64,000 nucleotides of DNA from NCBI GenBank assembly GCA_965218975.1, contig OZ244717.1, forward strand, positions 736,001 to 800,000, written 5' to 3'. Shown in pieces: positions 1-64,000 of this stretch; within the stretch, counting starts at the first letter, position 1, and the number at the start of each line of letters is the position of its first letter. A program made the translations under genes and the position numbers. Under the pieces are notes generated by a model. It had not been told where the DNA came from. It saw only the letters and a program-made list of their open reading frames with translations, and searched no databases. This stretch comes from Candidatus Oxydemutatoraceae bacterium (GTDB taxonomy: Bacteria; Pseudomonadota; Gammaproteobacteria; Poriferisulfidales; Oxydemutatoraceae).

Positions 1-5
1 GCACT

Positions 6-2387
6 GTGTCGATTGAGATGGAGAACATGAATGTTCATCCTGTTAGTCGCGGGTATTCGCTGACGCTTGAGCTGGGAGGGACGGCGACGTTCGGCGGCGA
101 CTACGTCATCACGGATATAGACGGCAATCCGTTGGCGTCGCCGCCTACATTTGATGTAGCGCAAGACCAAACAATGCTTGAAGCCCGCCTGATAATAACG
201 GACGATCGGGTGTTTGAGGGTGAGGAGACGATTGAGATACGCTTGAGCACGACCGAGCCGAAGATCCTGATAGACGACGCTACGACGCAGACGATCACAC
301 TCATCGACAACGATGCGGCGCCGGTATTGTTTCTGTCGGTGAGCACGACTGCCATTGACGAAGGCGAATCAATTGATATTACGCTAGAGATCACGAACGA
401 ATCGGTATTTGCTGAGGATCAAACGATTGCGTTAGAGTTTACCGGCGATGCGATGCCTGGAGACGACTATACGGTATCGGTCGACGGTTCGCCGCTGTTA
501 CCGCCGTATGAGTTGACTTTAACGGCGGGAGAATCTGCGCTAAGCGTAACGATCATGGCGCTAATAGACGACATGACGACCGATATGGCGACCGAGGCGG
601 ATGAAGCGATCGAGATAACCGCATTGCATGGCGCCGATACAATCGGTAAAAAAACGCTCACGATCATCAGCGACGTCAGTCCGGTTGAACGCATTGCGGA
701 TTTGACGCCGGCAGTCCTCGGAAATTTCACTCCGGGCGCAGTGATTCCGTCCGAAATCGGGCGCTATATCGTCATTCCGGGCCAGCGTAACGACGGCGCG
801 AGCATTGATGCGACTGCTTTGTTGGTCAGATTTAATCCTTCGTTGCGTGCTTGTATTGTCAATGATTCTGTGGCGAGCGAACCGTCGTATCAATTCGACT
901 GCGATGTTTTGTCCGGGCCGTTGGCGGAAGACTCGACAGTTCAGGCGCCGGTATTCGGCAGCGTGTTGTATTGGGCCGATGTCAGAGACGACAAGGGCCT
1001 GATTGTTCGGGCAACAAGCCAAAAGATTTATGTCGCGCCGCTGCTCGGATTCGCTTCCGGCTTGCAAGCGATTGCGTCTGATACCGCGTCGGCGGACGTG
1101 CTGTTATTAACGTCGGACGATGCCGATGTGCCGAGCTCAATCAATCTTGATTTTGAAGCGGGGGTTAGTCCGAGCGTTCCTTTTGAAGACGGGCGCGGCA
1201 CAGTAAGCATCAACGCGTTGTCAGCAGGAGATATTCTTCGGCTTACGGCAATCAACGGAGTTGCTTTTAGCGGCGCCGATTCTGATTTGAACGCGGTCAC
1301 CGAAGCGATGCTCGCCATGCACGAGCTATTTGCGTTGGGCAACAATGCGCTGAGATTGATTGAGGCAAAAGAGGCGGGTATCAATCCGATTGAGTCTGTG
1401 GACCCGGGACTGTCGGCGGAGTTGATTGTGTTTGATCAAGTGACGACGATTACGCTGACGAACGATTATATGGTTGATGTGTTCGTATATAGCACAGCGA
1501 CGGCGATGTTTGAGTTGGCGGGCATGTCCGAAGATGCGGTAAGAGAATTGATCATCGACTTGAGCGACAATGAGCTTAAGGCTATTGACCGTGAAGGTGA
1601 AGAGTGGGTCATTTCGCTTGAAGATGCGGATTTCAGCCCGTACATTTTTCAAGTGATGATGTCGACGAATCAGGAAGTGACGGCAAGTATTCATGCGCTC
1701 GGCGATGTTGCGGATGAATTAGGCATGATTGATGCCGACTTGACGCTGGCAACGACGGGGACATTGCTGACCGGCTTTTACGCTTACAAGCAAGCGGATG
1801 AAGCGAGCGTCGGCGTAGCGCGTATCACAAGCAACGCGATTTTGAATCTTCCGCCGTTACCGGACGGTCGCGAAGTTGCGGAGGTAGAGAGCGGCGTATT
1901 TGATTTCATCGCTGCCGATTTGACCGGCGGTGTTGCGACGGTCGTGGTTGAATTGTCCGCGGCGGCGCAGGAAGGGTCGCGTTACTACAAGTATCAACCG
2001 GATGACGGCTGGACAGAATTCAACACGAGTAGCAACGATAGGATTTACAGTGCACCGGCGCCGTGTCCGAGTGCGCAAGCCAGCCGCGAGCCGGATGCGG
2101 GCGGCGGTCTGAGTGACTATGCGTGGCGTTTGGTCTCCGACGGCGTTCGCGCAGACGATGAGTGTTTGCTGCTGGAAATTGAGGACGGTTCGGTCAATGA
2201 CTCCGACGGGAGAGTCAACGGGATTATCTTTGATCCGGGCGCGTTGGTGCAGTTTGTCGCAAGAGTCGGTGGCGGCGGCGGCGGTGCGGTCGGCTTGTGG
2301 TGGCTGCTTCTGTTCGTCGGTATCATTTTGGCGGCGATGGTCTTGAAACGCCGGAATGCAAGACCGACGCGGCGGATTTCACCTTAA
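6..2387 (+). CDS. Large surface protein, C-terminal part (5' end lies outside the window): Calx-beta/Ig-like domains, choice-of-anchor-U-like domain, GlyGly-CTERM sorting signal
   Basis: Frame is open from the window edge. Acidic Calx-beta-like motifs (DDRVFEGEETI, IDNDAAP); YYKY...CLLLEIEDGSVNDSDGRVNGIIFDPG domain; ends GGGGGGAVGLWWLLLF-TM-KRR. Confidence 0.85.
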   Translation: MSIEMENMNVHPVSRGYSLTLELGGTATFGGDYVITDIDGNPLASPPTFDVAQDQTMLEARLIITDDRVFEGEETIEIRLSTTEPKILIDDATTQTITLIDNDAAPVLFLSVSTTAIDEGESIDITLEITNESVFAEDQTIALEFTGDAMPGDDYTVSVDGSPLLPPYELTLTAGESALSVTIMALIDDMTTDMATEADEAIEITALHGADTIGKKTLTIISDVSPVERIADLTPAVLGNFTPGAVIPSEIGRYIVIPGQRNDGASIDATALLVRFNPSLRACIVNDSVASEPSYQFDCDVLSGPLAEDSTVQAPVFGSVLYWADVRDDKGLIVRATSQKIYVAPLLGFASGLQAIASDTASADVLLLTSDDADVPSSINLDFEAGVSPSVPFEDGRGTVSINALSAGDILRLTAINGVAFSGADSDLNAVTEAMLAMHELFALGNNALRLIEAKEAGINPIESVDPGLSAELIVFDQVTTITLTNDYMVDVFVYSTATAMFELAGMSEDAVRELIIDLSDNELKAIDREGEEWVISLEDADFSPYIFQVMMSTNQEVTASIHALGDVADELGMIDADLTLATTGTLLTGFYAYKQADEASVGVARITSNAILNLPPLPDGREVAEVESGVFDFIAADLTGGVATVVVELSAAAQEGSRYYKYQPDDGWTEFNTSSNDRIYSAPAPCPSAQASREPDAGGGLSDYAWRLVSDGVRADDECLLLEIEDGSVNDSDGRVNGIIFDPGALVQFVARVGGGGGGAVGLWWLLLFVGIILAAMVLKRRNARPTRRISP

Positions 2388-2553
2388 AAAATTATACTAA
2401 AAACCCAGTCCTGTTCCCCCATATCGCTATAAAAACAAACTTAAACCGAGTTCATATATTGAACTATAACGTTGTTTCTGTCGGGTGAAAAACATAATAC
2501 CATCTGTATATAGGACTGATGACAGTATTATTCCGGTTACACCTTGTTTATAA

Positions 2554-3008
2554 CTTGACTTCGATAAAATCCGATCAGAACTTCGCTATCATTGCTTTTA
2601 ACTTCATAGGTTTCTTGACTTCGTAGGTTTTGTCTCGTAAGTGATTGATATTATTGCCTTCAGGATTCTCAAGGGCACTACATACGCGGATACGGTGTTG
2701 TTTGTAGCCCTCCGCGCTCAGCTTCCCCCAGGGCGTGACTTGTCGGGAAGCGGGAACGGAGCTTCGTTCCATTTCAGACCTACGCTACGGTAGATCCTGT
2801 TGGCGTCCGCGCTCGCGCGGCTCGGTATCGCATACCGCTCCTATGTGTCGGTATGTACCAAGATGCTCAACTGCAAGGTGTCCAGCTCGCGCTGGATCCG
2901 CTCCGCGCTCATCGGGAAGCCCAGCGCCTTAAGCCGCCGACACAGCTGCTGCAAGCAGCAGAAGGCCATGTAGCAGATCGCAATGTGTGCGCGGATGCGC
3001 CGGATAAA
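2554..3008 (-). mobile_element. IS1634-family remnant (transposase C-terminus and right end)
   Basis: Minus-strand peptide RRIRAHIAICYMAFCCLQQL..LGFPMSAERIQRELDTLQLSIL resembles IS1634 C-termini; followed by TGTAGTGCCC...AATCACTTAC...GAAGTCAAG end-like sequence (CTTGACTTCG occurs at 2554 and 2614). Confidence 0.6.
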
Positions 3009-3890
3009 ATGCGCCGTGTTCCGCAGCGCACGAATGCAAAAGGGCAAACAAAACGACTGTTCAAGCGCCGTTGCAGGGCACACAAGCCGAAAGACTTCAA
3101 AGCACAGTATCCGGGGCCATTGCATCGCCCTAGATACAATTGTGCGTTATCAGCACGGGATGCGCCGCACCGTCTTAACGGCCATCGATGTCTATACCCG
3201 AATGGCAATAGCAGTGGCAACCAACCGCTGTAACAGCCGCAACGCAGCCGCATTTCTGCGCCTGGCAGAATTTCGGCAGCAGTAAAGTCTTTGAGCTGAT
3301 GAAACCATTTTGTGTTTGCTGCCGGATTGTCGGCAAAGTGCCTGTCGTCCATGACGAGACTTGGTTCTGTCAATGAGCGCCAGCCCCGACGTCCTTGTCG
3401 GGTCGTTCGCCGCTGAAAACCGTTCGGTTTTCCGGGCACATCTCACCCTGACGGACGGCGGTAGTGAGTTTCAAGGACAGTTTGCCCAGCTCATCCGGGA
3501 ATCGCTCGCGATTGAGCAGTGGCTGACCTATCCCAAGTGTCCAAAAATGAACGCGCACATCGAGCGCTTCAACCGCACTGTCCAGGAGGATTGTATTGAT
3601 CATGCAGAAGATCTGCTATTCGCCGATACGGAAGCATTCAATGACCGGTTATGGAACCGTTTTGTGTTTGCTGCCGGATTGTCGGCAAAGTGCCTGTCGT
3701 CCATGACGAGACTTGGTTCTGTCAATGAGCGCCAGCCCCGACATCCTTGTCGGATCGTTCGCCGCTGAAAACCGATCGGTTTTCCGGGCGCGTCTCATCC
3801 TGCACCGTCCTCATGCCGGCAACGGACAGAAAGCACCGATCCGAATGTTACTGCCGAACGCTTCTCCCGAAGCGCTTCAAACATCCCATT
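2994..3890 (+). mobile_element. Fragmented IS481-family transposase remnant containing two 98-bp units
   Basis: Pieces DAPDKMRR..YPG, HCIALDTI..AIDVYTR, LTDGGSEF..YPKCPKMNAHIERFNRTVQED, HRPHAG are integrase-core DDE motifs, interrupted by frameshifts and repeat units. Confidence 0.8.
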
Positions 3891-3960
3891 GCCGGTGGTG
3901 GTATTATATAGCGTGCAGGCTATCAGCTTTATTGCTATAATAAAAACAAAAACTATTATT

Positions 3961-6387
3961 ATGCGTTTTTCTTGTATACGTACTTCGGTCGGCATATGCT
4001 GCATACTGTATGCTTTATTGATACAGGCGCAGCAGACTCAGCCCGCAGCTCCCAGCAACGTAGAAGTTACACCCGGTGACAGACAGATTACCGTGACCTG
4101 GCAGTCCCCGGCCGAGGGAACCGGCGGCCCGGTTGCAGACTACCGCATCGGTTGGACTCCGCCCGACGGCATCGGCAGCGCGACTGTCGCAGCAGATGTG
4201 AGCGAATATACGATCGAGGGTCTGACCAACGACACCGAATACACAATCGAAGTCGCAGCCGTCAACGCAAGCGGCGCGACTAGCGCAGTAGCCGTGATCG
4301 AGACCCCGATCGCACCGCTGCCTTTGCTGCCCGGTGCGCCGACGACTTTGACGGCAACACCGGGTAACGGGCAGGTAGAATTGGAGTGGGCGCCGCCGGA
4401 AGATATCGGCGGCAGCGCAATCACGCGTTATGAATATCGGCAGAGAGCCGCCGACGGGGATTTCGGTTCATGGAAGATTATCCCGGACGGCGATGATGCG
4501 GACAGCGATGCTGGCAACGAGACGCGCTCTACAGTCACTAGTCTGACGAACGGCATCGCATATACCTTCCAAGTGCGTGTGGCCAACGCCGCGGGCCCAG
4601 GCGAGGCAACAGATGAAGTAACGACGATTGCAGGAGCGGGCTTGGGTATTTGCGATCGCACACCGCAGGTTCGAAAGGCGATTCTTAACCGGCTTTCCGG
4701 CATAAGCGACTGTGCGGCGGTAACCGATGCCGATCTGAACTCCCTCGCCGGGGAGTTGAGCTTGTCCGAAAGAGAGATTGCCTCCCTGAGGGTGGGGGAC
4801 TTTGAGGGGCTCGTTACTCTGACGACGCTGAATCTGAGTTATAATTCGCTATCGAGTCTATCTGCGGGCATATTTGATGGTCTTGGTTCTTTAATCGGGC
4901 TGAATTTGGGGAACAATCAATTATCGAGTCTGCCTGCGGGCGTATTTGATAATCTTGATTCTTTAACATGGCTGAATCTGAGTTTTAATTCGCTATCGAG
5001 TCTATCTGCGGGCGTATTTGATGGTCTTGGTTCTTTAATATGGCTGTCTTTGCTGATCAATCAATTATCGAGTCTGCCTGCGGGCGTATTTGATGATCTT
5101 GGTTCCTTAATAAGGCTGAATTTGGGGAACAGTCAATTATCGAGTCTGCCTGCAGACGTATTTGATAATCTTGATTCTTTAACATGGCTGAATTTGTCGG
5201 TCAATCGATTATCGAGTCTGCCCGACGGCATATTCGAGCGCCTCACGTCGCTTGAAATAATTTTTTTGATGTATAATCCCGGCAGTGACTCCTTCATACC
5301 GTCGGCGAATGCCGGATCCGACCGGTTCGCTGTCGCCAGCGAAGTCGTTATGCTGGACGCTACCGCCACCGACGGCGGTCCGTTCGGGGACAACGTGAGC
5401 TTTGCGTGGTCGCAGGACGGAAGCGATAGCACGACTGTAACGTTGACCGGCGCCGCTACCGCCACGCCTAGGTTCACCGTGCCGGCGGACGCGCCGGACG
5501 GGACCGTGTTTCGATTTGATCTGACAGTGATCGGCGGGAATAAGTTTGGGACTGATAAGCTTGGGATTCTTGAAGATGATTTCTCTCGGCAGAGACTGAC
5601 AGACAGTTCCTCGGTGAGGGTAACGGTTGCGACGCCACCCGACGCGCCGACGGCACTGACGGCGACAACGCACAACAGTAGTGTGGATCTAAGTTGGAAC
5701 GCACCTGCCGACCCCGGCATTGCGCCGATCAGCCATTACGAATATCGCGCGAGCAGCGACGCCGGAACGGTTTGGGACCCGAACTGGACGATCGCCGGTG
5801 ATGCGACGAGCGAAGTCAGAACTCAAATCGTGTCGGGCTTAACCAACGGCACGGAATACACATTTGAAGTGCGGGTGGTCAGTGCGGTAGGCGCCGGCGC
5901 AGCCGCGCGCGTCACGGCGACACCGAACGTGGCGATATTCACGGTCTCGTTTGATCCGATAGACTATCCGACCAATGAAAGTGAGGGAAGTGTAATTCTC
6001 ATGCTCAGACTGATCGGCGAAAGACCGTTGCGCGGCGATGTAACCGCTAATGTCTCGACAAGCGAAGGGAGCGCATTCGCCCCTCATGATTATGTCGAGC
6101 GTAGTAGTGTTTCTGTTTCCTTTACGCTTGCTTCACCTGTGCCGCAACCTGTGACGATTTCTATTGTCGATGACGACGTTTTTGAACCCGATGATGAGAT
6201 ATTTTCGGTGATCATTACCGATGTATCGGCGGCGCATCGTGACGATGAGGCGGTGATTGATCAGAGCGAAGCGACGATTACGATCATCGACAACGATGAT
6301 GCGCCGGTATTGTCCCTGTCGGTCGGCGCAACCGAAATCAATGAAGGCACATCAACCGATGTTGTAGTAGAGATGACGGCGACATAA
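3961..6387 (+). CDS. Giant surface adhesin, N-terminal segment (signal peptide, FN3 x2, LRRs, PKD-like, FN3, Calx-beta)
   Basis: Signal-like MRFSCIRT..LLIQA; FN3 motifs (LTNDTEYTIEVAAVN); 24-aa LRRs (LSSLPAGVFDNLDSLTWLNL); stop falls inside the first, damaged 348-bp repeat. Confidence 0.85.
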   Translation: MRFSCIRTSVGICCILYALLIQAQQTQPAAPSNVEVTPGDRQITVTWQSPAEGTGGPVADYRIGWTPPDGIGSATVAADVSEYTIEGLTNDTEYTIEVAAVNASGATSAVAVIETPIAPLPLLPGAPTTLTATPGNGQVELEWAPPEDIGGSAITRYEYRQRAADGDFGSWKIIPDGDDADSDAGNETRSTVTSLTNGIAYTFQVRVANAAGPGEATDEVTTIAGAGLGICDRTPQVRKAILNRLSGISDCAAVTDADLNSLAGELSLSEREIASLRVGDFEGLVTLTTLNLSYNSLSSLSAGIFDGLGSLIGLNLGNNQLSSLPAGVFDNLDSLTWLNLSFNSLSSLSAGVFDGLGSLIWLSLLINQLSSLPAGVFDDLGSLIRLNLGNSQLSSLPADVFDNLDSLTWLNLSVNRLSSLPDGIFERLTSLEIIFLMYNPGSDSFIPSANAGSDRFAVASEVVMLDATATDGGPFGDNVSFAWSQDGSDSTTVTLTGAATATPRFTVPADAPDGTVFRFDLTVIGGNKFGTDKLGILEDDFSRQRLTDSSSVRVTVATPPDAPTALTATTHNSSVDLSWNAPADPGIAPISHYEYRASSDAGTVWDPNWTIAGDATSEVRTQIVSGLTNGTEYTFEVRVVSAVGAGAAARVTATPNVAIFTVSFDPIDYPTNESEGSVILMLRLIGERPLRGDVTANVSTSEGSAFAPHDYVERSSVSVSFTLASPVPQPVTISIVDDDVFEPDDEIFSVIITDVSAAHRDDEAVIDQSEATITIIDNDDAPVLSLSVGATEINEGTSTDVVVEMTAT

Positions 6388-9300
6388 TCGGCGAGGATTA
6401 CGATCATCGACAACGATGATGCGCCGGTATTGTCCCTGTCGGTCGGCGCAACCGAAATCAATGAGGCGCATCAACCGATATCGAAGTGGGAATCACGAAC
6501 GAATCGGTATATGCCGAAGATCAAACGATCGCGTTAGAGTTTACCGGCGATGCGATGTTTGACCGGCGATTCGCCGTTGTCGTGTATGAGTTGATGCATC
6601 TACGGCAAGCAACGATCATAGCGACAGACGACCGAGCGGACGAGACGGATGAAATGATTGAGATAACCGCGCGGCATGACGGCGACATAATCGGCGAGGA
6701 AACGATTACGATCATCGACAACGATGATCGCCGGTATTGTCCCTGTCGGTCGGCGCAACCGAAATCAATGAAGGCGCATCAACCGATATGAGTGGGAATC
6801 ACGAACGAATCGGTATTTGCCGAAGATCAAACGGGTTAGAGTTTACCGGCGATGCGATCTGAGGGACTATATGGCGACGATTCGCCGTTGTCGTCGCCGT
6901 ATGAGTTGACTTTGTCGGCAGGGGCATCTACGGCAACGGCAACGATCATAGCGACAGACGACCGAGGACGAGACGGATGAAATGATTGAGATAACCGCGC
7001 GGCATGACGGCGACATAATCGGCGAGGAAACGATTACGATCATCGACAACGATGATGCGCCGGTATTGTCCCTGTCGGTCGGCGCAACCGAAATCAATGA
7101 AGGCGCATCAACCGATATCGAAGTGGGAATCACGAACGAATCGGTTGCCGAAGATCAAACGATCGCGTTAGAGACCGGCGATGCGATGCCTGAACGACTA
7201 TCGGTATGGTCGGAGATTCGCCGTTGTCGTCGCCGTATGAGTTGACTTTGTCGGCAGGGGCATCTACGGCAACGGCAACGATCATAGCGACAGACGACCG
7301 AGCGGACGAGACGGATGAAATGATTAGATAACCGCGCGGCATGACGGCGACATAATCGGCGAGGAAACGATTACGATCATCGACAACGATGATGCGCCGG
7401 TATTGTCCCTGTCGGTCGGCGCAACCGAAATCAATGAAGGCGCATCAACCGATATCGAAGTGGGAATCACGAACGAATCGGTATATGCCGAAGATCAAAC
7501 GATCACGTTAGAGTTTGCCGGCGATGCGATGCTTGAGGACGACTATACGGTAATGGTCGGAGATTCGCCGTTGTCGTCGCCGTATGAGTTGACTTTGTCG
7601 GCAGGGGCATCTACGGCAACGGCAACGATCATAGCGACAGACGACCGAGCGGACGAGACGGATGAAATGATTGAGATAACCGCGCGGCATGACGGCGACA
7701 TAATCGGCGAGGAAACGATTACGATCATCGACAACGATGATGCGCCGGTATTGTCCCTGTCGGTCGGCGCAACCGAAATCAATGAAGGCGCATCAACCGA
7801 TATCGAAGTGGGAATCACGAACGAATCGGTATATGCCGAAGATCAAACGACGTTAGAGTTTGCCGGCGATGCGATGCTTGAGGACGACTTACGGTAATGC
7901 CGATTCGCCGTTGTCGTCGCCGTATCAGTTGACTTTGCCGGCACGTCTCAGCAACGATCATGACGACAGACGACCCAGCGGACGAGACGGATGAAATGAT
8001 TGAGATAACCGCGCGGCATGACGGCGACATAATCGGCGAGGAAACGATTACGATCATCGACAACGATGATGCGCCGGTATTGTCCCTGTCGGTCGGCGCA
8101 ACCGAAATATGAAGGCGCATCAACCGAATGGAATCGAACGAATCGGTATGCCGAAGATCAAACGATCCGTTAGAGTTTGATGCGTCGCTATACGGTAATG
8201 GTCGGAGATTCGCCGTTGTCGTCGCCGAGTTGACTTTGTCGGCAGGGGCATCTACGGCAACGGCAACGATCATAGCGACAGACGACCGAGCGGACGAGAC
8301 GGATGAAATGATTGAGATAACCGCGCGGCATGACGGCGACATAATCGGCGAGGAAACGATTACGATCATCGACAACGATGATGCGCCGGTATTGTCCCTG
8401 TCGGTCGGCGCAACCGAAATCAATGAAGGCGCATCAACCGATATCGAAGTGGGAATCACGAACGAATCGGTATATGCCGAAGATCAAACGATCACGTTAG
8501 AGTTTGCCGGCGATGCGATGCTTGAGGACGACTATACGGTAATGGTCGGAGATTCGCCGTTGTCGTCGCCGTATGAGTTGACTTTGCCGGCAGGGTTGTC
8601 TTCGGTAAGCGCAACGATCATAGCGACAGACGACCCAGCGGACGAGACGGATGAAATGATTGAGATAACCGCGCGGCATGACGGCGACATAATCGGCGAG
8701 GAAACGATTACGATCATCGACAACGATGATGCGCCGGTATTGTCCCTGTCGGTCGGCGCAACCGAAATCAATGAAGGCGCATCAACCGATATCGAAGAGA
8801 ATCACGAACGAATCGGTATATGCCGAAGATCAAACGATCACGTTAGAGTTTGCCGGCGATGCGATGCTTGAGGACGACTATACGGTAATGGTCGGAGATT
8901 CGCCGTTGTCGTCGCCGTATGAGTTGACTTTGCCGGCAGGGTTGTCTTCGGTAAGCGCAACGATCATAGCGACAGACGACCCAGCGGACGAGACGGATGA
9001 AATGATTGAGATAACCGCGCGGCATGACGGCGACATAATCGGCGAGGAAACGATTACGATCATCGACAACGATGATGCGCCGGTATTGTCCCTGTCGGTC
9101 GGCGCAACCGAAATCAATGAAGGCGCATCAACCGATATCGAAGTGGGAATCACGAACGAATCGGTATATGCCGAAGATCAAACGATCACGTTAGAGTTTG
9201 CCGGCGATGCGATGCTTGAGGACGACTATACGGTAATGGTCGGAGATTCGCCGTTGTCGTCGCCGTATGAGTTGACTTTGCTGGCAGGGTTGTCTTCGGT

Positions 9301-12300
9301 AAGCGCAACGATCATAGCGACAGACGACCCAGCGGACGAGACGGATGAAATGATTGAGATAACCGCGCGGCATGACGGCGACATAATCGGCGAGGAAACG
9401 ATTACGATCATCGACAACGATGATGCGCCGGTATTGTCCCTGTCGGTCGGCGCAACCGAAATCAATGAAGGCGCATCAACCGATATCGAAGTGGGAATCA
9501 CGAACGAATCGGTATATGCCGAAGATCAAACGATCACGTTAGAGTTTGCCGGCGATGCGATGCTTGAGGACGACTATACGGTAATGGTCGGAGATTCGCC
9601 GTTGTCGTCGCCGTATGAGTTGACTTTGCTGGCAGGGTTGTCTTCGGTAAGCGCAACGATCATAGCGACAGACGACCCAGCGGACGAGACGGATGAAATG
9701 ATTGAGATAACCGCGCGGCATGACGGCGACATAATCGGCGAGGAAACGATTACGATCATCGACAACGATGATGCGCCGGTATTGTCCCTGTCGGTCGGCG
9801 CAACCGAAATCAATGAAGGCGCATCAACCGATATCGAAGTGGGAATCACGAACGAATCGGTATATGCCGAAGATCAAACGATCACGTTAGAGTTTGCCGG
9901 CGATGCGATGCTTGAGGACGACTATACGGTAATGGTCGGAGATTCGCCGTTGTCGTCGCCGTATGAGTTGACTTTGCTGGCAGGGTTGTCTTCGGTAAGC
10001 GCAACGATCATAGCGACAGACGACCCAGCGGACGAGACGGATGAAATGATTGAGATAACCGCGCGGCATGACGGCGACATAATCGGCGAGGAAACGATTA
10101 CGATCATCGACAACGATGATGCGCCGGTATTGTCCCTGTCGGTCGGCGCAACCGAAATCAATGAAGGCGCATCAACCGATATCGAAGTGGGAATCACGAA
10201 CGAATCGGTATATGCCGAAGATCAAACGATCACGTTAGAGTTTGCCGGCGATGCGATGCTTGAGGACGACTATACGGTAATGGTCGGAGATTCGCCGTTG
10301 TCGTCGCCGTATGAGTTGACTTTGCTGGCAGGGTTGTCTTCGGTAAGCGCAACGATCATAGCGACAGACGACCCAGCGGACGAGACGGATGAAATGATTG
10401 AGATAACCGCGCGGCATGACGGCGACATAATCGGCGAGGAAACGATTACGATCATCGACAACGATGATGCGCCGGTATTGTCCCTGTCGGTCGGCGCAAC
10501 CGAAATCAATGAAGGCGCATCAACCGATATCGAAGTGGGAATCACGAACGAATCGGTATATGCCGAAGATCAAACGATCACGTTAGAGTTTGCCGGCGAT
10601 GCGATGCTTGAGGACGACTATACGGTAATGGTCGGAGATTCGCCGTTGTCGTCGCCGTATGAGTTGACTTTGCTGGCAGGGTTGTCTTCGGTAAGCGCAA
10701 CGATCATAGCGACAGACGACCCAGCGGACGAGACGGATGAAATGATTGAGATAACCGCGCGGCATGACGGCGACATAATCGGCGAGGAAACGATTACGAT
10801 CATCGACAACGATGATGCGCCGGTATTGTCCCTGTCGGTCGGCGCAACCGAAATCAATGAAGGCGCATCAACCGATATCGAAGTGGGAATCACGAACGAA
10901 TCGGTATATGCCGAAGATCAAACGATCACGTTAGAGTTTGCCGGCGATGCGATGCTTGAGGACGACTATACGGTAATGGTCGGAGATTCGCCGTTGTCGT
11001 CGCCGTATGAGTTGACTTTGCTGGCAGGGTTGTCTTCGGTAAGCGCAACGATCATAGCGACAGACGACCCAGCGGACGAGACGGATGAAATGATTGAGAT
11101 AACCGCGCGGCATGACGGCGACATAATCGGCGAGGAAACGATTACGATCATCGACAACGATGATGCGCCGGTATTGTCCCTGTCGGTCGGCGCAACCGAA
11201 ATCAATGAAGGCGCATCAACCGATATCGAAGTGGGAATCACGAACGAATCGGTATATGCCGAAGATCAAACGATCACGTTAGAGTTTGCCGGCGATGCGA
11301 TGCTTGAGGACGACTATACGGTAATGGTCGGAGATTCGCCGTTGTCGTCGCCGTATGAGTTGACTTTGCCGGCAGGGTTGTCTTCGGTAAGCGCAACGAT
11401 CATAGCGACAGACGACCCAGCGGACGAGACGGATGAAATGATTGAGATAACCGCGCGGCATGACGGCGACATAATCGGCGAGGAAACGATTACGATCATC
11501 GACAACGATGATGCGCCGGTATTGTCCCTGTCGGTCGGCGCAACCGAAATCAATGAAGGCGCATCAACCGATATCGAAGTGGGAATCACGAACGAATCGG
11601 TATATGCCGAAGATCAAACGATCACGTTAGAGTTTGCCGGCGATGCGATGCTTGAGGACGACTATACGGTAATGGTCGGAGATTCGCCGTTGTCGTCGCC
11701 GTATGAGTTGACTTTGCCGGCAGGGTTGTCTTCGGTAAGCGCAACGATCATAGCGACAGACGACCCAGCGGACGAGACGGATGAAATGATTGAGATAACC
11801 GCGCGGCATGACGGCGACATAATCGGCGAGGAAACGATTACGATCATCGACAACGATGATGCGCCGGTATTGTCCCTGTCGGTCGGCGCAACCGAAATCA
11901 ATGAAGGCGCATCAACCGATATCGAAGTGGGAATCACGAACGAATCGGTATATGCCGAAGATCAAACGATCACGTTAGAGTTTGCCGGCGATGCGATGCT
12001 TGAGGACGACTATACGGTAATGGTCGGAGATTCGCCGTTGTCGTCGCCGTATGAGTTGACTTTGCCGGCAGGGTTGTCTTCGGTAAGCGCAACGATCATA
12101 GCGACAGACGACCCAGCGGACGAGACGGATGAAATGATTGAGATAACCGCGCGGCATGACGGCGACATAATCGGCGAGGAAACGATTACGATCATCGACA
12201 ACGATGATGCGCCGGTATTGTCCCTGTCGGTCGGCGCAACCGAAATCAATGAAGGCGCATCAACCGATGAAAGGAATCACGAACGAATCGGTATATGCCG

Positions 12301-15300
12301 AAGATCAAACGATCACGTTAGAGTTTGCCGGCGATGCGATGCTTGAGGACGACTATACGGTAATGGTCGGAGATTCGCCGTTGTCGTCGCCGTATGAGTT
12401 GACTTTGCCGGCAGGGTTGTCTTCGGTAAGCGCAACGATCATAGCGACAGACGACCCAGCGGACGAGACGGATGAAATGATTGAGATAACCGCGCGGCAT
12501 GACGGCGACATAATCGGCGAGGAAACGATTACGATCATCGACAACGATGATGCGCCGGTATTGTCCCTGTCGGTCGGCGCAACCGAAATCAATGAAGGCG
12601 CATCAACCGATATCGAAGAGAATCACGAACGAATCGGTATATGCCGAAGATCAAACGATCACGTTAGAGTTTGCCGGCGATGCGGTCTTGAGGACGACTA
12701 TACGGTAATGGCCGTTCGCCGTTGTCGTCGCCGTATGAGTTGACTTTGCCGGCAGGGTTGTCTTCGGTAAGCGCAACGATCATAGCGACAGACGACCCAG
12801 CGGACGAGACGGATGAAATGATTGAGATAACCGCGCGGCATGACGGCGACATAATCGGCGAGGAAACGATTACGATCATCGACAACGATGATGCGCCGGT
12901 ATTGTCCCTGTCGGTCGGCGCAACCGAAATCAATGAAGGCGCATCAACCGAAGTATCACGAACGAATCGGTATATGCCGAAGATCAAACGATCACGTTAG
13001 AGTTTGCCGGCGATGCGATGCTTGAGGACGACTATACGGTATGGTCGGAGATTCGCCGTTGTCGTCGCCGTATGAGTTGACTTTGCCGGCAGGGTTGTCT
13101 TCGGTAAGCGCAACGATCATAGCGACAGACGACCCAGCGGACGAGACGGATGAAATGATTGAGATAACCGCGCGGCATGACGGCGACATAATCGGCGAGG
13201 AAACGATTACGATCATCGACAACGATGATGCGCCGGTATTGTCCCTGTCGGTTGCAACCGAAATCAATGAAGGCGCATCAACCGATATCGAAGTGGGAAT
13301 CACGAACGAATCGGTATATGCCGAAGATCAAACGATCACGTTAGAGTTTGCCGGCGATGCGATGCTTGAGGACGACTATACGGTAATGGTCGGAGATTCG
13401 CCGTTGTCGTCGCCGTATGAGTTGACTTTGCCGGCAGGGTTGTCTTCGGTAAGCGCAACGATCATAGCGACAGACGACCCAGCGGACGAGACGGATGAAA
13501 TGATTGAGATAACCGCGCGGCATGACGGCGACATAATCGGCGAGGAAACGATTACGATCATCGACAACGATGATGCGCCGGTATTGTCCCTGTCGGTCGG
13601 CGCAACCGAAATCAATGAAGGCGCATCAACCGATATCGAAGTGGGAATCACGAACGAATCGGTATATGCCGAAGATCAAACGATCACGTTAGAGTTTGCC
13701 GGCGATGCGATGCTTGAGGACGACTATACGGTAATGGTCGGAGATTCGCCGTTGTCGTCGCCGTATGAGTTGACTTTGCTGGCAGGGTTGTCTTCGGTAA
13801 GCGCAACGATCATAGCGACAGACGACCCAGCGGACGAGACGGATGAAATGATTGAGATAACCGCGCGGCATGACGGCGACATAATCGGCGAGGAAACGAT
13901 TACGATCATCGACAACGATGATGCGCCGGTATTGTCCCTGTCGGTCGGCGCAACCGAAATCAATGAAGGCGCATCAACCGATATCGAAGTGGGAATCACG
14001 AACGAATCGGTATATGCCGAAGATCAAACGATCACGTTAGAGTTTGCCGGCGATGCGATGCTTGAGGACGACTATACGGTAATGGTCGGAGATTCGCCGT
14101 TGTCGTCGCCGTATGAGTTGACTTTGCCGGCAGGGTTGTCTTCGGTAAGCGCAACGATCATAGCGACAGACGACCCAGCGGACGAGACGGATGAAATGAT
14201 TGAGATAACCGCGCGGCATGACGGCGACATAATCGGCGAGGAAACGATTACGATCATCGACAACGATGATGCGCCGGTATTGTCCCTGTCGGTCGGCGCA
14301 ACCGAAATCAATGAAGGCGCATCAACCGATATCGAAGTGGGAATCACGAACGAATCGGTATATGCCGAAGATCAAACGATCACGTTAGAGTTTGCCGGCG
14401 ATGCGATGCTTGAGGACGACTATACGGTAATGGTCGGAGATTCGCCGTTGTCGTCGCCGTATGAGTTGACTTTGCTGGCAGGGTTGTCTTCGGTAAGCGC
14501 AACGATCATAGCGACAGACGACCCAGCGGACGAGACGGATGAAATGATTGAGATAACCGCGCGGCATGACGGCGACATAATCGGCGAGGAAACGATTACG
14601 ATCATCGACAACGATGATGCGCCGGTATTGTCCCTGTCGGTCGGCGCAACCGAAATCAATGAAGGCGCATCAACCGATATCGAAGTGGGAATCACGAACG
14701 AATCGGTATATGCCGAAGATCAAACGATCACGTTAGAGTTTGCCGGCGATGCGATGCTTGAGGACGACTATACGGTAATGGTCGGAGATTCGCCGTTGTC
14801 GTCGCCGTATGAGTTGACTTTGCTGGCAGGGTTGTCTTCGGTAAGCGCAACGATCATAGCGACAGACGACCCAGCGGACGAGACGGATGAAATGATTGAG
14901 ATAACCGCGCGGCATGACGGCGACATAATCGGCGAGGAAACGATTACGATCATCGACAACGATGATGCGCCGGTATTGTCCCTGTCGGTCGGCGCAACCG
15001 AAATCAATGAAGGCGCATCAACCGATATCGAAGTGGGAATCACGAACGAATCGGTATATGCCGAAGATCAAACGATCACGTTAGAGTTTGCCGGCGATGC
15101 GATGCTTGAGGACGACTATACGGTAATGGTCGGAGATTCGCCGTTGTCGTCGCCGTATGAGTTGACTTTGCTGGCAGGGTTGTCTTCGGTAAGCGCAACG
15201 ATCATAGCGACAGACGACCCAGCGGACGAGACGGATGAAATGATTGAGATAACCGCGCGGCATGACGGCGACATAATCGGCGAGGAAACGATTACGATCA

Positions 15301-15661
15301 TCGACAACGATGATGCGCCGGTATTGTCCCTGTCGGTCGGCGCAACCGAAATCAATGAAGGCGCATCAACCGATATCGAAGTGGGAATCACGAACGAATC
15401 GGTATATGCCGAAGATCAAACGATCACGTTAGAGTTTGCCGGCGATGCGATGCTTGAGGACGACTATACGGTAATGGTCGGAGATTCGCCGTTGTCGTCG
15501 CCGTATGAGTTGACTTTGCTGGCAGGGTTGTCTTCGGTAAGCGCAACGATCATAGCGACAGACGACCCAGCGGACGAGACGGATGAAATGATTGAGATAA
15601 CCGCGCGGCATGACGGCGACATAATCGGCGAGGAAACGATTACGATCATCGACAACGATGA
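6276..15661 (+). repeat. Intragenic tandem array of ~27 x 348-bp (116-aa) acidic Ig/Calx-beta-like repeats
   Basis: Exact 348-bp period in 8878-12250 and 13340-15660; the ATCATCGACAACGATGA marker occurs 29 times by my count, with one interval truncated to 120 bp. Confidence 0.97.
8726..12346 (+). CDS. Giant adhesin, middle repeat segment (frameshift-bounded piece of 3961..18035)
   Basis: Ten in-frame 116-aa repeats; both ends coincide with small deletions in otherwise identical units. Confidence 0.75.
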   Translation: MMRRYCPCRSAQPKSMKAHQPISKRITNESVYAEDQTITLEFAGDAMLEDDYTVMVGDSPLSSPYELTLPAGLSSVSATIIATDDPADETDEMIEITARHDGDIIGEETITIIDNDDAPVLSLSVGATEINEGASTDIEVGITNESVYAEDQTITLEFAGDAMLEDDYTVMVGDSPLSSPYELTLLAGLSSVSATIIATDDPADETDEMIEITARHDGDIIGEETITIIDNDDAPVLSLSVGATEINEGASTDIEVGITNESVYAEDQTITLEFAGDAMLEDDYTVMVGDSPLSSPYELTLLAGLSSVSATIIATDDPADETDEMIEITARHDGDIIGEETITIIDNDDAPVLSLSVGATEINEGASTDIEVGITNESVYAEDQTITLEFAGDAMLEDDYTVMVGDSPLSSPYELTLLAGLSSVSATIIATDDPADETDEMIEITARHDGDIIGEETITIIDNDDAPVLSLSVGATEINEGASTDIEVGITNESVYAEDQTITLEFAGDAMLEDDYTVMVGDSPLSSPYELTLLAGLSSVSATIIATDDPADETDEMIEITARHDGDIIGEETITIIDNDDAPVLSLSVGATEINEGASTDIEVGITNESVYAEDQTITLEFAGDAMLEDDYTVMVGDSPLSSPYELTLLAGLSSVSATIIATDDPADETDEMIEITARHDGDIIGEETITIIDNDDAPVLSLSVGATEINEGASTDIEVGITNESVYAEDQTITLEFAGDAMLEDDYTVMVGDSPLSSPYELTLLAGLSSVSATIIATDDPADETDEMIEITARHDGDIIGEETITIIDNDDAPVLSLSVGATEINEGASTDIEVGITNESVYAEDQTITLEFAGDAMLEDDYTVMVGDSPLSSPYELTLPAGLSSVSATIIATDDPADETDEMIEITARHDGDIIGEETITIIDNDDAPVLSLSVGATEINEGASTDIEVGITNESVYAEDQTITLEFAGDAMLEDDYTVMVGDSPLSSPYELTLPAGLSSVSATIIATDDPADETDEMIEITARHDGDIIGEETITIIDNDDAPVLSLSVGATEINEGASTDIEVGITNESVYAEDQTITLEFAGDAMLEDDYTVMVGDSPLSSPYELTLPAGLSSVSATIIATDDPADETDEMIEITARHDGDIIGEETITIIDNDDAPVLSLSVGATEINEGASTDERNHERIGICRRSNDHVRVCRRCDA

Positions 15662-18035
15662 CGTGCCCGGCGCACCGACGGAGTTAGTAGCCGCGGCGGG
15701 CGATACACACGCGGTCCTAAGTTGGGACGTACCTGCCGATTCCGGCACTGCGCCGATCAACCGCTATGAATATCGCGCAAGCAGCGACGGCGGGAATATT
15801 TGGGACCCGAACTGGACGATCGCTGGCGATGCGACGGGCGAAGTCGGAACTCAAATCGTATCGAACTTAGTCAACGACACGGAATACACATTTGAAGTGC
15901 GTGCGGTCAGTGCAGCAGGCGACGGCACAGCCGCACGCATCACGGCAACACCGATAGTTGATGATACAGGGGCTAGCCTAACTTTACGCCGCATAGGCGA
16001 CGAAGATGGCTATGATTTGATTGCCGATGTGCTCGCAAACGCCGAGGTGTCGGCAGACGGCAGTTTTGAAGTGGCGGTAGGTTCCGACATCGTATCGTGC
16101 ACCGGTTGCGATAGCTTGGAAGCGTTTACAGCCTGCGAGGATACAAGGCAATTATGCCCACTTAACTTTGATGATGAAAACCGGCGGCTATTTTTGCAGC
16201 AATTGGGCTTTACCGCAGTGATTTGGCGTGCGAAAGATGCAAACGGTAATATTTTCACCGGCGATGCGGAAATTACGGATTATGACATTGACGGCAGTTT
16301 GGAAGGTGTCGCATTTGCTCAACTATTTTATGTCGCACCGATTGTGGGTCTTGCGAATCGGAGTAAATATATCCCTCAAGGCAGCAGTTCGACGATTACG
16401 ATTGAGATTGATGTCCGGCCTGCCGAACTCGAACTTGGGCTTAAGGCAGAAGACTTTTCTGTAGAAGGAACATTGCCAACTTGGACTTTCACTTCTATGC
16501 CTCTAGCTGTAATAGCGGATGGCGCTGCGTTAGAAGATGGCAATAGCGCGACAATCAGGCTGCTTGAGAACGACCTGAGTACGGATAGCGAAATGCCGGG
16601 GCTTCCGACGCTGTCGAATCCGGGAAGCGAAACTGATATTATGGTGGCCTATAACGATCCTTCCACATGGTTTTATACTGTCACTCGTAGTTCATTTATA
16701 GTTCGCGAACTTGACGTGCCGGCTTCATTCGGATTCAGGGTTCCGTTTAGAGTATTGGCTCTGGTCGATAATGAAGAAAGACGTTATGTGCGAGTGTCGG
16801 AGTTGACTGATCAGGGCTTAACGTTCAAGTCAACTCCGGCGGAGACCGGTGTTCTCATACGAGGCGAGTGGACGGTTAACATCATCGACGACTTGACGAA
16901 TCCCGAGAGCGAGGCCTTTGAGATTCCGGCCTGTCCGGTCGGCACCATCAAGTGTTCGGTTATGGGTAATTTTGCCCCGACGGAAGAAACTCCTCTGGTT
17001 ATAAGAGGTGTCTTTGCCGGCGCCGGTTTTGATGCGAATAGTAGTGAGAGATTGACGACGACAATAACACAAACAATATACGTCAATATAGTTGATGATC
17101 AATTATTGCCGGATAGGATAGACGATCTGGACGTTGACGGAGTTCGGGATGACTATGCGGATGGTGACGATAGCGCGATTCGTAATGTGAAGTTTTACAG
17201 AGATAACAGAGAGTTTCTTTATGCCGGAGATGAGACGAGGAACGATAGAAGGTCAACTTTAATTATTACCACCGGGGACGGTAAAGATGGCGAAGAGGAC
17301 GGTCAAGCCATTCAAAAACCCGCTGTAGGTCTATTTTCAGTGGTAGTAAGGTCGGTGACGGAAAATGCAATACCGCATTGGTCTGCGCTGATTGCCGAGA
17401 GCGAAGAAGATGCCGAAATAATAGGGATTGGCACACCACCGGCCTACGCAGGCAGCGGTGTCTATGATTTTGAAGTAATTTTTGATGTGGATAACTTTGA
17501 CTTGCAAGCGCGGGTGGTTATTCCGCAACGTGAACCTATAGCCGAAGGTTCGGTCTATTACAAATATATCAATGGCGATCGGTTGGAGATTGATAGCGAT
17601 TGGTTGGAGATTGATAGCGATTGGGTGGAGATTGATGGCGATTGGTTGGAGATTGATAGCGATTGGGTGGAGATTGATGTGTCCGAAGTCGATCGTACTT
17701 ATTCGGCGCCGAGGACTTCAGACAATGCTTGCCCAAGTCCGGATGCGATAGCGTATTGGACGCCGGGTCTCAATGCGGGCCATCGCTGTGTGCTGTTGGA
17801 GATCGCAGATGGCGGGCCGAATGATGCTGATAGTGAAGCAAACGGCATTGTTGCAAATACGGGGGCGATCGGCGGTAGCAGTGTCGGCGTCGATAGACGG
17901 CGGCGGCGCGGCGGTGGCGGCGCGGTCGGCTTGTGGTGGCTGCTTCTGTTTTCCGGCATCGTTTCGGCGGCGATGTGCTTGAAGCGCCGGAATGCAAGAC
18001 TGACACGGCGGATTCCGCTTCAAAGTTTGCGCTAA
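13041..18035 (+). CDS. Giant adhesin, C-terminal segment (repeats, FN3, choice-of-anchor-U-like domain, GlyGly-CTERM)
   Basis: 116-aa repeats, then FN3, YYKY...CVLLEIADGGPNDAD, and GGGGAVGLWWLLLF-TM-KRR. Confidence 0.85.
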   Translation: MVGDSPLSSPYELTLPAGLSSVSATIIATDDPADETDEMIEITARHDGDIIGEETITIIDNDDAPVLSLSVATEINEGASTDIEVGITNESVYAEDQTITLEFAGDAMLEDDYTVMVGDSPLSSPYELTLPAGLSSVSATIIATDDPADETDEMIEITARHDGDIIGEETITIIDNDDAPVLSLSVGATEINEGASTDIEVGITNESVYAEDQTITLEFAGDAMLEDDYTVMVGDSPLSSPYELTLLAGLSSVSATIIATDDPADETDEMIEITARHDGDIIGEETITIIDNDDAPVLSLSVGATEINEGASTDIEVGITNESVYAEDQTITLEFAGDAMLEDDYTVMVGDSPLSSPYELTLPAGLSSVSATIIATDDPADETDEMIEITARHDGDIIGEETITIIDNDDAPVLSLSVGATEINEGASTDIEVGITNESVYAEDQTITLEFAGDAMLEDDYTVMVGDSPLSSPYELTLLAGLSSVSATIIATDDPADETDEMIEITARHDGDIIGEETITIIDNDDAPVLSLSVGATEINEGASTDIEVGITNESVYAEDQTITLEFAGDAMLEDDYTVMVGDSPLSSPYELTLLAGLSSVSATIIATDDPADETDEMIEITARHDGDIIGEETITIIDNDDAPVLSLSVGATEINEGASTDIEVGITNESVYAEDQTITLEFAGDAMLEDDYTVMVGDSPLSSPYELTLLAGLSSVSATIIATDDPADETDEMIEITARHDGDIIGEETITIIDNDDAPVLSLSVGATEINEGASTDIEVGITNESVYAEDQTITLEFAGDAMLEDDYTVMVGDSPLSSPYELTLLAGLSSVSATIIATDDPADETDEMIEITARHDGDIIGEETITIIDNDDVPGAPTELVAAAGDTHAVLSWDVPADSGTAPINRYEYRASSDGGNIWDPNWTIAGDATGEVGTQIVSNLVNDTEYTFEVRAVSAAGDGTAARITATPIVDDTGASLTLRRIGDEDGYDLIADVLANAEVSADGSFEVAVGSDIVSCTGCDSLEAFTACEDTRQLCPLNFDDENRRLFLQQLGFTAVIWRAKDANGNIFTGDAEITDYDIDGSLEGVAFAQLFYVAPIVGLANRSKYIPQGSSSTITIEIDVRPAELELGLKAEDFSVEGTLPTWTFTSMPLAVIADGAALEDGNSATIRLLENDLSTDSEMPGLPTLSNPGSETDIMVAYNDPSTWFYTVTRSSFIVRELDVPASFGFRVPFRVLALVDNEERRYVRVSELTDQGLTFKSTPAETGVLIRGEWTVNIIDDLTNPESEAFEIPACPVGTIKCSVMGNFAPTEETPLVIRGVFAGAGFDANSSERLTTTITQTIYVNIVDDQLLPDRIDDLDVDGVRDDYADGDDSAIRNVKFYRDNREFLYAGDETRNDRRSTLIITTGDGKDGEEDGQAIQKPAVGLFSVVVRSVTENAIPHWSALIAESEEDAEIIGIGTPPAYAGSGVYDFEVIFDVDNFDLQARVVIPQREPIAEGSVYYKYINGDRLEIDSDWLEIDSDWVEIDGDWLEIDSDWVEIDVSEVDRTYSAPRTSDNACPSPDAIAYWTPGLNAGHRCVLLEIADGGPNDADSEANGIVANTGAIGGSSVGVDRRRRRGGGGAVGLWWLLLFSGIVSAAMCLKRRNARLTRRIPLQSLR
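17577..17678 (+). repeat. 21-bp coding VNTR, ~5 copies (DWLEIDS-type heptapeptide)
   Basis: GATTGG(T/G)TGGAGATTGAT(A/G)GC repeated in tandem. Confidence 0.9.
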
Positions 18036-18360
18036 AAGCCCAATCCTGCGTCCGCCCGTATCGCTATAAGAGCGAGCTTAAACCGAGTTCATATATTGAA
18101 TTACGGCATTGCTTCTGTCGGGCGAAAAACACAATACCACTATATATGGGATTGATTTGCCAATTTCAGAAGCCGCTGTCTCAAAAATCCACAAAATTTA
18201 TTTGTTGCCCGACCCGGATGGGCTTGATCGCTATAATAACCAATGACCACTTAAAGTGCGCAACTGCACGCTACCGAATGCCTTGCATACTCTGCCCGGT
18301 TTGTCCGATATGTGATGGTCGCGTACACTTGTTATACTTGTTTATTCAATAGCCGATAAA

Positions 18361-18933
18361 ATGACTTGTTCAATGTATTTGCGTTTCTTTATATTGTGTT
18401 TGCTTGTATGGATGTCGTTATGGGCGTCAAGCCCGGTTATGGCAGAATCAGGTATTGTGCTGACACAAGTGAGTGCGCCCAAACGCAATAATACATTGCA
18501 TTTGGATGCGTCTGCCAACATTCGTTTGTCCGACGGAGTGCAGGCGGCTTTAGATAGAGGGGTGTCTTTGATCTTTGTTACTACGATACAAATTCGCAGA
18601 AAAGCAAAGCTCTTACCAGCAAAGCGGATGCTTTCATTGGAGATTACTCGCCGGCTCGCTTATCATGCATTAACTAAAAAATTCACTGTCGATGATTTAA
18701 CTTTTGGCACGCGGGAGAGTTTCTCTTCGCTTGCGCGTGCACTCGTCTATATCGGCAAGTATCGTGGAATTTCATTGTTGGATTTGCCGCTGGTCAATTC
18801 CGGCCCCAATGTGTTTCTACGAATGCGGATTCGACTGGTGCGCGATGCCCTGCCGATGCCGTTGCGCCTGAAGAGCTATGTATCAAGCGACTGGTACTTG
18901 TCTTCAGATTGGTATGAATGGTCATTGCAGTAA
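18361..18933 (+). CDS. DUF4390 family exported protein
   Basis: Signal peptide, ALDRGVSL, LAYHALT, LPMPLR...W.L.SDW motifs; typical position upstream of ntrY-like kinase. Confidence 0.8.
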   Translation: MTCSMYLRFFILCLLVWMSLWASSPVMAESGIVLTQVSAPKRNNTLHLDASANIRLSDGVQAALDRGVSLIFVTTIQIRRKAKLLPAKRMLSLEITRRLAYHALTKKFTVDDLTFGTRESFSSLARALVYIGKYRGISLLDLPLVNSGPNVFLRMRIRLVRDALPMPLRLKSYVSSDWYLSSDWYEWSLQ

Positions 18934-21071
18934 GTCATTTCCGGAAAGTGCTTCTACCGGCGGGAGCGCTGCTGCTGCTGTTGACGATTTCTTTGTTCTT
19001 ACTGGTCAGTTCGGTGCAGGATTCGGCGGCTTTTGATCGCCATCATTTAAAGATTCTCAGCTTTAACATTTTGCTGCTATTAGTTTTCATCATTTTGATT
19101 GTGGTGAATGTCGGGCGGTTGGTTTATCGTCGCATCAAGCGACGTACCGGATCGCGCTTGACGTTCAAGCTCACAATATTATTCGTTATTTTTGCCTTAG
19201 CCCCGGCAACGGTAGTTTATGGCGTTTCTTTATGGATGATTGACAAGGGGATGAGCTCTTGGTTTTCAATTGATGTGGAGCAGGCACTTGAGGATGCAAT
19301 TTCACTGAGTCGTCATTCGCTTAATACCCAGTTAAGTTTATATAAAAATGAAATTGTTCCGTTGGTTGAAGACTTGATCGGCGCACCGGATGATCTTGCG
19401 GCATATTTAATTAATACTTATGTTGCGGCAAACCGTGAGAGCGAGGTCGTCTTATTAGCTAGCGACCGCCGGATTGTTGCGGCGGCAAGCGGCATATTTC
19501 CCAAGCTATTGCCGGATTTGCCTTCCGATGAAATATTACGCAGCGTGATTGGCGGAGAACCCTATTACGGGATTGATCCGATTCAGGCACGTGGTCTTTA
19601 CGCGCGATTAGTTATTTCCTTGCCGCCGACTCGGACAATGCCAGAACTGAGAATTCTGCAGCTACTGTATCCCGTGTCCGAACGGGCAAATACGCTTGCG
19701 GTCAGCGTGCAAAATACTTATCGTCATTACGGCCAATTGTCTTATCTGCGTAATAGTTTGGAGGATAATTTTATTTTGGCGCTGAGTTTGGTTTTACTTT
19801 CGGGCATTTTTTATGCGGTATGGGTCGCGCTTGTCTCCGCGCGCAATTTGGTTCGACCGGTTGTGAAATTGACCGATGCCACGCGAGCGGTTGCCGCCGG
19901 TGAATTGGAAGTAAAAATATCCAAACCCTCGCAAGATGACTTGGGGTTGTTAGTCGAATCATTTAATGAGATGACGGTACGCTTGTCGGAAGCACGGGAC
20001 AGCAGCGCGCGAAGCCGGGAACAACTTAGCAATCAACATACTTATCTGTATACGGTGCTAGGAAATATTTCATCGGGAGTTTTGGGTCTTGATGCACGGC
20101 ATGTATTGAAAACAGTGAACCGTGCGGCGAGTGATATTTTAGACATTGACTTAACGGAATTATCTGAGAAGTCGTTGTTTTGCAAAGTTGACCGACCCGG
20201 TTTCGTTCATTTTCGCGACCATATCAAACCGTATTTAGAGAATAGAAATCTTGAATGGGAGACTCGGTTTGATTTGACTTCGGGTGGTAAATATCAATCG
20301 CTGATTTGTCGCGGTAAGGTATTGCCGGACGGCGGTTGTGCGATTGTTTTCAATGACATCACTCAAATGGAACAGGCGCAACGTGAAACGGCATGGGGTG
20401 AGGTTGCGCGTCGGCTGGCGCATGAAGTAAAGAATCCGTTGACCCCGATTCAGCTCTCTGCCGAGCATTTGAGCAATAAGCTGTCGGGAAAATTGGCGGC
20501 AAAAGATAAAGAATTCCTTGAACGATCAACGCACACAATTATTGAGCAGGTTAAGTCGATGAAGCAGATGGTAGATGAATTCAGCCAGTATTCGCGTCTG
20601 ACGACACCGCGACCGGAGATTCTACCGATGAATACGCTGGTGTGCGAGGTGGTGGATTTATATCATTCCGGCGATTACCAAATCACGCTAAAACTACTGA
20701 CTGAAGATCTTTTGGTTTCGGGCGATGCTTCGCGTTTGCGTCAGCTTTTGCATAATTTATTAAAAAACTCAGAGGAAGCGCTTCAGGAAAATTCCAGCGG
20801 AGAAATCATAATTGTGTTACGTGCAGATCAACAAAGTGCGAGCAAAGTGGTTCTGGCGGTATCCGATAACGGTCCGGGTTTCGATCCGGCGGTCGTCAAA
20901 AACTTGTTTGAACCGTATGCGACCACCAAGCTAAAAGGTAAAGGTTTAGGACTGGCAATCGTCAAGAAAATCGTGGAAGAGCATAATGGCAAGATTCGAG
21001 CGTTTAATTTGCCGCAAGGCGGCGCCTCGGTTATTGTTACATTACCACGTATCTGGAGGGAGGCAGCATGA
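18918..21071 (+). CDS. ntrY: NtrY-like HAMP/PAS sensor histidine kinase
   Basis: TM helices, HAMP, AWGEVARRLAHEVKNPLTPIQLSAE H-box, N/G1/G2 boxes. Confidence 0.85.
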   Translation: MVIAVSHFRKVLLPAGALLLLLTISLFLLVSSVQDSAAFDRHHLKILSFNILLLLVFIILIVVNVGRLVYRRIKRRTGSRLTFKLTILFVIFALAPATVVYGVSLWMIDKGMSSWFSIDVEQALEDAISLSRHSLNTQLSLYKNEIVPLVEDLIGAPDDLAAYLINTYVAANRESEVVLLASDRRIVAAASGIFPKLLPDLPSDEILRSVIGGEPYYGIDPIQARGLYARLVISLPPTRTMPELRILQLLYPVSERANTLAVSVQNTYRHYGQLSYLRNSLEDNFILALSLVLLSGIFYAVWVALVSARNLVRPVVKLTDATRAVAAGELEVKISKPSQDDLGLLVESFNEMTVRLSEARDSSARSREQLSNQHTYLYTVLGNISSGVLGLDARHVLKTVNRAASDILDIDLTELSEKSLFCKVDRPGFVHFRDHIKPYLENRNLEWETRFDLTSGGKYQSLICRGKVLPDGGCAIVFNDITQMEQAQRETAWGEVARRLAHEVKNPLTPIQLSAEHLSNKLSGKLAAKDKEFLERSTHTIIEQVKSMKQMVDEFSQYSRLTTPRPEILPMNTLVCEVVDLYHSGDYQITLKLLTEDLLVSGDASRLRQLLHNLLKNSEEALQENSSGEIIIVLRADQQSASKVVLAVSDNGPGFDPAVVKNLFEPYATTKLKGKGLGLAIVKKIVEEHNGKIRAFNLPQGGASVIVTLPRIWREAA

Positions 21072-22315
21072 GTCAAAAAATTTTAGTTGTGGATGATGAA
21101 CCCAATATTTGCAATTCGGTACAAGATATTCTCGAGGATGAAGGGTTTGAAGTGCAGATTGCCGATAGTGCCTCAATGGCTAATACTCAAATAGCAATGC
21201 AGGCATTTGATCTGGTGCTACTGGATATTTGGATGGCGCCCGAGGACGGCATCAGTTTATTGCGTCAATGGAAGGAACAGAATCAAGTGCGGGCGCCGGT
21301 AGTGATGATGTCTGGACACGGAACAGTTGAAACTGCGGTTGAGGCGACCCGACTCGGCGCCTGCGGCTTTATTGAAAAGCCGTTAACGATGGCGAAATTA
21401 CTACAGGTTGTATGCAACAACTTGAAACCCGTCGCTGTGACAGAACACAGCGTCGCGCCGGGACGCGAATTTGTGGGGTCAAGCGCGGTCGTCAGAAAAC
21501 TGCGTGAAGATATTTTACGTTGCGCCACTGCTGGACAGCATGTCTTCATTCGAGGCGAATACGGCACAGGAAAACAATTTATCGCGGAAAATATTCATAG
21601 CCAAAGTACACGGTCGAACGCTCCTTTTGTGGTGGTTGCCGAAGGGTCGGGCAGCGATACTTTTACGCGAGCTGGAGGCGGCACTTTATTTCTTGAGTGC
21701 GAGAAGATTCCGCCTGCGTTGGCCCAAAGTCTGAAAAAAAAAATTGATAATGGCGATAATAATTACTGTGTGATATTTACCACACGGGATTTATCGTTGA
21801 CCAATACCGGTCTTTCCGCACAGCTCCAAGCGCTGCTTTCACCATTGATTGTGGTTGCACCGCCATTGCGCGCTTATGCCGAAGATATTCCCGAGATTAT
21901 TCGTGCCAGCACTGATTGGCATAGTCAAAACGATCGAAAATTACCGTATCGGAAGTTTTCTATCGCCGCGCAAAATTATCTGTTGCATTACGAGTGGCCC
22001 GAGAATCTTGCCGAGCTCGACTATTGCGTATATCGCTTATTGAAGGACGGCACCGATGAAGAAGTGTCTCCGGAAGAAGTAAAACAGATGGTTGGCGTGT
22101 CATATTCGGAGTATGCCTGGTTTGAGCAAGTTCTGCAAAAGCCAATGCGTGAGGCGCGGGAAATGTTTGAGAAAATGTACTTGAAGCAATTGCTTGAGCA
22201 AGTGGGCGGTAGTGTGAGCCGGTTGGCTGAAAAAACCGATATGGAGCGTACCCATCTATATCGTAAACTGCGTGCTTTGGGTATTGCTTACAAAGAGAGT
22301 AAGAGACACAGATGA
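21068..22315 (+). CDS. ntrX: NtrX-like response regulator (receiver, degenerate AAA+, Fis HTH)
   Basis: ILVVDDE, LLDIWM, MMSGHG, GEYGTGK, MERTHLYRKL. Confidence 0.8.
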   Translation: MSQKILVVDDEPNICNSVQDILEDEGFEVQIADSASMANTQIAMQAFDLVLLDIWMAPEDGISLLRQWKEQNQVRAPVVMMSGHGTVETAVEATRLGACGFIEKPLTMAKLLQVVCNNLKPVAVTEHSVAPGREFVGSSAVVRKLREDILRCATAGQHVFIRGEYGTGKQFIAENIHSQSTRSNAPFVVVAEGSGSDTFTRAGGGTLFLECEKIPPALAQSLKKKIDNGDNNYCVIFTTRDLSLTNTGLSAQLQALLSPLIVVAPPLRAYAEDIPEIIRASTDWHSQNDRKLPYRKFSIAAQNYLLHYEWPENLAELDYCVYRLLKDGTDEEVSPEEVKQMVGVSYSEYAWFEQVLQKPMREAREMFEKMYLKQLLEQVGGSVSRLAEKTDMERTHLYRKLRALGIAYKESKRHR

Positions 22316-23688
22316 AAATTATCATCCTTGGTGCCGGCCAAGTCGGAGGATCGCTTGCCTGCATTTTGGCGGATGAGGGCAATGATGTTACTTTGGTCGA
22401 CGAAAATGCTGCTTGCCTTGAGGAATATAAAACGATTGCCGATTTAAGAACGGTGGTCGGCCGTGCGTCGCATCCGGAAATTTTGCAACAGGCAGATGCC
22501 GAAGATGCCGATATGATTGTAGCGTTGACCGGTGAAGATGAAACGAATATGGTCGCTTGTCAAGTTGCGCACACATTATTTCATGTCCCGACTAAAATTG
22601 CCCGAGTGCGACGTGTCCCCTACCGCAAACATCCCAAGCTGTTTTCCGACGATGCGATACCAATTGATGTACTGATCCGTCCGGAAGAATTGGTGTCGGA
22701 AACCATCAGCCGTTTAATCAAGTATCCTAATTCGTTGCGGGTGGTTGAATTTGCCGACGGACAGCTGTTGTTAGTGGCGGTGCGTGCCGAGTATGGCGGG
22801 CAATTGGTCGGCAAATATCTACATGAAATTCCTACCGAACTACCGGGAATCGAGGCGCGGGTGGCGGCGATTTATCGCGATGGTACGGAAATGATTACTC
22901 CCGACGGCGATACGCGGATTGAACATCGCGACATTGTATTTTTTATTACCGCGGACAGATTTGTTCGCTCAATGACGGTTGCTTTGCATAGTTCGGAAAA
23001 GCCGTATAAAAGGATTTTTATTGCCGGCGGCGGCAGAATCGGCACGCATTTGGCGGAGGTTTTAATGCCAGATTATCAGGTCAAAATTATTGATTATAAT
23101 CAAGCGCGCAGTGAAATGTTAGCCGAGCGGCTAAATGATGTCGTAGTGTTACAGGGCGATGCAATCAGCGCTGAAATTATGCTTGAAGAAAATATGGATT
23201 GCATGGATGTATTTTGCGCAGTGACGAACGATGACGAGGATAATATCCTGTCGTCGATGATGGCGAAGCATTTGGGTGTCCGAAAAACAATGGCGTTGAT
23301 TAACCGCCCGCGCTACGTTGATTTGATTCAGCAAGGTAGTATCGATGTTGCTATTTCACCGCAACAAGACTCTATCAGTGCTTTGCTCAGACATATTCGC
23401 AAGGGCGATGTCGCAGTGGCATATTCATTGAACCGTGGCAAGGCGGAAGCGATTGAAGCGATTGCGCATGGTGATCAGAACACTTCGCAAGTGGTCGGTA
23501 AAAGCATTGACAACATCTCGCTGCCCGAAGGCGCGGGCATCGGCGCGGTGGTGCGCGGAGAAGAAGTGATAATGGCTCATCATGATCTGATAATTGAAAC
23601 TGACGACCATGTTATTTTATTTGTAAGCAACAAAAAATATATTCCCGCGATTGAAAGATTATTTCAAGTTAAAGCAACTTTTTTTTAA
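22312..23688 (+). CDS. trkA: Trk potassium uptake NAD-binding subunit
   Basis: MKIIILGAGQVG, two RCK modules, 458 aa. Confidence 0.96.
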   Translation: MKIIILGAGQVGGSLACILADEGNDVTLVDENAACLEEYKTIADLRTVVGRASHPEILQQADAEDADMIVALTGEDETNMVACQVAHTLFHVPTKIARVRRVPYRKHPKLFSDDAIPIDVLIRPEELVSETISRLIKYPNSLRVVEFADGQLLLVAVRAEYGGQLVGKYLHEIPTELPGIEARVAAIYRDGTEMITPDGDTRIEHRDIVFFITADRFVRSMTVALHSSEKPYKRIFIAGGGRIGTHLAEVLMPDYQVKIIDYNQARSEMLAERLNDVVVLQGDAISAEIMLEENMDCMDVFCAVTNDDEDNILSSMMAKHLGVRKTMALINRPRYVDLIQQGSIDVAISPQQDSISALLRHIRKGDVAVAYSLNRGKAEAIEAIAHGDQNTSQVVGKSIDNISLPEGAGIGAVVRGEEVIMAHHDLIIETDDHVILFVSNKKYIPAIERLFQVKATFF

Positions 23689-25139
23689 TGCAGCTGCTAT
23701 TGGTGCAAAAGATTATCGGCGTTTTGTTGATATTGTTCAGCACAATTATGCTTGTGCCGGCGGCAGTCGGGCTATGGTACGGCGAACATAGTGCTCAAAC
23801 TTTTCTAATTGCGTTTGGCGTCACCGTCGGCGCTGGCGCGCTATTGTGGTTGCCGGTGCGCCGGTTGGGAACGGATTTACGTTTGCGCGACGGCTTTCTG
23901 GTCGTAGTGTTGTTTTGGACTGTGCTCAGCGTTTTCGGTGCCGTGCCGTTTTATCTGATTGAAGATTATCAGATGAATCTGACGGTCTATGATGCTCTGT
24001 TTGAATCTTTCTCCGGGTTGACGACAACCGGCGCCACCGTGTTGATCGGGTTGGACGATCTGCCGCATTCACTTCTGTTGTACCGGCATTTGCTGCAATG
24101 GTTGGGCGGCTTGGGTATTATTATTTTAGCGCTTGCAATATTGCCGATGTTGTCTGTCGGCGGAATGCAGTTGTATCGGGCCGAAACATTAGGCCCGGTG
24201 AAAGACACCAAGCTGACGCCGCGAATCACCGAAACGGCAAAAGCACTGTGGTACATTTATGTTTTGCTGACGACCTTCTGCGCGTTAGCTTACTGGCTAG
24301 CCGGGATGACACCGTTTGATGCGATCTGCCATAGCTTTTCAACGATTTCCATTGGCGGGTTCTCTACCCATGATGCCAGCATCGGCTATTTTGACAGTGT
24401 GGCGATTGAGCTTATTGCGGTGGTATTTATGTTGATTGCCGGGGCAAACTTCGGTTTGCATTTTGGCGCATTGCGGCATAGAAGTTTTAGCGCATACGCA
24501 CGTGACAGCGAATTCAAGTTGTTTATTGGCATTATGCTGTTCGCCGTTGCGGTGGTCGCGCTGTATTTAATTGAGGAAGGCGCGCAGTCCGGCACGGCGA
24601 TACGCCAAGCTTTGTTTCAAGCGATCTCAATCGGCACGACAACCGGGTTTACCACTTCCGGTTATGCGTACTGGCCGGGGTTTTTACCCGCGTTTTTAAT
24701 TTCGGTCAGTTTCATCGGCGGCTGCGCCGGGTCAACCAGCGGCGGCATTAAAGTCATTCGCTTTTTATTGCTGGTCAAGCAAGGTATGCGTGAACTGTTT
24801 CACTTAACCCACCCGCATGCGGTCGCATCAATCACTGTAGGGAAAAAGTTTGTGACAGCGGAAGTCGTCAATGCTGTTTGGGGATTTTTTGCGGTATATG
24901 TCGGTCTCTTTTTGCTGATGATTATGCTTCTGCTTGCATCGGGCTTGGACGAAGTTACCGCTTTTTCGGCAGTTGCCGCGACTCTAAACAACTTAGGGCC
25001 GGGGCTTGCCGGCGTGAGTGAAAGTTATGCCGAGATTGGGAACCACGATAAATTGTTATTGTGTATGTCCATGTTGCTCGGGCGGCTTGAAGTATTTACC
25101 TTGTTGGTTGTTTTTACTCCCGGATTCTGGCGCAAGTAG
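23688..25139 (+). CDS. trkH: Trk potassium uptake membrane subunit
   Basis: FESFSGLTTTGAT, GGCAGSTSGGIK, MLLGRLE motifs. Confidence 0.95.
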   Translation: MQLLLVQKIIGVLLILFSTIMLVPAAVGLWYGEHSAQTFLIAFGVTVGAGALLWLPVRRLGTDLRLRDGFLVVVLFWTVLSVFGAVPFYLIEDYQMNLTVYDALFESFSGLTTTGATVLIGLDDLPHSLLLYRHLLQWLGGLGIIILALAILPMLSVGGMQLYRAETLGPVKDTKLTPRITETAKALWYIYVLLTTFCALAYWLAGMTPFDAICHSFSTISIGGFSTHDASIGYFDSVAIELIAVVFMLIAGANFGLHFGALRHRSFSAYARDSEFKLFIGIMLFAVAVVALYLIEEGAQSGTAIRQALFQAISIGTTTGFTTSGYAYWPGFLPAFLISVSFIGGCAGSTSGGIKVIRFLLLVKQGMRELFHLTHPHAVASITVGKKFVTAEVVNAVWGFFAVYVGLFLLMIMLLLASGLDEVTAFSAVAATLNNLGPGLAGVSESYAEIGNHDKLLLCMSMLLGRLEVFTLLVVFTPGFWRK

Positions 25140-25159
25140 CGTTGATTATTTTAGCCGGT

Positions 25160-26083
25160 TCATTTTTTTGGACGATAAATATGTGCGATCGGACTACGGG
25201 CAAATCGTTTATATATCCATAAGTACTGCTCGGGACAGCGCATAATGATTTTTTCCAACATCCGATTTAATGCGGTGGCGGATACTAATAAATCTCGGTC
25301 GTACAGAGCGTCAGGCGCGGCAAAATATACCAGACGATACCCGGCTTCAAGCCGTTCAGTGCACAGAAATACTACTGTTGCGTACCGTGCCAGATGTGAC
25401 ACGAGTGTTCCGGTATATGCCGGCAGGCCAAAAAAGGGCGCGAGTGTTTTGGCAGTTCTTTTGCGTGTCGCCAAATCAGCCAGCACCCCGATATTTTTTC
25501 CTTCGCGTAAGGCATGGAACAAAACGCGAATACTTTTGATATTTGCCGGCAACGGACGAAACCCCAGAGTGCGGCGTCCATTATTGATGAATTGGTCAAG
25601 CAACAAGTTTTTATTGGGATGATATAAGCAAATTAAAGGTTCCTGATTATATTGCAAACCGGCAAACGCTTCCCAACATCCGTAATGCAATGAAACGTAA
25701 ATTACTGGGCCTTTGGCTTGCGCCGTATCGGCAATCTGTTGTCCTTCGACTTGTTGGCATAATTGACGCACATATTGCCGCCCCTTTTGCCAAAGATGCG
25801 GTAATTCAATACATAATTTGCCCATTTCACGGAAACTTTTTTGCGCAAGGCGACGGTGTTCAAGCGGGGATTTGTTCGGCAAACAGACCTTTATATTTGC
25901 CAGCACAATTCGCCGGTGACGCGGCGTTGCGTGGTAAGCGATCGTTCCCAGATAAGCGCCGCACCGGCGAGTGGCGTGTAACGACAAATGCGCGCAACTT
26001 TGCCACAAGGCGCAGATTGCCCGGCCGATCAATTTTTCTATAAGAATTTTATAAAAAGTTGATTTTTTTTTTGAATCCTTCAT
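25160..26083 (-). CDS. Lipid A acyltransferase (LpxL/HtrB family)
   Basis: HYGCWE, APFFG, PEQYLWIYKRF motifs. Confidence 0.85.
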   Translation of the reverse strand: MKDSKKKSTFYKILIEKLIGRAICALWQSCAHLSLHATRRCGAYLGTIAYHATPRHRRIVLANIKVCLPNKSPLEHRRLAQKSFREMGKLCIELPHLWQKGRQYVRQLCQQVEGQQIADTAQAKGPVIYVSLHYGCWEAFAGLQYNQEPLICLYHPNKNLLLDQFINNGRRTLGFRPLPANIKSIRVLFHALREGKNIGVLADLATRKRTAKTLAPFFGLPAYTGTLVSHLARYATVVFLCTERLEAGYRLVYFAAPDALYDRDLLVSATALNRMLEKIIMRCPEQYLWIYKRFARSPIAHIYRPKK

Positions 26084-26235
26084 GGAATGGGGTTTGCCAA
26101 TGTAATATAATCTGTTCTAGTTGCTTGTTTAATCCCGCATGATACGGGTTTTGATCTTAGTAACCAAGATAAACGGTAAATTACCAAGTAATGCCAAAGT
26201 GTATTATTACTTTAATATAAAGGAGCAAAAGCGTT

Positions 26236-26517
26236 ATGCAAAAGAGGAGACTATTAACCGGGTCGGCAATTGCCGGTATTTTGACAATCAGCACAACCAT
26301 CGCATCGGCAGTTCCCAATCAACCGAGCGAGTGGGAAAAATGCGCAGGCGTTGCCAAAGTAGGGATGAATGACTGCGGCGCGTTAGATGGGAAGCATGCC
26401 TGCGCTGGTCAGTCGAAAATGACGAATAGCGATCAGGAGTGGATCTATGTTCCCAAAGGCACTTGCGACAAAATTCCCGGCGGAATGGTTGTTGCAGTCA
26501 AGCCCGCGAAAAAGTAA
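26236..26517 (+). CDS. DUF2282 / BufA1-type bufferin precursor peptide
   Basis: Signal peptide plus EKC.GVAK.G.NDC...HACAGQ....W..VPKGTC.KI four-Cys pattern; AAGGAG RBS. Confidence 0.88.
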   Translation: MQKRRLLTGSAIAGILTISTTIASAVPNQPSEWEKCAGVAKVGMNDCGALDGKHACAGQSKMTNSDQEWIYVPKGTCDKIPGGMVVAVKPAKK

Positions 26518-26594
26518 CCGCCGGACTTACAATTGACGTCGGAGAGAGGGTTCTTCGGCGTCAATTGTTTTTTACTCACTACCTGATTGGAACA

Positions 26595-27452
26595 ATGTCT
26601 ACCGTGACGCAGCGCGGCTGCCAGACAAAACAACCGCAGGGAGTCGGCATCGGGTTCCGCCATCCGCACGCCGCCGAACTGATTCGGCGCAAGCCGCCGC
26701 TGGGTTGGTTGGAGGTTTTGGCGGACAACTACTTTGCGGAAGGCGGCTTGGCGCATCGCCAACTTGCCGATATATGCGCGCATTATCCGATAACAGTACA
26801 TAGTGTCGGGATGTCTCTCGGATCAATTGACCCTCCCGATTTTTCTTATCTGCAAAAGATTAAAAATCTGGCGAAGCGGCACGACGCGCTGAGTATCTCG
26901 GATCATCTGTGCTTTGTCAGTGCGGACAATGTGCGGTTGCATGACTTATTGCCGTTGCCGCATACGGAAGAGGCGGTGCGACATACCGCAAGTAAAATCC
27001 GTCAGGTGCAGGATTTTTTTGAACAAAGAATCTTAATTGAAAACATTTCAAGCTATTTGACTTATCAATCGTCCGTCATGGGCGAGGTTGAATTTCTGAA
27101 TGCAGTCGCGACCGAAGCCGACTGCGATATATTGCTTGATCTGAATAACTTGTATGTGAGTGCATATAACCACAAGTATGATGTGCAAGCGATGCTGCGC
27201 GGCGTCAATGCGGAACGAGTGCGGCAGATCCATTTGGGCGGTTTTGAGGACAAGGGCGTTTATTTACTGGACGCGCACAACCACCGCGTTGCTGGCGAAG
27301 TATGGGATTTACTTGCCCGATTGGCTAGTTGGTGTAGCGATATTCCGGTACTGATAGAATGGGACAACGACCTGCCGGCATTAGACGTTCTGCTGGATGA
27401 AGCGCGACATGCCGAGCGAGTTATGCAACAGACGCAGCACGCGATGGCGTAA
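26595..27452 (+). CDS. DUF692 multinuclear non-heme iron oxidase (BufB/MNIO)
   Basis: GIGFR.PH, HSVGMSLGS, SDHL, HDLLPLP, ENISSY, LLDLNN, IHLGG, D.H, EWD motifs. Confidence 0.92.
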   Translation: MSTVTQRGCQTKQPQGVGIGFRHPHAAELIRRKPPLGWLEVLADNYFAEGGLAHRQLADICAHYPITVHSVGMSLGSIDPPDFSYLQKIKNLAKRHDALSISDHLCFVSADNVRLHDLLPLPHTEEAVRHTASKIRQVQDFFEQRILIENISSYLTYQSSVMGEVEFLNAVATEADCDILLDLNNLYVSAYNHKYDVQAMLRGVNAERVRQIHLGGFEDKGVYLLDAHNHRVAGEVWDLLARLASWCSDIPVLIEWDNDLPALDVLLDEARHAERVMQQTQHAMA

Positions 27453-28241
27453 GTGATTATAGTGACGTTGATGGATTTGCGTCGCCTCCAACAAAATTTC
27501 AAAGATGCATTATTAACCGGCGAGACCGCTTGTTTATCCGATGCCCTTTGTCAGCAGGATGAAGGCGGCATGTCAAAACAAGAACAAGTCGCGGTATATC
27601 GCAACAATATGATTGGCGGGCTGACTAATACTTTGAAACAAATTTATCCGGCTTGTCGCAGGCATTTGACAGACGAACATTTTTTACCCGCGGCACGGGG
27701 TTATATCGCGACGCATCCGTCAACCCATTACGATTTGAATTTTTATGGCGCCGGTTTTGCACAATTCATTCAACAGTTAAGTGCCGATTATGCGGCGATA
27801 TCCGACCGGCCCTATTTGCCGGAATTGGCGCATTTGGAATGGTTGTGTCATTCTGCCTACTATGCGCAAGATGACGGCGCGTTTGATTTTGCCGCTTTTG
27901 AACGAGCGGCAGCGGATCAACCCGATACCATTCGATTTGTCCCAAGCAACAGTTTAGCACTGCTATCCTCGTGTTATTCGTTAAAACAGATCCGTGAAAC
28001 ATCGGGCGATTTATCGCAATCATTGGTATCTCCGCTTACCGATGCAACAAAGCACTTATGCATTAGTCGGCGGAAGTGGGAAGTGGCGGTGGATGAGATC
28101 AATGCGGAAGTTTATCATTTGATAACTGCTGTTTTAAACAACAATTCGCTGGAAAATTTGTCCGCACGCTGCGCGCAGATTGATCGGCATCTGCCGGAAT
28201 TGGTGCGGAAAAAATGGCTTTGCGGATTCGTCGTTAAATAG
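27453..28241 (+). CDS. DUF2063 partner protein (BufC/HvfC-like)
   Basis: LQQ.F..ALL, VYRNN, YP, HPS, YG..F..F, YLPELA.LEW. Confidence 0.85.
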   Translation: MIIVTLMDLRRLQQNFKDALLTGETACLSDALCQQDEGGMSKQEQVAVYRNNMIGGLTNTLKQIYPACRRHLTDEHFLPAARGYIATHPSTHYDLNFYGAGFAQFIQQLSADYAAISDRPYLPELAHLEWLCHSAYYAQDDGAFDFAAFERAAADQPDTIRFVPSNSLALLSSCYSLKQIRETSGDLSQSLVSPLTDATKHLCISRRKWEVAVDEINAEVYHLITAVLNNNSLENLSARCAQIDRHLPELVRKKWLCGFVVK

Positions 28242-28484
28242 CTTGGTCGCAATTTAAGGATGTTATCCTCTGTTTGGCGCGTTGCATTTTGTAATTCCGA
28301 TATGAACGGACATGTCGCGCCTTGATCACCTGAAGCAGTTTTATTTTATCTTGGTTTGCTTAGAGAAGCGCCTTGTCGGAGCGCGTTGACTATCGGATTG
28401 CAGCAGTCGTATGTCTGCATAGTGTCGGATACATACTGGACAAATCTTTTGTTTTGTTTACTATAGCACTTTAAAGCAAATACG

Positions 28485-29081
28485 ATGTCCACTTCACGCA
28501 CGAGCACCGTCCGGCGTCATACCGCTGAAACCCAAATTGACGTTACCCTCAATTTAGACGGGGGCGGTCGGGGAAAAATTAAAATCGATATTCCTTTTCT
28601 GAAACACATGCTTGAGCAGTTAAAAAAACATGCTTGCCTTGATCTGGATATCACAGCGGCCGGCGACCTCGAAGTTGACGACCATCATACTGTTGAAGAT
28701 ACCGGGATTACGCTGGGCGAATGCTTTGCGAAAGCGCTGGGTGACAAGCAAGGTATCAGCCGTTACGGTCATGCGTATGTTCCGCTGGATGAAGCATTGT
28801 CGCGGGCGGTGATTGATTTCTCCGGAAGACCGGGGCTTGAATACAATGTTTGTTACACACGCGCGCGCATTGGTGATTTTGATGTTGATCTGATCCATGA
28901 ATTTTTTCAAGGGTTTGCAAACCATGCCCGGGCAACTTTACACATTGATAATCTTCATGGCGTGAATAGCCACCATATCGCAGAAACGATATTCAAAGCA
29001 TTTGCGCGTGCCGTTCGCATGGCGATCGCCATTGACGCAAATATGCAAGGAGCGCTTCCGTCGACAAAAGGCAGGCTTTGA
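28485..29081 (+). CDS. hisB: Imidazoleglycerol-phosphate dehydratase
   Basis: DDHHTVED and NSHHIAE signatures. Confidence 0.96.
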
Positions 29082-29090
29082 CGTTGTTTA

Positions 29091-29729
29091 ATGACTTCCA
29101 TCGGGATTATAGATTACGGTATGAGCAATCTGCGTTCAGTATATCAAGCGCTGACGGCAGTGGCGCCGAACGGGGTGCATGTTGAGATGGTAAACGATGC
29201 GGCAGGGATTCGTTGCGCGGACAAAATCGTGTTCCCCGGGCAAGGTGCGGCGCAAGACTGCATCCGTGCGCTGATGCGACGTCAGATGACGGATGCGTTG
29301 CGCGAGGCGGTGCGTGAAAAGCCTTTTTTAGGCATTTGTATGGGGCTGCAGATATTGCTTGAGCGTAGCGATGAAAACGATGGCACCGTCTGTCTAGGTG
29401 TATTTGCCGGCGTAGCAAGGCATCTTGCCGAACATCACCCGGCAGCGCCGAACCATAAAATTCCGCACATGGGTTGGAATCAGGTTGCGCAAGTGAAATC
29501 ACATCCTTTATGGTGGAGAATTGAGGATGCCGCCTATTTTTATTTTGTGCATAGTTATTATGCCGCGCCCGATTCTTCCGATATTGTTGCGGGCGTAACT
29601 AGTTACGGCGAACCGTTCGTTTGTGCGGTCGCCGATCAATTTGTTTTTGCAGTGCAATTTCATCCGGAGAAAAGCGCTGATAACGGAATACGTCTGCTTA
29701 AAAATTTTTCACGGTGGAACGGTGATTAA
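29091..29729 (+). CDS. hisH: Imidazole glycerol phosphate synthase glutaminase subunit
   Basis: DYGMSNLRS, LGICMG, PHMGWN, QFHPEKS. Confidence 0.96.
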   Translation: MTSIGIIDYGMSNLRSVYQALTAVAPNGVHVEMVNDAAGIRCADKIVFPGQGAAQDCIRALMRRQMTDALREAVREKPFLGICMGLQILLERSDENDGTVCLGVFAGVARHLAEHHPAAPNHKIPHMGWNQVAQVKSHPLWWRIEDAAYFYFVHSYYAAPDSSDIVAGVTSYGEPFVCAVADQFVFAVQFHPEKSADNGIRLLKNFSRWNGD

Positions 29730-29730
29730 A

Positions 29731-30471
29731 ATGTTAATTATTCCTGCGATTGACTTGAAAGGCGGCAACTGTGTGCGTTTGCGTCAAGGAAAAATGGAAG
29801 AAGAGACTGTTTTTTCGGAGGATCCGATCGGTATGGTTGAGCGATGGGTTCGGGCGAGCGCACGACGTTTACATATTGTTGACCTTGAGGGCGCGCGCGA
29901 TGGGAAGCCGGCGCATGCCGAGATTATTTCTGAGATTGCAAGTCGTTTTCCCGACCTTGTGATTGAAGCCGGCGGCGGGATACGTGATGAAGACACAGTG
30001 CAGTTTTATCTCGATGCCGGTGTGCAGTTTGTTGTTTTAGGCACGCGGGCGGTAACACAACCGCATTTTGTGAAAGACTTATGCCTAGAGTTTCCCAGTC
30101 ATATTATTGTCGGTCTGGATATGCGTAACGGAAAGGTTGCAACTGCCGGGTGGTCGAAAATGACCCATCATGATGTGGTTGACATGGCAAAACACTTTGA
30201 AGATGACGGCGTCTGTGCAATTATTTTTACGGATATTGACCGCGACGGGATGTTGACTGGGGTCAATGTTGAGTTTACCAAGAAGGTTGCTTCGGCGGTC
30301 AATATTCCGGTGATTGCGTCAGGCGGCGTCGGTTCGCTTGATGACATTAAAGCGGTTTGCAATATACGTGAAGAGGGAATTGTCGGCATCATCGTCGGGC
30401 GCGCCCTCTATGATGGTGCGGTGGACTTCAAAGCGGCGCAGGAGTTGGCGAACAGTTTTAGCGGCGGATAG
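29731..30471 (+). CDS. hisA: ProFAR isomerase
   Basis: [34 protein letters not shown]. Confidence 0.96.
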
Positions 30472-30475
30472 TGAT

Positions 30476-31243
30476 ATGCCGCTTGCCAAGCGCATTATTC
30501 CATGTTTGGATGTGGACGCCGGCAGAGTCGTCAAAGGGATTCGTTTCGTTGATATTTGCGATGCCGGCGATCCGATTGAGGTGGCCAAGCGTTACAACCG
30601 AGAAGGTGCGGACGAGGTCGCATTTTTGGACATCACCGCAAGTTCCGATAATCGCGCGACCATTGTTGACCTTGTTGAGCGAGTGGCGGCGGAGATTTTT
30701 ATTCCACTCACTGTCGGCGGAGGGATTCGCAAATTGGATGATGTACGGGTTCTCCTCAATGCTGGCGCCGATAAAGTAGCGATTAATACCGCCGCAGTTT
30801 TTGACCCTGATTTTATTCGTCATGCGGCGGATAAGTTCGGGTCGCAATGTATCACAGTGGCGATTGATGCCAAGCAAACCAGCGAGCATCCGATGCGGTG
30901 GGAAGTTTACACGCATGGCGGACGACGATCGTCGGGTAAAGATGCGGTAACATGGGCACGGCAAATGGCGCAATTCGGCGCCGGTGAGATTTTGCTGACG
31001 AGCATGGACCGCGACGGCACTAAAATCGGGTTTGATCTGGCGCTGACGCGTACGATATGTGCTGCGGTTTCTATTCCGCTCATCGCTTCCGGCGGGGTCG
31101 GCACATTGGAACACCTCTATGACGGGTTAGTTGAAGGAACCGCCGATGCGGTCTTGGCAGCAAGCATCTTTCATTTTCAGGAATATACTATCCGTCAGGC
31201 TAAGGAGTACTTACACCAACGCGGGGTCGCCGTGCGCCTGTGA
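30476..31243 (+). CDS. hisF: Imidazole glycerol phosphate synthase cyclase subunit
   Basis: [27 protein letters not shown]. Confidence 0.97.
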
Positions 31244-31293
31244 GTGTGCGCTTGGGGTTATAATGGAGACGTTCGGTTTGAGGGAGAGGTTTT

Positions 31294-31617
31294 ATGCAAA
31301 ATTCCGGTATTCTTGAAAAAATCGCCATGGTGTTGGATGCACGTAAATCTGAGACAGCAGAAAAGTCTTATGCCGCATATCTGTATCAACAGGGGCGCGA
31401 GGCTATTCTTGATAAAGTGAACGAGGAAGCTGGAGAGATGTGTGTGGCGGCACGTCAAGACGACAAACAGAATCTGGTGCATGAAGTTGCCGATCTGTGG
31501 TTTCACTGCATGGTTTTGCTTGCGCATCGGAATATTCGTCTGCAAGAAGTGTTTACCGAACTAGAGCGTCGTTTTGGAACTTCGGGGCATGCGGAGAAAC
31601 GTCGGCGGAACAAATGA
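31294..31617 (+). CDS. hisE: Phosphoribosyl-ATP pyrophosphatase
   Basis: SY.A.L, KV.EEA.E, EVADLWFH, EL.RRFG.SG..EK. Confidence 0.92.
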   Translation: MQNSGILEKIAMVLDARKSETAEKSYAAYLYQQGREAILDKVNEEAGEMCVAARQDDKQNLVHEVADLWFHCMVLLAHRNIRLQEVFTELERRFGTSGHAEKRRRNK

Positions 31618-31666
31618 CGGATGGCGAAGCGTCCGTTATAAAATCTAACAAGAGAGGTGGAGAAAT

Positions 31667-31861
31667 ATGTCGTGGGGACCCTTGCAAATATTAGTTGTAC
31701 TGGCAATTGTTTTGCTGCTGTTCGGAACAAAAAAGTTGCGTAATCTTGGTTCTGATTTGGGTAGCGCCATCAAAGGATTTAAAAAATCCATGAACCAAGA
31801 CGAGGAGAAAGAGACAGCGGCGACAAAACGCAACCCTGTCAACGAAGACGACAAAAACTGA
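31667..31861 (+). CDS. tatA: Twin-arginine translocase subunit A
   Basis: [24 protein letters not shown]. Confidence 0.95.
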
Positions 31862-31870
31862 AAATAAGTT

Positions 31871-32305
31871 ATGGCAGATTTCGGCTTTTGGGAGTTTATG
31901 CTGGTCATGCTCATCGCTTTGCTTATCGTAGGCCCCGATCGTTTACCGCGTCTGGCGGCGGAGACTGGGAAATGGGTCGGTAAGATCAGACGACTGGCAG
32001 CGAGTTTTAAAGATGAACTCGCACAGGAGATTGACAGGGACGAATTGAAGAAGACCATCGGTTTGCAGAATGATGAGCTGCAATCGTTAAAGGAAGATTT
32101 CCATCAAGTTGCCGAAACGGTGAACCGGGATTTGCGTGATCTTGATCCGGTGGCGAAGTCTATGGAAGAGCAGATTGACAAGGGGCGGTTTGTTTCTGCC
32201 GATATGACGGATGCGCTGATTGAGGAACCTATTCTGAGCGCTAAAGATACAGCGCATGATATGAAGGAAGTGCCGGATGACAAAGACAAAGGAACCGGTA
32301 CCTGA
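31871..32305 (+). CDS. tatB: Twin-arginine translocase subunit B
   Basis: DFGFWE...GPDRLP. Confidence 0.92.
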   Translation: MADFGFWEFMLVMLIALLIVGPDRLPRLAAETGKWVGKIRRLAASFKDELAQEIDRDELKKTIGLQNDELQSLKEDFHQVAETVNRDLRDLDPVAKSMEEQIDKGRFVSADMTDALIEEPILSAKDTAHDMKEVPDDKDKGTGT

Positions 32306-33053
32306 TAGCGATAAAGGAAGCAGCTTAGTTTCTCACCTCACCGAACTGCGCGGCCGTTTACTCAAAGCCGCCGCCGCGGTGGGCGTTATTTTTTTGATTT
32401 TATTCCCGTTCGCGAATGACCTGTATCAGTATTTGTCGGTACCGCTTCTGCGTTATTTGCCTGAGGGTGTTTCAATGATCGCCATTGAAGTCGCCTCACC
32501 TTTTTTAGTGCCGTTTAAGCTTGCACTGCTGTTGTCGTTTTTTCTGACGATGCCGTATTTGCTGTATCAGGTATGGGCCTTTGTCGCGCCGGGCTTATAT
32601 CGCAACGAACGAAGAATTGCTTTACCGTTGATTGTCTCAAGCACGATATTGTTTTATCTTGGTATCGCATTTGCTTACTTTATCGTGTTTCCTCTGATGT
32701 TCGGTTTTTTTACCGCCGTCGCGCCGGTCGGAGTGACAGTGATGACGGATATCGCACACTATCTGAGCTTTGTATTCAAGATATTCATCGCCTTTGGTAT
32801 CGCTTTTGAAGTACCGGTAGCAACCGTGTTATTGGTCAAGGTCGGAACGATGACTTCCGGCAAACTTGCCGCGAAACGTCCGTACGTAATCATCGGAGCG
32901 TTTGTCGTCGGCATGATTTTAACGCCGCCGGACGTGCTTTCTCAGGTATTACTGGCGATACCGATTTGGATATTATTTGAACTAGGGCTATTATTCACTC
33001 GCTGGTTACCAGCAGCACAAGATACTACAGATACACGAAATAGCACGACATGA
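32277..33053 (+). CDS. tatC: Twin-arginine translocase subunit C
   Basis: [26 protein letters not shown]. Confidence 0.96.
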
Positions 33054-34338
33054 CAGCAATGGATCGACTGCCTGGGCAACGTACAGTGCTGGTGATTTTA
33101 GATGGTTTTGGGGTGAGTCCAAGCAAGTCCAATTCGGAGCGTTTGTCGTCGGCATGATTTTAACGCCGCCGGACGTGCTTTCTCAGGTATTACTGGCGAT
33201 ACCGATTTGGATATTATTTGAACTAGGGCTATTATTCACTCGCTGGTTACCAGCAGCACAAGATACTACAGATACACGAAATAGCACGACATGACAGCAA
33301 TGGATCGACTGCCTGGGCAACGTACAGTGCTGGTGATTTTAGATGGTTTTGGGGTGAGTCCAAGCAAGTCCAATTCGGAGCGTTTGTCGTCGGCATGATT
33401 TTAACGCCGCCGGACGTGCTTTCTCAGGTATTACTGGCGATACCGATTTGGATATTATTTGAACTAGGGCTATTATTCACTCGCTGGTTACCAGCAGCAC
33501 AAGATACTACAGATACACGAAATAGCACGACATGACAGCAATGGATCGACTGCCTGGGCAACGTACAGTGCTGGTGATTTTAGATGGTTTTGGGGTGAGT
33601 CCAAGCAAGTCCAATTCGGAGCGTTTGTCGTCGGCATGATTTTAACGCCGCCGGACGTGCTTTCTCAGGTATTACTGGCGATACCGATTTGGATATTATT
33701 TGAACTAGGGCTATTATTCACTCGCTGGTTACCAGCAGCACAAGATACTACAGATACACGAAATAGCACGACATGACAGCAATGGATCGACTGCCTGGGC
33801 AACGTACAGTGCTGGTGATTTTAGATGGTTTTGGGGTGAGTCCAAGCAAGTCCAATTCGGAGCGTTTGTCGTCGGCATGATTTTAACGCCGCCGGACGTG
33901 CTTTCTCAGGTATTACTGGCGATACCGATTTGGATATTATTTGAACTAGGGCTATTATTCACTCGCTGGTTACCAGCAGCACAAGATACTACAGATACAC
34001 GAAATAGCACGACATGACAGCAATGGATCGACTGCCTGGGCAACGTACAGTGCTGGTGATTTTAGATGGTTTTGGGGTGAGTCCAAGCAAGTCCAATTCG
34101 GAGCGTTTGTCGTCGGCATGATTTTAACGCCGCCGGACGTGCTTTCTCAGGTATTACTGGCGATACCGATTTGGATATTATTTGAACTAGGGCTATTATT
34201 CACTCGCTGGTTACCAGCAGCACAAGATACTACAGATACACGAAATAGCACGACATGACAGCAATGGATCGACTGCCTGGGCAACGTACAGTGCTGGTGA
34301 TTTTAGATGGTTTTGGGGTGAGTCCAAGCAAGTCCAAT
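32893..34338 (+). repeat. 6 x 241-bp perfect tandem repeat of the tatC 3' end / gpmI 5' end junction
   Basis: Units start at 32893, 33134, 33375, 33616, 33857, 34098 (TCGGAGCG...AAGTCCAAT). Confidence 0.97.
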
Positions 34339-35799
34339 AATGCGGTTTATCTTGCCGATACGCCGCGGCTGGATGATTTGTTTGCCCGTTATCCGCACAC
34401 ATTGCTCGAAGCATCGGGGCCGGCAGTGGGATTGCCGGTCGGGCAAATCGGCAACTCCGAAGTCGGACACATCGCGATGGGGTGCGGTTGTACCATTGAA
34501 CAAGATATCGTACGGATTAATGCTGCGATTGAAGACGGCTCTTTTTTTGAGAATCCTTCATTGGTTTTTGCGATGAAAAAAATTGCCAAGGGCAATCGGC
34601 GTATGCAGCTGATTGGGTTAGTGTCGGACGGCGGTGTTCATTCGCATATCGCACATTTGAAAGCGCTGATTAAATTATGCAAGCAACATCGGGTGCGGCC
34701 GTTTTTGCATATGATTACCGACGGACGCGATACCGCGCCGCGATATGCGCAAGAGTTTATCAGTGAAGTGGAGCCATTGCTTAAATCTGCGGGCGGTGCG
34801 ATTATAACTATTATGGGGCGCTATTATGCAATGGATCGCGATCAACGTTGGGAGCGAACCGAACAAGCGTGGCGAGCGATTATATGCGCCGCGGGCGAGA
34901 AATTTATTTCTGCGATGCAGGCAGTGCATGCCGCATACGCTTCGGGTATCGGAGATGAATTTATTCGTCCCGCAGTGTTGTCGGGCGCGCAACCGCTGAC
35001 TCAAAATGATCCGTTTATCTTGTTCAATTTCAGAAACGACCGACCACGACAGTTGATGTATGCGTTGACAATGCCCGAGTTTGACAATTTTGACCGCGGC
35101 GATGCGCCTTTGGTTGATGTGACGACTATGACCGAAGTTGATAAGAAGCTGCCGAGTTTGATTGCGTTTGCGCCGATTCGCCCGAAAACTACTTTAAGCG
35201 GCGTGATCAGCGAGGCAGGATATAAGCAATTTCATTGCGCAGAAACGGAAAAATACCCGCATGTAACTTTTTATTTCAACGGCGGTGTGGAGAGTCCGCT
35301 CGCCGGTGAAGACAGAACCTTGATTCCGTCGCCGAAAGTTTCAACATACGATTTGCAACCACAGATGAGTGCGGCGGAGGTTACTGCGGCGGTGATGCAA
35401 GCGATGCGTAACCCCGAGTATGCGTTTATTGTCGTCAATTTTGCCAATACCGATATGGTCGGACATACCGCTCTTGCGGAGCCGCTGATTCAAGCGGTCA
35501 AAACGGTGGATTTTCACACCGGGCAGATTGTCGATGTGGCATTTGAGCACGACTGGGCGGTTTTGATTACTGCCGATCATGGGAATTGCGATGAGATGCT
35601 GGATCCGCAGACGCAACAACCCAATACGCAGCATACATTAAATCCGGTGCCCTGTTTAATTGTCAGTGCGCACAATTGTCAATTGGCGAGCGGATGCAGC
35701 ATCAGCAGCATCGCGCCGACGGTACTTGATTTGATGGGGCTTGAAATTCCTCGCGAAATGGAAGCGCCGTCGGTGATTGTGCGCAGTAGTGACGGTTGA
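34255..35799 (+). CDS. gpmI: 2,3-bisphosphoglycerate-independent phosphoglycerate mutase
   Basis: [41 protein letters not shown]. Confidence 0.96.
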
Positions 35800-35817
35800 C
35801 GAATGCCTTATTTGCGT

Positions 35818-36552
35818 TCAACCGACAGTGCGCGTTGCGCGTGCGGCATAACTTTTAAGCAGGGTGACGATGCGAGCGATTGCCACATCCTTACGGATGG
35901 GAATGAAAGTGCCGTCTTTACGGATTGTGCTGCGGTATTTTTGCAATAATTCTCTTTGTAAATCGCGCGGATATTCGTCAAAGCGGCTGAGCAGTTTGCG
36001 CTGCACTTTCCCGACCACTTCAATTTCGCGTTGTCCGATAAAGAAGTATTTGCGTTCAAAATCTTTCACCTTGAGGTTGGGAAAATGGATGCGGTAGCGC
36101 ACGTCAGGGCAAGCGCGAGTGCGCCCCTCCACTTCGGATGTTTTGCCGGCGGTAACGCAAAACTTACGCGTGTATTCCAATTTTTTAGGCGTTAGTTCAA
36201 TGTCCCACCCGGCAATTGCCGTCCGTGCAAGCAAAATGTCGTCGGCAATTTTTTTCTCGGCGCGCAATGTGCGTTCCAGTTCCAAATCAGGGTCTTCGTG
36301 CGCTTGATAGCGGCCCCTTTGCCGGTTATCGGATGAAGAGTTGCCGCCGCAGATTGCTGTAACTTGTTCGTGGCTGAATCCCTTCTCTAAGTAGTAGTTG
36401 ACGTCCCCGCGTGAGCATTCCGCCGCCGTATGACTGCACGCGAACAGACACATCAGACTGCCGATGATCCGAATATGTTTTGATAAGAAATTACGTTGAT
36501 ACAAGAGACCGATCATAGGCGCACACTGTAAACAATTTTTTCGGTAGGACAA
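35818..36552 (-). CDS. Hypothetical exported protein (start uncertain)
   Basis: 244-aa ORF with signal-like N-terminus and CSRGDVNYYLEKGFSHEQVTAIC motif. Confidence 0.6.
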   Translation of the reverse strand: MSYRKNCLQCAPMIGLLYQRNFLSKHIRIIGSLMCLFACSHTAAECSRGDVNYYLEKGFSHEQVTAICGGNSSSDNRQRGRYQAHEDPDLELERTLRAEKKIADDILLARTAIAGWDIELTPKKLEYTRKFCVTAGKTSEVEGRTRACPDVRYRIHFPNLKVKDFERKYFFIGQREIEVVGKVQRKLLSRFDEYPRDLQRELLQKYRSTIRKDGTFIPIRKDVAIARIVTLLKSYAARATRTVG

Positions 36553-36643
36553 CTATGTGTTCTAACAAGAGCGGTCGACACCATCACATCAACCGGAAAA
36601 CTGATGTTCCATGTCTTCGGAGCTCTGGCAACTGAAAGCTCCG

Positions 36644-36678
36644 ACACAAAAAAACCGCCTTCGGATGGCTTTTTGTGT
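36644..36678 (-). terminator. Rho-independent terminator of cassette C
   Basis: ACACAAAAAGCCATCCGAAGGCGGTTTTTTTGTGT on the minus strand: stem plus U7. Confidence 0.75.
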
Positions 36679-36699
36679 TCCATTTGGTGGAGAGTGAAG

Positions 36700-36917
36700 T
36701 TAATGATGCAGTGCGAGCACGCCGGTATAGACGCCTACGACGCCTGCGATCGTCACGATTGCACCGATAAGGATACCGACGACCCACTGAGTCGTACTGA
36801 TTTTTGCTGGGCAATTTCGATCTTCAGCTCATGTAGTCCCTTTTCGAGCTCATACTGTCCTTTTTCAAGATTCAGCAATCGCCGGTCAACGTCTTCAAGC
36901 GTTATTTCCATATCCAT
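36700..36917 (-). CDS. Small coiled-coil protein with C-terminal TM (cassette C; frameshift in an A5 run at ~36801-36805)
   Basis: MDMEITLEDVDRRLLNLEKGQYELEKGLHELKIEIAQQ; adding one A continues into KISTTQWVVGILIGAIVTIAGVVGVYTGVLALHH*. Absent from the ORF track; paralogous to 46129 and 48290. Confidence 0.65.
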
Positions 36918-37067
36918 TCTTTTTGATTATTCCCGCATGGAAACTCACCCTGCGGGTTAAACAAATTGAGTCGCCGACCATATAAAACTAGTCATGAGAA
37001 CTCATACCGCAACGCTTATTATCATTGCATTGAATGATGACCCGAACCGTCCGGTTTGTCAAGTTTA

Positions 37068-39079
37068 TGTACGATGCCACCTTAAATGGGATTTTTGAAG
37101 GGCTTCGGGGGGAAGCGTTCGGCAGTAACATTCGGATCGGTGCTTTCTGTCCGTTGCCGGCATGAGGACGGTGCAGGGTGAGACGCGCCGCTGAAAACCG
37201 ATTGGGTTTCAGCGGCGAACGACTCGACAAGGACGTCAGGGCTGGCGCTCATTGACAGAACCAAGTCTCGTCATGGGTGAGACGCGCCCGGAAAACCAAT
37301 TGGTTTTCAGCGGTGAACGACCCGACAAGGATGTCGGGGCTGGGGCTTGTTGACAGAACCCAGTCGCGTCATGGGTGAGACGCGCCCGGAAAACCAATTG
37401 GTTTTCAGCGGTGAACGACCCGACAAGGATGTCGGGGCTGGGGCTTGTTGACAGAACCCAGTCGCGTCATGGGTGAGACGTGCCCGGAAAACCGATCGGT
37501 TTTCAGCGGCGAACGACCCGACAAGGATGTCGGGGCTGGGGCTTGTTGACAGAACCCAGTCGCGTCATGGGTGAGACGCGCCCGGAAAACCAATTGGTTT
37601 TCAGCGGCGAACGACCCGACAAGGATGTCGGGGCTGGGGCTTGTTGACAGAACCCAGTCGCGTCATGGATGACAGGCACTTTGCCGACAATCCGGCACAA
37701 TTCGCCAGCAAACACAAAATGGTTTCATCAGCTCAAAGATTTTACTGCTGCCGAGATTCGGATAAGCTTGGCGCAGGGTGGGACGCGCCCGGAAAACCGA
37801 TCGGTTTTCAGCGGCGAACGACCCGACATGGATGTCGGGGCTGGCGTTCATTGACAGAACCAAGTCTCGTCATGGGTGAGACGCGCCCGGAAAACCAATT
37901 GGTTTTCAGCGGCGAACGACCCGACAAGGATGTCGGGGCTGGGGCTTGTTGACAGAACCCAGTCGCGTCATGGATGACAGGCACTTTGCCGACAATCCGG
38001 CACAATTCGCCAGCAAACACAAAATGGTTTCATCAGCTCAAAGATTTTACTGCTGCCGAGATTCGGATAAGCTTGGCGCAGAGTGAGACGCGCCCGGAAA
38101 ACCGACTGGTTTTCAGCGGCGAACGACTCGACAAGGACGCCGGGGCTGGGGCTTGTTGACAGAACCCAGTCGCGTCATGGGTGAGACGCGCCCGGAAAAC
38201 CAATTGGTTTTCAGCGGCGAACGACCCGACAAGGATGTCGAGGCTGGGGCTTGTTGACAGAACCCAGTCGCGTCATGGATGACAGGCACTTTGCCGACAA
38301 TCCGGCACAATTCGCCAGCAAACACAAAATGGTTTCATCAGCTCAAAGATTTTACTGCTGCCGAGATTCGGATAAGCTTGGCGCAGAGTGAGACGCGCCC
38401 GGAAAACCGACTGGTTTTCAGCGGCGAACGACTCGACAAGGATGTCGGGGCTGGCGTTCATTGACAGAACCAAGTCTCGTCATGGGTGAGACGCGCCTGG
38501 AAAACCGATCGGTTTTCAGCGGCGAACGACCCGACAAGGATGTCGAGGCTGGGGCTTGTTGACAGAACCCAGTCGCGTCATGGGTGAGACGCGCCCGGAA
38601 AACCAATTGGTTTTCAGCAGTGAACGACCCGACAAGGATGTCGGGGCTGGAGCTTGTTGACAGAACCTAGTCGCGTCATGGATGACAGGCACTTTGCCGA
38701 CAATCCGGCACAATCCGCCGACAACACGGCAACAAGCGCAAAACGGTTTCACACTGAATCGGTTGCGGCCAGATCCGCTGGCGCCTCTTACGCGGCGCTT
38801 TGCCGCGATCATGTAAGGCGCTGAGGCCAGTGCGGCGATAACGCCGACGCCAGCGGTACAAAGTACTGCGACCGATCTTGAATGCGTTCGGGAGTTACAA
38901 CCCTCCCAAAATGAGGGCATCATATTTTTGTTGAGCCGTTGTGTTCATAATGGCCTCTATTTTTGAAGCAAAATTGGCTCATATAGAAACCTTTGATGCG
39001 GTGGCCGATGTGCTGATATTGCATATCGGTTACCTTTTTGAGTCGTGCCGTAAATCCCACATGTATCTGGCACTGTACA
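37068..39079 (-). mobile_element. Internally deleted IS481-family element carrying an array of 12 x 98-bp units
   Basis: Ends TGTACAGTGCC (39079) and GGCATCGTACA (37068); HTH fragment TLYRWRRRYRRTGLSALHDRGKAPRKRRQRIWPQPI; C-terminal HRPH fragment. Confidence 0.85.
37175..38680 (-). repeat. Array of 98-bp double-hairpin units with a 305-bp higher-order period (98+98+109)
   Basis: Unit carries the CCCGACATCCTTGTCGGG hairpin and GAAAACC(AATT/GATC)GGTTTTC palindrome; the 109-bp spacer encodes transposase piece LRQAYPNLGSSKIFELMKPFC. Confidence 0.92.
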
Positions 39080-39214
39080 CCTCCTTATGCCAAGAAATAT
39101 GTACAGTGCCGATATGCGCCGGACTTTTGCAGTTTGTCCGGGGGCAGTATCCGGAATAGAGGCTGTTTTGCCGGCCGCTTGCGTGCAATGGACGGTAGGA
39201 GGATAGCCGTATCA

Positions 39215-39577
39215 TCATAAATAATGCTTGCGGTGGTGCGAGCGTGTTCCGGATCGTTGCACGATCACGCCGCGAATGACCTCTAAGCTTTTTATTGCAA
39301 TGGATGGATACTCTCGGTTAACCGGTGTCAGGAAATAATTACCGTCATGGGAGCTCAGCCGGCGAAAAATGAATCCTTCGTCTTCCAGTTCGGCAACCAC
39401 GTAGTTGCCGATTTCCGCGGTGGTTGCCGGCTCTATAATAATGACACATCCGTCGGGAAATTCCGGTTCCATGCTGTCGCCGAGAGCACGCAAGGCATAC
39501 GGTTCTTTCGACGCGCAGCTCGCCTCATCTTCAGTTAGCCTAAGTTGCGAAGATGGCGTTTTCAACTCATCGCTCAT
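39215..39577 (-). CDS. Peptidase S24/LexA-like catalytic-domain protein without HTH
   Basis: YALRALGDSMEPEFPDGCVIIIEP...FRRL...L.P.N..YP. Confidence 0.8.
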   Translation of the reverse strand: MSDELKTPSSQLRLTEDEASCASKEPYALRALGDSMEPEFPDGCVIIIEPATTAEIGNYVVAELEDEGFIFRRLSSHDGNYFLTPVNREYPSIAIKSLEVIRGVIVQRSGTRSHHRKHYL

Positions 39578-40182
39578 GCGAAAACCACCCAAGTTGTCGC
39601 AATGTACTTGACGCTTTTTTTCAATACGGCGCCGCGGTGTTCATGTGTCCAAAAAGGAGGGAACAACACCCGCTTGCCTTGTTCCGGTTTAATGCGAACT
39701 TGCCGGACCAAGAATTCGGTTTCACCCCCCCGGCCGGGGATATCATTGAGATACCAAATCGCCACTAATTGACGCATACTGAAATCGTGACTGCCGCCGT
39801 CTATGTGCCAATGGTAGTACTCGCCGGGTAAGGCACGTTGTATGCCATAGCCCATATCCTTGAATTTACCTTTGAAGTATGGGAACGCTTCGCGAAACTC
39901 TCGCAAAGAATCTGCCAATGAGAGAAATAATTGCCGGTCAATCGCCTGCCAATGTTTTTTACCGCTAATAAATAAATCGGTGGAGCGTTTAATCGCGCGC
40001 ATTGTTTGACCGGTTTGTCCGGTGCGTTCTATGTATTGTTTGTCTTTAGCGGATTCAAACTTTTTAATTATCTCTTTGCACAATTCGCCGGACGAGGAGG
40101 ATTTACGCTCAAAGATGAATGTCTGCGGTGTCGGCTCGTGTAGAGTACCGAGCGATTTGTGCGTTGTAACCGGTTTAATCAT
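39574..40182 (-). CDS. 2OG-Fe(II) oxygenase family protein
   Basis: WHID (HxD), WYLND..GGETEF, FPPFWTH.HRG, KYIATTW. Confidence 0.88.
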   Translation of the reverse strand: MIKPVTTHKSLGTLHEPTPQTFIFERKSSSSGELCKEIIKKFESAKDKQYIERTGQTGQTMRAIKRSTDLFISGKKHWQAIDRQLFLSLADSLREFREAFPYFKGKFKDMGYGIQRALPGEYYHWHIDGGSHDFSMRQLVAIWYLNDIPGRGGETEFLVRQVRIKPEQGKRVLFPPFWTHEHRGAVLKKSVKYIATTWVVFA

Positions 40183-41240
40183 AGCGCTTTTGTTGCGGCG
40201 AAGTCGGCAATTTCAGTTTCCGCTTCCGCTCCTTTTCTACGGAATATATTCAGTATGGTTTGCGCGGTATTCAGCCAATACCGCATTGCTTTAGAGGTCT
40301 GTGCCGTCAGCATAGCCCAATCACCGTTTTCGTCCCATCGTTGCGCGGTCTTCTGCAACGACGGAAACAACTGCTTGCGCGTTGGGGTTTGGGTCGCAAA
40401 GTATAAATATAACGAAGGCATTGATTGATCGGCAATCAACCGCGGTAGTGTTGAAAGCATGTCTGCCAGATGATCTTTCACTGCGCGAGCGACTAATTCC
40501 GCTTTTGGATTAGTGAATCCGACCAACATTTCATGCCACTCATCGCCTAGCATTTCGCTGGCTTGCATTTCTCCCATTTCGTGCAAGATCAATGTATTGA
40601 CTTCGTTGTCGCACATTTGCTCGAGAGATTCATCCAGTTGATTGTCAAAATTATAAAAACTTAGTGCTTTCTCCATCATCCCGGGAGCACGATGCCAACG
40701 CCATTCGTTGAGTCTCTCCCATAGCATCCGTTTCAGGGATTCGCGCCGGATGAAAATAGTCTTACCCATGCTCATTGCAGGCGGCGCGGTTAAATCACGT
40801 GCGCATTCGGCATCTGCAACGAGCACGAGATAATCGCGGTGGAGCTCTTCCTTCAATAGTTGCCCCATAAAAAAGTGCGGGGTTGTCCGCAAGCCAATGC
40901 CGCCCGAATAGATATAACCCTGCGGCAGCAAAGACTGATTGATCCCGTCGGTATCGAACGGATCAAAAGTTTGCCCGTTAATAGTCAGGGACATATAAGG
41001 TTGTTCTTCGATATCCTCCCATAACTGCTCGCGCTCGGTGAGCCACGGACCGATCACTTCCTGCGGCAAAGCCTGATTGAAACGGTAGCCGTTTTCCCAG
41101 CGGAAATACTCGCGCATTTTTAGCAGATAAGTGCATAGGGTGTAGTTCGATGCATGGCGCGCATCGCTGATGTTGCAGTTATGCTGCACTGTTTCACATA
41201 ATGATGTCCATGGCGGGCCGGAAGATATTTTTCGCATCAT
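40179..41240 (-). CDS. Sfum_1244-like conserved protein
   Basis: VQHNCNISDARHA..YTLC.YLLKMREYFRWE, HEMGE, RAVKDHLAD. Confidence 0.7.
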   Translation of the reverse strand: MMRKISSGPPWTSLCETVQHNCNISDARHASNYTLCTYLLKMREYFRWENGYRFNQALPQEVIGPWLTEREQLWEDIEEQPYMSLTINGQTFDPFDTDGINQSLLPQGYIYSGGIGLRTTPHFFMGQLLKEELHRDYLVLVADAECARDLTAPPAMSMGKTIFIRRESLKRMLWERLNEWRWHRAPGMMEKALSFYNFDNQLDESLEQMCDNEVNTLILHEMGEMQASEMLGDEWHEMLVGFTNPKAELVARAVKDHLADMLSTLPRLIADQSMPSLYLYFATQTPTRKQLFPSLQKTAQRWDENGDWAMLTAQTSKAMRYWLNTAQTILNIFRRKGAEAETEIADFAATKAL

Positions 41241-41283
41241 AATGTGGATTATAATCCGCACTGGATAGAAGAGAAACACGACA

Positions 41284-41868
41284 ATGGTGCGACTCAAAAC
41301 TCGTTGGAACCAACCGCAACGTACCCGCAGCTTGCAAGATACCGGCAGTGTGGTGGCGGTGAATCTGTGGAAACTTGCTGCCGACAGTTTATTACAGATT
41401 GAAAATGAGGGGTTTGAGACACAAACCCGAATGCAGCGTCTTGATGTGATAACCGAATTGCTTGCTTATCTGCTGCATTTGCTTGATCGTGTCGCTTACG
41501 AGTATGGCGATCATGAAATCCGCGCCGCATTGGTTGGGGCAACCGCGCAAAAGTTGGTTGAGCTGGTACGCAATAACTATACTGAGATCGGTGGGGAGGG
41601 CGACTGTCGAGGAAAGTTGACCGGCTTATTGAATGCGCGCGGTACGGAGTATGCCGATTGCAGCTTTTATGAAGGCAAACCCGGATTCACGTTGCGCCGT
41701 CTGTTCGGTGAATTCGTTCAACAAGTGCTGGGCGAGAAAGATCGACGGTGGGCGTCGGACTATGTGATGGATGTGGTCGCGCCGAAAATGTACGCCGATT
41801 TACATCGTGCGATACGTTCCTTACTCTCTTCATTGCCTGCTTCCTCGCCATCCGTAGCAAATAAGTAG
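41284..41868 (+). CDS. Conserved hypothetical protein (type I recall from sulfur-oxidiser gene neighbourhoods)
   Basis: R.KTRW..., ENEGF, QRLDVI.E..AYL.H..DR, W..D.VMD..AP pattern. Confidence 0.6.
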   Translation: MVRLKTRWNQPQRTRSLQDTGSVVAVNLWKLAADSLLQIENEGFETQTRMQRLDVITELLAYLLHLLDRVAYEYGDHEIRAALVGATAQKLVELVRNNYTEIGGEGDCRGKLTGLLNARGTEYADCSFYEGKPGFTLRRLFGEFVQQVLGEKDRRWASDYVMDVVAPKMYADLHRAIRSLLSSLPASSPSVANK

Positions 41869-41871
41869 TCT

Positions 41872-42075
41872 TTACTGATTTTTCTTCGTCCAAGTTTTGA
41901 AATTGTCAGTAACTTTGTTTCGTCCGTCTTCGTAGCCGGCGGTATAGGCATCCGTTATGCGTTGAGATTCGCGTTTCGGGTGTCCCAAATAACCGCCTTC
42001 CCAGCCTAAGATATACTCGGGGTCGGTGGTGTTTTTTTCCATTTTGCTCACGGTATCGCGATAAGTTTTGTCCAT
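41872..42075 (-). CDS. Alvin_2107-like sulfur globule oxidation protein
   Basis: Y.D.V.KMEK...DPEYILGW.GGYLG.P.RE.QR.T.AY.AGYEDG. Confidence 0.75.
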   Translation of the reverse strand: MDKTYRDTVSKMEKNTTDPEYILGWEGGYLGHPKRESQRITDAYTAGYEDGRNKVTDNFKTWTKKNQ

Positions 42076-42115
42076 AAGTTTTTTTACTCCTGAAATAATA
42101 TTTTTTACAGTCCGA

Positions 42116-43282
42116 TCATCTGATTATTGCGGCATTGAATTTTTCCAGCGCCGCGCCGGAGAAAATTTTTCGGCGTACGCGATCGGCCGCTTCGGACAAC
42201 GAAACATTATGCTGTAAGTGAGTCAGTACGATGGCTCCCGCGTAAACCAAAGCATCGAATGCCGCACCTTGCGTACCCCGCAATGCCGCCAGACCGGTCT
42301 CAAGGCAGACTTCGGCAAGGGCATTAGTGTCGATATCAGCGGCAACCTCATCGCCTGTTTGGTTTGCCGACGGGATATTTTTCGGTATGGGTACCGCACG
42401 TGTTGTTTGCTCAATACCTGCTTGTTGCGGAATAACTTCGCGCAGTGTTTCGTTTTCTTGATCGTAGTATTCAAATAAGTTTGCCGCTTGTTTCAATGAT
42501 GGGATTACACCGCCTTCGACACCGCGTACAATCATTGCCGAATCGAAACCGGCCACTCGAGCAAGATGCGCGTAAACCGACGGATACGCTTTATGCACAT
42601 AGCCGGTTAGGATGTGCGTTTGCTTCCGTGCGCGAATTGGGTTGGCTAAAACTTCAACCGTTGTTAACACCGGACGCTTAACGATGCGGGCGCGTAGCGG
42701 CACTAAATTATGCAGTTGTGGGCAAAAATTCTTTTGGTCGATATAAGCCCAGCCGATATCCGGATTGGCAATTTGCCGGCAAGCATTAACGACGCTGAGT
42801 TCGGTTGCAATTCCGGCAAGGGCAAATAATTTATGTGCGGTGAGACCGAACTTTGGCCCGACGAATCGAACACCGTGTGAAACGGCCGGTAGTCCGCACG
42901 CGGCAAGTACCGCCGGAACGAACGGCGCCATCGGTACGCTGCGGGTGTAGCCGTCGTACATATCAGCGACATCAATTAAGTGATCCACCTCGGCAACTGC
43001 TTGAGGGTTGCTATCTATAATCGCTTTTAGGATTCCGCTTGTCTCATCGTCCGTTTCGCGCTTCATCCGCAAAGCAATCAGGAAAACAGCGGATTGGACC
43101 GGGTCTGCATCGCTTTGCAGGATCGCTTGGGTTGCCGCATAGGCTTCATCAAAATCCAAGTCCTTGCTGAATTCCGGACCGGTGGCCACTTTCTGAATAC
43201 AACGACGCAGAAGCAAAAAATCTTGATCAGGTTCTTTGTCTACAGGTACATTGTCGGTTTGAGTTCCCATCGGCAGAAGCAT
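42116..43282 (-). CDS. Anthranilate phosphoribosyltransferase-like (glycosyltransferase family 3) protein
   Basis: KVATGPEFSKDL, FLIALRMKRET, GYVHKAY, RGVEGG. Confidence 0.75.
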   Translation of the reverse strand: MLLPMGTQTDNVPVDKEPDQDFLLLRRCIQKVATGPEFSKDLDFDEAYAATQAILQSDADPVQSAVFLIALRMKRETDDETSGILKAIIDSNPQAVAEVDHLIDVADMYDGYTRSVPMAPFVPAVLAACGLPAVSHGVRFVGPKFGLTAHKLFALAGIATELSVVNACRQIANPDIGWAYIDQKNFCPQLHNLVPLRARIVKRPVLTTVEVLANPIRARKQTHILTGYVHKAYPSVYAHLARVAGFDSAMIVRGVEGGVIPSLKQAANLFEYYDQENETLREVIPQQAGIEQTTRAVPIPKNIPSANQTGDEVAADIDTNALAEVCLETGLAALRGTQGAAFDALVYAGAIVLTHLQHNVSLSEAADRVRRKIFSGAALEKFNAAIIR

Positions 43283-43350
43283 TGATTCGTTTGCGCATTA
43301 TAGATTGCTTAAAGATCTACATTGAAGATCAAAGTATATCTTATCAATCA

Positions 43351-44142
43351 TTAGGCTTGAAGCACTGCCGCGATTTTTTCTGCCATCACTTTATACAACT
43401 GCGGATTCGCCGCCAAAGTATCGCCGACGATTAAGTGATGATGACCGCCGGATAAGTCGCCGACCATCCCGCCCGCTTCTTGCACCAGCAAACTACCGGC
43501 GGCAATATCCCATATATTCAGATTAAATTCCCAAAAACCGTCTAAGCGTCCCGTCGCGACATACGCTAAATCTAAGGACGCCGCACCGGCGCGGCGCACA
43601 CCCGATGTGCCACGAATTAAACCATCGAGTACACGCATATACTCGGCGATATTGCTCTGATGTTGATAGGGAATACCAGTGCCGAGAAGCGCCGATTGCA
43701 ATGTTGGCCTGTCGGCAACGCGGATTTTCCTTTGGTTAAGCAGAGCGCCTTGCCCTTTTGCTGCGGCAAACAGTTCATTGCGATTCGGGTCATAGACTAC
43801 ACCGGCAACCACTTCCTGTTTGTGCATCAGTGCGATGGAAACGGCAAAGTGCGGAAAGTTGTGCAGGAAATTGGTCGTGCCGTCCAAAGGATCGATTAAC
43901 CAACGATAGTCGCTGTCTTTGTCTCCGTGCAGTCCGCTCTCCTCGGATAAAACAGCATGCTTCGGGTACGCTTTCAAAATAATACGGAGTATCTCTTTTT
44001 CACAAGCAATGTCCACTTCGCTCACAAAATTGTTGGGGGTCTTTTCCCAAATATCGAGATACCGGATATCGGAGAACTTTAGCGACATGATTTTACCGGC
44101 GGCGAGCGCCGCTCTTTCAGCAATATGAAGGTAAGGTGACAA
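43351..44142 (-). CDS. suhB: Inositol monophosphatase SuhB
   Basis: WLIDPLDGTTNF, WDIAAG; divergent from trmJ. Confidence 0.93.
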   Translation of the reverse strand: MSPYLHIAERAALAAGKIMSLKFSDIRYLDIWEKTPNNFVSEVDIACEKEILRIILKAYPKHAVLSEESGLHGDKDSDYRWLIDPLDGTTNFLHNFPHFAVSIALMHKQEVVAGVVYDPNRNELFAAAKGQGALLNQRKIRVADRPTLQSALLGTGIPYQHQSNIAEYMRVLDGLIRGTSGVRRAGAASLDLAYVATGRLDGFWEFNLNIWDIAAGSLLVQEAGGMVGDLSGGHHHLIVGDTLAANPQLYKVMAEKIAAVLQA

Positions 44143-44279
44143 TATTTCTCGTCCGATTAATTATTAGTTTACTCAATGTGCGCAGACAAGTCTTGCTTAT
44201 TGAATCTTTCAGCGCTTCATTTTACGCATTATTAAACGGATGCGGAACAAAGATTCTATGCCGATCGGTATAATTCCCG

Positions 44280-45056
44280 ATGATGAATACAAATGATGCT
44301 AAACATAGCGGCGGTGGGAGCGGTATTTTGGAATGCAGTGCCCGACTACGCTTCGTGTTGGTTGAGCCGACTCATCCCGGCAATATCGGGGCGACGGCGC
44401 GTGCGATGAAAACGATGGGACTGACGCGCTTGGCAGTGGTGCAATCATGTTGTTTCCCTGATAATCATGCGACAGCGATGGCGGTTGGAGCCGCAGATGT
44501 GTTGGAACAAGCGACTCGTCCCGATTCGTTAGCGGATGCGGTTGCCGATTATCACCTAGTGATAGGGACAAGCGCACGTGCCCGGCATTTGCGTTGGCCG
44601 ATAATATCGCCGTCTGCGGCGGCGGAGAAAATTTGTGGGTTATCTGTAAATTTGCGGGCGGCGATTGTGTTCGGACGAGAGAGTGCCGGTTTGAGCAATG
44701 CGGAGCTGGACCTGTGTCAGTATCTGGTGCATATTCCTTGTAATCCTAATTTCAATTCGCTTAATCTTGCATCGGCAGTGCAGGTGATCGCGTATGAAAT
44801 TTATTGTTGTGCAACAAGCTTAGCGTCGGCGAAAACGGTTCTTGTCGATGCGATGGATTTACCCGCACCTTTGACTGAAGTTGAAAGATTCTTCGCTCAT
44901 CTCCAAAATGCGCTGCAGGGTTCCGGCTTTTTGAAAAACCGGCAACCGGTTTCATTGATGCGTCGCCTACGCAGGTTGTTTCATCGCGCACACTTGACAC
45001 AACGTGAAGTCAATATATTGCACGGAATGATTAGTGCATTCGAAGAGAAAAATTGA
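44280..45056 (+). CDS. trmJ: tRNA (C32/U32-2'-O)-methyltransferase
   Basis: HPGNIGATARAMKTMG, FGRES.GL.N.EL, SLNLA.AVQ. Confidence 0.93.
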   Translation: MMNTNDAKHSGGGSGILECSARLRFVLVEPTHPGNIGATARAMKTMGLTRLAVVQSCCFPDNHATAMAVGAADVLEQATRPDSLADAVADYHLVIGTSARARHLRWPIISPSAAAEKICGLSVNLRAAIVFGRESAGLSNAELDLCQYLVHIPCNPNFNSLNLASAVQVIAYEIYCCATSLASAKTVLVDAMDLPAPLTEVERFFAHLQNALQGSGFLKNRQPVSLMRRLRRLFHRAHLTQREVNILHGMISAFEEKN

Positions 45057-45193
45057 GCGGATGCTTCTTGATATATTGTTGTTTTATACGGGCATGACAG
45101 GAAAATTCATACGATTTCTTGCTAAAAGTTCCTAAGCATCTATCCGTTTGCTTCAAAGCGGAAGCAGGTAATGAGCGACATCCTTCAAGGCAT

Positions 45194-45948
45194 TGTACGT
45201 GTCCGGATACATACTGGATTCTTGGACGTCAATAAAAAGGTGACCGACATGCAATACCAGCACATTGGCCACCGCATCAAAGGTTTCTATATGAGCCAAT
45301 TTTGCTTCAAAAATAGAGGCTATATAGAGGCTATTATGAACACAACGGCTCAACAGAAATATGATGCCCTATTATTTTTGGAGGGTTGTAACTCCCGAAC
45401 GCATTCAAGATCGGTCGCAGTACTTTGTACCGCTGGCGTCGGCGTTATCGCCGCACTGGCCTCAGCACCTTACATGATCGCGGTAAAGCGCCGCGTAAGA
45501 GGCGCCAGCGGATTGTCAGTAAAGTGCTTGTCGTCCATGACGAGACTTGGTTCTGTCAATGAGCGCCAGCCCTGACGTCCTTGTCGAGTCGTTCGCCGCT
45601 GAAAACCGGTCGGTTTTCCGGGCGCGTCTCACCCTGCGCCAGGCTTATCCGAATCTCGGCAGCAGTAAAATCTTTGAGCTGATGAAACCGTTTTGTGTTT
45701 GTTGGCGGATTGTGCCGGATTGTCGGCAAAGTGCCTGTCATCCATGACGCGACTTGGTTCTGTCAACAAGCCCCAGCCCCGACATCCTTGTCGGGTCGTT
45801 CGCCGCTGAAAACCGGTCGGTTTTCCGGGCGCGTCTCACCCTGCACCGTCCTCATGCCGGCAACGGACAGAAAGCACCGATCCGAATGTTACTGCCGAAC
45901 GCTTCCCCCGAAGCCCTTCAAAAATCCCATTTAGAGTGGCATCGTACA
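45194..45948 (+). mobile_element. Internally deleted IS481-family element with two 98-bp units
   Basis: Begins TGTACGTGTCCGG, ends GGCATCGTACA; N-terminal MQYQHIGHRIKGFY and HTH fragments; HRPH C-terminal fragment. Confidence 0.85.
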
Positions 45949-45953
45949 TCGGT

Positions 45954-45982
45954 TTGACAAATCGCCGGAACGACGTTATTCT
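45954..45982 (+). promoter_or_regulatory. sigma70 promoter of cassette A
   Basis: TTGACA-17bp-TATTCT. Confidence 0.7.
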
Positions 45983-45989
45983 CGTTTAC

Positions 45990-46128
45990 AATAACGTTAT
46001 GAGCCTTGAGGTAACTAATGCTCATAACCGGCGATGTTGTCGGCGCCTCAAAACCGATACTTGTCCATGATGCGGGACGAACATCCCGTGCGGGCGTTTC
46101 TCCATGCGGGCGTAGCCCTCAACTTAAA
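45990..46128 (+). ncRNA. Candidate structured leader RNA (homologous to minus-strand leaders at ~48520-48640 and ~36920-37030)
   Basis: GTTATGAGC/GCTCATAAC stem; loop TTGAGG complementary to CCTCAA; shared AAACCGATACTTG and TCCAT..GGG blocks. Confidence 0.45.
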
Positions 46129-46350
46129 ATGGAGACGATTATAGAAATTACTGCTGAGAAATTTGAACAGGAAATTCGAAAGCTTGAGCAGGGACAAAAG
46201 GACCTTGAGCAGGGACAAAAGAACCTTGAGCAAAAGCTGTCCGACTCTCATCGTGAATTTATTATCTGGGTGGTCGGTTTGTTCATCGGCACCGGGGTGC
46301 TGATGACCGCCTTGGGCAGCCTGTATATCAACATTCTGCTTGTGAATTAG
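46129..46350 (+). CDS. Small coiled-coil protein with C-terminal TM (cassette A; CCDC90/DUF1640-like architecture)
   Basis: METIIEITAE, LEQGQKD/N heptads encoded by a 21-bp tandem repeat, WVVGLFIG TM. Confidence 0.7.
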   Translation: METIIEITAEKFEQEIRKLEQGQKDLEQGQKNLEQKLSDSHREFIIWVVGLFIGTGVLMTALGSLYINILLVN

Positions 46351-46400
46351 GTTTCAGTTGCTAGGTCTTTGGTTATACTGACGAAGCTTTGCCGAGCGCA

Positions 46401-46435
46401 ACACGGAAAGCCGCCTTCGAGCGGCTTTTTCGTGT
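46401..46435 (+). terminator. Rho-independent terminator of cassette A
   Basis: ACACGGAAAGCCGCCTTCGAGCGGCTTTTTCGTGT. Confidence 0.75.
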
Positions 46436-46620
46436 CAGGACTTTAAGTTGCCTGCCTGCCCCGCGGCGTTTTCGTCCGTTTCGGCGTCTCCGGCGAAAAA
46501 TCGACAGCGAAACTCGCCCGTAGCGCGACGATTCGGAAGGTAAAAAGTATCCCGCGCGATACCCCCTAATTCGGCGCTTCGGTTTTCGGTCGAGAGTGCC
46601 AAATGTTATGGGCCTATACA

Positions 46621-46990
46621 GTGAGTTTCAAGGACAGTTTGCCCGGCTCATCCGGGAATCACCCGCGATTGAGCAGTGGCTAACCTATCCCAAGTGTCCA
46701 AAAATGAACGCGCACATCGAGCGCTTCAACCGCACCGTCCAAGAAGATTGTATCGATCATGCGGAAGACCTGCTATTTACCGATACGGAAGCATTCAATG
46801 ACCGGTTATGAAACCGTTTTGTGTTTGTTGGCGGATTGTGCCGGATTGTCGGCAAAGTGCCTGTCATCCATGACGCGACTTGGTTCTGTCAACAAGCTCC
46901 AGCCCCGACATCCTTGTCGGGTAGTTCGCCGCTGAAAACCGGTCGGTTTTCCGGGCGCGTCTCACCCTGCTCGTCCATGCCGAGACTTGG
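46621..46990 (+). mobile_element. IS481 catalytic-domain fragment plus one 98-bp unit
   Basis: SEFQGQFA..YPKCPKMNAHIERFNRTVQED, nearly identical to 3464-3650. Confidence 0.8.
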
Positions 46991-47261
46991 CGCTGCCGAA
47001 CGCATCCTCGTAATGGCAGAGCAGGACGTTCAACATATGCGCAATTTTGAGAACAAGGCTTTAGACGCCGCCCGTTACCAACAACTCACGGGACAGGTCT
47101 GCGGTTTTATCATCGGCATCATCGCATTATTCGCAGCGGTCGCCGCTTTATTCCTTGGCCATGAAGTTGTCGCTGCGATTATCGGCGCTACAACGGTAGC
47201 TAGCCTCGGTGCTGTTTTTGTAACAGGAAGGATCGCCAAGCCAAAAGGCAGAGGCATATAA
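46989..47261 (+). pseudogene. 5'-truncated DUF2335 membrane protein fused to the repeat unit
   Basis: GAAERILVMAEQ...H..., GQ..GF, two TM; near-identical to 49385-49657. Confidence 0.7.
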
Positions 47262-47641
47262 CGCTTTGGAGAATGTATACACCGCCGGTTGAAGTGTGCC
47301 CCGCTTTCTCATTAATAACCTACGTGAATTAGCGGCAACCGAGATGAGGGGCACGAAACCGCTTCAAAGTTTTGTTTTAATTAAATTGCGGAGATTTAGC
47401 ACATCCAAGTCAAGCGTCTAAGTCTGCCGGAATGATAGAATACAAACCGACATAAATCCGAACCGCGATAAAGTGAACAGCGCAATGTTTCAAGTTCACT
47501 TCAAAAAGCATAGATTCAAGGGGATACGAGATAGACTCAAAAGAGTTGAGTGCCTTCTCTCGCCGCGGTGAATAATCTGTTTGAGGCAGCGGACACCGTC
47601 TTAAACGAAGGACGTTTAATCTTGCTTTAACTGCCACTTAA

Positions 47642-48055
47642 TTAGCGAATACGCCAGGGTTTCAAAAACTGGGATAAAAGAAAAGAAACACCTAGTAACC
47701 CTAACCCGCCCGCGGCCCATCCATGGCCGCTTATTGCCAAATAAGTACCAAGAAAAAGTCCTAACACCGCTAAGAAAAAAGCCATATATTGACCACGCTT
47801 TACATGCCCATTTGCCTGAGCTAACCCATGGCTTTTCATATCAATGATATGCTTTTGCCTGTCCTCCGCCATGCAAATAATGCGGTCAGCCGCCCCTTTA
47901 ATCACATCCTCGTACTTTTGCAATTCCGACGAGCGTGGTAGAGGGCCCTTATGCTGCTCCATCTGCACCACACGACGGAGGTCCTTGCTTTGATCAGGGA
48001 CGTTGCGCGGCTTGCTTTTCTGTAACGGCTGCTTTGTACTCTTCCGTTTGCTCAT
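47642..48055 (-). CDS. DUF2335 family membrane protein
   Basis: GPLP.SSELQKYE....GAADRI..MAE..Q.H, RGQ..AF, two TM. Confidence 0.82.
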   Translation of the reverse strand: MSKRKSTKQPLQKSKPRNVPDQSKDLRRVVQMEQHKGPLPRSSELQKYEDVIKGAADRIICMAEDRQKHIIDMKSHGLAQANGHVKRGQYMAFFLAVLGLFLGTYLAISGHGWAAGGLGLLGVSFLLSQFLKPWRIR

Positions 48056-48203
48056 AATCGTTCAGAGCATCACGCAAGCAGCTGCCGACACCGGTCCAAA
48101 CTAATTCCTCTATTTCTTCCTCGCTCTTGCGCGATGGGATGTTCATAGGAGAAATCAGCGATAGAGCCCCCCGCAAAAGATTTTTCGCAATTATGCTTTC
48201 CAT
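47994..48203 (-). CDS. Small hypothetical protein upstream of DUF2335
   Basis: W.GVG..LRDAL..YE motif of the small partner I recall preceding DUF2335 genes; overlaps its start. Confidence 0.55.
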   Translation of the reverse strand: MESIIAKNLLRGALSLISPMNIPSRKSEEEIEELVWTGVGSCLRDALNDYEQTEEYKAAVTEKQAAQRP

Positions 48204-48289
48204 GATTCTCATCCTAATACTATATTCAAAAAACGATTCAAGTGTACGATGCTGTATAGGCCCATAACATTCGGCACTCCAGGTGGTGA

Positions 48290-48496
48290 TTACCAGATCA
48301 GAGTCAGGACGCCGATGACGGCGAACAGCGTCGTGAACGCGAGCGTCACGAACCACGTCTTCACCGAGTCGACTTTGCTTTCCAGTTTCTCAAAGCGGCG
48401 ATCGAGCGCTTGATCGCGTTTGTCGAGTTCTTCTTTGAATTTGACCTTCAGCTCTTGTTGCTGTTGACAGATCGTCTCTAAAGTAATTTCCATCAT
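48290..48496 (-). CDS. Small coiled-coil protein with C-terminal TM (cassette B)
   Basis: MMEITLE...LDRRFEKLESKVDSVKTWFVTLAF TM; preceded by the conserved leader. Confidence 0.7.
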   Translation of the reverse strand: MMEITLETICQQQQELKVKFKEELDKRDQALDRRFEKLESKVDSVKTWFVTLAFTTLFAVIGVLTLIW

Positions 48497-48645
48497 CGTC
48501 TTCATTATAGGTTGATTCACAAGAAAATGCCCTAATGGATTCGGCCCCTTACAGGAGCGCCATCCCGTCGGGGCAAGTATCGGTTTCGAGGCGCTGGCCG
48601 GGTCGTGAGCAGTTAATGCCTCCGAAGCTCATAATATTGTGCTTA

Positions 48646-48673
48646 AGAATACGCCGTTCCGGTGGTCCGTCAA
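48646..48673 (-). promoter_or_regulatory. sigma70 promoter of cassette B
   Basis: TTGACG-16bp-TATTCT; spacer CCGGAACG shared with cassette A. Confidence 0.55.
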
Positions 48674-48675
48674 AT

Positions 48676-49284
48676 TTAATGAAAGCGCCGAAATTTTGGA
48701 GGTTTTTTCAACCGTGATAATTCGGTTTTTAACTCATCTATCTTTGCTTCGAGCCTGGCTACGTCGGTCTTGGTTGCGGATTCATTCGTATGTGCGAATG
48801 TTGGCGGAAAGTTTAGATAGTCTGCTGTGTGGCATCTGGAAATTTTAGCATCGCGATCATGCGGAGCAAATTTACTCAGTAACGAAGCTATGGTATCAAA
48901 CGGAGTAAAATCCGGAGTAAAATCACATAGCTGCTGAATTGACTTTTGAAGCCGGCGCCGAGGAGCATCTATTTGGGCAAGACGTTGCACTGATTCCTGC
49001 ATCTGCTGTAACGGCTGATAGAAGTTCTGCTTTGCGATGGTTGCCAAAGCTCTCTGTAGAGACTTTGCTGAGAACTTATTTTGTTCATCTAAAAACCTTT
49101 GTCTGTTCATAAAATTTTCCTGAAGCTGGCGCTGAGTAGCAACTATTTGGTCAGGACGTTGCACTAATTCCTGCATCTGCTGTAACGGCGGATAGAAGTT
49201 CTGCTTTGCGATGGTTGCCAAAGCTCTCTGTAGAGACTTTGCTGAGAACTTATTTTGTTCATCTAAAAACCTTTGTCTGTTCAT
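48676..49284 (-). CDS. Hypothetical protein with a 58-aa internal duplication and an ATKTD coiled-coil tail
   Basis: 174-bp direct repeat; C-terminal SATKTDVARLEAKIDELK. Confidence 0.5.
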   Translation of the reverse strand: MNRQRFLDEQNKFSAKSLQRALATIAKQNFYPPLQQMQELVQRPDQIVATQRQLQENFMNRQRFLDEQNKFSAKSLQRALATIAKQNFYQPLQQMQESVQRLAQIDAPRRRLQKSIQQLCDFTPDFTPFDTIASLLSKFAPHDRDAKISRCHTADYLNFPPTFAHTNESATKTDVARLEAKIDELKTELSRLKKPPKFRRFH

Positions 49285-49344
49285 AAAATTTTCCTGAAGA
49301 ATATTCTAATAAATAATAATCAAAAGTTAATAGAAGCCCGGATG

Positions 49345-49367
49345 AAAAAAGCCGCCCGAAGGCGGCT
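49345..49367 (-). terminator. Rho-independent terminator-like hairpin
   Basis: AGCCGCCTTCGGGCGGCTTTTTT on the minus strand. Confidence 0.65.
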
Positions 49368-49375
49368 ACAATCAA

Positions 49376-49657
49376 GTGGTTCCCGGCGCTGCCGAACGCA
49401 TCCTCGTAATGGCAGAGCAGGACGCTCAACATGTGCGCAATTTTGAGAACAAGGCTTTAGACGCCGCCCGTTACCAACAACTCACGGGACAGGTCTGCGG
49501 TTTTATCATCGGCATCATCGCATTATCCGCAACGATCGCCGCTTTATTCCTTGGCCATGAAGTTGTCGCTGCGATTATCGGCGCTACAACGGTAGCTAGC
49601 CTCGGCGCCGTCTTTGTAACAGGAAGAATCGCCAAGCCGAAAGGCAGAGGCACATAA
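49376..49657 (+). pseudogene. 5'-truncated DUF2335 membrane protein
   Basis: Starts at VVPGAAERIL and lacks the N-terminal GPLP motif. Confidence 0.65.
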
Positions 49658-49747
49658 CGCTTTGGGAAATGTATACACCGCCGGTTGAAGTGCGACCCGC
49701 TTCCTCATTAATAACCTACGCGCATTAGCGGCAACCGAAATGAAGGG

Positions 49748-50060
49748 TGTACGATGCCACCCTAAATGGGATTTTTGCAGCGCTTCTCTGTCTGCATACT
49801 CACAGGCAGGCACGCACAAGCAGGGTCTCGTCATGGGTGAGACGCGCCCGGAAAACCGATCGGTTTTCAGCGGCGAACGACCCGACAAGGATGTCGGGGC
49901 TGGGGCTTGTTGACAGAACCCAGTCGCGTCATGGATGACAGGCACTTTGCCGACAATCAGGCACTTTGCCGACAATCAGGCACTTTGCCGACAATCCGGC
50001 ACTTTGCCGACAATCAGGCACAATCCGCCGAACATCCGCCAACAAACACAAAACGGTTCA
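49748..50060 (-). mobile_element. IS481 right end, one 98-bp unit and a 19-bp tandem repeat
   Basis: TGTACGATGCCAC at 49748; GGCACTTTGCCGACAATC(A) repeated about 4 times. Confidence 0.8.
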
Positions 50061-50076
50061 GCCGATTGTTGAACGC

Positions 50077-50330
50077 TGTACGTGTCCGGTATTCCGGACA
50101 TAGTAGGAAAGTTGCCGAGCAATGACTTGATAACGAAGTCATATCGTTTAGTTCTCGGTGGAGGGCGCTCGACGTCGTAACGTTGTAGGTCATTAATCAT
50201 CCGCTGGTAAAACTCACCGATGTCTTCAAGTAATTATTCTCTTTGGTAGTCGATAAATTCTTCTTAGACAATACGGCCGAAGCGCTCATTTCAGCATTCA
50301 TCTTCGGACATTCCGGACCGGGTAACTTAC
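50077..50330 (-). mobile_element. Divergent IS481 3' remnant
   Basis: Stop-interrupted GRIV*EEFIDYQRE*LLEDIGEFYQRM..RYDVERP; end TGTACGTGTCCGG identical to the left end at 45194. Confidence 0.65.
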
Positions 50331-50338
50331 TATCTCAA

Positions 50339-50995
50339 TCAATCCTTATCCCGGGTGTCAATCTCATATTCCACCGCCATGACTGCCGCTTCGACTCGTG
50401 AATGCACTCCGAGCTTGCGTAAAATCGCTTTCACATGCAATTTCACTGTTCCTTCCGAAATACCTAATTGATTAGCGATAGATTTATTGCTTTGTCCTTC
50501 GGCAAGCAAATTCAATGCCTCGCGTTCGCGCGGCGTTAACGTTTTAATCGGATGATCCTGGCGCATACGGCGACGATAGAGGGCACGCGAATATGATTGT
50601 CGCATCGCCGGCGAAAACACAATTTCACCGACAACCGCTTTACGCAATGCAACCACCAAGTTATCCGGGTCAATATCTTTAAGCAAATAACCCTGTGCTC
50701 CGGCCTGCATGGTCCGGACAACATCTTCCTCATTTCTGCTGGTCGTAAGCACCACAATCGCCTGCTTCATTTTCTTCGCAATCAACTGCTTCAACACTGC
50801 CAAACCATTCATATCGGGCATACGCAAATCAAGTAAAACAACATCGGGAGCGGTCCGCTTCACCTGTTCAATCCCTTCCTGTCCGCTGCCGACCGATGCG
50901 ACCACTTCGATATTGCGGCTAACAAGCAAACGTTCCAATCCTTCGCGAAACAGGGTGTGATCGTCAATCACTACGACACGCAATTTATTCGCCAT
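50339..50995 (-). CDS. NarL/LuxR-family response regulator
   Basis: VVIDDH.LFREG, LLDLRMP, LTPRE..., GTVKLHVKAILRKL. Confidence 0.92.
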   Translation of the reverse strand: MANKLRVVVIDDHTLFREGLERLLVSRNIEVVASVGSGQEGIEQVKRTAPDVVLLDLRMPDMNGLAVLKQLIAKKMKQAIVVLTTSRNEEDVVRTMQAGAQGYLLKDIDPDNLVVALRKAVVGEIVFSPAMRQSYSRALYRRRMRQDHPIKTLTPREREALNLLAEGQSNKSIANQLGISEGTVKLHVKAILRKLGVHSRVEAAVMAVEYEIDTRDKD

Positions 50996-51000
50996 AATGT

Positions 51001-52584
51001 CTAGGCTGTTTTAACAGCCGTCGGATAACGAAACCGCAATTTAACCCGCGTCCCCTCACCGGGTTCGGTATCGATAACCAATTCGCCTTTGATGCGAGCG
51101 GCACATTCGCGCATCATAGTCAAACCAAAATGCCCTTCTTTCACAGTCGTTAACGCGACGTTTTCCATACCGCAGCCGTTATCTTCGATCATGACGAAAT
51201 AATTGTGATCTTTATCATCGCGTAACAATAATCGGACAAAATCAGCCCCGCTGTGTTTATACACATTGGCAAGCGCTTCTTGAATGACCCGTAAAATTTC
51301 ATTTTCGTATTCCACCGGCAAATCTTGCACTGCCCACTCTTTTTGCACAAACACTTTTATCTTCGGATGATTCCGACGAAACCGCCGCACAAATTCATCA
51401 ATCGAACGAAAGCTCTTCTTATGCAACGAAGCGGGGGACGTATCTCGGAAATGAACAATTAAATTGCGTACCTCGCGGTTTGCCGACTCAATATCATTCT
51501 CAAGTTTTTCCAGCTCCCGCCAAGCGGTTTCCTCGTCATTCTCATGCATTGCTTGATCCAACACACGTGCCTGAAATCGCAAGCTGCTGATTGTTTGCGC
51601 CAATGAGTCGTGCAGTTCGTGCGCAATCCGAGTACGCTCCTTCATAATGGACAAACGCTTGGTTTCCTCATCCAAGCGCGACTTCACCACTACCATTCCA
51701 AGGTGATAACCGACACTGGCAAATAATTCATCCAACACGGAGCGGCGAGAAAAAGTTTCCTGATCAAGGTACAAACAACATATTCCGAGCACATCGCCAT
51801 AATGCTTCAGCGGAATCACTAATCGGCGATACTTCGGCGAATCTTTTAAAAACGGATTGTCTTCCGCCATAAACCGAATGTCCTCGATTGCAGGAACCGT
51901 ACCGGTTTGCGCGACTCGCCACATTCCGCCGTTTTCCAAGCGTAGGCGAATCATCGCGCCGTCCAAATTGAAGATGTCTTCCAATGTTTTGAGCACATTG
52001 TTGAACACCTCATCCATACTCTGCAATGTATTGATGCTGGTTGCAATCCGATACAACGCGGCAAGCGAGCGTGTTTTTTGCGTGATGTGCTCAGTGTGTT
52101 CGCGCAATTGTCTCTCGGCATAACGCGATTGCGTTTCAAGCATCGTCGCCAATGTGTTCAAATCGGCGTTAATACAGGCGAAATTGGCCGCAACCGATTC
52201 GGGCAAACGCGCGGACAAATTGCCCGCATGTATTGACAACAACCATTGCTTTAATTGTGCCATCGGTTTCAGAAAGTCCGACCACAACCAATACAACGCA
52301 CCGAACAAAACCGCTAACGCGGCGGATAATCCGTACATCCACCATATCGGCAATGCATCCGATAAAGAAATAGCGGCGGAGGTATTCATCCGGCTACTAA
52401 CCGCGGCAATCGCCAGCACCACCGTCATCAGCGCGAAAAAAACCAACGCGATAATACTGCGTTGCGCGAACGGCTTATTTAAAAAATCGGAACGTTGTTG
52501 CGCTAAGCGTTGCGACGTTAAATCCGCCGGTGCGGACTCCGCCAAAGACGATTCACGATTCAATTTGAAAGTTTTGAATAGCAT
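51001..52584 (-). CDS. NarX-like HisKA_3 sensor kinase (HAMP, GAF-like)
   Basis: ERTRIAHELHDSLAQ, QEALANV.KH, EDNG.G, HFGL..MRE. Confidence 0.9.
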   Translation of the reverse strand: MLFKTFKLNRESSLAESAPADLTSQRLAQQRSDFLNKPFAQRSIIALVFFALMTVVLAIAAVSSRMNTSAAISLSDALPIWWMYGLSAALAVLFGALYWLWSDFLKPMAQLKQWLLSIHAGNLSARLPESVAANFACINADLNTLATMLETQSRYAERQLREHTEHITQKTRSLAALYRIATSINTLQSMDEVFNNVLKTLEDIFNLDGAMIRLRLENGGMWRVAQTGTVPAIEDIRFMAEDNPFLKDSPKYRRLVIPLKHYGDVLGICCLYLDQETFSRRSVLDELFASVGYHLGMVVVKSRLDEETKRLSIMKERTRIAHELHDSLAQTISSLRFQARVLDQAMHENDEETAWRELEKLENDIESANREVRNLIVHFRDTSPASLHKKSFRSIDEFVRRFRRNHPKIKVFVQKEWAVQDLPVEYENEILRVIQEALANVYKHSGADFVRLLLRDDKDHNYFVMIEDNGCGMENVALTTVKEGHFGLTMMRECAARIKGELVIDTEPGEGTRVKLRFRYPTAVKTA

Positions 52585-52614
52585 GCCGACTAATGCATTA
52601 CGGCTTTCGGCACA

Positions 52615-52950
52615 TTACACCGGGGGCGATTCCTGTTCGGGCGGAACATAAGCGGGATCATTCGGATTTAAGAAAATAAAGTTAAACTCGCCTTTCTCCA
52701 TCTCCACAAAGTCTATCGCCATATCCTTTACCAACATTAAAGCCTCGCCCGAGACGACAATATTGATTCCTGCGCTTTTGCAAGTCAAATCATCCTGATA
52801 ACTCGCATCGTCGAACCCCATCGCATAATGGAAACTATCATCCGGTTTGCGCACCACCGCAATCCGCAGAGACAAACCTTCCATATTCCCGTCTTTTGCG
52901 GATTGTTTAATACGCGCCGCCGCCGCCTCTGTCACTGTAATCATGCGCAT
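52615..52950 (-). CDS. dsrR: DsrR-like IscA homologue lacking the conserved Fe-S cysteines
   Basis: IscA-type N-terminus (ITVTEAAA); YAMGFDD, IDFVE, FIFLNPND; no GC or CGC motif. Confidence 0.7.
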   Translation of the reverse strand: MRMITVTEAAAARIKQSAKDGNMEGLSLRIAVVRKPDDSFHYAMGFDDASYQDDLTCKSAGINIVVSGEALMLVKDMAIDFVEMEKGEFNFIFLNPNDPAYVPPEQESPPV

Positions 52951-52996
52951 AGTTTAACCGAACTCGTCGGCTTTCTCCGTAACGCGATCGCAGTAC

Positions 52997-53028
52997 AAAA
53001 AAAGGGGCGTCCCGGCAGGACGCCCCTT
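52997..53028 (-). terminator. Rho-independent terminator after the porin gene
   Basis: AAGGGGCGTCC-TGCCG-GGACGCCCC followed by T7. Confidence 0.85.
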
Positions 53029-53080
53029 AAAAGCTGCCATTGATCAGCGCAATGCAACGATGAACGTTTGCAAACGCCGA

Positions 53081-54472
53081 TTAGTCAAACCAATGAATGA
53101 TACCAAAGGAGACTGCGTCAATGTCTCCACCTTTAACGGGATTCCCAGTGTTAATACCAAAATCATATTGCGAATTAGCCTCGTTGTCCACTTCCGAATA
53201 CGTCAGACGCAATTCGGTGCCGGCCGGCATCGTGTAGAACAAACCAAGGTTATAAGCTTTGGCGTCGGTGTCTTTCTCTTGCGCGCTGGTGCAAGCAGAA
53301 TCGGAACCGCACTCCCATTCATCGCCATCCATGTACGAGAAGCGAAAATCAAAACCGTTGCCGAAGGAGTGCTTGCCCGAGATCATCCAAGCCTCGCGCT
53401 CGACATCCGTCCATACCGCTTGAACTTCGCCCGTTGCGTCATTGCCATAGCCAGGGGTAGCACCCTCATTAAGTTCAATACACCCGTCAGCATCGTAATC
53501 GAGTTCTTCCCACATTGCGGCAAGCCAGGTTTTCATACCGTTGCCCCAGTCGTGAACATAACGACCGGCGATTCTAATGCCTTCGTCATTCGAATCAGTA
53601 CAGGAGTTTGCAATTTTTTGTGTTTGATCATTAGCAAAACTGTTATTGAGATCCGTGATACTGAGGTCATCGTGCTCTTGATAGGCTGCCGCAATCCAGA
53701 ATTGATCGCCGTTCGCCAGATTATGCTGATAAGACACACCCGTCGATATGATGCGCGGATCAACAGTGACTCCACTGGGGTGAGATTGGTCGTCTGTCGC
53801 ACTGCCTTCGGTGACCGCGAAACGGAACTGAAAACCGTCGCGCGCCTGCGAAGCCATCGCGCTGGTGTTCGGCCAAACATACATGACCACACCTTCCTGA
53901 CGACGGTTGAACGCGAGCGCTCCATAAGCTTCACCGAAATCATCGTCGAAGCTGCCATTATAGTAGAGATATGAAAAATCTCCGCCACCGGAAGCACCTG
54001 CTTCTGGCTGTGTAGCACTTTGCCCGAGATTACCCATAATGCTGGTATGCGAATTGGTGTCGGCATCGTAGAATGGGTCTATCCACCCCGCAACGATTTC
54101 GTTATACGGCAACAGCCACTGAGCGAACATGATCTCACCCATCATCTCGTGACGCAAGCTGATCTTGGAATTACGATTGCACCAGTCGGTGTATTTGTTG
54201 TTCCTGCCCCAGTAGGTAAACTGCTCGCAACGCAGACCGACTTGCAAACCGGCAATGCCCGTATCCATGTGCGACATGAAACCGATGTTACCGGCATCGT
54301 TGCTCAGGCGATCTACTTCCTTGCCTCCATCAGCATCAACAAATTCATACGACCAGTTTTGCCAACTGTAAAGGTTGATGTTTTCTTCAGCGCCCATACC
54401 GGCCATGCCGCTCAGCGGAATGACCGCCAGCGCAATGCCGAGTACTGAAGAAAGCAAAAGTTTTCTAACCAT
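53081..54472 (-). CDS. Gram-negative outer-membrane porin
   Basis: Signal peptide, alternating beta strands, NRNSKISL..GEI, C-terminal GIIHWFD. Confidence 0.8.
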   Translation of the reverse strand: MVRKLLLSSVLGIALAVIPLSGMAGMGAEENINLYSWQNWSYEFVDADGGKEVDRLSNDAGNIGFMSHMDTGIAGLQVGLRCEQFTYWGRNNKYTDWCNRNSKISLRHEMMGEIMFAQWLLPYNEIVAGWIDPFYDADTNSHTSIMGNLGQSATQPEAGASGGGDFSYLYYNGSFDDDFGEAYGALAFNRRQEGVVMYVWPNTSAMASQARDGFQFRFAVTEGSATDDQSHPSGVTVDPRIISTGVSYQHNLANGDQFWIAAAYQEHDDLSITDLNNSFANDQTQKIANSCTDSNDEGIRIAGRYVHDWGNGMKTWLAAMWEELDYDADGCIELNEGATPGYGNDATGEVQAVWTDVEREAWMISGKHSFGNGFDFRFSYMDGDEWECGSDSACTSAQEKDTDAKAYNLGLFYTMPAGTELRLTYSEVDNEANSQYDFGINTGNPVKGGDIDAVSFGIIHWFD

Positions 54473-54912
54473 TATTTTTCTCCCTTTGAATTATTCAAAA
54501 GCCCCTGATTCTTTTTAATTAAGAATGCCGGGTATTGTTGTTATTGTGCACAATCCTGTGCTCAACATACAACGGCGCTGTTAAGAAATACCATATAGCA
54601 CTCTTCACAAAGGCCGCCGCGGAAATCTCACACGGTGTTTTTGCAACATTCAAACCGACACCGGAACCCAATGGGTTCACGTAATCGCCTCAAACGGGGA
54701 GTAAGGATAAACCAACCGTTTCAAAAAAGCAACAATAAAATGTATATCGCATTCAAACAACACCGAAAGTCTCGACGGATGAAGTTTGCCCTTAACGCAA
54801 GCCTTAGAAAGTTGTCCGGATATTGCCATTCGATGGTAAAACTTTAATTGTCTCTAATTGTCTCTTTTTCACAACAAAGTAATTATTTACTATCCGCAAG
54901 TACATAAAGCTC

Positions 54913-56433
54913 AGAAACCTTTGATGCGGTGACCGATGTGGATGCGGTGACCGATGTGCTGATATTGCATATCGGTCACCGCGTCAAAGGTTTCTATATG
55001 AGTCAATTTTGCTTCAAAAATAGAGGTTATTATGAACACAACGGCTCAACAGAAATATGATGCCCTCATTTTGGGAGGGTTGTAACTCCCGAACGCATTC
55101 AAGATCGGTCGCAGTACTTTGTACCGCTGGCGCCGACGTTATCGCCGCACTGGCCTCAGCGCCTTACATGATCGCGGCAAAGCGCCGCGCAAGAGGTGGC
55201 GGCGAGTCTGGCCACAACCGATTCAGCACGAAACCGTTTTGCGCTTGTTGCCGGATTGTCGACGGATTGTGCCGGATTATCAGCACAGTGCTTGTCGTCC
55301 ATGACGCGACTGGGTTCTGTCAACAAGCCCCAGCCCCGACGTCCTTGTCGGGTCGTTCACCGCTGAAAACCAATTGGTTTTCCGGGCGCGTCTCACCCAT
55401 GACGAGACTTGGTTCTGTTAATGAGCGCCAGCCCTGACGTCCTTGTCGGGTCGTTCGCCGCTGAAAACCGATCGGTTTTCCGGGCGCGTCTCACCCTGCG
55501 CCTGGCAGAATTTCGGCAGCAGTAAAGTCTTTGAGCTGATGAAATCATTTTGTGTTTGTTGGCGGATTGTCGGCGGATTGTGCCGGATTGTCGGCAAAGT
55601 GCCTGTCATCCATGACGCGACTGGGTTCTGTCAACAAGCCCCAGCCCCGACATCCTTGTCGGGTCGTTCACCGCTGAAAACCGATCGGTTTTCAGCGGCG
55701 CGTCTCACCCATGACGAGACTTGGTTCTGTCAATGAGCGCCAGCCCTGACGTCCTTGTCGGGTCGTTCACCGCTGAAAACCGATCGGTTTTCCGGGCGCG
55801 TCTCACCCTGCGCCTGGCAGAATTTCGGCAGCAGTAAAGTCTTTGAGCTGATGAAACCATTTTGTGTTTGTTGCCGTGTTGTCGGCGGATTGTGCCGGAT
55901 TATCAGCACAGTGCTTGTCGTCCATGACGCGACTGGGTTCTGTCAACAAGCCCCAGCCCCGACGTCCTTGTCGGGTCGTTCACCGCTGAAAACCAATTGG
56001 TTTTCCGGGCGCGTCTCACCCATGACGCGACTGGGTTCTGTCAACAAGCCCCAGCCCCGACATCCTTGTCGGGTCGTTCACCGCTGAAAACCAATTGGTT
56101 TTCCGGGCGCGTCTCACCCTGCGCCAGGCTTATCCGAATCTCGGTAGCAGTAAAATCTTTGAGCTGATGAAACCGTTTTGTGTTTGTTGGCGAATTGTGC
56201 CGGATTGTCGGCAAAGTGCCTGTCATCCATGACGCGACTTGGTGCTGTCAATGAACCCCAGCCCCGACGTCCTTGTCGGGTCGTTCGCCGCTGAAAACCG
56301 ATCGGTTTTCCGAGCGCGTCTCACCCTGCACCGCCCTCATGCCGGCAACGGACAGAAAGCACCGACCCGAATGTTACTGCCGAACGCTTCCTCCGAAGCC
56401 CTTCAAAAATCCCATCTAGGGTGGCATCGTACA
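54913..56433 (+). mobile_element. Internally deleted IS481-family element with seven 98-bp units; left end replaced by a fold-back
   Basis: HTH fragment, repeat units 55300-56325, HRPH fragment, ends GGCATCGTACA at 56433. Confidence 0.85.
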
Positions 56434-56438
56434 AATTC

Positions 56439-56467
56439 TTGCGTAAAACGCTTGGTTATTATAAAAT
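56439..56467 (+). promoter_or_regulatory. Putative sigma70 promoter of the isc operon
   Basis: TTGCGT-17bp-TAAAAT upstream of iscR. Confidence 0.55.
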
Positions 56468-56509
56468 AGACCTTATTTAATAATTGAGCGAATTGAGCGA
56501 GGGTTTTTT

Positions 56510-57007
56510 ATGCGACTAACAACACGTGGGCGATATGCGGTGACCGCGATTTTAGATTTGGCGCTACATCAGAAAGACGGTCCGGTTACGCTGAGCGAGA
56601 TTTCTAAGCGACAGGATATTGCCGCATCTTACTTAGGGCAATTGTTTTCGCAGTTGCGTAAACACGGGTTGGTCAACAGTCAACGCGGACCGGGCGGCGG
56701 TTATTATCTTGCTAAAACGGCGGAAGATATCGCTCTTGTCGATGTGATTGATGCTGTCGATGAGAAATTGGACACCACTCGTTGCGGCGGTAACGTCAAT
56801 TGTCAGAATAAACAGCGATGTCTGACGCATAGCTTATGGGAAAACTTGGGACGTAAAATACATCGTTTCTTATCCGATATTTCTTTGGCGGAAGCAATTT
56901 CAGATCATGCTCTGTTGGAAGTTTCCAGACGTCAAGATCGGCAGATGGCAGACACTTTTCCAAAGACTCGTCTGCTCGGCACGTCGCATACTTCGGAGTG
57001 CTTCTGA
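56510..57007 (+). CDS. iscR: Fe-S cluster assembly regulator
   Basis: [24 protein letters not shown] ligands. Confidence 0.95.
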
Positions 57008-58230
57008 TGAGCGACTTGAAACTACCTATCTACCTCGACTACAGCGCGACAACGCCGATGGACCCGCGTGTTGCGGAAAAAATGATGCAATACCTAACTC
57101 CGGAAGGTATTTTTGGCAATCCCGCTTCGCGTAGTCATGTATTCGGCTGGCGGGCGGAAGAGACCGTGAAGCAGGCGCGTGAACAAGTGGCCGCGCTTAT
57201 TAACGCCGACCCGCGCGAAATTATTTGGACGAGCGGCGCGACCGAATCGGATAATCTTGCGATTAAAGGAGCGGCGCATTTCTATCAGAAAAAAGGCAAG
57301 CATATTGTTACATTGAAAACCGAACACAAGGCCGTGTTGGATACGTGTCGTCAGCTTGAAAGAGAGGGTTGCGAAGTAACTTACTTGGAACCGGAGAGTA
57401 ACGGACTTTTGGATTTGCAGAAATTGATAGCGGCGCTACGTGACGATACGGTGGTGGTTTCGATTATGCATGTGAATAATGAGATCGGTGTAATCCAAGA
57501 CATTAAAGCAATTGGTGAAATTACTCGTGAACGCAGAATTATTTTTCATGTCGATGCGGCGCAAAGTGCCGGCAAAGTGGTGATTGATTTGCAGGATTTA
57601 AAAGTTGACTTGATGAGTTTTTCGGCGCATAAAATCTACGGCCCGAAAGGTATCGGTGCACTCTATGTACGGCGTAAACCACGAGTAAGAATTGAAGCGC
57701 AAATGCATGGCGGCGGGCACGAACGCGGATTACGTTCGGGCACTTTGCCGACTCATCAAATTGTCGGCATGGGCGAAGCGTTTCGTATTTCCAAGGAGGA
57801 TATGGCGGCGGATAATGAGCGGATTCGCTTGTTTTCTCGGCGTTTGTGGGAAGGGCTGAAAGGGTTGGATGAGGTTTACTTAAACGGCGATTTGGAGCAA
57901 CGTATCCCGGGGAACTTAAACGTTAGTTTTAATTTTGTCGAGGGCGAATCTTTGATTATGGCGCTGAAGCATATTGCGGTATCCAGCGGATCGGCTTGCA
58001 CTTCTGCTTCGCTTGAACCTAGTTATGTATTACGTGCGTTAGGGCGCAACGACGAATTGGCACATAGTTCCATTCGTTTTACAATTGGGCGCTTTACCAA
58101 GGCTGATGAAATTGATTACACCATCTCCCATGTTCGCAAGGCCGTTGAAAAATTACGTGATTTGTCGCCGTTATGGGAGATGTATCAGGAGGGTGTTGAT
58201 CTTGATTCAATTGAGTGGGCGGCGCATTGA
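57007..58230 (+). CDS. iscS: Cysteine desulfurase
   Basis: [27 protein letters not shown]. Confidence 0.98.
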
Positions 58231-58279
58231 TGCCGACTACGCTAATTTTTTTTTATTAAAGTAAAGTGAGGGAGTAATT

Positions 58280-58669
58280 ATGGCATACGGAAATAAAGTA
58301 CTAGACCATTATGAAAATCCGCGGAATGTCGGTTCCATGGACAAAAATGATCCTACTGTCGGAACCGGTATGGTGGGTGCGCCCGCGTGCGGTGACGTTA
58401 TGAAACTACAAATTAAGGTTGATGATAACGGTGTCATTGAAGAGGCCAAGTTTAAAACCTATGGCTGCGGTTCTGCGATAGCGTCTTCCAGTCTGCTCAC
58501 CGAATGGGTGCGAGGCAAGCGTCTCGATGAGGCGGAAGAGATCAAGAACACTCAGATCGTCGAAGAGTTATCGCTGCCGCCGGTGAAAATTCATTGCTCG
58601 ATTTTGGCAGAGGACGCGATCAAAGCGGCAATTGCCGATTATCGAGAAAAGCACGACAAAGCTGATTAA
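58280..58669 (+). CDS. iscU: Fe-S scaffold protein
   Basis: [27 protein letters not shown]. Confidence 0.98.
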
Positions 58670-58692
58670 AGCAGCTGCGATCGGGTATTGAA

Positions 58693-59016
58693 ATGACGGT
58701 TTCATTGACCGATGCCGCCGCCAACCATGTCAAACGCTACTTGGCAAAGCGTGGTAAGGGTGTGGGGATTCGTCTAGGAGTGCGTACTACCGGCTGTTCG
58801 GGGATGGCGTACGTTATTGAATTTGCCGATAGAGTCGACAACAATGATGTAGTGGTGAAAGAAAAAGGTGTCACGATTGTGATTGATCCGAAAAGCGTCT
58901 TTTATCTGGGAGGCGCTGAGTTGGATTTCGGAAGAGAAGGTCTGAATGAAGGGTTTAAGTTCACAAACCCCAACGAGACGGGGCGCTGCGGTTGCGGGGA
59001 AAGTTTTAGCGTGTAG
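58693..59016 (+). CDS. iscA: Fe-S assembly A-type carrier
   Basis: [15 protein letters not shown]. Confidence 0.96.
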
Positions 59017-59071
59017 CCGATTCGGGCTTGAGTATATTACCGGTTGCACACTCATAAGCGTATAAATCATC

Positions 59072-59599
59072 ATGTCACTACAGCTTGCTGACAACTACTT
59101 CGAGTTGTTAGGTGTTGATATTGATTTTCATGTGGCGCAAGAGAAAATTGACGACCAATATCAAAAATTTCAAATAATGTTGCATCCCGATCGTTATGCC
59201 GGTGCAAGTGAGCAAGTGCGACGGGTCGCTGCGCAAAAATCGGCTAGCATAAACGAAGCGTATCGCGTGTTGAGCGATGATTGCGCCCGTGCCGCCTACC
59301 TGCTTGAGTTGGAGGGAGTGCGATCCGACAGCGAGAAAGAAACGATCAAAGATCCCGAGTTTTTAGCGGAGCAAATGGGATTACGCGAACAATTGGCCGA
59401 TGCTGGCGATGACGTTACGACGTTGAAAGAAATTCGACAGACAGCGCAAGAAAAATTAACCGAATACGGTAAAGCCTTTGATCAAGCATATACGGGAAAA
59501 GCATTTGCTCAAGCCGGCATGATATTGTTCCGAATGCAGTTTGCTCGTAAATTAAGCGCGGAAGCGAATGCAAAAATCAAATCTATTGCGCCGAACTAA
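59072..59599 (+). CDS. hscB: Co-chaperone HscB
   Basis: NYFELL, HPD, INEAY, DPEFL.EQM.LRE. Confidence 0.94.
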   Translation: MSLQLADNYFELLGVDIDFHVAQEKIDDQYQKFQIMLHPDRYAGASEQVRRVAAQKSASINEAYRVLSDDCARAAYLLELEGVRSDSEKETIKDPEFLAEQMGLREQLADAGDDVTTLKEIRQTAQEKLTEYGKAFDQAYTGKAFAQAGMILFRMQFARKLSAEANAKIKSIAPN

Positions 59600-59607
59600 G
59601 ATTAAGC

Positions 59608-61485
59608 ATGGCACTGATTCAAATCACTGAGCCCGATAGCGTACCTGCGACTCGTCTGCGACGCTATGCTGTCGGTATTGATTTAGGGACCACCAATTCA
59701 CTTGTTGCCACTGTGCGGGATGGTGTTGCCGTTACTTTACCTGATGCGGAAGGGCATCATAGCTTACCGTCTGTCGTACGCTATTCAAACGGCGAGGTGA
59801 CAGTGGGTCGGGCGGCAGCGGCAGAGAGCATTGCCGACCCGTTCAATACGATTGCTTCGGTGAAACGCTTGCTCGGACGGCAGCCCGGGGAACTGAAAAT
59901 ATTATCCGATCGGATGCCGTATCGATTTGTCCGACAAGATACGGCAGTCGCGCACATTCGGACGGCGGCGGGTGTGAAAACTCCGGTAGAAGTTTCAGCA
60001 GATATTCTTCGTACGTTATCGAAACGGGCAAAACGCAACATGGCAACCGATTACCTTGACGGAGTCGTGATTACCGTGCCCGCCTATTTTGACGATGCGC
60101 AACGTCAAGCGACGAAAGATGCGGCAAAGCTTGCGAATCTAAAAGTATTGCGTTTATTAAATGAACCGACTGCAGCCGCGGTTGCGTACGGTTTGGATAG
60201 CGGTCAAGAAGGCACAATTGTAGTTTATGACCTCGGCGGCGGGACTTTTGACGTATCGGTGTTGAACTTGGAGAAAGGAGTTTTCAAAGTGTTGGCGACC
60301 GGTGGCGATACCGCATTAGGGGGTGATGATTTCGATCGTTTGATTGCCGAGGACATGCTGCAAACCGGCAAGCGGATGATGTATGTCAATGAGGCTCCGA
60401 CCACTTTACGTTATTTGACACAGAGCGCACGTGAAATCAAAGAGGCGCTTAGCGAGCGGGAGACAGTGTCGCAAAAAATATGTTTGCCGGAGGGCGGGCA
60501 GTGGAATTACTCGCTATCGCGGCAGCAGTTTGAACGAATGATTGCGCCGTTAGTAACCAAGACGGCTCAAACATGCCGGCGTGTATTGCACGATGCCGAT
60601 GTTATGCTGCAACAAGTTCGAGAAGTCATCATGGTCGGCGGGTCAACACGGGTGCCGCTCGTGCGTGATCAAGCGACTCGAATATTCGGACGTAGCCCGC
60701 GTGTCGACATTGATCCCGATAAAGTAGTGGCAGTCGGCGCCGCGATACAAGCGGATATCCTCGTCGGCAACAAACCGGATAATGATGCGCTTTTGCTTGA
60801 TGTAATTCCGTTATCGCTCGGTGTCGAGACGATGGGCGGATTGGCTGAAAAATTAATTCCACGCAACACAACAATCCCTGTGGAGCGAGTCCAAGAATTT
60901 ACCACATTTCGCGATAGTCAGACCGGAATATCTATCCATGTGCTGCAAGGCGAACGCGAGCTTGTTCGTGACTGCCGTTCATTGGCAAAGTTTGAGCTGA
61001 AAGGATTACCGCCAATGGTTGCGGGCGCGCCGCGTGTTCGTGTTACTTTTCGAGTGGATGCCGACGGATTGCTGTCGGTTGAAGCGGCAGAGCAAACGCA
61101 GGGCATTAGCACCCGTGTCGAAGTACGTCCTTCCTATGGTCTAACGGACGGCGAGATTGAACGAATGTTGGTTGATTCGGTAGAGTATGCTAGAGAAGAT
61201 ATGCATGTGCGTAAGTTAAGAGAACAGCAAATTGAGGCAAAACGAGTGATTGAATCTTTGCAATCGGCTATGGCAAAGGATGCGGGTCAGCTATTAAATG
61301 CGGATGAACTTGCGCTGATTAATGCGGCGAAGAAAGATTTACAGGCGGCGCTAACGGGCGATGATGCCGATGAAATTCGTTGCAAGGTGGAAGCTTTGGA
61401 GCAAGCGAGTGAAGCGTATGTTTCTCGGCGAATGAATGATAGTATTCGTGCCGCGATGCTCGGCCGAAACGTGGATTATTTTTAA
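59608..61485 (+). CDS. hscA: Chaperone HscA
   Basis: MALIQITEP, GIDLGTTNS, Hsp70 motifs, operon position. Confidence 0.96.
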   Translation: MALIQITEPDSVPATRLRRYAVGIDLGTTNSLVATVRDGVAVTLPDAEGHHSLPSVVRYSNGEVTVGRAAAAESIADPFNTIASVKRLLGRQPGELKILSDRMPYRFVRQDTAVAHIRTAAGVKTPVEVSADILRTLSKRAKRNMATDYLDGVVITVPAYFDDAQRQATKDAAKLANLKVLRLLNEPTAAAVAYGLDSGQEGTIVVYDLGGGTFDVSVLNLEKGVFKVLATGGDTALGGDDFDRLIAEDMLQTGKRMMYVNEAPTTLRYLTQSAREIKEALSERETVSQKICLPEGGQWNYSLSRQQFERMIAPLVTKTAQTCRRVLHDADVMLQQVREVIMVGGSTRVPLVRDQATRIFGRSPRVDIDPDKVVAVGAAIQADILVGNKPDNDALLLDVIPLSLGVETMGGLAEKLIPRNTTIPVERVQEFTTFRDSQTGISIHVLQGERELVRDCRSLAKFELKGLPPMVAGAPRVRVTFRVDADGLLSVEAAEQTQGISTRVEVRPSYGLTDGEIERMLVDSVEYAREDMHVRKLREQQIEAKRVIESLQSAMAKDAGQLLNADELALINAAKKDLQAALTGDDADEIRCKVEALEQASEAYVSRRMNDSIRAAMLGRNVDYF

Positions 61486-61508
61486 CCTGAGATTTTTTAG
61501 ATCTAGCG

Positions 61509-61847
61509 ATGCCGACCATTACATTTATGTCGCATGAAGTGCTTTGCCCGCAAGGCAAAGTAGTTGAAGTTGTGTCGGGCACGAGCATTTGTGATGCGGC
61601 GCTTGATAACGGTATTGAGTTGGAACATGCTTGTGAAAAATCATGTGCTTGCACAACATGCCATGTTTATGTGCGTCGCGGTTATGATTCTTTGGCCGAG
61701 CCAAGTGAAAACGAGGAGGATTATTTGGATAAAGCATGGGGGCTTGATCCGGATTCGCGATTAGGTTGCCAAGCAAAAGTTTCGGATGAAGATTTGGTCG
61801 TGGAAATTCCAAAGTACACGATTAATCTTGTTTCCGAGCAACATTGA
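61509..61847 (+). CDS. fdx: ISC 2Fe-2S ferredoxin
   Basis: EHACEKSCACTTCHV, SRLGCQ. Confidence 0.96.
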   Translation: MPTITFMSHEVLCPQGKVVEVVSGTSICDAALDNGIELEHACEKSCACTTCHVYVRRGYDSLAEPSENEEDYLDKAWGLDPDSRLGCQAKVSDEDLVVEIPKYTINLVSEQH

Positions 61848-61871
61848 CTACTCAATGGTAACAGAGGGAAG

Positions 61872-62072
61872 ATGGCTTTGAAATGGGTTGACAGTTTGGA
61901 AATCGCACTTGTTCTGGAAGAAGCGTATCCCGATATAGACCCGCGGTATGTTCGGTTTACCGATTTGGCAAAGTGGGTGTGCGAACTAAAAGATTTTGAC
62001 GACGACCCTAATCATTGCGGCGAAAGAGTTTTAGAGGCGATTCAGTCCGCGTGGATTGAAGAGCGCGCATAA
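61872..62072 (+). CDS. iscX: Fe-S assembly protein IscX
   Basis: LKW.DS.EIA, RFTDL..W, FDDDP, LEAIQ..W. Confidence 0.94.
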
Positions 62073-62131
62073 TTTATCATCGCGGCGATATTCCAGCCAG
62101 CCTGCAACATCGTTTTAAGGGGAAAATTATA

Positions 62132-62560
62132 ATGCTTGAAAAGACTTTGTCTATCGTAAAGCCGGACGCGGTCCGCAATAATGCTATCGGCCGCATTTAC
62201 GCATGTTTTGAACGTGCCGGTTTACGGGTTATTGCGGCAAAGATGTTACATTTATCCGTTCGACAAGCACAGGAATTCTATGCAATTCACCGCGGCAAAT
62301 CCTTTTTTGCCGCGTTAATTGAATTTATGACCTCGGGACCAATAATGGTGCAGGTACTTGAGGGCGATAATGCCATCGCGAAAAACCGTGAGATTATGGG
62401 TGCGACGGATCCTCAAGAAGCGGCGGCAGGCACTATTCGCGCCGACTTTGCCGCTTCAATTGACCAAAATGCGGTACATGGATCGGACGAACAAGATACC
62501 GCCGAGCGAGAAATTAATTTTTTCTTTAACGCTGATGAAATGTATCCGAGACCCGATTAG
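62132..62560 (+). CDS. ndk: Nucleoside diphosphate kinase
   Basis: [24 protein letters not shown]. Confidence 0.97.
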
Positions 62561-62801
62561 ACCGAATATGATGGAAGCGCTACGCACTTGTTTTTCAACT
62601 TTTAATCTGTTCGGATTTAATACCGTTGTCTTCCCGCAACCGCTATATTTTAATTTATGTTTTAAACCTGCCGGTGGCGATTATGCACACAATACCTTAC
62701 CTTACCTTACCTTTTATAAGATTTGCTGCATTCGCTGATTTAATTCGATCAATGTGCCGTGAGTATGTCCGACGATTCGGCTATCGGTTTGAGAAAAGGC
62801 G

Positions 62802-63878
62802 ATGGTAGCGAGCAGCGAAGCAATCAACTTTCCGAAACAGAGAAATCCATCCGAAAACAAACCGGATAATATATTAGGGATGCCGCGCCGGCATTTTGTT
62901 TCACGGTTGCGGCAATGGGGAATCAAACCGGCGCATGCGCCGACGATTATGCGACAAATACATAAGCGTGGGGTTCTGTCGCCTAAAGAAATGTTTGGCA
63001 TCAATGCGACTTCTCGCGCTCGATTGACGACGCATTTGGCAACTTCCTTGCCTAAGTTGTGTGCTTGCAAGATCTCAACAGACGGCACACAGAAATGGCG
63101 GTTACATTTTTCTGATGGGGTATCCGCTGAAAGCGTCATCATTCCCGGCGCACGACGTATCACCTTATGCGTTTCGTCGCAGGCTGGATGCGCCTTAAAT
63201 TGCGCCTTTTGTGCGACTGCTAAAAGCGGATTCGTACGCAATTTGAGTTCGGCCGAGATCATTAGTCAGTTATGGCTCGCCAACCGAGCACTTGCGCCGC
63301 AGGCAAAAACAATATGTAATGTCGTATTTATGGGAATGGGTGAACCATTATTGAACTTTTCTGCTGTCGCCTCTGCTATCGAAATTATGCGCGATGATCA
63401 TGCATACGGATTAAGCCGGCGCAGAGTGGTTGTCAGTACTGCCGGACATATTGCGGGTATGCGTAAGATAGCTCGTTACACTGATGCAAGTCTGACAGTT
63501 TCGTTACACGCGCCCGATGATAAACTGCGCGACTATTTGGTGCCCCTGAACAAGAGATATCCCATAGAGAAACTATTGGATGCTTGTTACGACTATCTCA
63601 ATCACCGACCGGCAAGTGAAAAGATAATTTTGGCTTATACGATGCTAAAGAACGTGAATGACGGCATTGATTGCGTCAAGCGTCTTGCCGGTTTGATCAA
63701 AGAATTGCCTGCCAAAGTTAACCTGATCCCTTTCAATTCGTTTCCGGGCAGCAGTTTTGAGTGCGCAACCTCCGATGCAATTTCTGCCTTTCGCGATGTA
63801 CTGATGGAGCATGATATTTTTACTGTTGTCAGGCGTCCTCGCGGTGACGCTATTTCTGCGGCATCCGGAATATTATAA
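62802..63878 (+). CDS. rlmN: Radical SAM rRNA/tRNA methyltransferase RlmN-like, catalytic C-terminal Cys substituted
   Basis: LCVSSQAGCALNCAFCAT, MGMGEP, SLHAP, NLIPFN; follows ndk; ends ISAASGIL instead of I.AACGQL. Confidence 0.85.
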   Translation: MVASSEAINFPKQRNPSENKPDNILGMPRRHFVSRLRQWGIKPAHAPTIMRQIHKRGVLSPKEMFGINATSRARLTTHLATSLPKLCACKISTDGTQKWRLHFSDGVSAESVIIPGARRITLCVSSQAGCALNCAFCATAKSGFVRNLSSAEIISQLWLANRALAPQAKTICNVVFMGMGEPLLNFSAVASAIEIMRDDHAYGLSRRRVVVSTAGHIAGMRKIARYTDASLTVSLHAPDDKLRDYLVPLNKRYPIEKLLDACYDYLNHRPASEKIILAYTMLKNVNDGIDCVKRLAGLIKELPAKVNLIPFNSFPGSSFECATSDAISAFRDVLMEHDIFTVVRRPRGDAISAASGIL

Positions 63879-64000
63879 AAATGAGGTCAAGTGTTAATCT
63901 TGGCGGATTTCATTGATGGCCCTTGAACGCAATGAATTTTTATAGGTATATACTTGGCGGAAAATCCCTGACGATTGTTTACGCAAAGAGAATTCTCCAT

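Follow-up and report, generated by a model that had tools for sequence, protein, structure and literature searches.

A putative structured leader with an anti-Shine-Dalgarno box before many-copy small membrane-protein genes of a Candidatus Oxydemutatoraceae bacterium

RNA thermometers of the ROSE and fourU types are 5′ untranslated regions made up of several hairpins, the last of which pairs the Shine-Dalgarno sequence with a pyrimidine-rich strand. The 5′ untranslated region of ompA begins with a stem-loop which stabilises the message from its 5′ terminus, and continues into an accessible ribosome-binding site. An anti-Shine-Dalgarno stretch lies in the leader of the Helicobacter pylori aapA3 mRNA (Masachis et al. 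2019, PMC6733600).

A leader that shares features with each of these systems is found in the genome of a Candidatus Oxydemutatoraceae bacterium, a single contig of 2.081 Mb with 47.7% G+C, of which positions 736001-800000 were analysed (64,000 nucleotides, referred to here as the window; coordinates are those of the window unless stated otherwise). Judged from sequence, the best reading of the element is a transcribed, structured, and undescribed leader before a small membrane-protein gene, and it appears to add a lineage-specific motif, new in itself, to a general kind of leader that is already known, with a mechanism that we infer. A first-pass annotation of the same DNA had suggested an undescribed cis-regulatory RNA, and that suggestion stands as far as it concerns a structured leader with no Rfam match and with conservation above that of its flanks, but not for the elements on which the annotation laid its stress. 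The eye-catching stem 1 and the pseudoknot proposed for it are not the conserved part, and that first reading is corrected here: what is conserved appears to be a hairpin together with an anti-Shine-Dalgarno box, both next to the start codon. We favour, at a probability of roughly 0.55, the interpretation of the feature as the 5′ untranslated leader of a many-copy cassette, with post-transcriptional gating by sequential local folding.

Cassettes in the window and the proteins they encode

Cassette A, on the plus strand, opens with a sigma70-like promoter (TTGACA-17-TATTCT, 45954..45982) that agrees with the consensus at 10 of 12 positions, and those of the minus-strand cassettes B (TTGACG-16-TATTCT, 48646..48673) and C (TTGACA-17-CATCAT, 37034..37062) agree at 9 of 12 and 10 of 12 respectively, with all three called purely as consensus matches; transcription would start from these sites. 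In A, the promoter is followed on the same strand by stem 1, a helix of 9 bp between 45996-46004 and 46020-46028 that is present in the minimum-free-energy fold, and the loop of this stem, TTGAGGT (46006-46012), is complementary to GCCTCAA further downstream (46045..46051), with which it was proposed to form a pseudoknot stem. Beyond these lies a second hairpin, GTCC..GCGGGA / TCCCGT..GGGC (46063..46095, -11.5 kcal/mol in RNAfold), which appears to correspond, in diverged form, to the family hairpin P1/P2 considered below, its match to the family model R3 being weak. A CU-rich anti-Shine-Dalgarno box, TCTCCAT (46099..46105), is complementary to ATGGAGA at 46129-46135, where the small ORF of A begins (46129..46350, plus strand). 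This ORF encodes 73 aa with a coiled coil and a C-terminal membrane helix, and the position at which other members of the family start is here occupied by ATA (46141-46143). A G+C-rich hairpin and T run at 46407..46432, on the plus strand, is read from the sequence as a likely terminator, and was not listed by a terminator scan of A.

The leader of B (48506..48645, minus strand) contains a counterpart of stem 1 and a hairpin at 48574-48544 with a folding energy of -17.7 kcal/mol (RNAfold), and is followed by an ORF of 71 aa (48290..48505, minus strand) in which the family start position is an ATG at 48493. The promoters, stem 1, the complement of its loop, and the second hairpins of A and B are all present, by sequence and RNAfold, as the first-pass annotation had described them. 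In C, the 3′ module of the leader, with the hairpin CCCGC...GCGGG and extending up to the start codon (36909..36964, minus strand), is an instance of the family motif. The ORF that follows (36700..36917, minus strand) is frameshifted, with the N-terminal part and the membrane helix lying in different frames on three-frame translation, and gives two separate matches to the family profile (genome coordinates 772801-772911 and 772715-772795).

Three copies of the leader had been claimed originally; a leader profile searched with nhmmer finds five in the 2.08 Mb genome, at E-values between 6e-39 and 9e-16 and with the next matches at E>5. These type-1 leaders comprise A, B, and C within the window, D at ~1.846 Mb, and J at ~1.001 Mb, and on the 3′ side of each lies an ORF of 60-80 aa with a coiled coil and a C-terminal membrane helix. 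The same genome holds a second type of leader, in F, G, H, and the remnant I′, with a different 5′ part and the same 3′ module. Several copies are damaged. In A and J, ATA stands where other members of the family have their start codon, and the ORF of C is frameshifted; with ORF lesions thus present in three of the five type-1 cassettes, the leaders may be decaying relics; among the remaining copies, I′ is truncated, and the leader of E has been replaced by the end of an insertion sequence.

Just 5′ of the A promoter, and outside the leader, lies the end segment of a genomic repeat (45860..45948, plus strand). The repeat ending at 45948 has 95 copies in the genome by BLAST, some of them 5′ of C and of copy F, and in the contigs of sequencing run X1 its word depth is 2000-5000, compared with ~21 for the unique flank. 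The X1 contigs contained no variants of the leader, and those of X5 and X6 covered nothing but the repeat and a portion of the ORF.

A profile of the encoded family finds ten genes or pseudogenes in this genome, together with one truncated remnant. Among the 18 other genomes of this taxonomic family the profile has matches in 12, at most 18 in any one of them, and among all 61 genomes searched it has matches in 16. Members of the encoded family are 59-157 aa long, with a hydrophilic coiled coil in the N-terminal part and one membrane helix at the C-terminal end, with the coiled coil varying by repeat expansion and with tandem arrays of two to five genes occurring in relatives. No Pfam or NCBIfam model is matched at its cut-off, the best being XhlA (PF10779, E 0.019), which scores 15.6 bits with A against a cut-off of 34.7 and at most 30.6 bits with a distant relative, again below the Pfam cut-off. 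Four of eight members match a PHROG annotated as hemolysin (best E 0.004), and a holin PHROG is matched at E 0.002, whilst PADLOC gave no match to a defence-system family. A word-indexed protein search returned 12 proteins, none of them named, and an exhaustive profile search over 1.84 billion proteins had 340 representatives with E<=1e-3; the ten of these 340 that were scanned gave generic coiled-coil or XhlA-like matches below threshold only, and the ESM Atlas gave only clusters of hypothetical proteins. The encoded protein would be described as weakly XhlA- or holin-like. In common with XhlA and the phage holin-like PHROGs it is short, with an N-terminal coiled coil, one C-terminal membrane helix, and a weak profile similarity, but it differs from them in its scores below the cut-off, in the lack of a lysis cassette nearby, and in the arrangement of its genes, which stand alone or in tandem arrays.

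Conservation and pairing beside the start codon

Pairwise nucleotide identity is 0.59-0.79 among the leaders and 0.59-0.73 among the coding regions, over a shuffled baseline of 0.55, and the flanks lie at about this baseline except for the repeat common to the upstream regions of A and C. The leaders are therefore conserved above their flanks, and about equally with the coding regions, with the earlier statement that the leaders resemble each other more than the proteins do holding only in part. These values bear on the alternative that survives best, although we consider it unlikely, namely that there is no regulatory RNA here and that the similarity stems from recent common descent and gene conversion among paralogues, the hairpins being generic stabilisers of the 5′ end or functionless, and A, B, and C being in decay. 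Conservation of the leader that does not exceed that of the coding region favours this alternative, as do the many damaged copies (A, J, C, I′, and E), the stem 1 and pseudoknot stem without covariation, and the folds of B and D, which are no better than those of shuffled sequences. The return of identity to the baseline in the flanks outside the leader argues against it, and the distribution of the 3′ module argues against it further.

This module has a constant order, in which the -10 box is followed after a short distance by the hairpin CCCGC..GGGAG..CUCCC..GCGGG, then by UCUCCUU, AAGGAGA, and the ATG, and it is common to the upstream regions of family genes in genera g1 (that of this genome) and g5. 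Three covariance models were used to follow it. The first (R1), of the hairpin only, gave 25 matches in 6 of the 19 family genomes, 24 of which lie just upstream of family ORFs by their coordinates, and the second (R2), of the full two-helix structure and built from three near-identical leaders of genome G017, picks up leaders of other genera. The third (R3), of two helices and built from 13 clean sense-strand rows, was run on 53 genomes of the order and gave, at E<=0.05, 40 matches spread over 13 of them. Its 25 matches with E<=1e-4 are all confined to the window's own family (genera g1, g5, g4, and g2), and only four marginal matches (E 0.01-0.04) fall outside it. The 22 strong R3 matches examined all end at a start codon (21 ATG and one GTG) followed by an ORF of 39-201 aa, with 18 of these ORFs encoding small coiled-coil or membrane proteins and the other four being different genes of a single island in G017: a RadC-like gene (Pfam E 7.7e-44), two unknowns, and a gene for a 97-aa membrane protein. 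As the motif also precedes unrelated genes of an island, the 3′ module would be portable. Its presence across four genera before diverged proteins and even unrelated genes, always adjoining the start codon, is difficult to reconcile with the common descent of paralogues.

Pair changes on both sides of both helices point the same way. In the 13 sense-strand leaders, pairing is present in 93.2% of 192 cells of the 3′ module, and both partners change in 13 of 20 pairs, with a covariation score of 0.323 compared with 0.179 for shuffles (0 of 500 reach it) and 50-76% of cells paired in slid controls, all of these counts being inflated by alignments fitted to the structure of the model and drawn from paralogues that are not independent. 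Aligned by MAFFT without such fitting, P1 reaches 84.5% pairing, with G-U pairs numerous, yet is not above shuffles, and RNAalifold predicted no consensus structure from a MAFFT alignment of 22 leaders. This blank result is attributed to misalignment of the helices, which vary in length, and covariance-model alignments were used for that reason, although they lean towards the model.

The cassettes of the window differ in how well they fit these models. With filters off, R3 aligns to A at 46077-46131 with 8.4 bits (E 0.44) and to B with 5.9 bits (E 5.9), and this failure of A and B favours the view that no regulatory RNA exists. Both keep a hairpin and a CU box by eye and in single-sequence folding, and it is on such by-eye homology and single-sequence folds that their membership of the motif rests. 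C scores 23.7 bits with R1 (E 0.0095), 16.8 bits with R2 (E 0.017), and 39.7 bits with R3, the last value being that of a sequence in the R3 seed.

In three nearly identical leaders of G017 (a, b, and c), the CU box can pair with the Shine-Dalgarno region along 9-10 bases, with ten perfect pairs in a. In A, the TCTCCAT/ATGGAGA duplex has 7 bp and an energy of -10.1 kcal/mol (z -2.3 compared with shuffles), and is paired in the minimum-free-energy fold. As an alternative partner the CU box has the G-rich strand on the 5′ side of the hairpin, with 87% of 103 cells pairable, a value not above shuffles. Mean duplex z-scores are -0.88 for the box with the Shine-Dalgarno sequence and -0.68 for the 5′ strand with the box, reaching p<=0.05 in three and two of 23 leaders respectively, among paralogues that are non-independent. 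The helix between the anti-Shine-Dalgarno box and the Shine-Dalgarno sequence covaries in the fitted alignments, and the cost of opening the ribosome site is that of control genes: calculation gave a mean of 3.44 kcal/mol for 36 leaders compared with 3.32 kcal/mol for 250 control genes of this genome (Mann-Whitney p 0.35), and hence no unusual masking of the Shine-Dalgarno sequence at equilibrium, with a mean of ~3.8 kcal/mol for the 22 strong R3 matches. This equality is again what would be expected if no regulatory RNA were present. The paired probability of the Shine-Dalgarno site relative to shuffles is mixed, with J and F more open than their shuffles, and in several copies the ribosome-binding site is accessible in the minimum-free-energy fold, after a stable hairpin located within a few nucleotides of the predicted transcript start.

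Two nested folds would be possible from these complementarities, one with the hairpin and a closed ribosome site, and one with a long-range helix and an open site. In the interpretation that we prefer, gating by sequential local folding, the cassette would be a self-contained, many-copy unit of a sigma70-type promoter, a leader of ~150-190 nt, an ORF of 60-80 aa, and a terminator, and the selected part of the leader would be its last 60-70 nt, with the bipartite hairpin, the CU-rich box UCUCCUU, and the Shine-Dalgarno sequence. The 3′ module would act after transcription, the two local hairpins folding in the order of their synthesis and keeping the ribosome-binding site shut. Alternatively, the G-rich 5′ strand of the first hairpin could capture the CU box and leave the ribosome-binding site free, and the 5′ hairpin perhaps shields the end of the mRNA. 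The copies, their conservation, their pairing potential, their link to the start codon, and the covariation of both 3′ helices in fitted alignments are observed; on this interpretation the leader would act as an on/off element and would affect translation or stability.

A bolder version of this scheme, which we consider distinctly unlikely, takes the 3′ module as a portable bistable translational gate, used in this uncultured gammaproteobacterial family by mobile islands and by fast-evolving arrays of small XhlA-like membrane toxins to hold translation back or limit it, with no need of an antisense RNA; the five long leaders would add to this gate a pseudoknot-capable sensor domain. Three purine tracts (the 5′ strand of the hairpin, its 3′ strand, and the Shine-Dalgarno sequence) would then compete for two pyrimidine tracts.

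Toxin, operator, and sensor readings

It is also conceivable, if improbable in our estimation, that the locus resembles a type I toxin-antitoxin system, with a toxic membrane protein, an mRNA made untranslatable by the folding of its leader, and an antisense or trans-acting small RNA directed at that leader. Small membrane-protein genes that stand alone in many copies, each with its own promoter and terminator, have this character, and the weak but recurrent similarity to phage XhlA and holins is compatible with it. Frequent loss of the start codon, frameshifts, and truncation are as expected for a harmful product, and an anti-Shine-Dalgarno box in the leader is shared with the aapA3 mRNA (PMC6733600). 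An antisense promoter-like site even overlaps the start region of A; in a consensus scan, however, it is unmatched in B, and C has one placed elsewhere, so that no antisense promoter is conserved and the earlier suggestion of an antisense target is not supported. The proteins are moreover longer than typical type I toxins and have a variable hydrophilic coiled coil, no defence-system family is matched, toxicity is hypothetical, and the leader motif also precedes genes for non-membrane proteins, such as the RadC-like gene.

A further reading, in which the palindromes serve at the DNA level as operators, with a repressor bound shortly after the promoter, and are not RNA structures, is very improbable. 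The inverted repeats do lie at ~+5 to +35 from the predicted start, and in genus g4 a different palindrome overlaps, by eye, the -35 element and spacer of the family promoter. However, the two arms of the hairpin lie 20-29 nt apart, depending on the leader, and G-U pairing is common, at 20 of the 110 cells in P1; both features argue for an RNA stem over a DNA operator of fixed spacing. These G-U pairs occur on the sense strand, and the opposite strand would carry A-C mismatches in their place; additionally, the second helix includes the Shine-Dalgarno sequence itself.

The 5′ part of the leader was the element stressed at first, with an H-type pseudoknot between the loop of stem 1 and its downstream complement. 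Across the five copies, 72% of cells in stem 1 are paired without covariation, and 83% of cells are paired in the pseudoknot stem (TTGAGG/CCTCAA), where changes are one-sided only. Taken together in the five-sequence alignment, the two stems have 77.6% of 67 cells paired compared with 33-49% for slid partners, but none of their 15 pairs changes on both sides and 500 of 500 shuffles reach the observed covariation score, which is not above chance. The claim that pairing is kept while sequence changes is borne out for one-sided, wobble-type changes and fails for changes on both sides. A, B, and D could form both stems in an H-type arrangement, and the five copies include G-U compatible changes and one inserted pair in B; J, however, is without the 5′ arm of stem 1, and C is without the loop that would form the pseudoknot. 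The two stems are thus not kept with compensatory changes in all homologues, and the pseudoknot, seen in no other genome searched, does not hold up as a conserved element. Fold-energy z-scores relative to shuffles are -2.0 for A, -0.1 for B, -1.8 for C, +0.2 for D, and -1.95 for J.

Searches for the 5′ module elsewhere were equally negative. When 53 genomes of the order were searched by BLAST with the A leader, the results were A itself, B, and short chance matches, of which a recurrent one, the best of them, sits inside nuoD; a strict pattern scan of metagenome contigs gave six matches, all of them unrelated, and phage and plasmid collections gave none. The 5′ extension of stem 1 and TTGAGG/CCTCAA would therefore be limited to five paralogues of this genome, its significance being unproven. 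Short ORFs running from stem 1 in A (23 aa), B (27 aa), and D (18 aa) were considered as a leader peptide and rejected, with only 5 codons in C and no start in J.

A ligand- or signal-sensing RNA (a riboswitch, ribozyme, or pseudoknot switch) built from stem 1 and the pairing of its loop, a class to which the first-pass annotation had pointed, is favoured by the H-type arrangement, the excess of pairing over slid partners, and the compatible changes, but it is close to refuted by comparison, with no both-sided change, no Rfam match, no conserved unpaired core across taxa, and a 5′ module found in this genome only.

Relation to described systems

Rfam 15 gave no match in the whole window at the gathering threshold. 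At E<=10, two unrelated weak matches appear around A, both downstream of the ORF, and at E<=5 none of seven related loci has a match at the leader coordinates. The leader motif is undescribed in the sense that it is absent from Rfam 15 and was not met in a limited literature search which was not aimed at this motif.

If the module gates translation, it would represent an undescribed family of cis-acting leaders, seemingly restricted to poorly studied Gammaproteobacteria with small genomes, and tied to fast-evolving, many-copy, tiny tail-anchored membrane proteins and to genes of mobile islands. It would then be a compact and transferable element for the control of expression, and would offer a handle on the role of these small proteins.

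Among RNA thermometers, the ROSE and fourU elements share with this leader a series of several hairpins and a Shine-Dalgarno sequence that can pair with a pyrimidine-rich strand; they differ from it in that no Rfam model matches here and that the downstream genes are not heat-shock genes. The folds of the present leader were computed at 37 °C. The ompA 5′ untranslated region resembles this leader in having a stable hairpin close to the 5′ end, and lacks the additional conserved CU box with its two possible partners, the 5′ strand of the hairpin and the Shine-Dalgarno sequence.

The aapA3/IsoA3 system (PMC6733600) differs from the present locus in several respects: there is no evident antisense partner here, the proteins, which contain a coiled coil, reach 60-80 aa or more, neither sequence nor Rfam shows a relationship, and masking at equilibrium is here not above that of control genes. 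With no partner RNA evident, and with toxicity and repression hypothetical, the leader is not filed as a type I system. The likeness lies in a small membrane-protein gene with its own promoter and a CU-rich anti-Shine-Dalgarno stretch in the 5′ untranslated region, and in short local hairpins that can close the ribosome site and are proposed, in both systems, to form during transcription (PMC6733600). By this analogy, the Shine-Dalgarno-sequestering hairpins of aapA3/IsoA3 appear to be the closest analogue, in logic, of the leader described here.

Composite repeats and promoter-like sites

The genome (G000) carries an abundant composite repeat, built of arrays of 98-bp units, each array ending in an 89-nt segment, with 327 BLAST matches to the 98-bp unit genome-wide, in ~87 clusters, and 95 copies of the end segment in 2.08 Mb. 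Within the window the composite repeat occupies positions 37167-38785, 45475-45948, 46808-46970, and 49748-49964. At 25 of 91 intact repeat ends a TTG lies 4-9 nt downstream, with TAnnnT following 16-18 nt past the hexamer, compared with 0.5% of 5000 random positions, and the arrays therefore lie directly upstream of promoter-like sites. These sites include those of cassettes A and C, each a promoter, leader, and small coiled-coil/membrane-helix ORF, and of F, a further copy of the small-protein family.

Predicted expression signals of the small-protein genes and their relatives

In genome G017, an island at ~1,088-1,105 kb of C2 (loci L067, L103, L136, and L140) bears at least five copies of one promoter-leader module, comprising a promoter, hairpin, CU-rich box, and Shine-Dalgarno sequence, joined at the start codon to differing genes: one RadC-like, three uncharacterised (139, 97, and 201 aa), and one encoding a small protein of the family. 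For two of these copies, the upstream sequence is identical as far as the start codon and divergent beyond it.

Among the type-1 copies, those with the long leader, ATA replaces the family ATG in two of five, namely A (window 46141-46143) and J (L011 524-526), with normal spacing from a good Shine-Dalgarno sequence in both, and in J no in-frame ATG, GTG, or TTG is found upstream of the ATA. The substitution could be decay of the start codon, or a deliberately weak start.

In g4, another genus of the same taxonomic family, the long leader is missing from the small-protein genes (L019, L020, L032, L034, L037, and L038). By eye, a palindrome with 9-bp arms overlaps the -35 element and spacer of a TATAAT promoter in its place, with the word CCGTTCGTC recurring farther upstream; this arrangement suggests that a DNA-binding protein controls the g4 genes.

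Coiled-coil length and neighbouring genes

The small proteins differ in the length of their coiled coil, which expands and contracts through in-frame tandem repeats, both in A, where a 21-bp unit is present in 2.4 copies (window 46183-46232), and in the relatives at L044, L045, L046, L048, and L051. In the G012 and G016 small proteins, repeats of 7-11 residues occur up to 5 times, and among relatives the small-protein genes are arranged as tandem arrays.

Between cassettes A and B lie two ORFs for DUF2335, a predicted membrane protein, at 46821-47261 (+) and 47642-48055 (-), one scoring 34.2 bits against the Pfam model, above the cut-off, and the other 22.2 bits, below it. Inspection by eye revealed a ~30-nt sequence common to the 3' side of the B ORF (window 48240-48290) and the region upstream of family copy E (L006), where a transposase-like reading frame ends right against it; this sequence looks like an insertion-sequence terminus.

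Other tandem and direct repeats in the window

A perfect tandem repeat of a 241-bp unit (5.6 copies, 100% identity) spans 33000-34338 and takes in the first bases of a 514-aa ORF (34255-35799), which, judged by eye, looks phosphoglycerate mutase-like. The repeat may be a true amplification or an assembly artefact. A 19-bp direct repeat whose unit contains a GGCA..TGCC palindrome is present in 4.4 copies at 49939-50021, and single copies of this 19-bp unit also occur within the 305-bp repeats at 37654-38723. From its sequence, the 19-bp repeat is iteron-like, or an array of candidate protein-binding sites.
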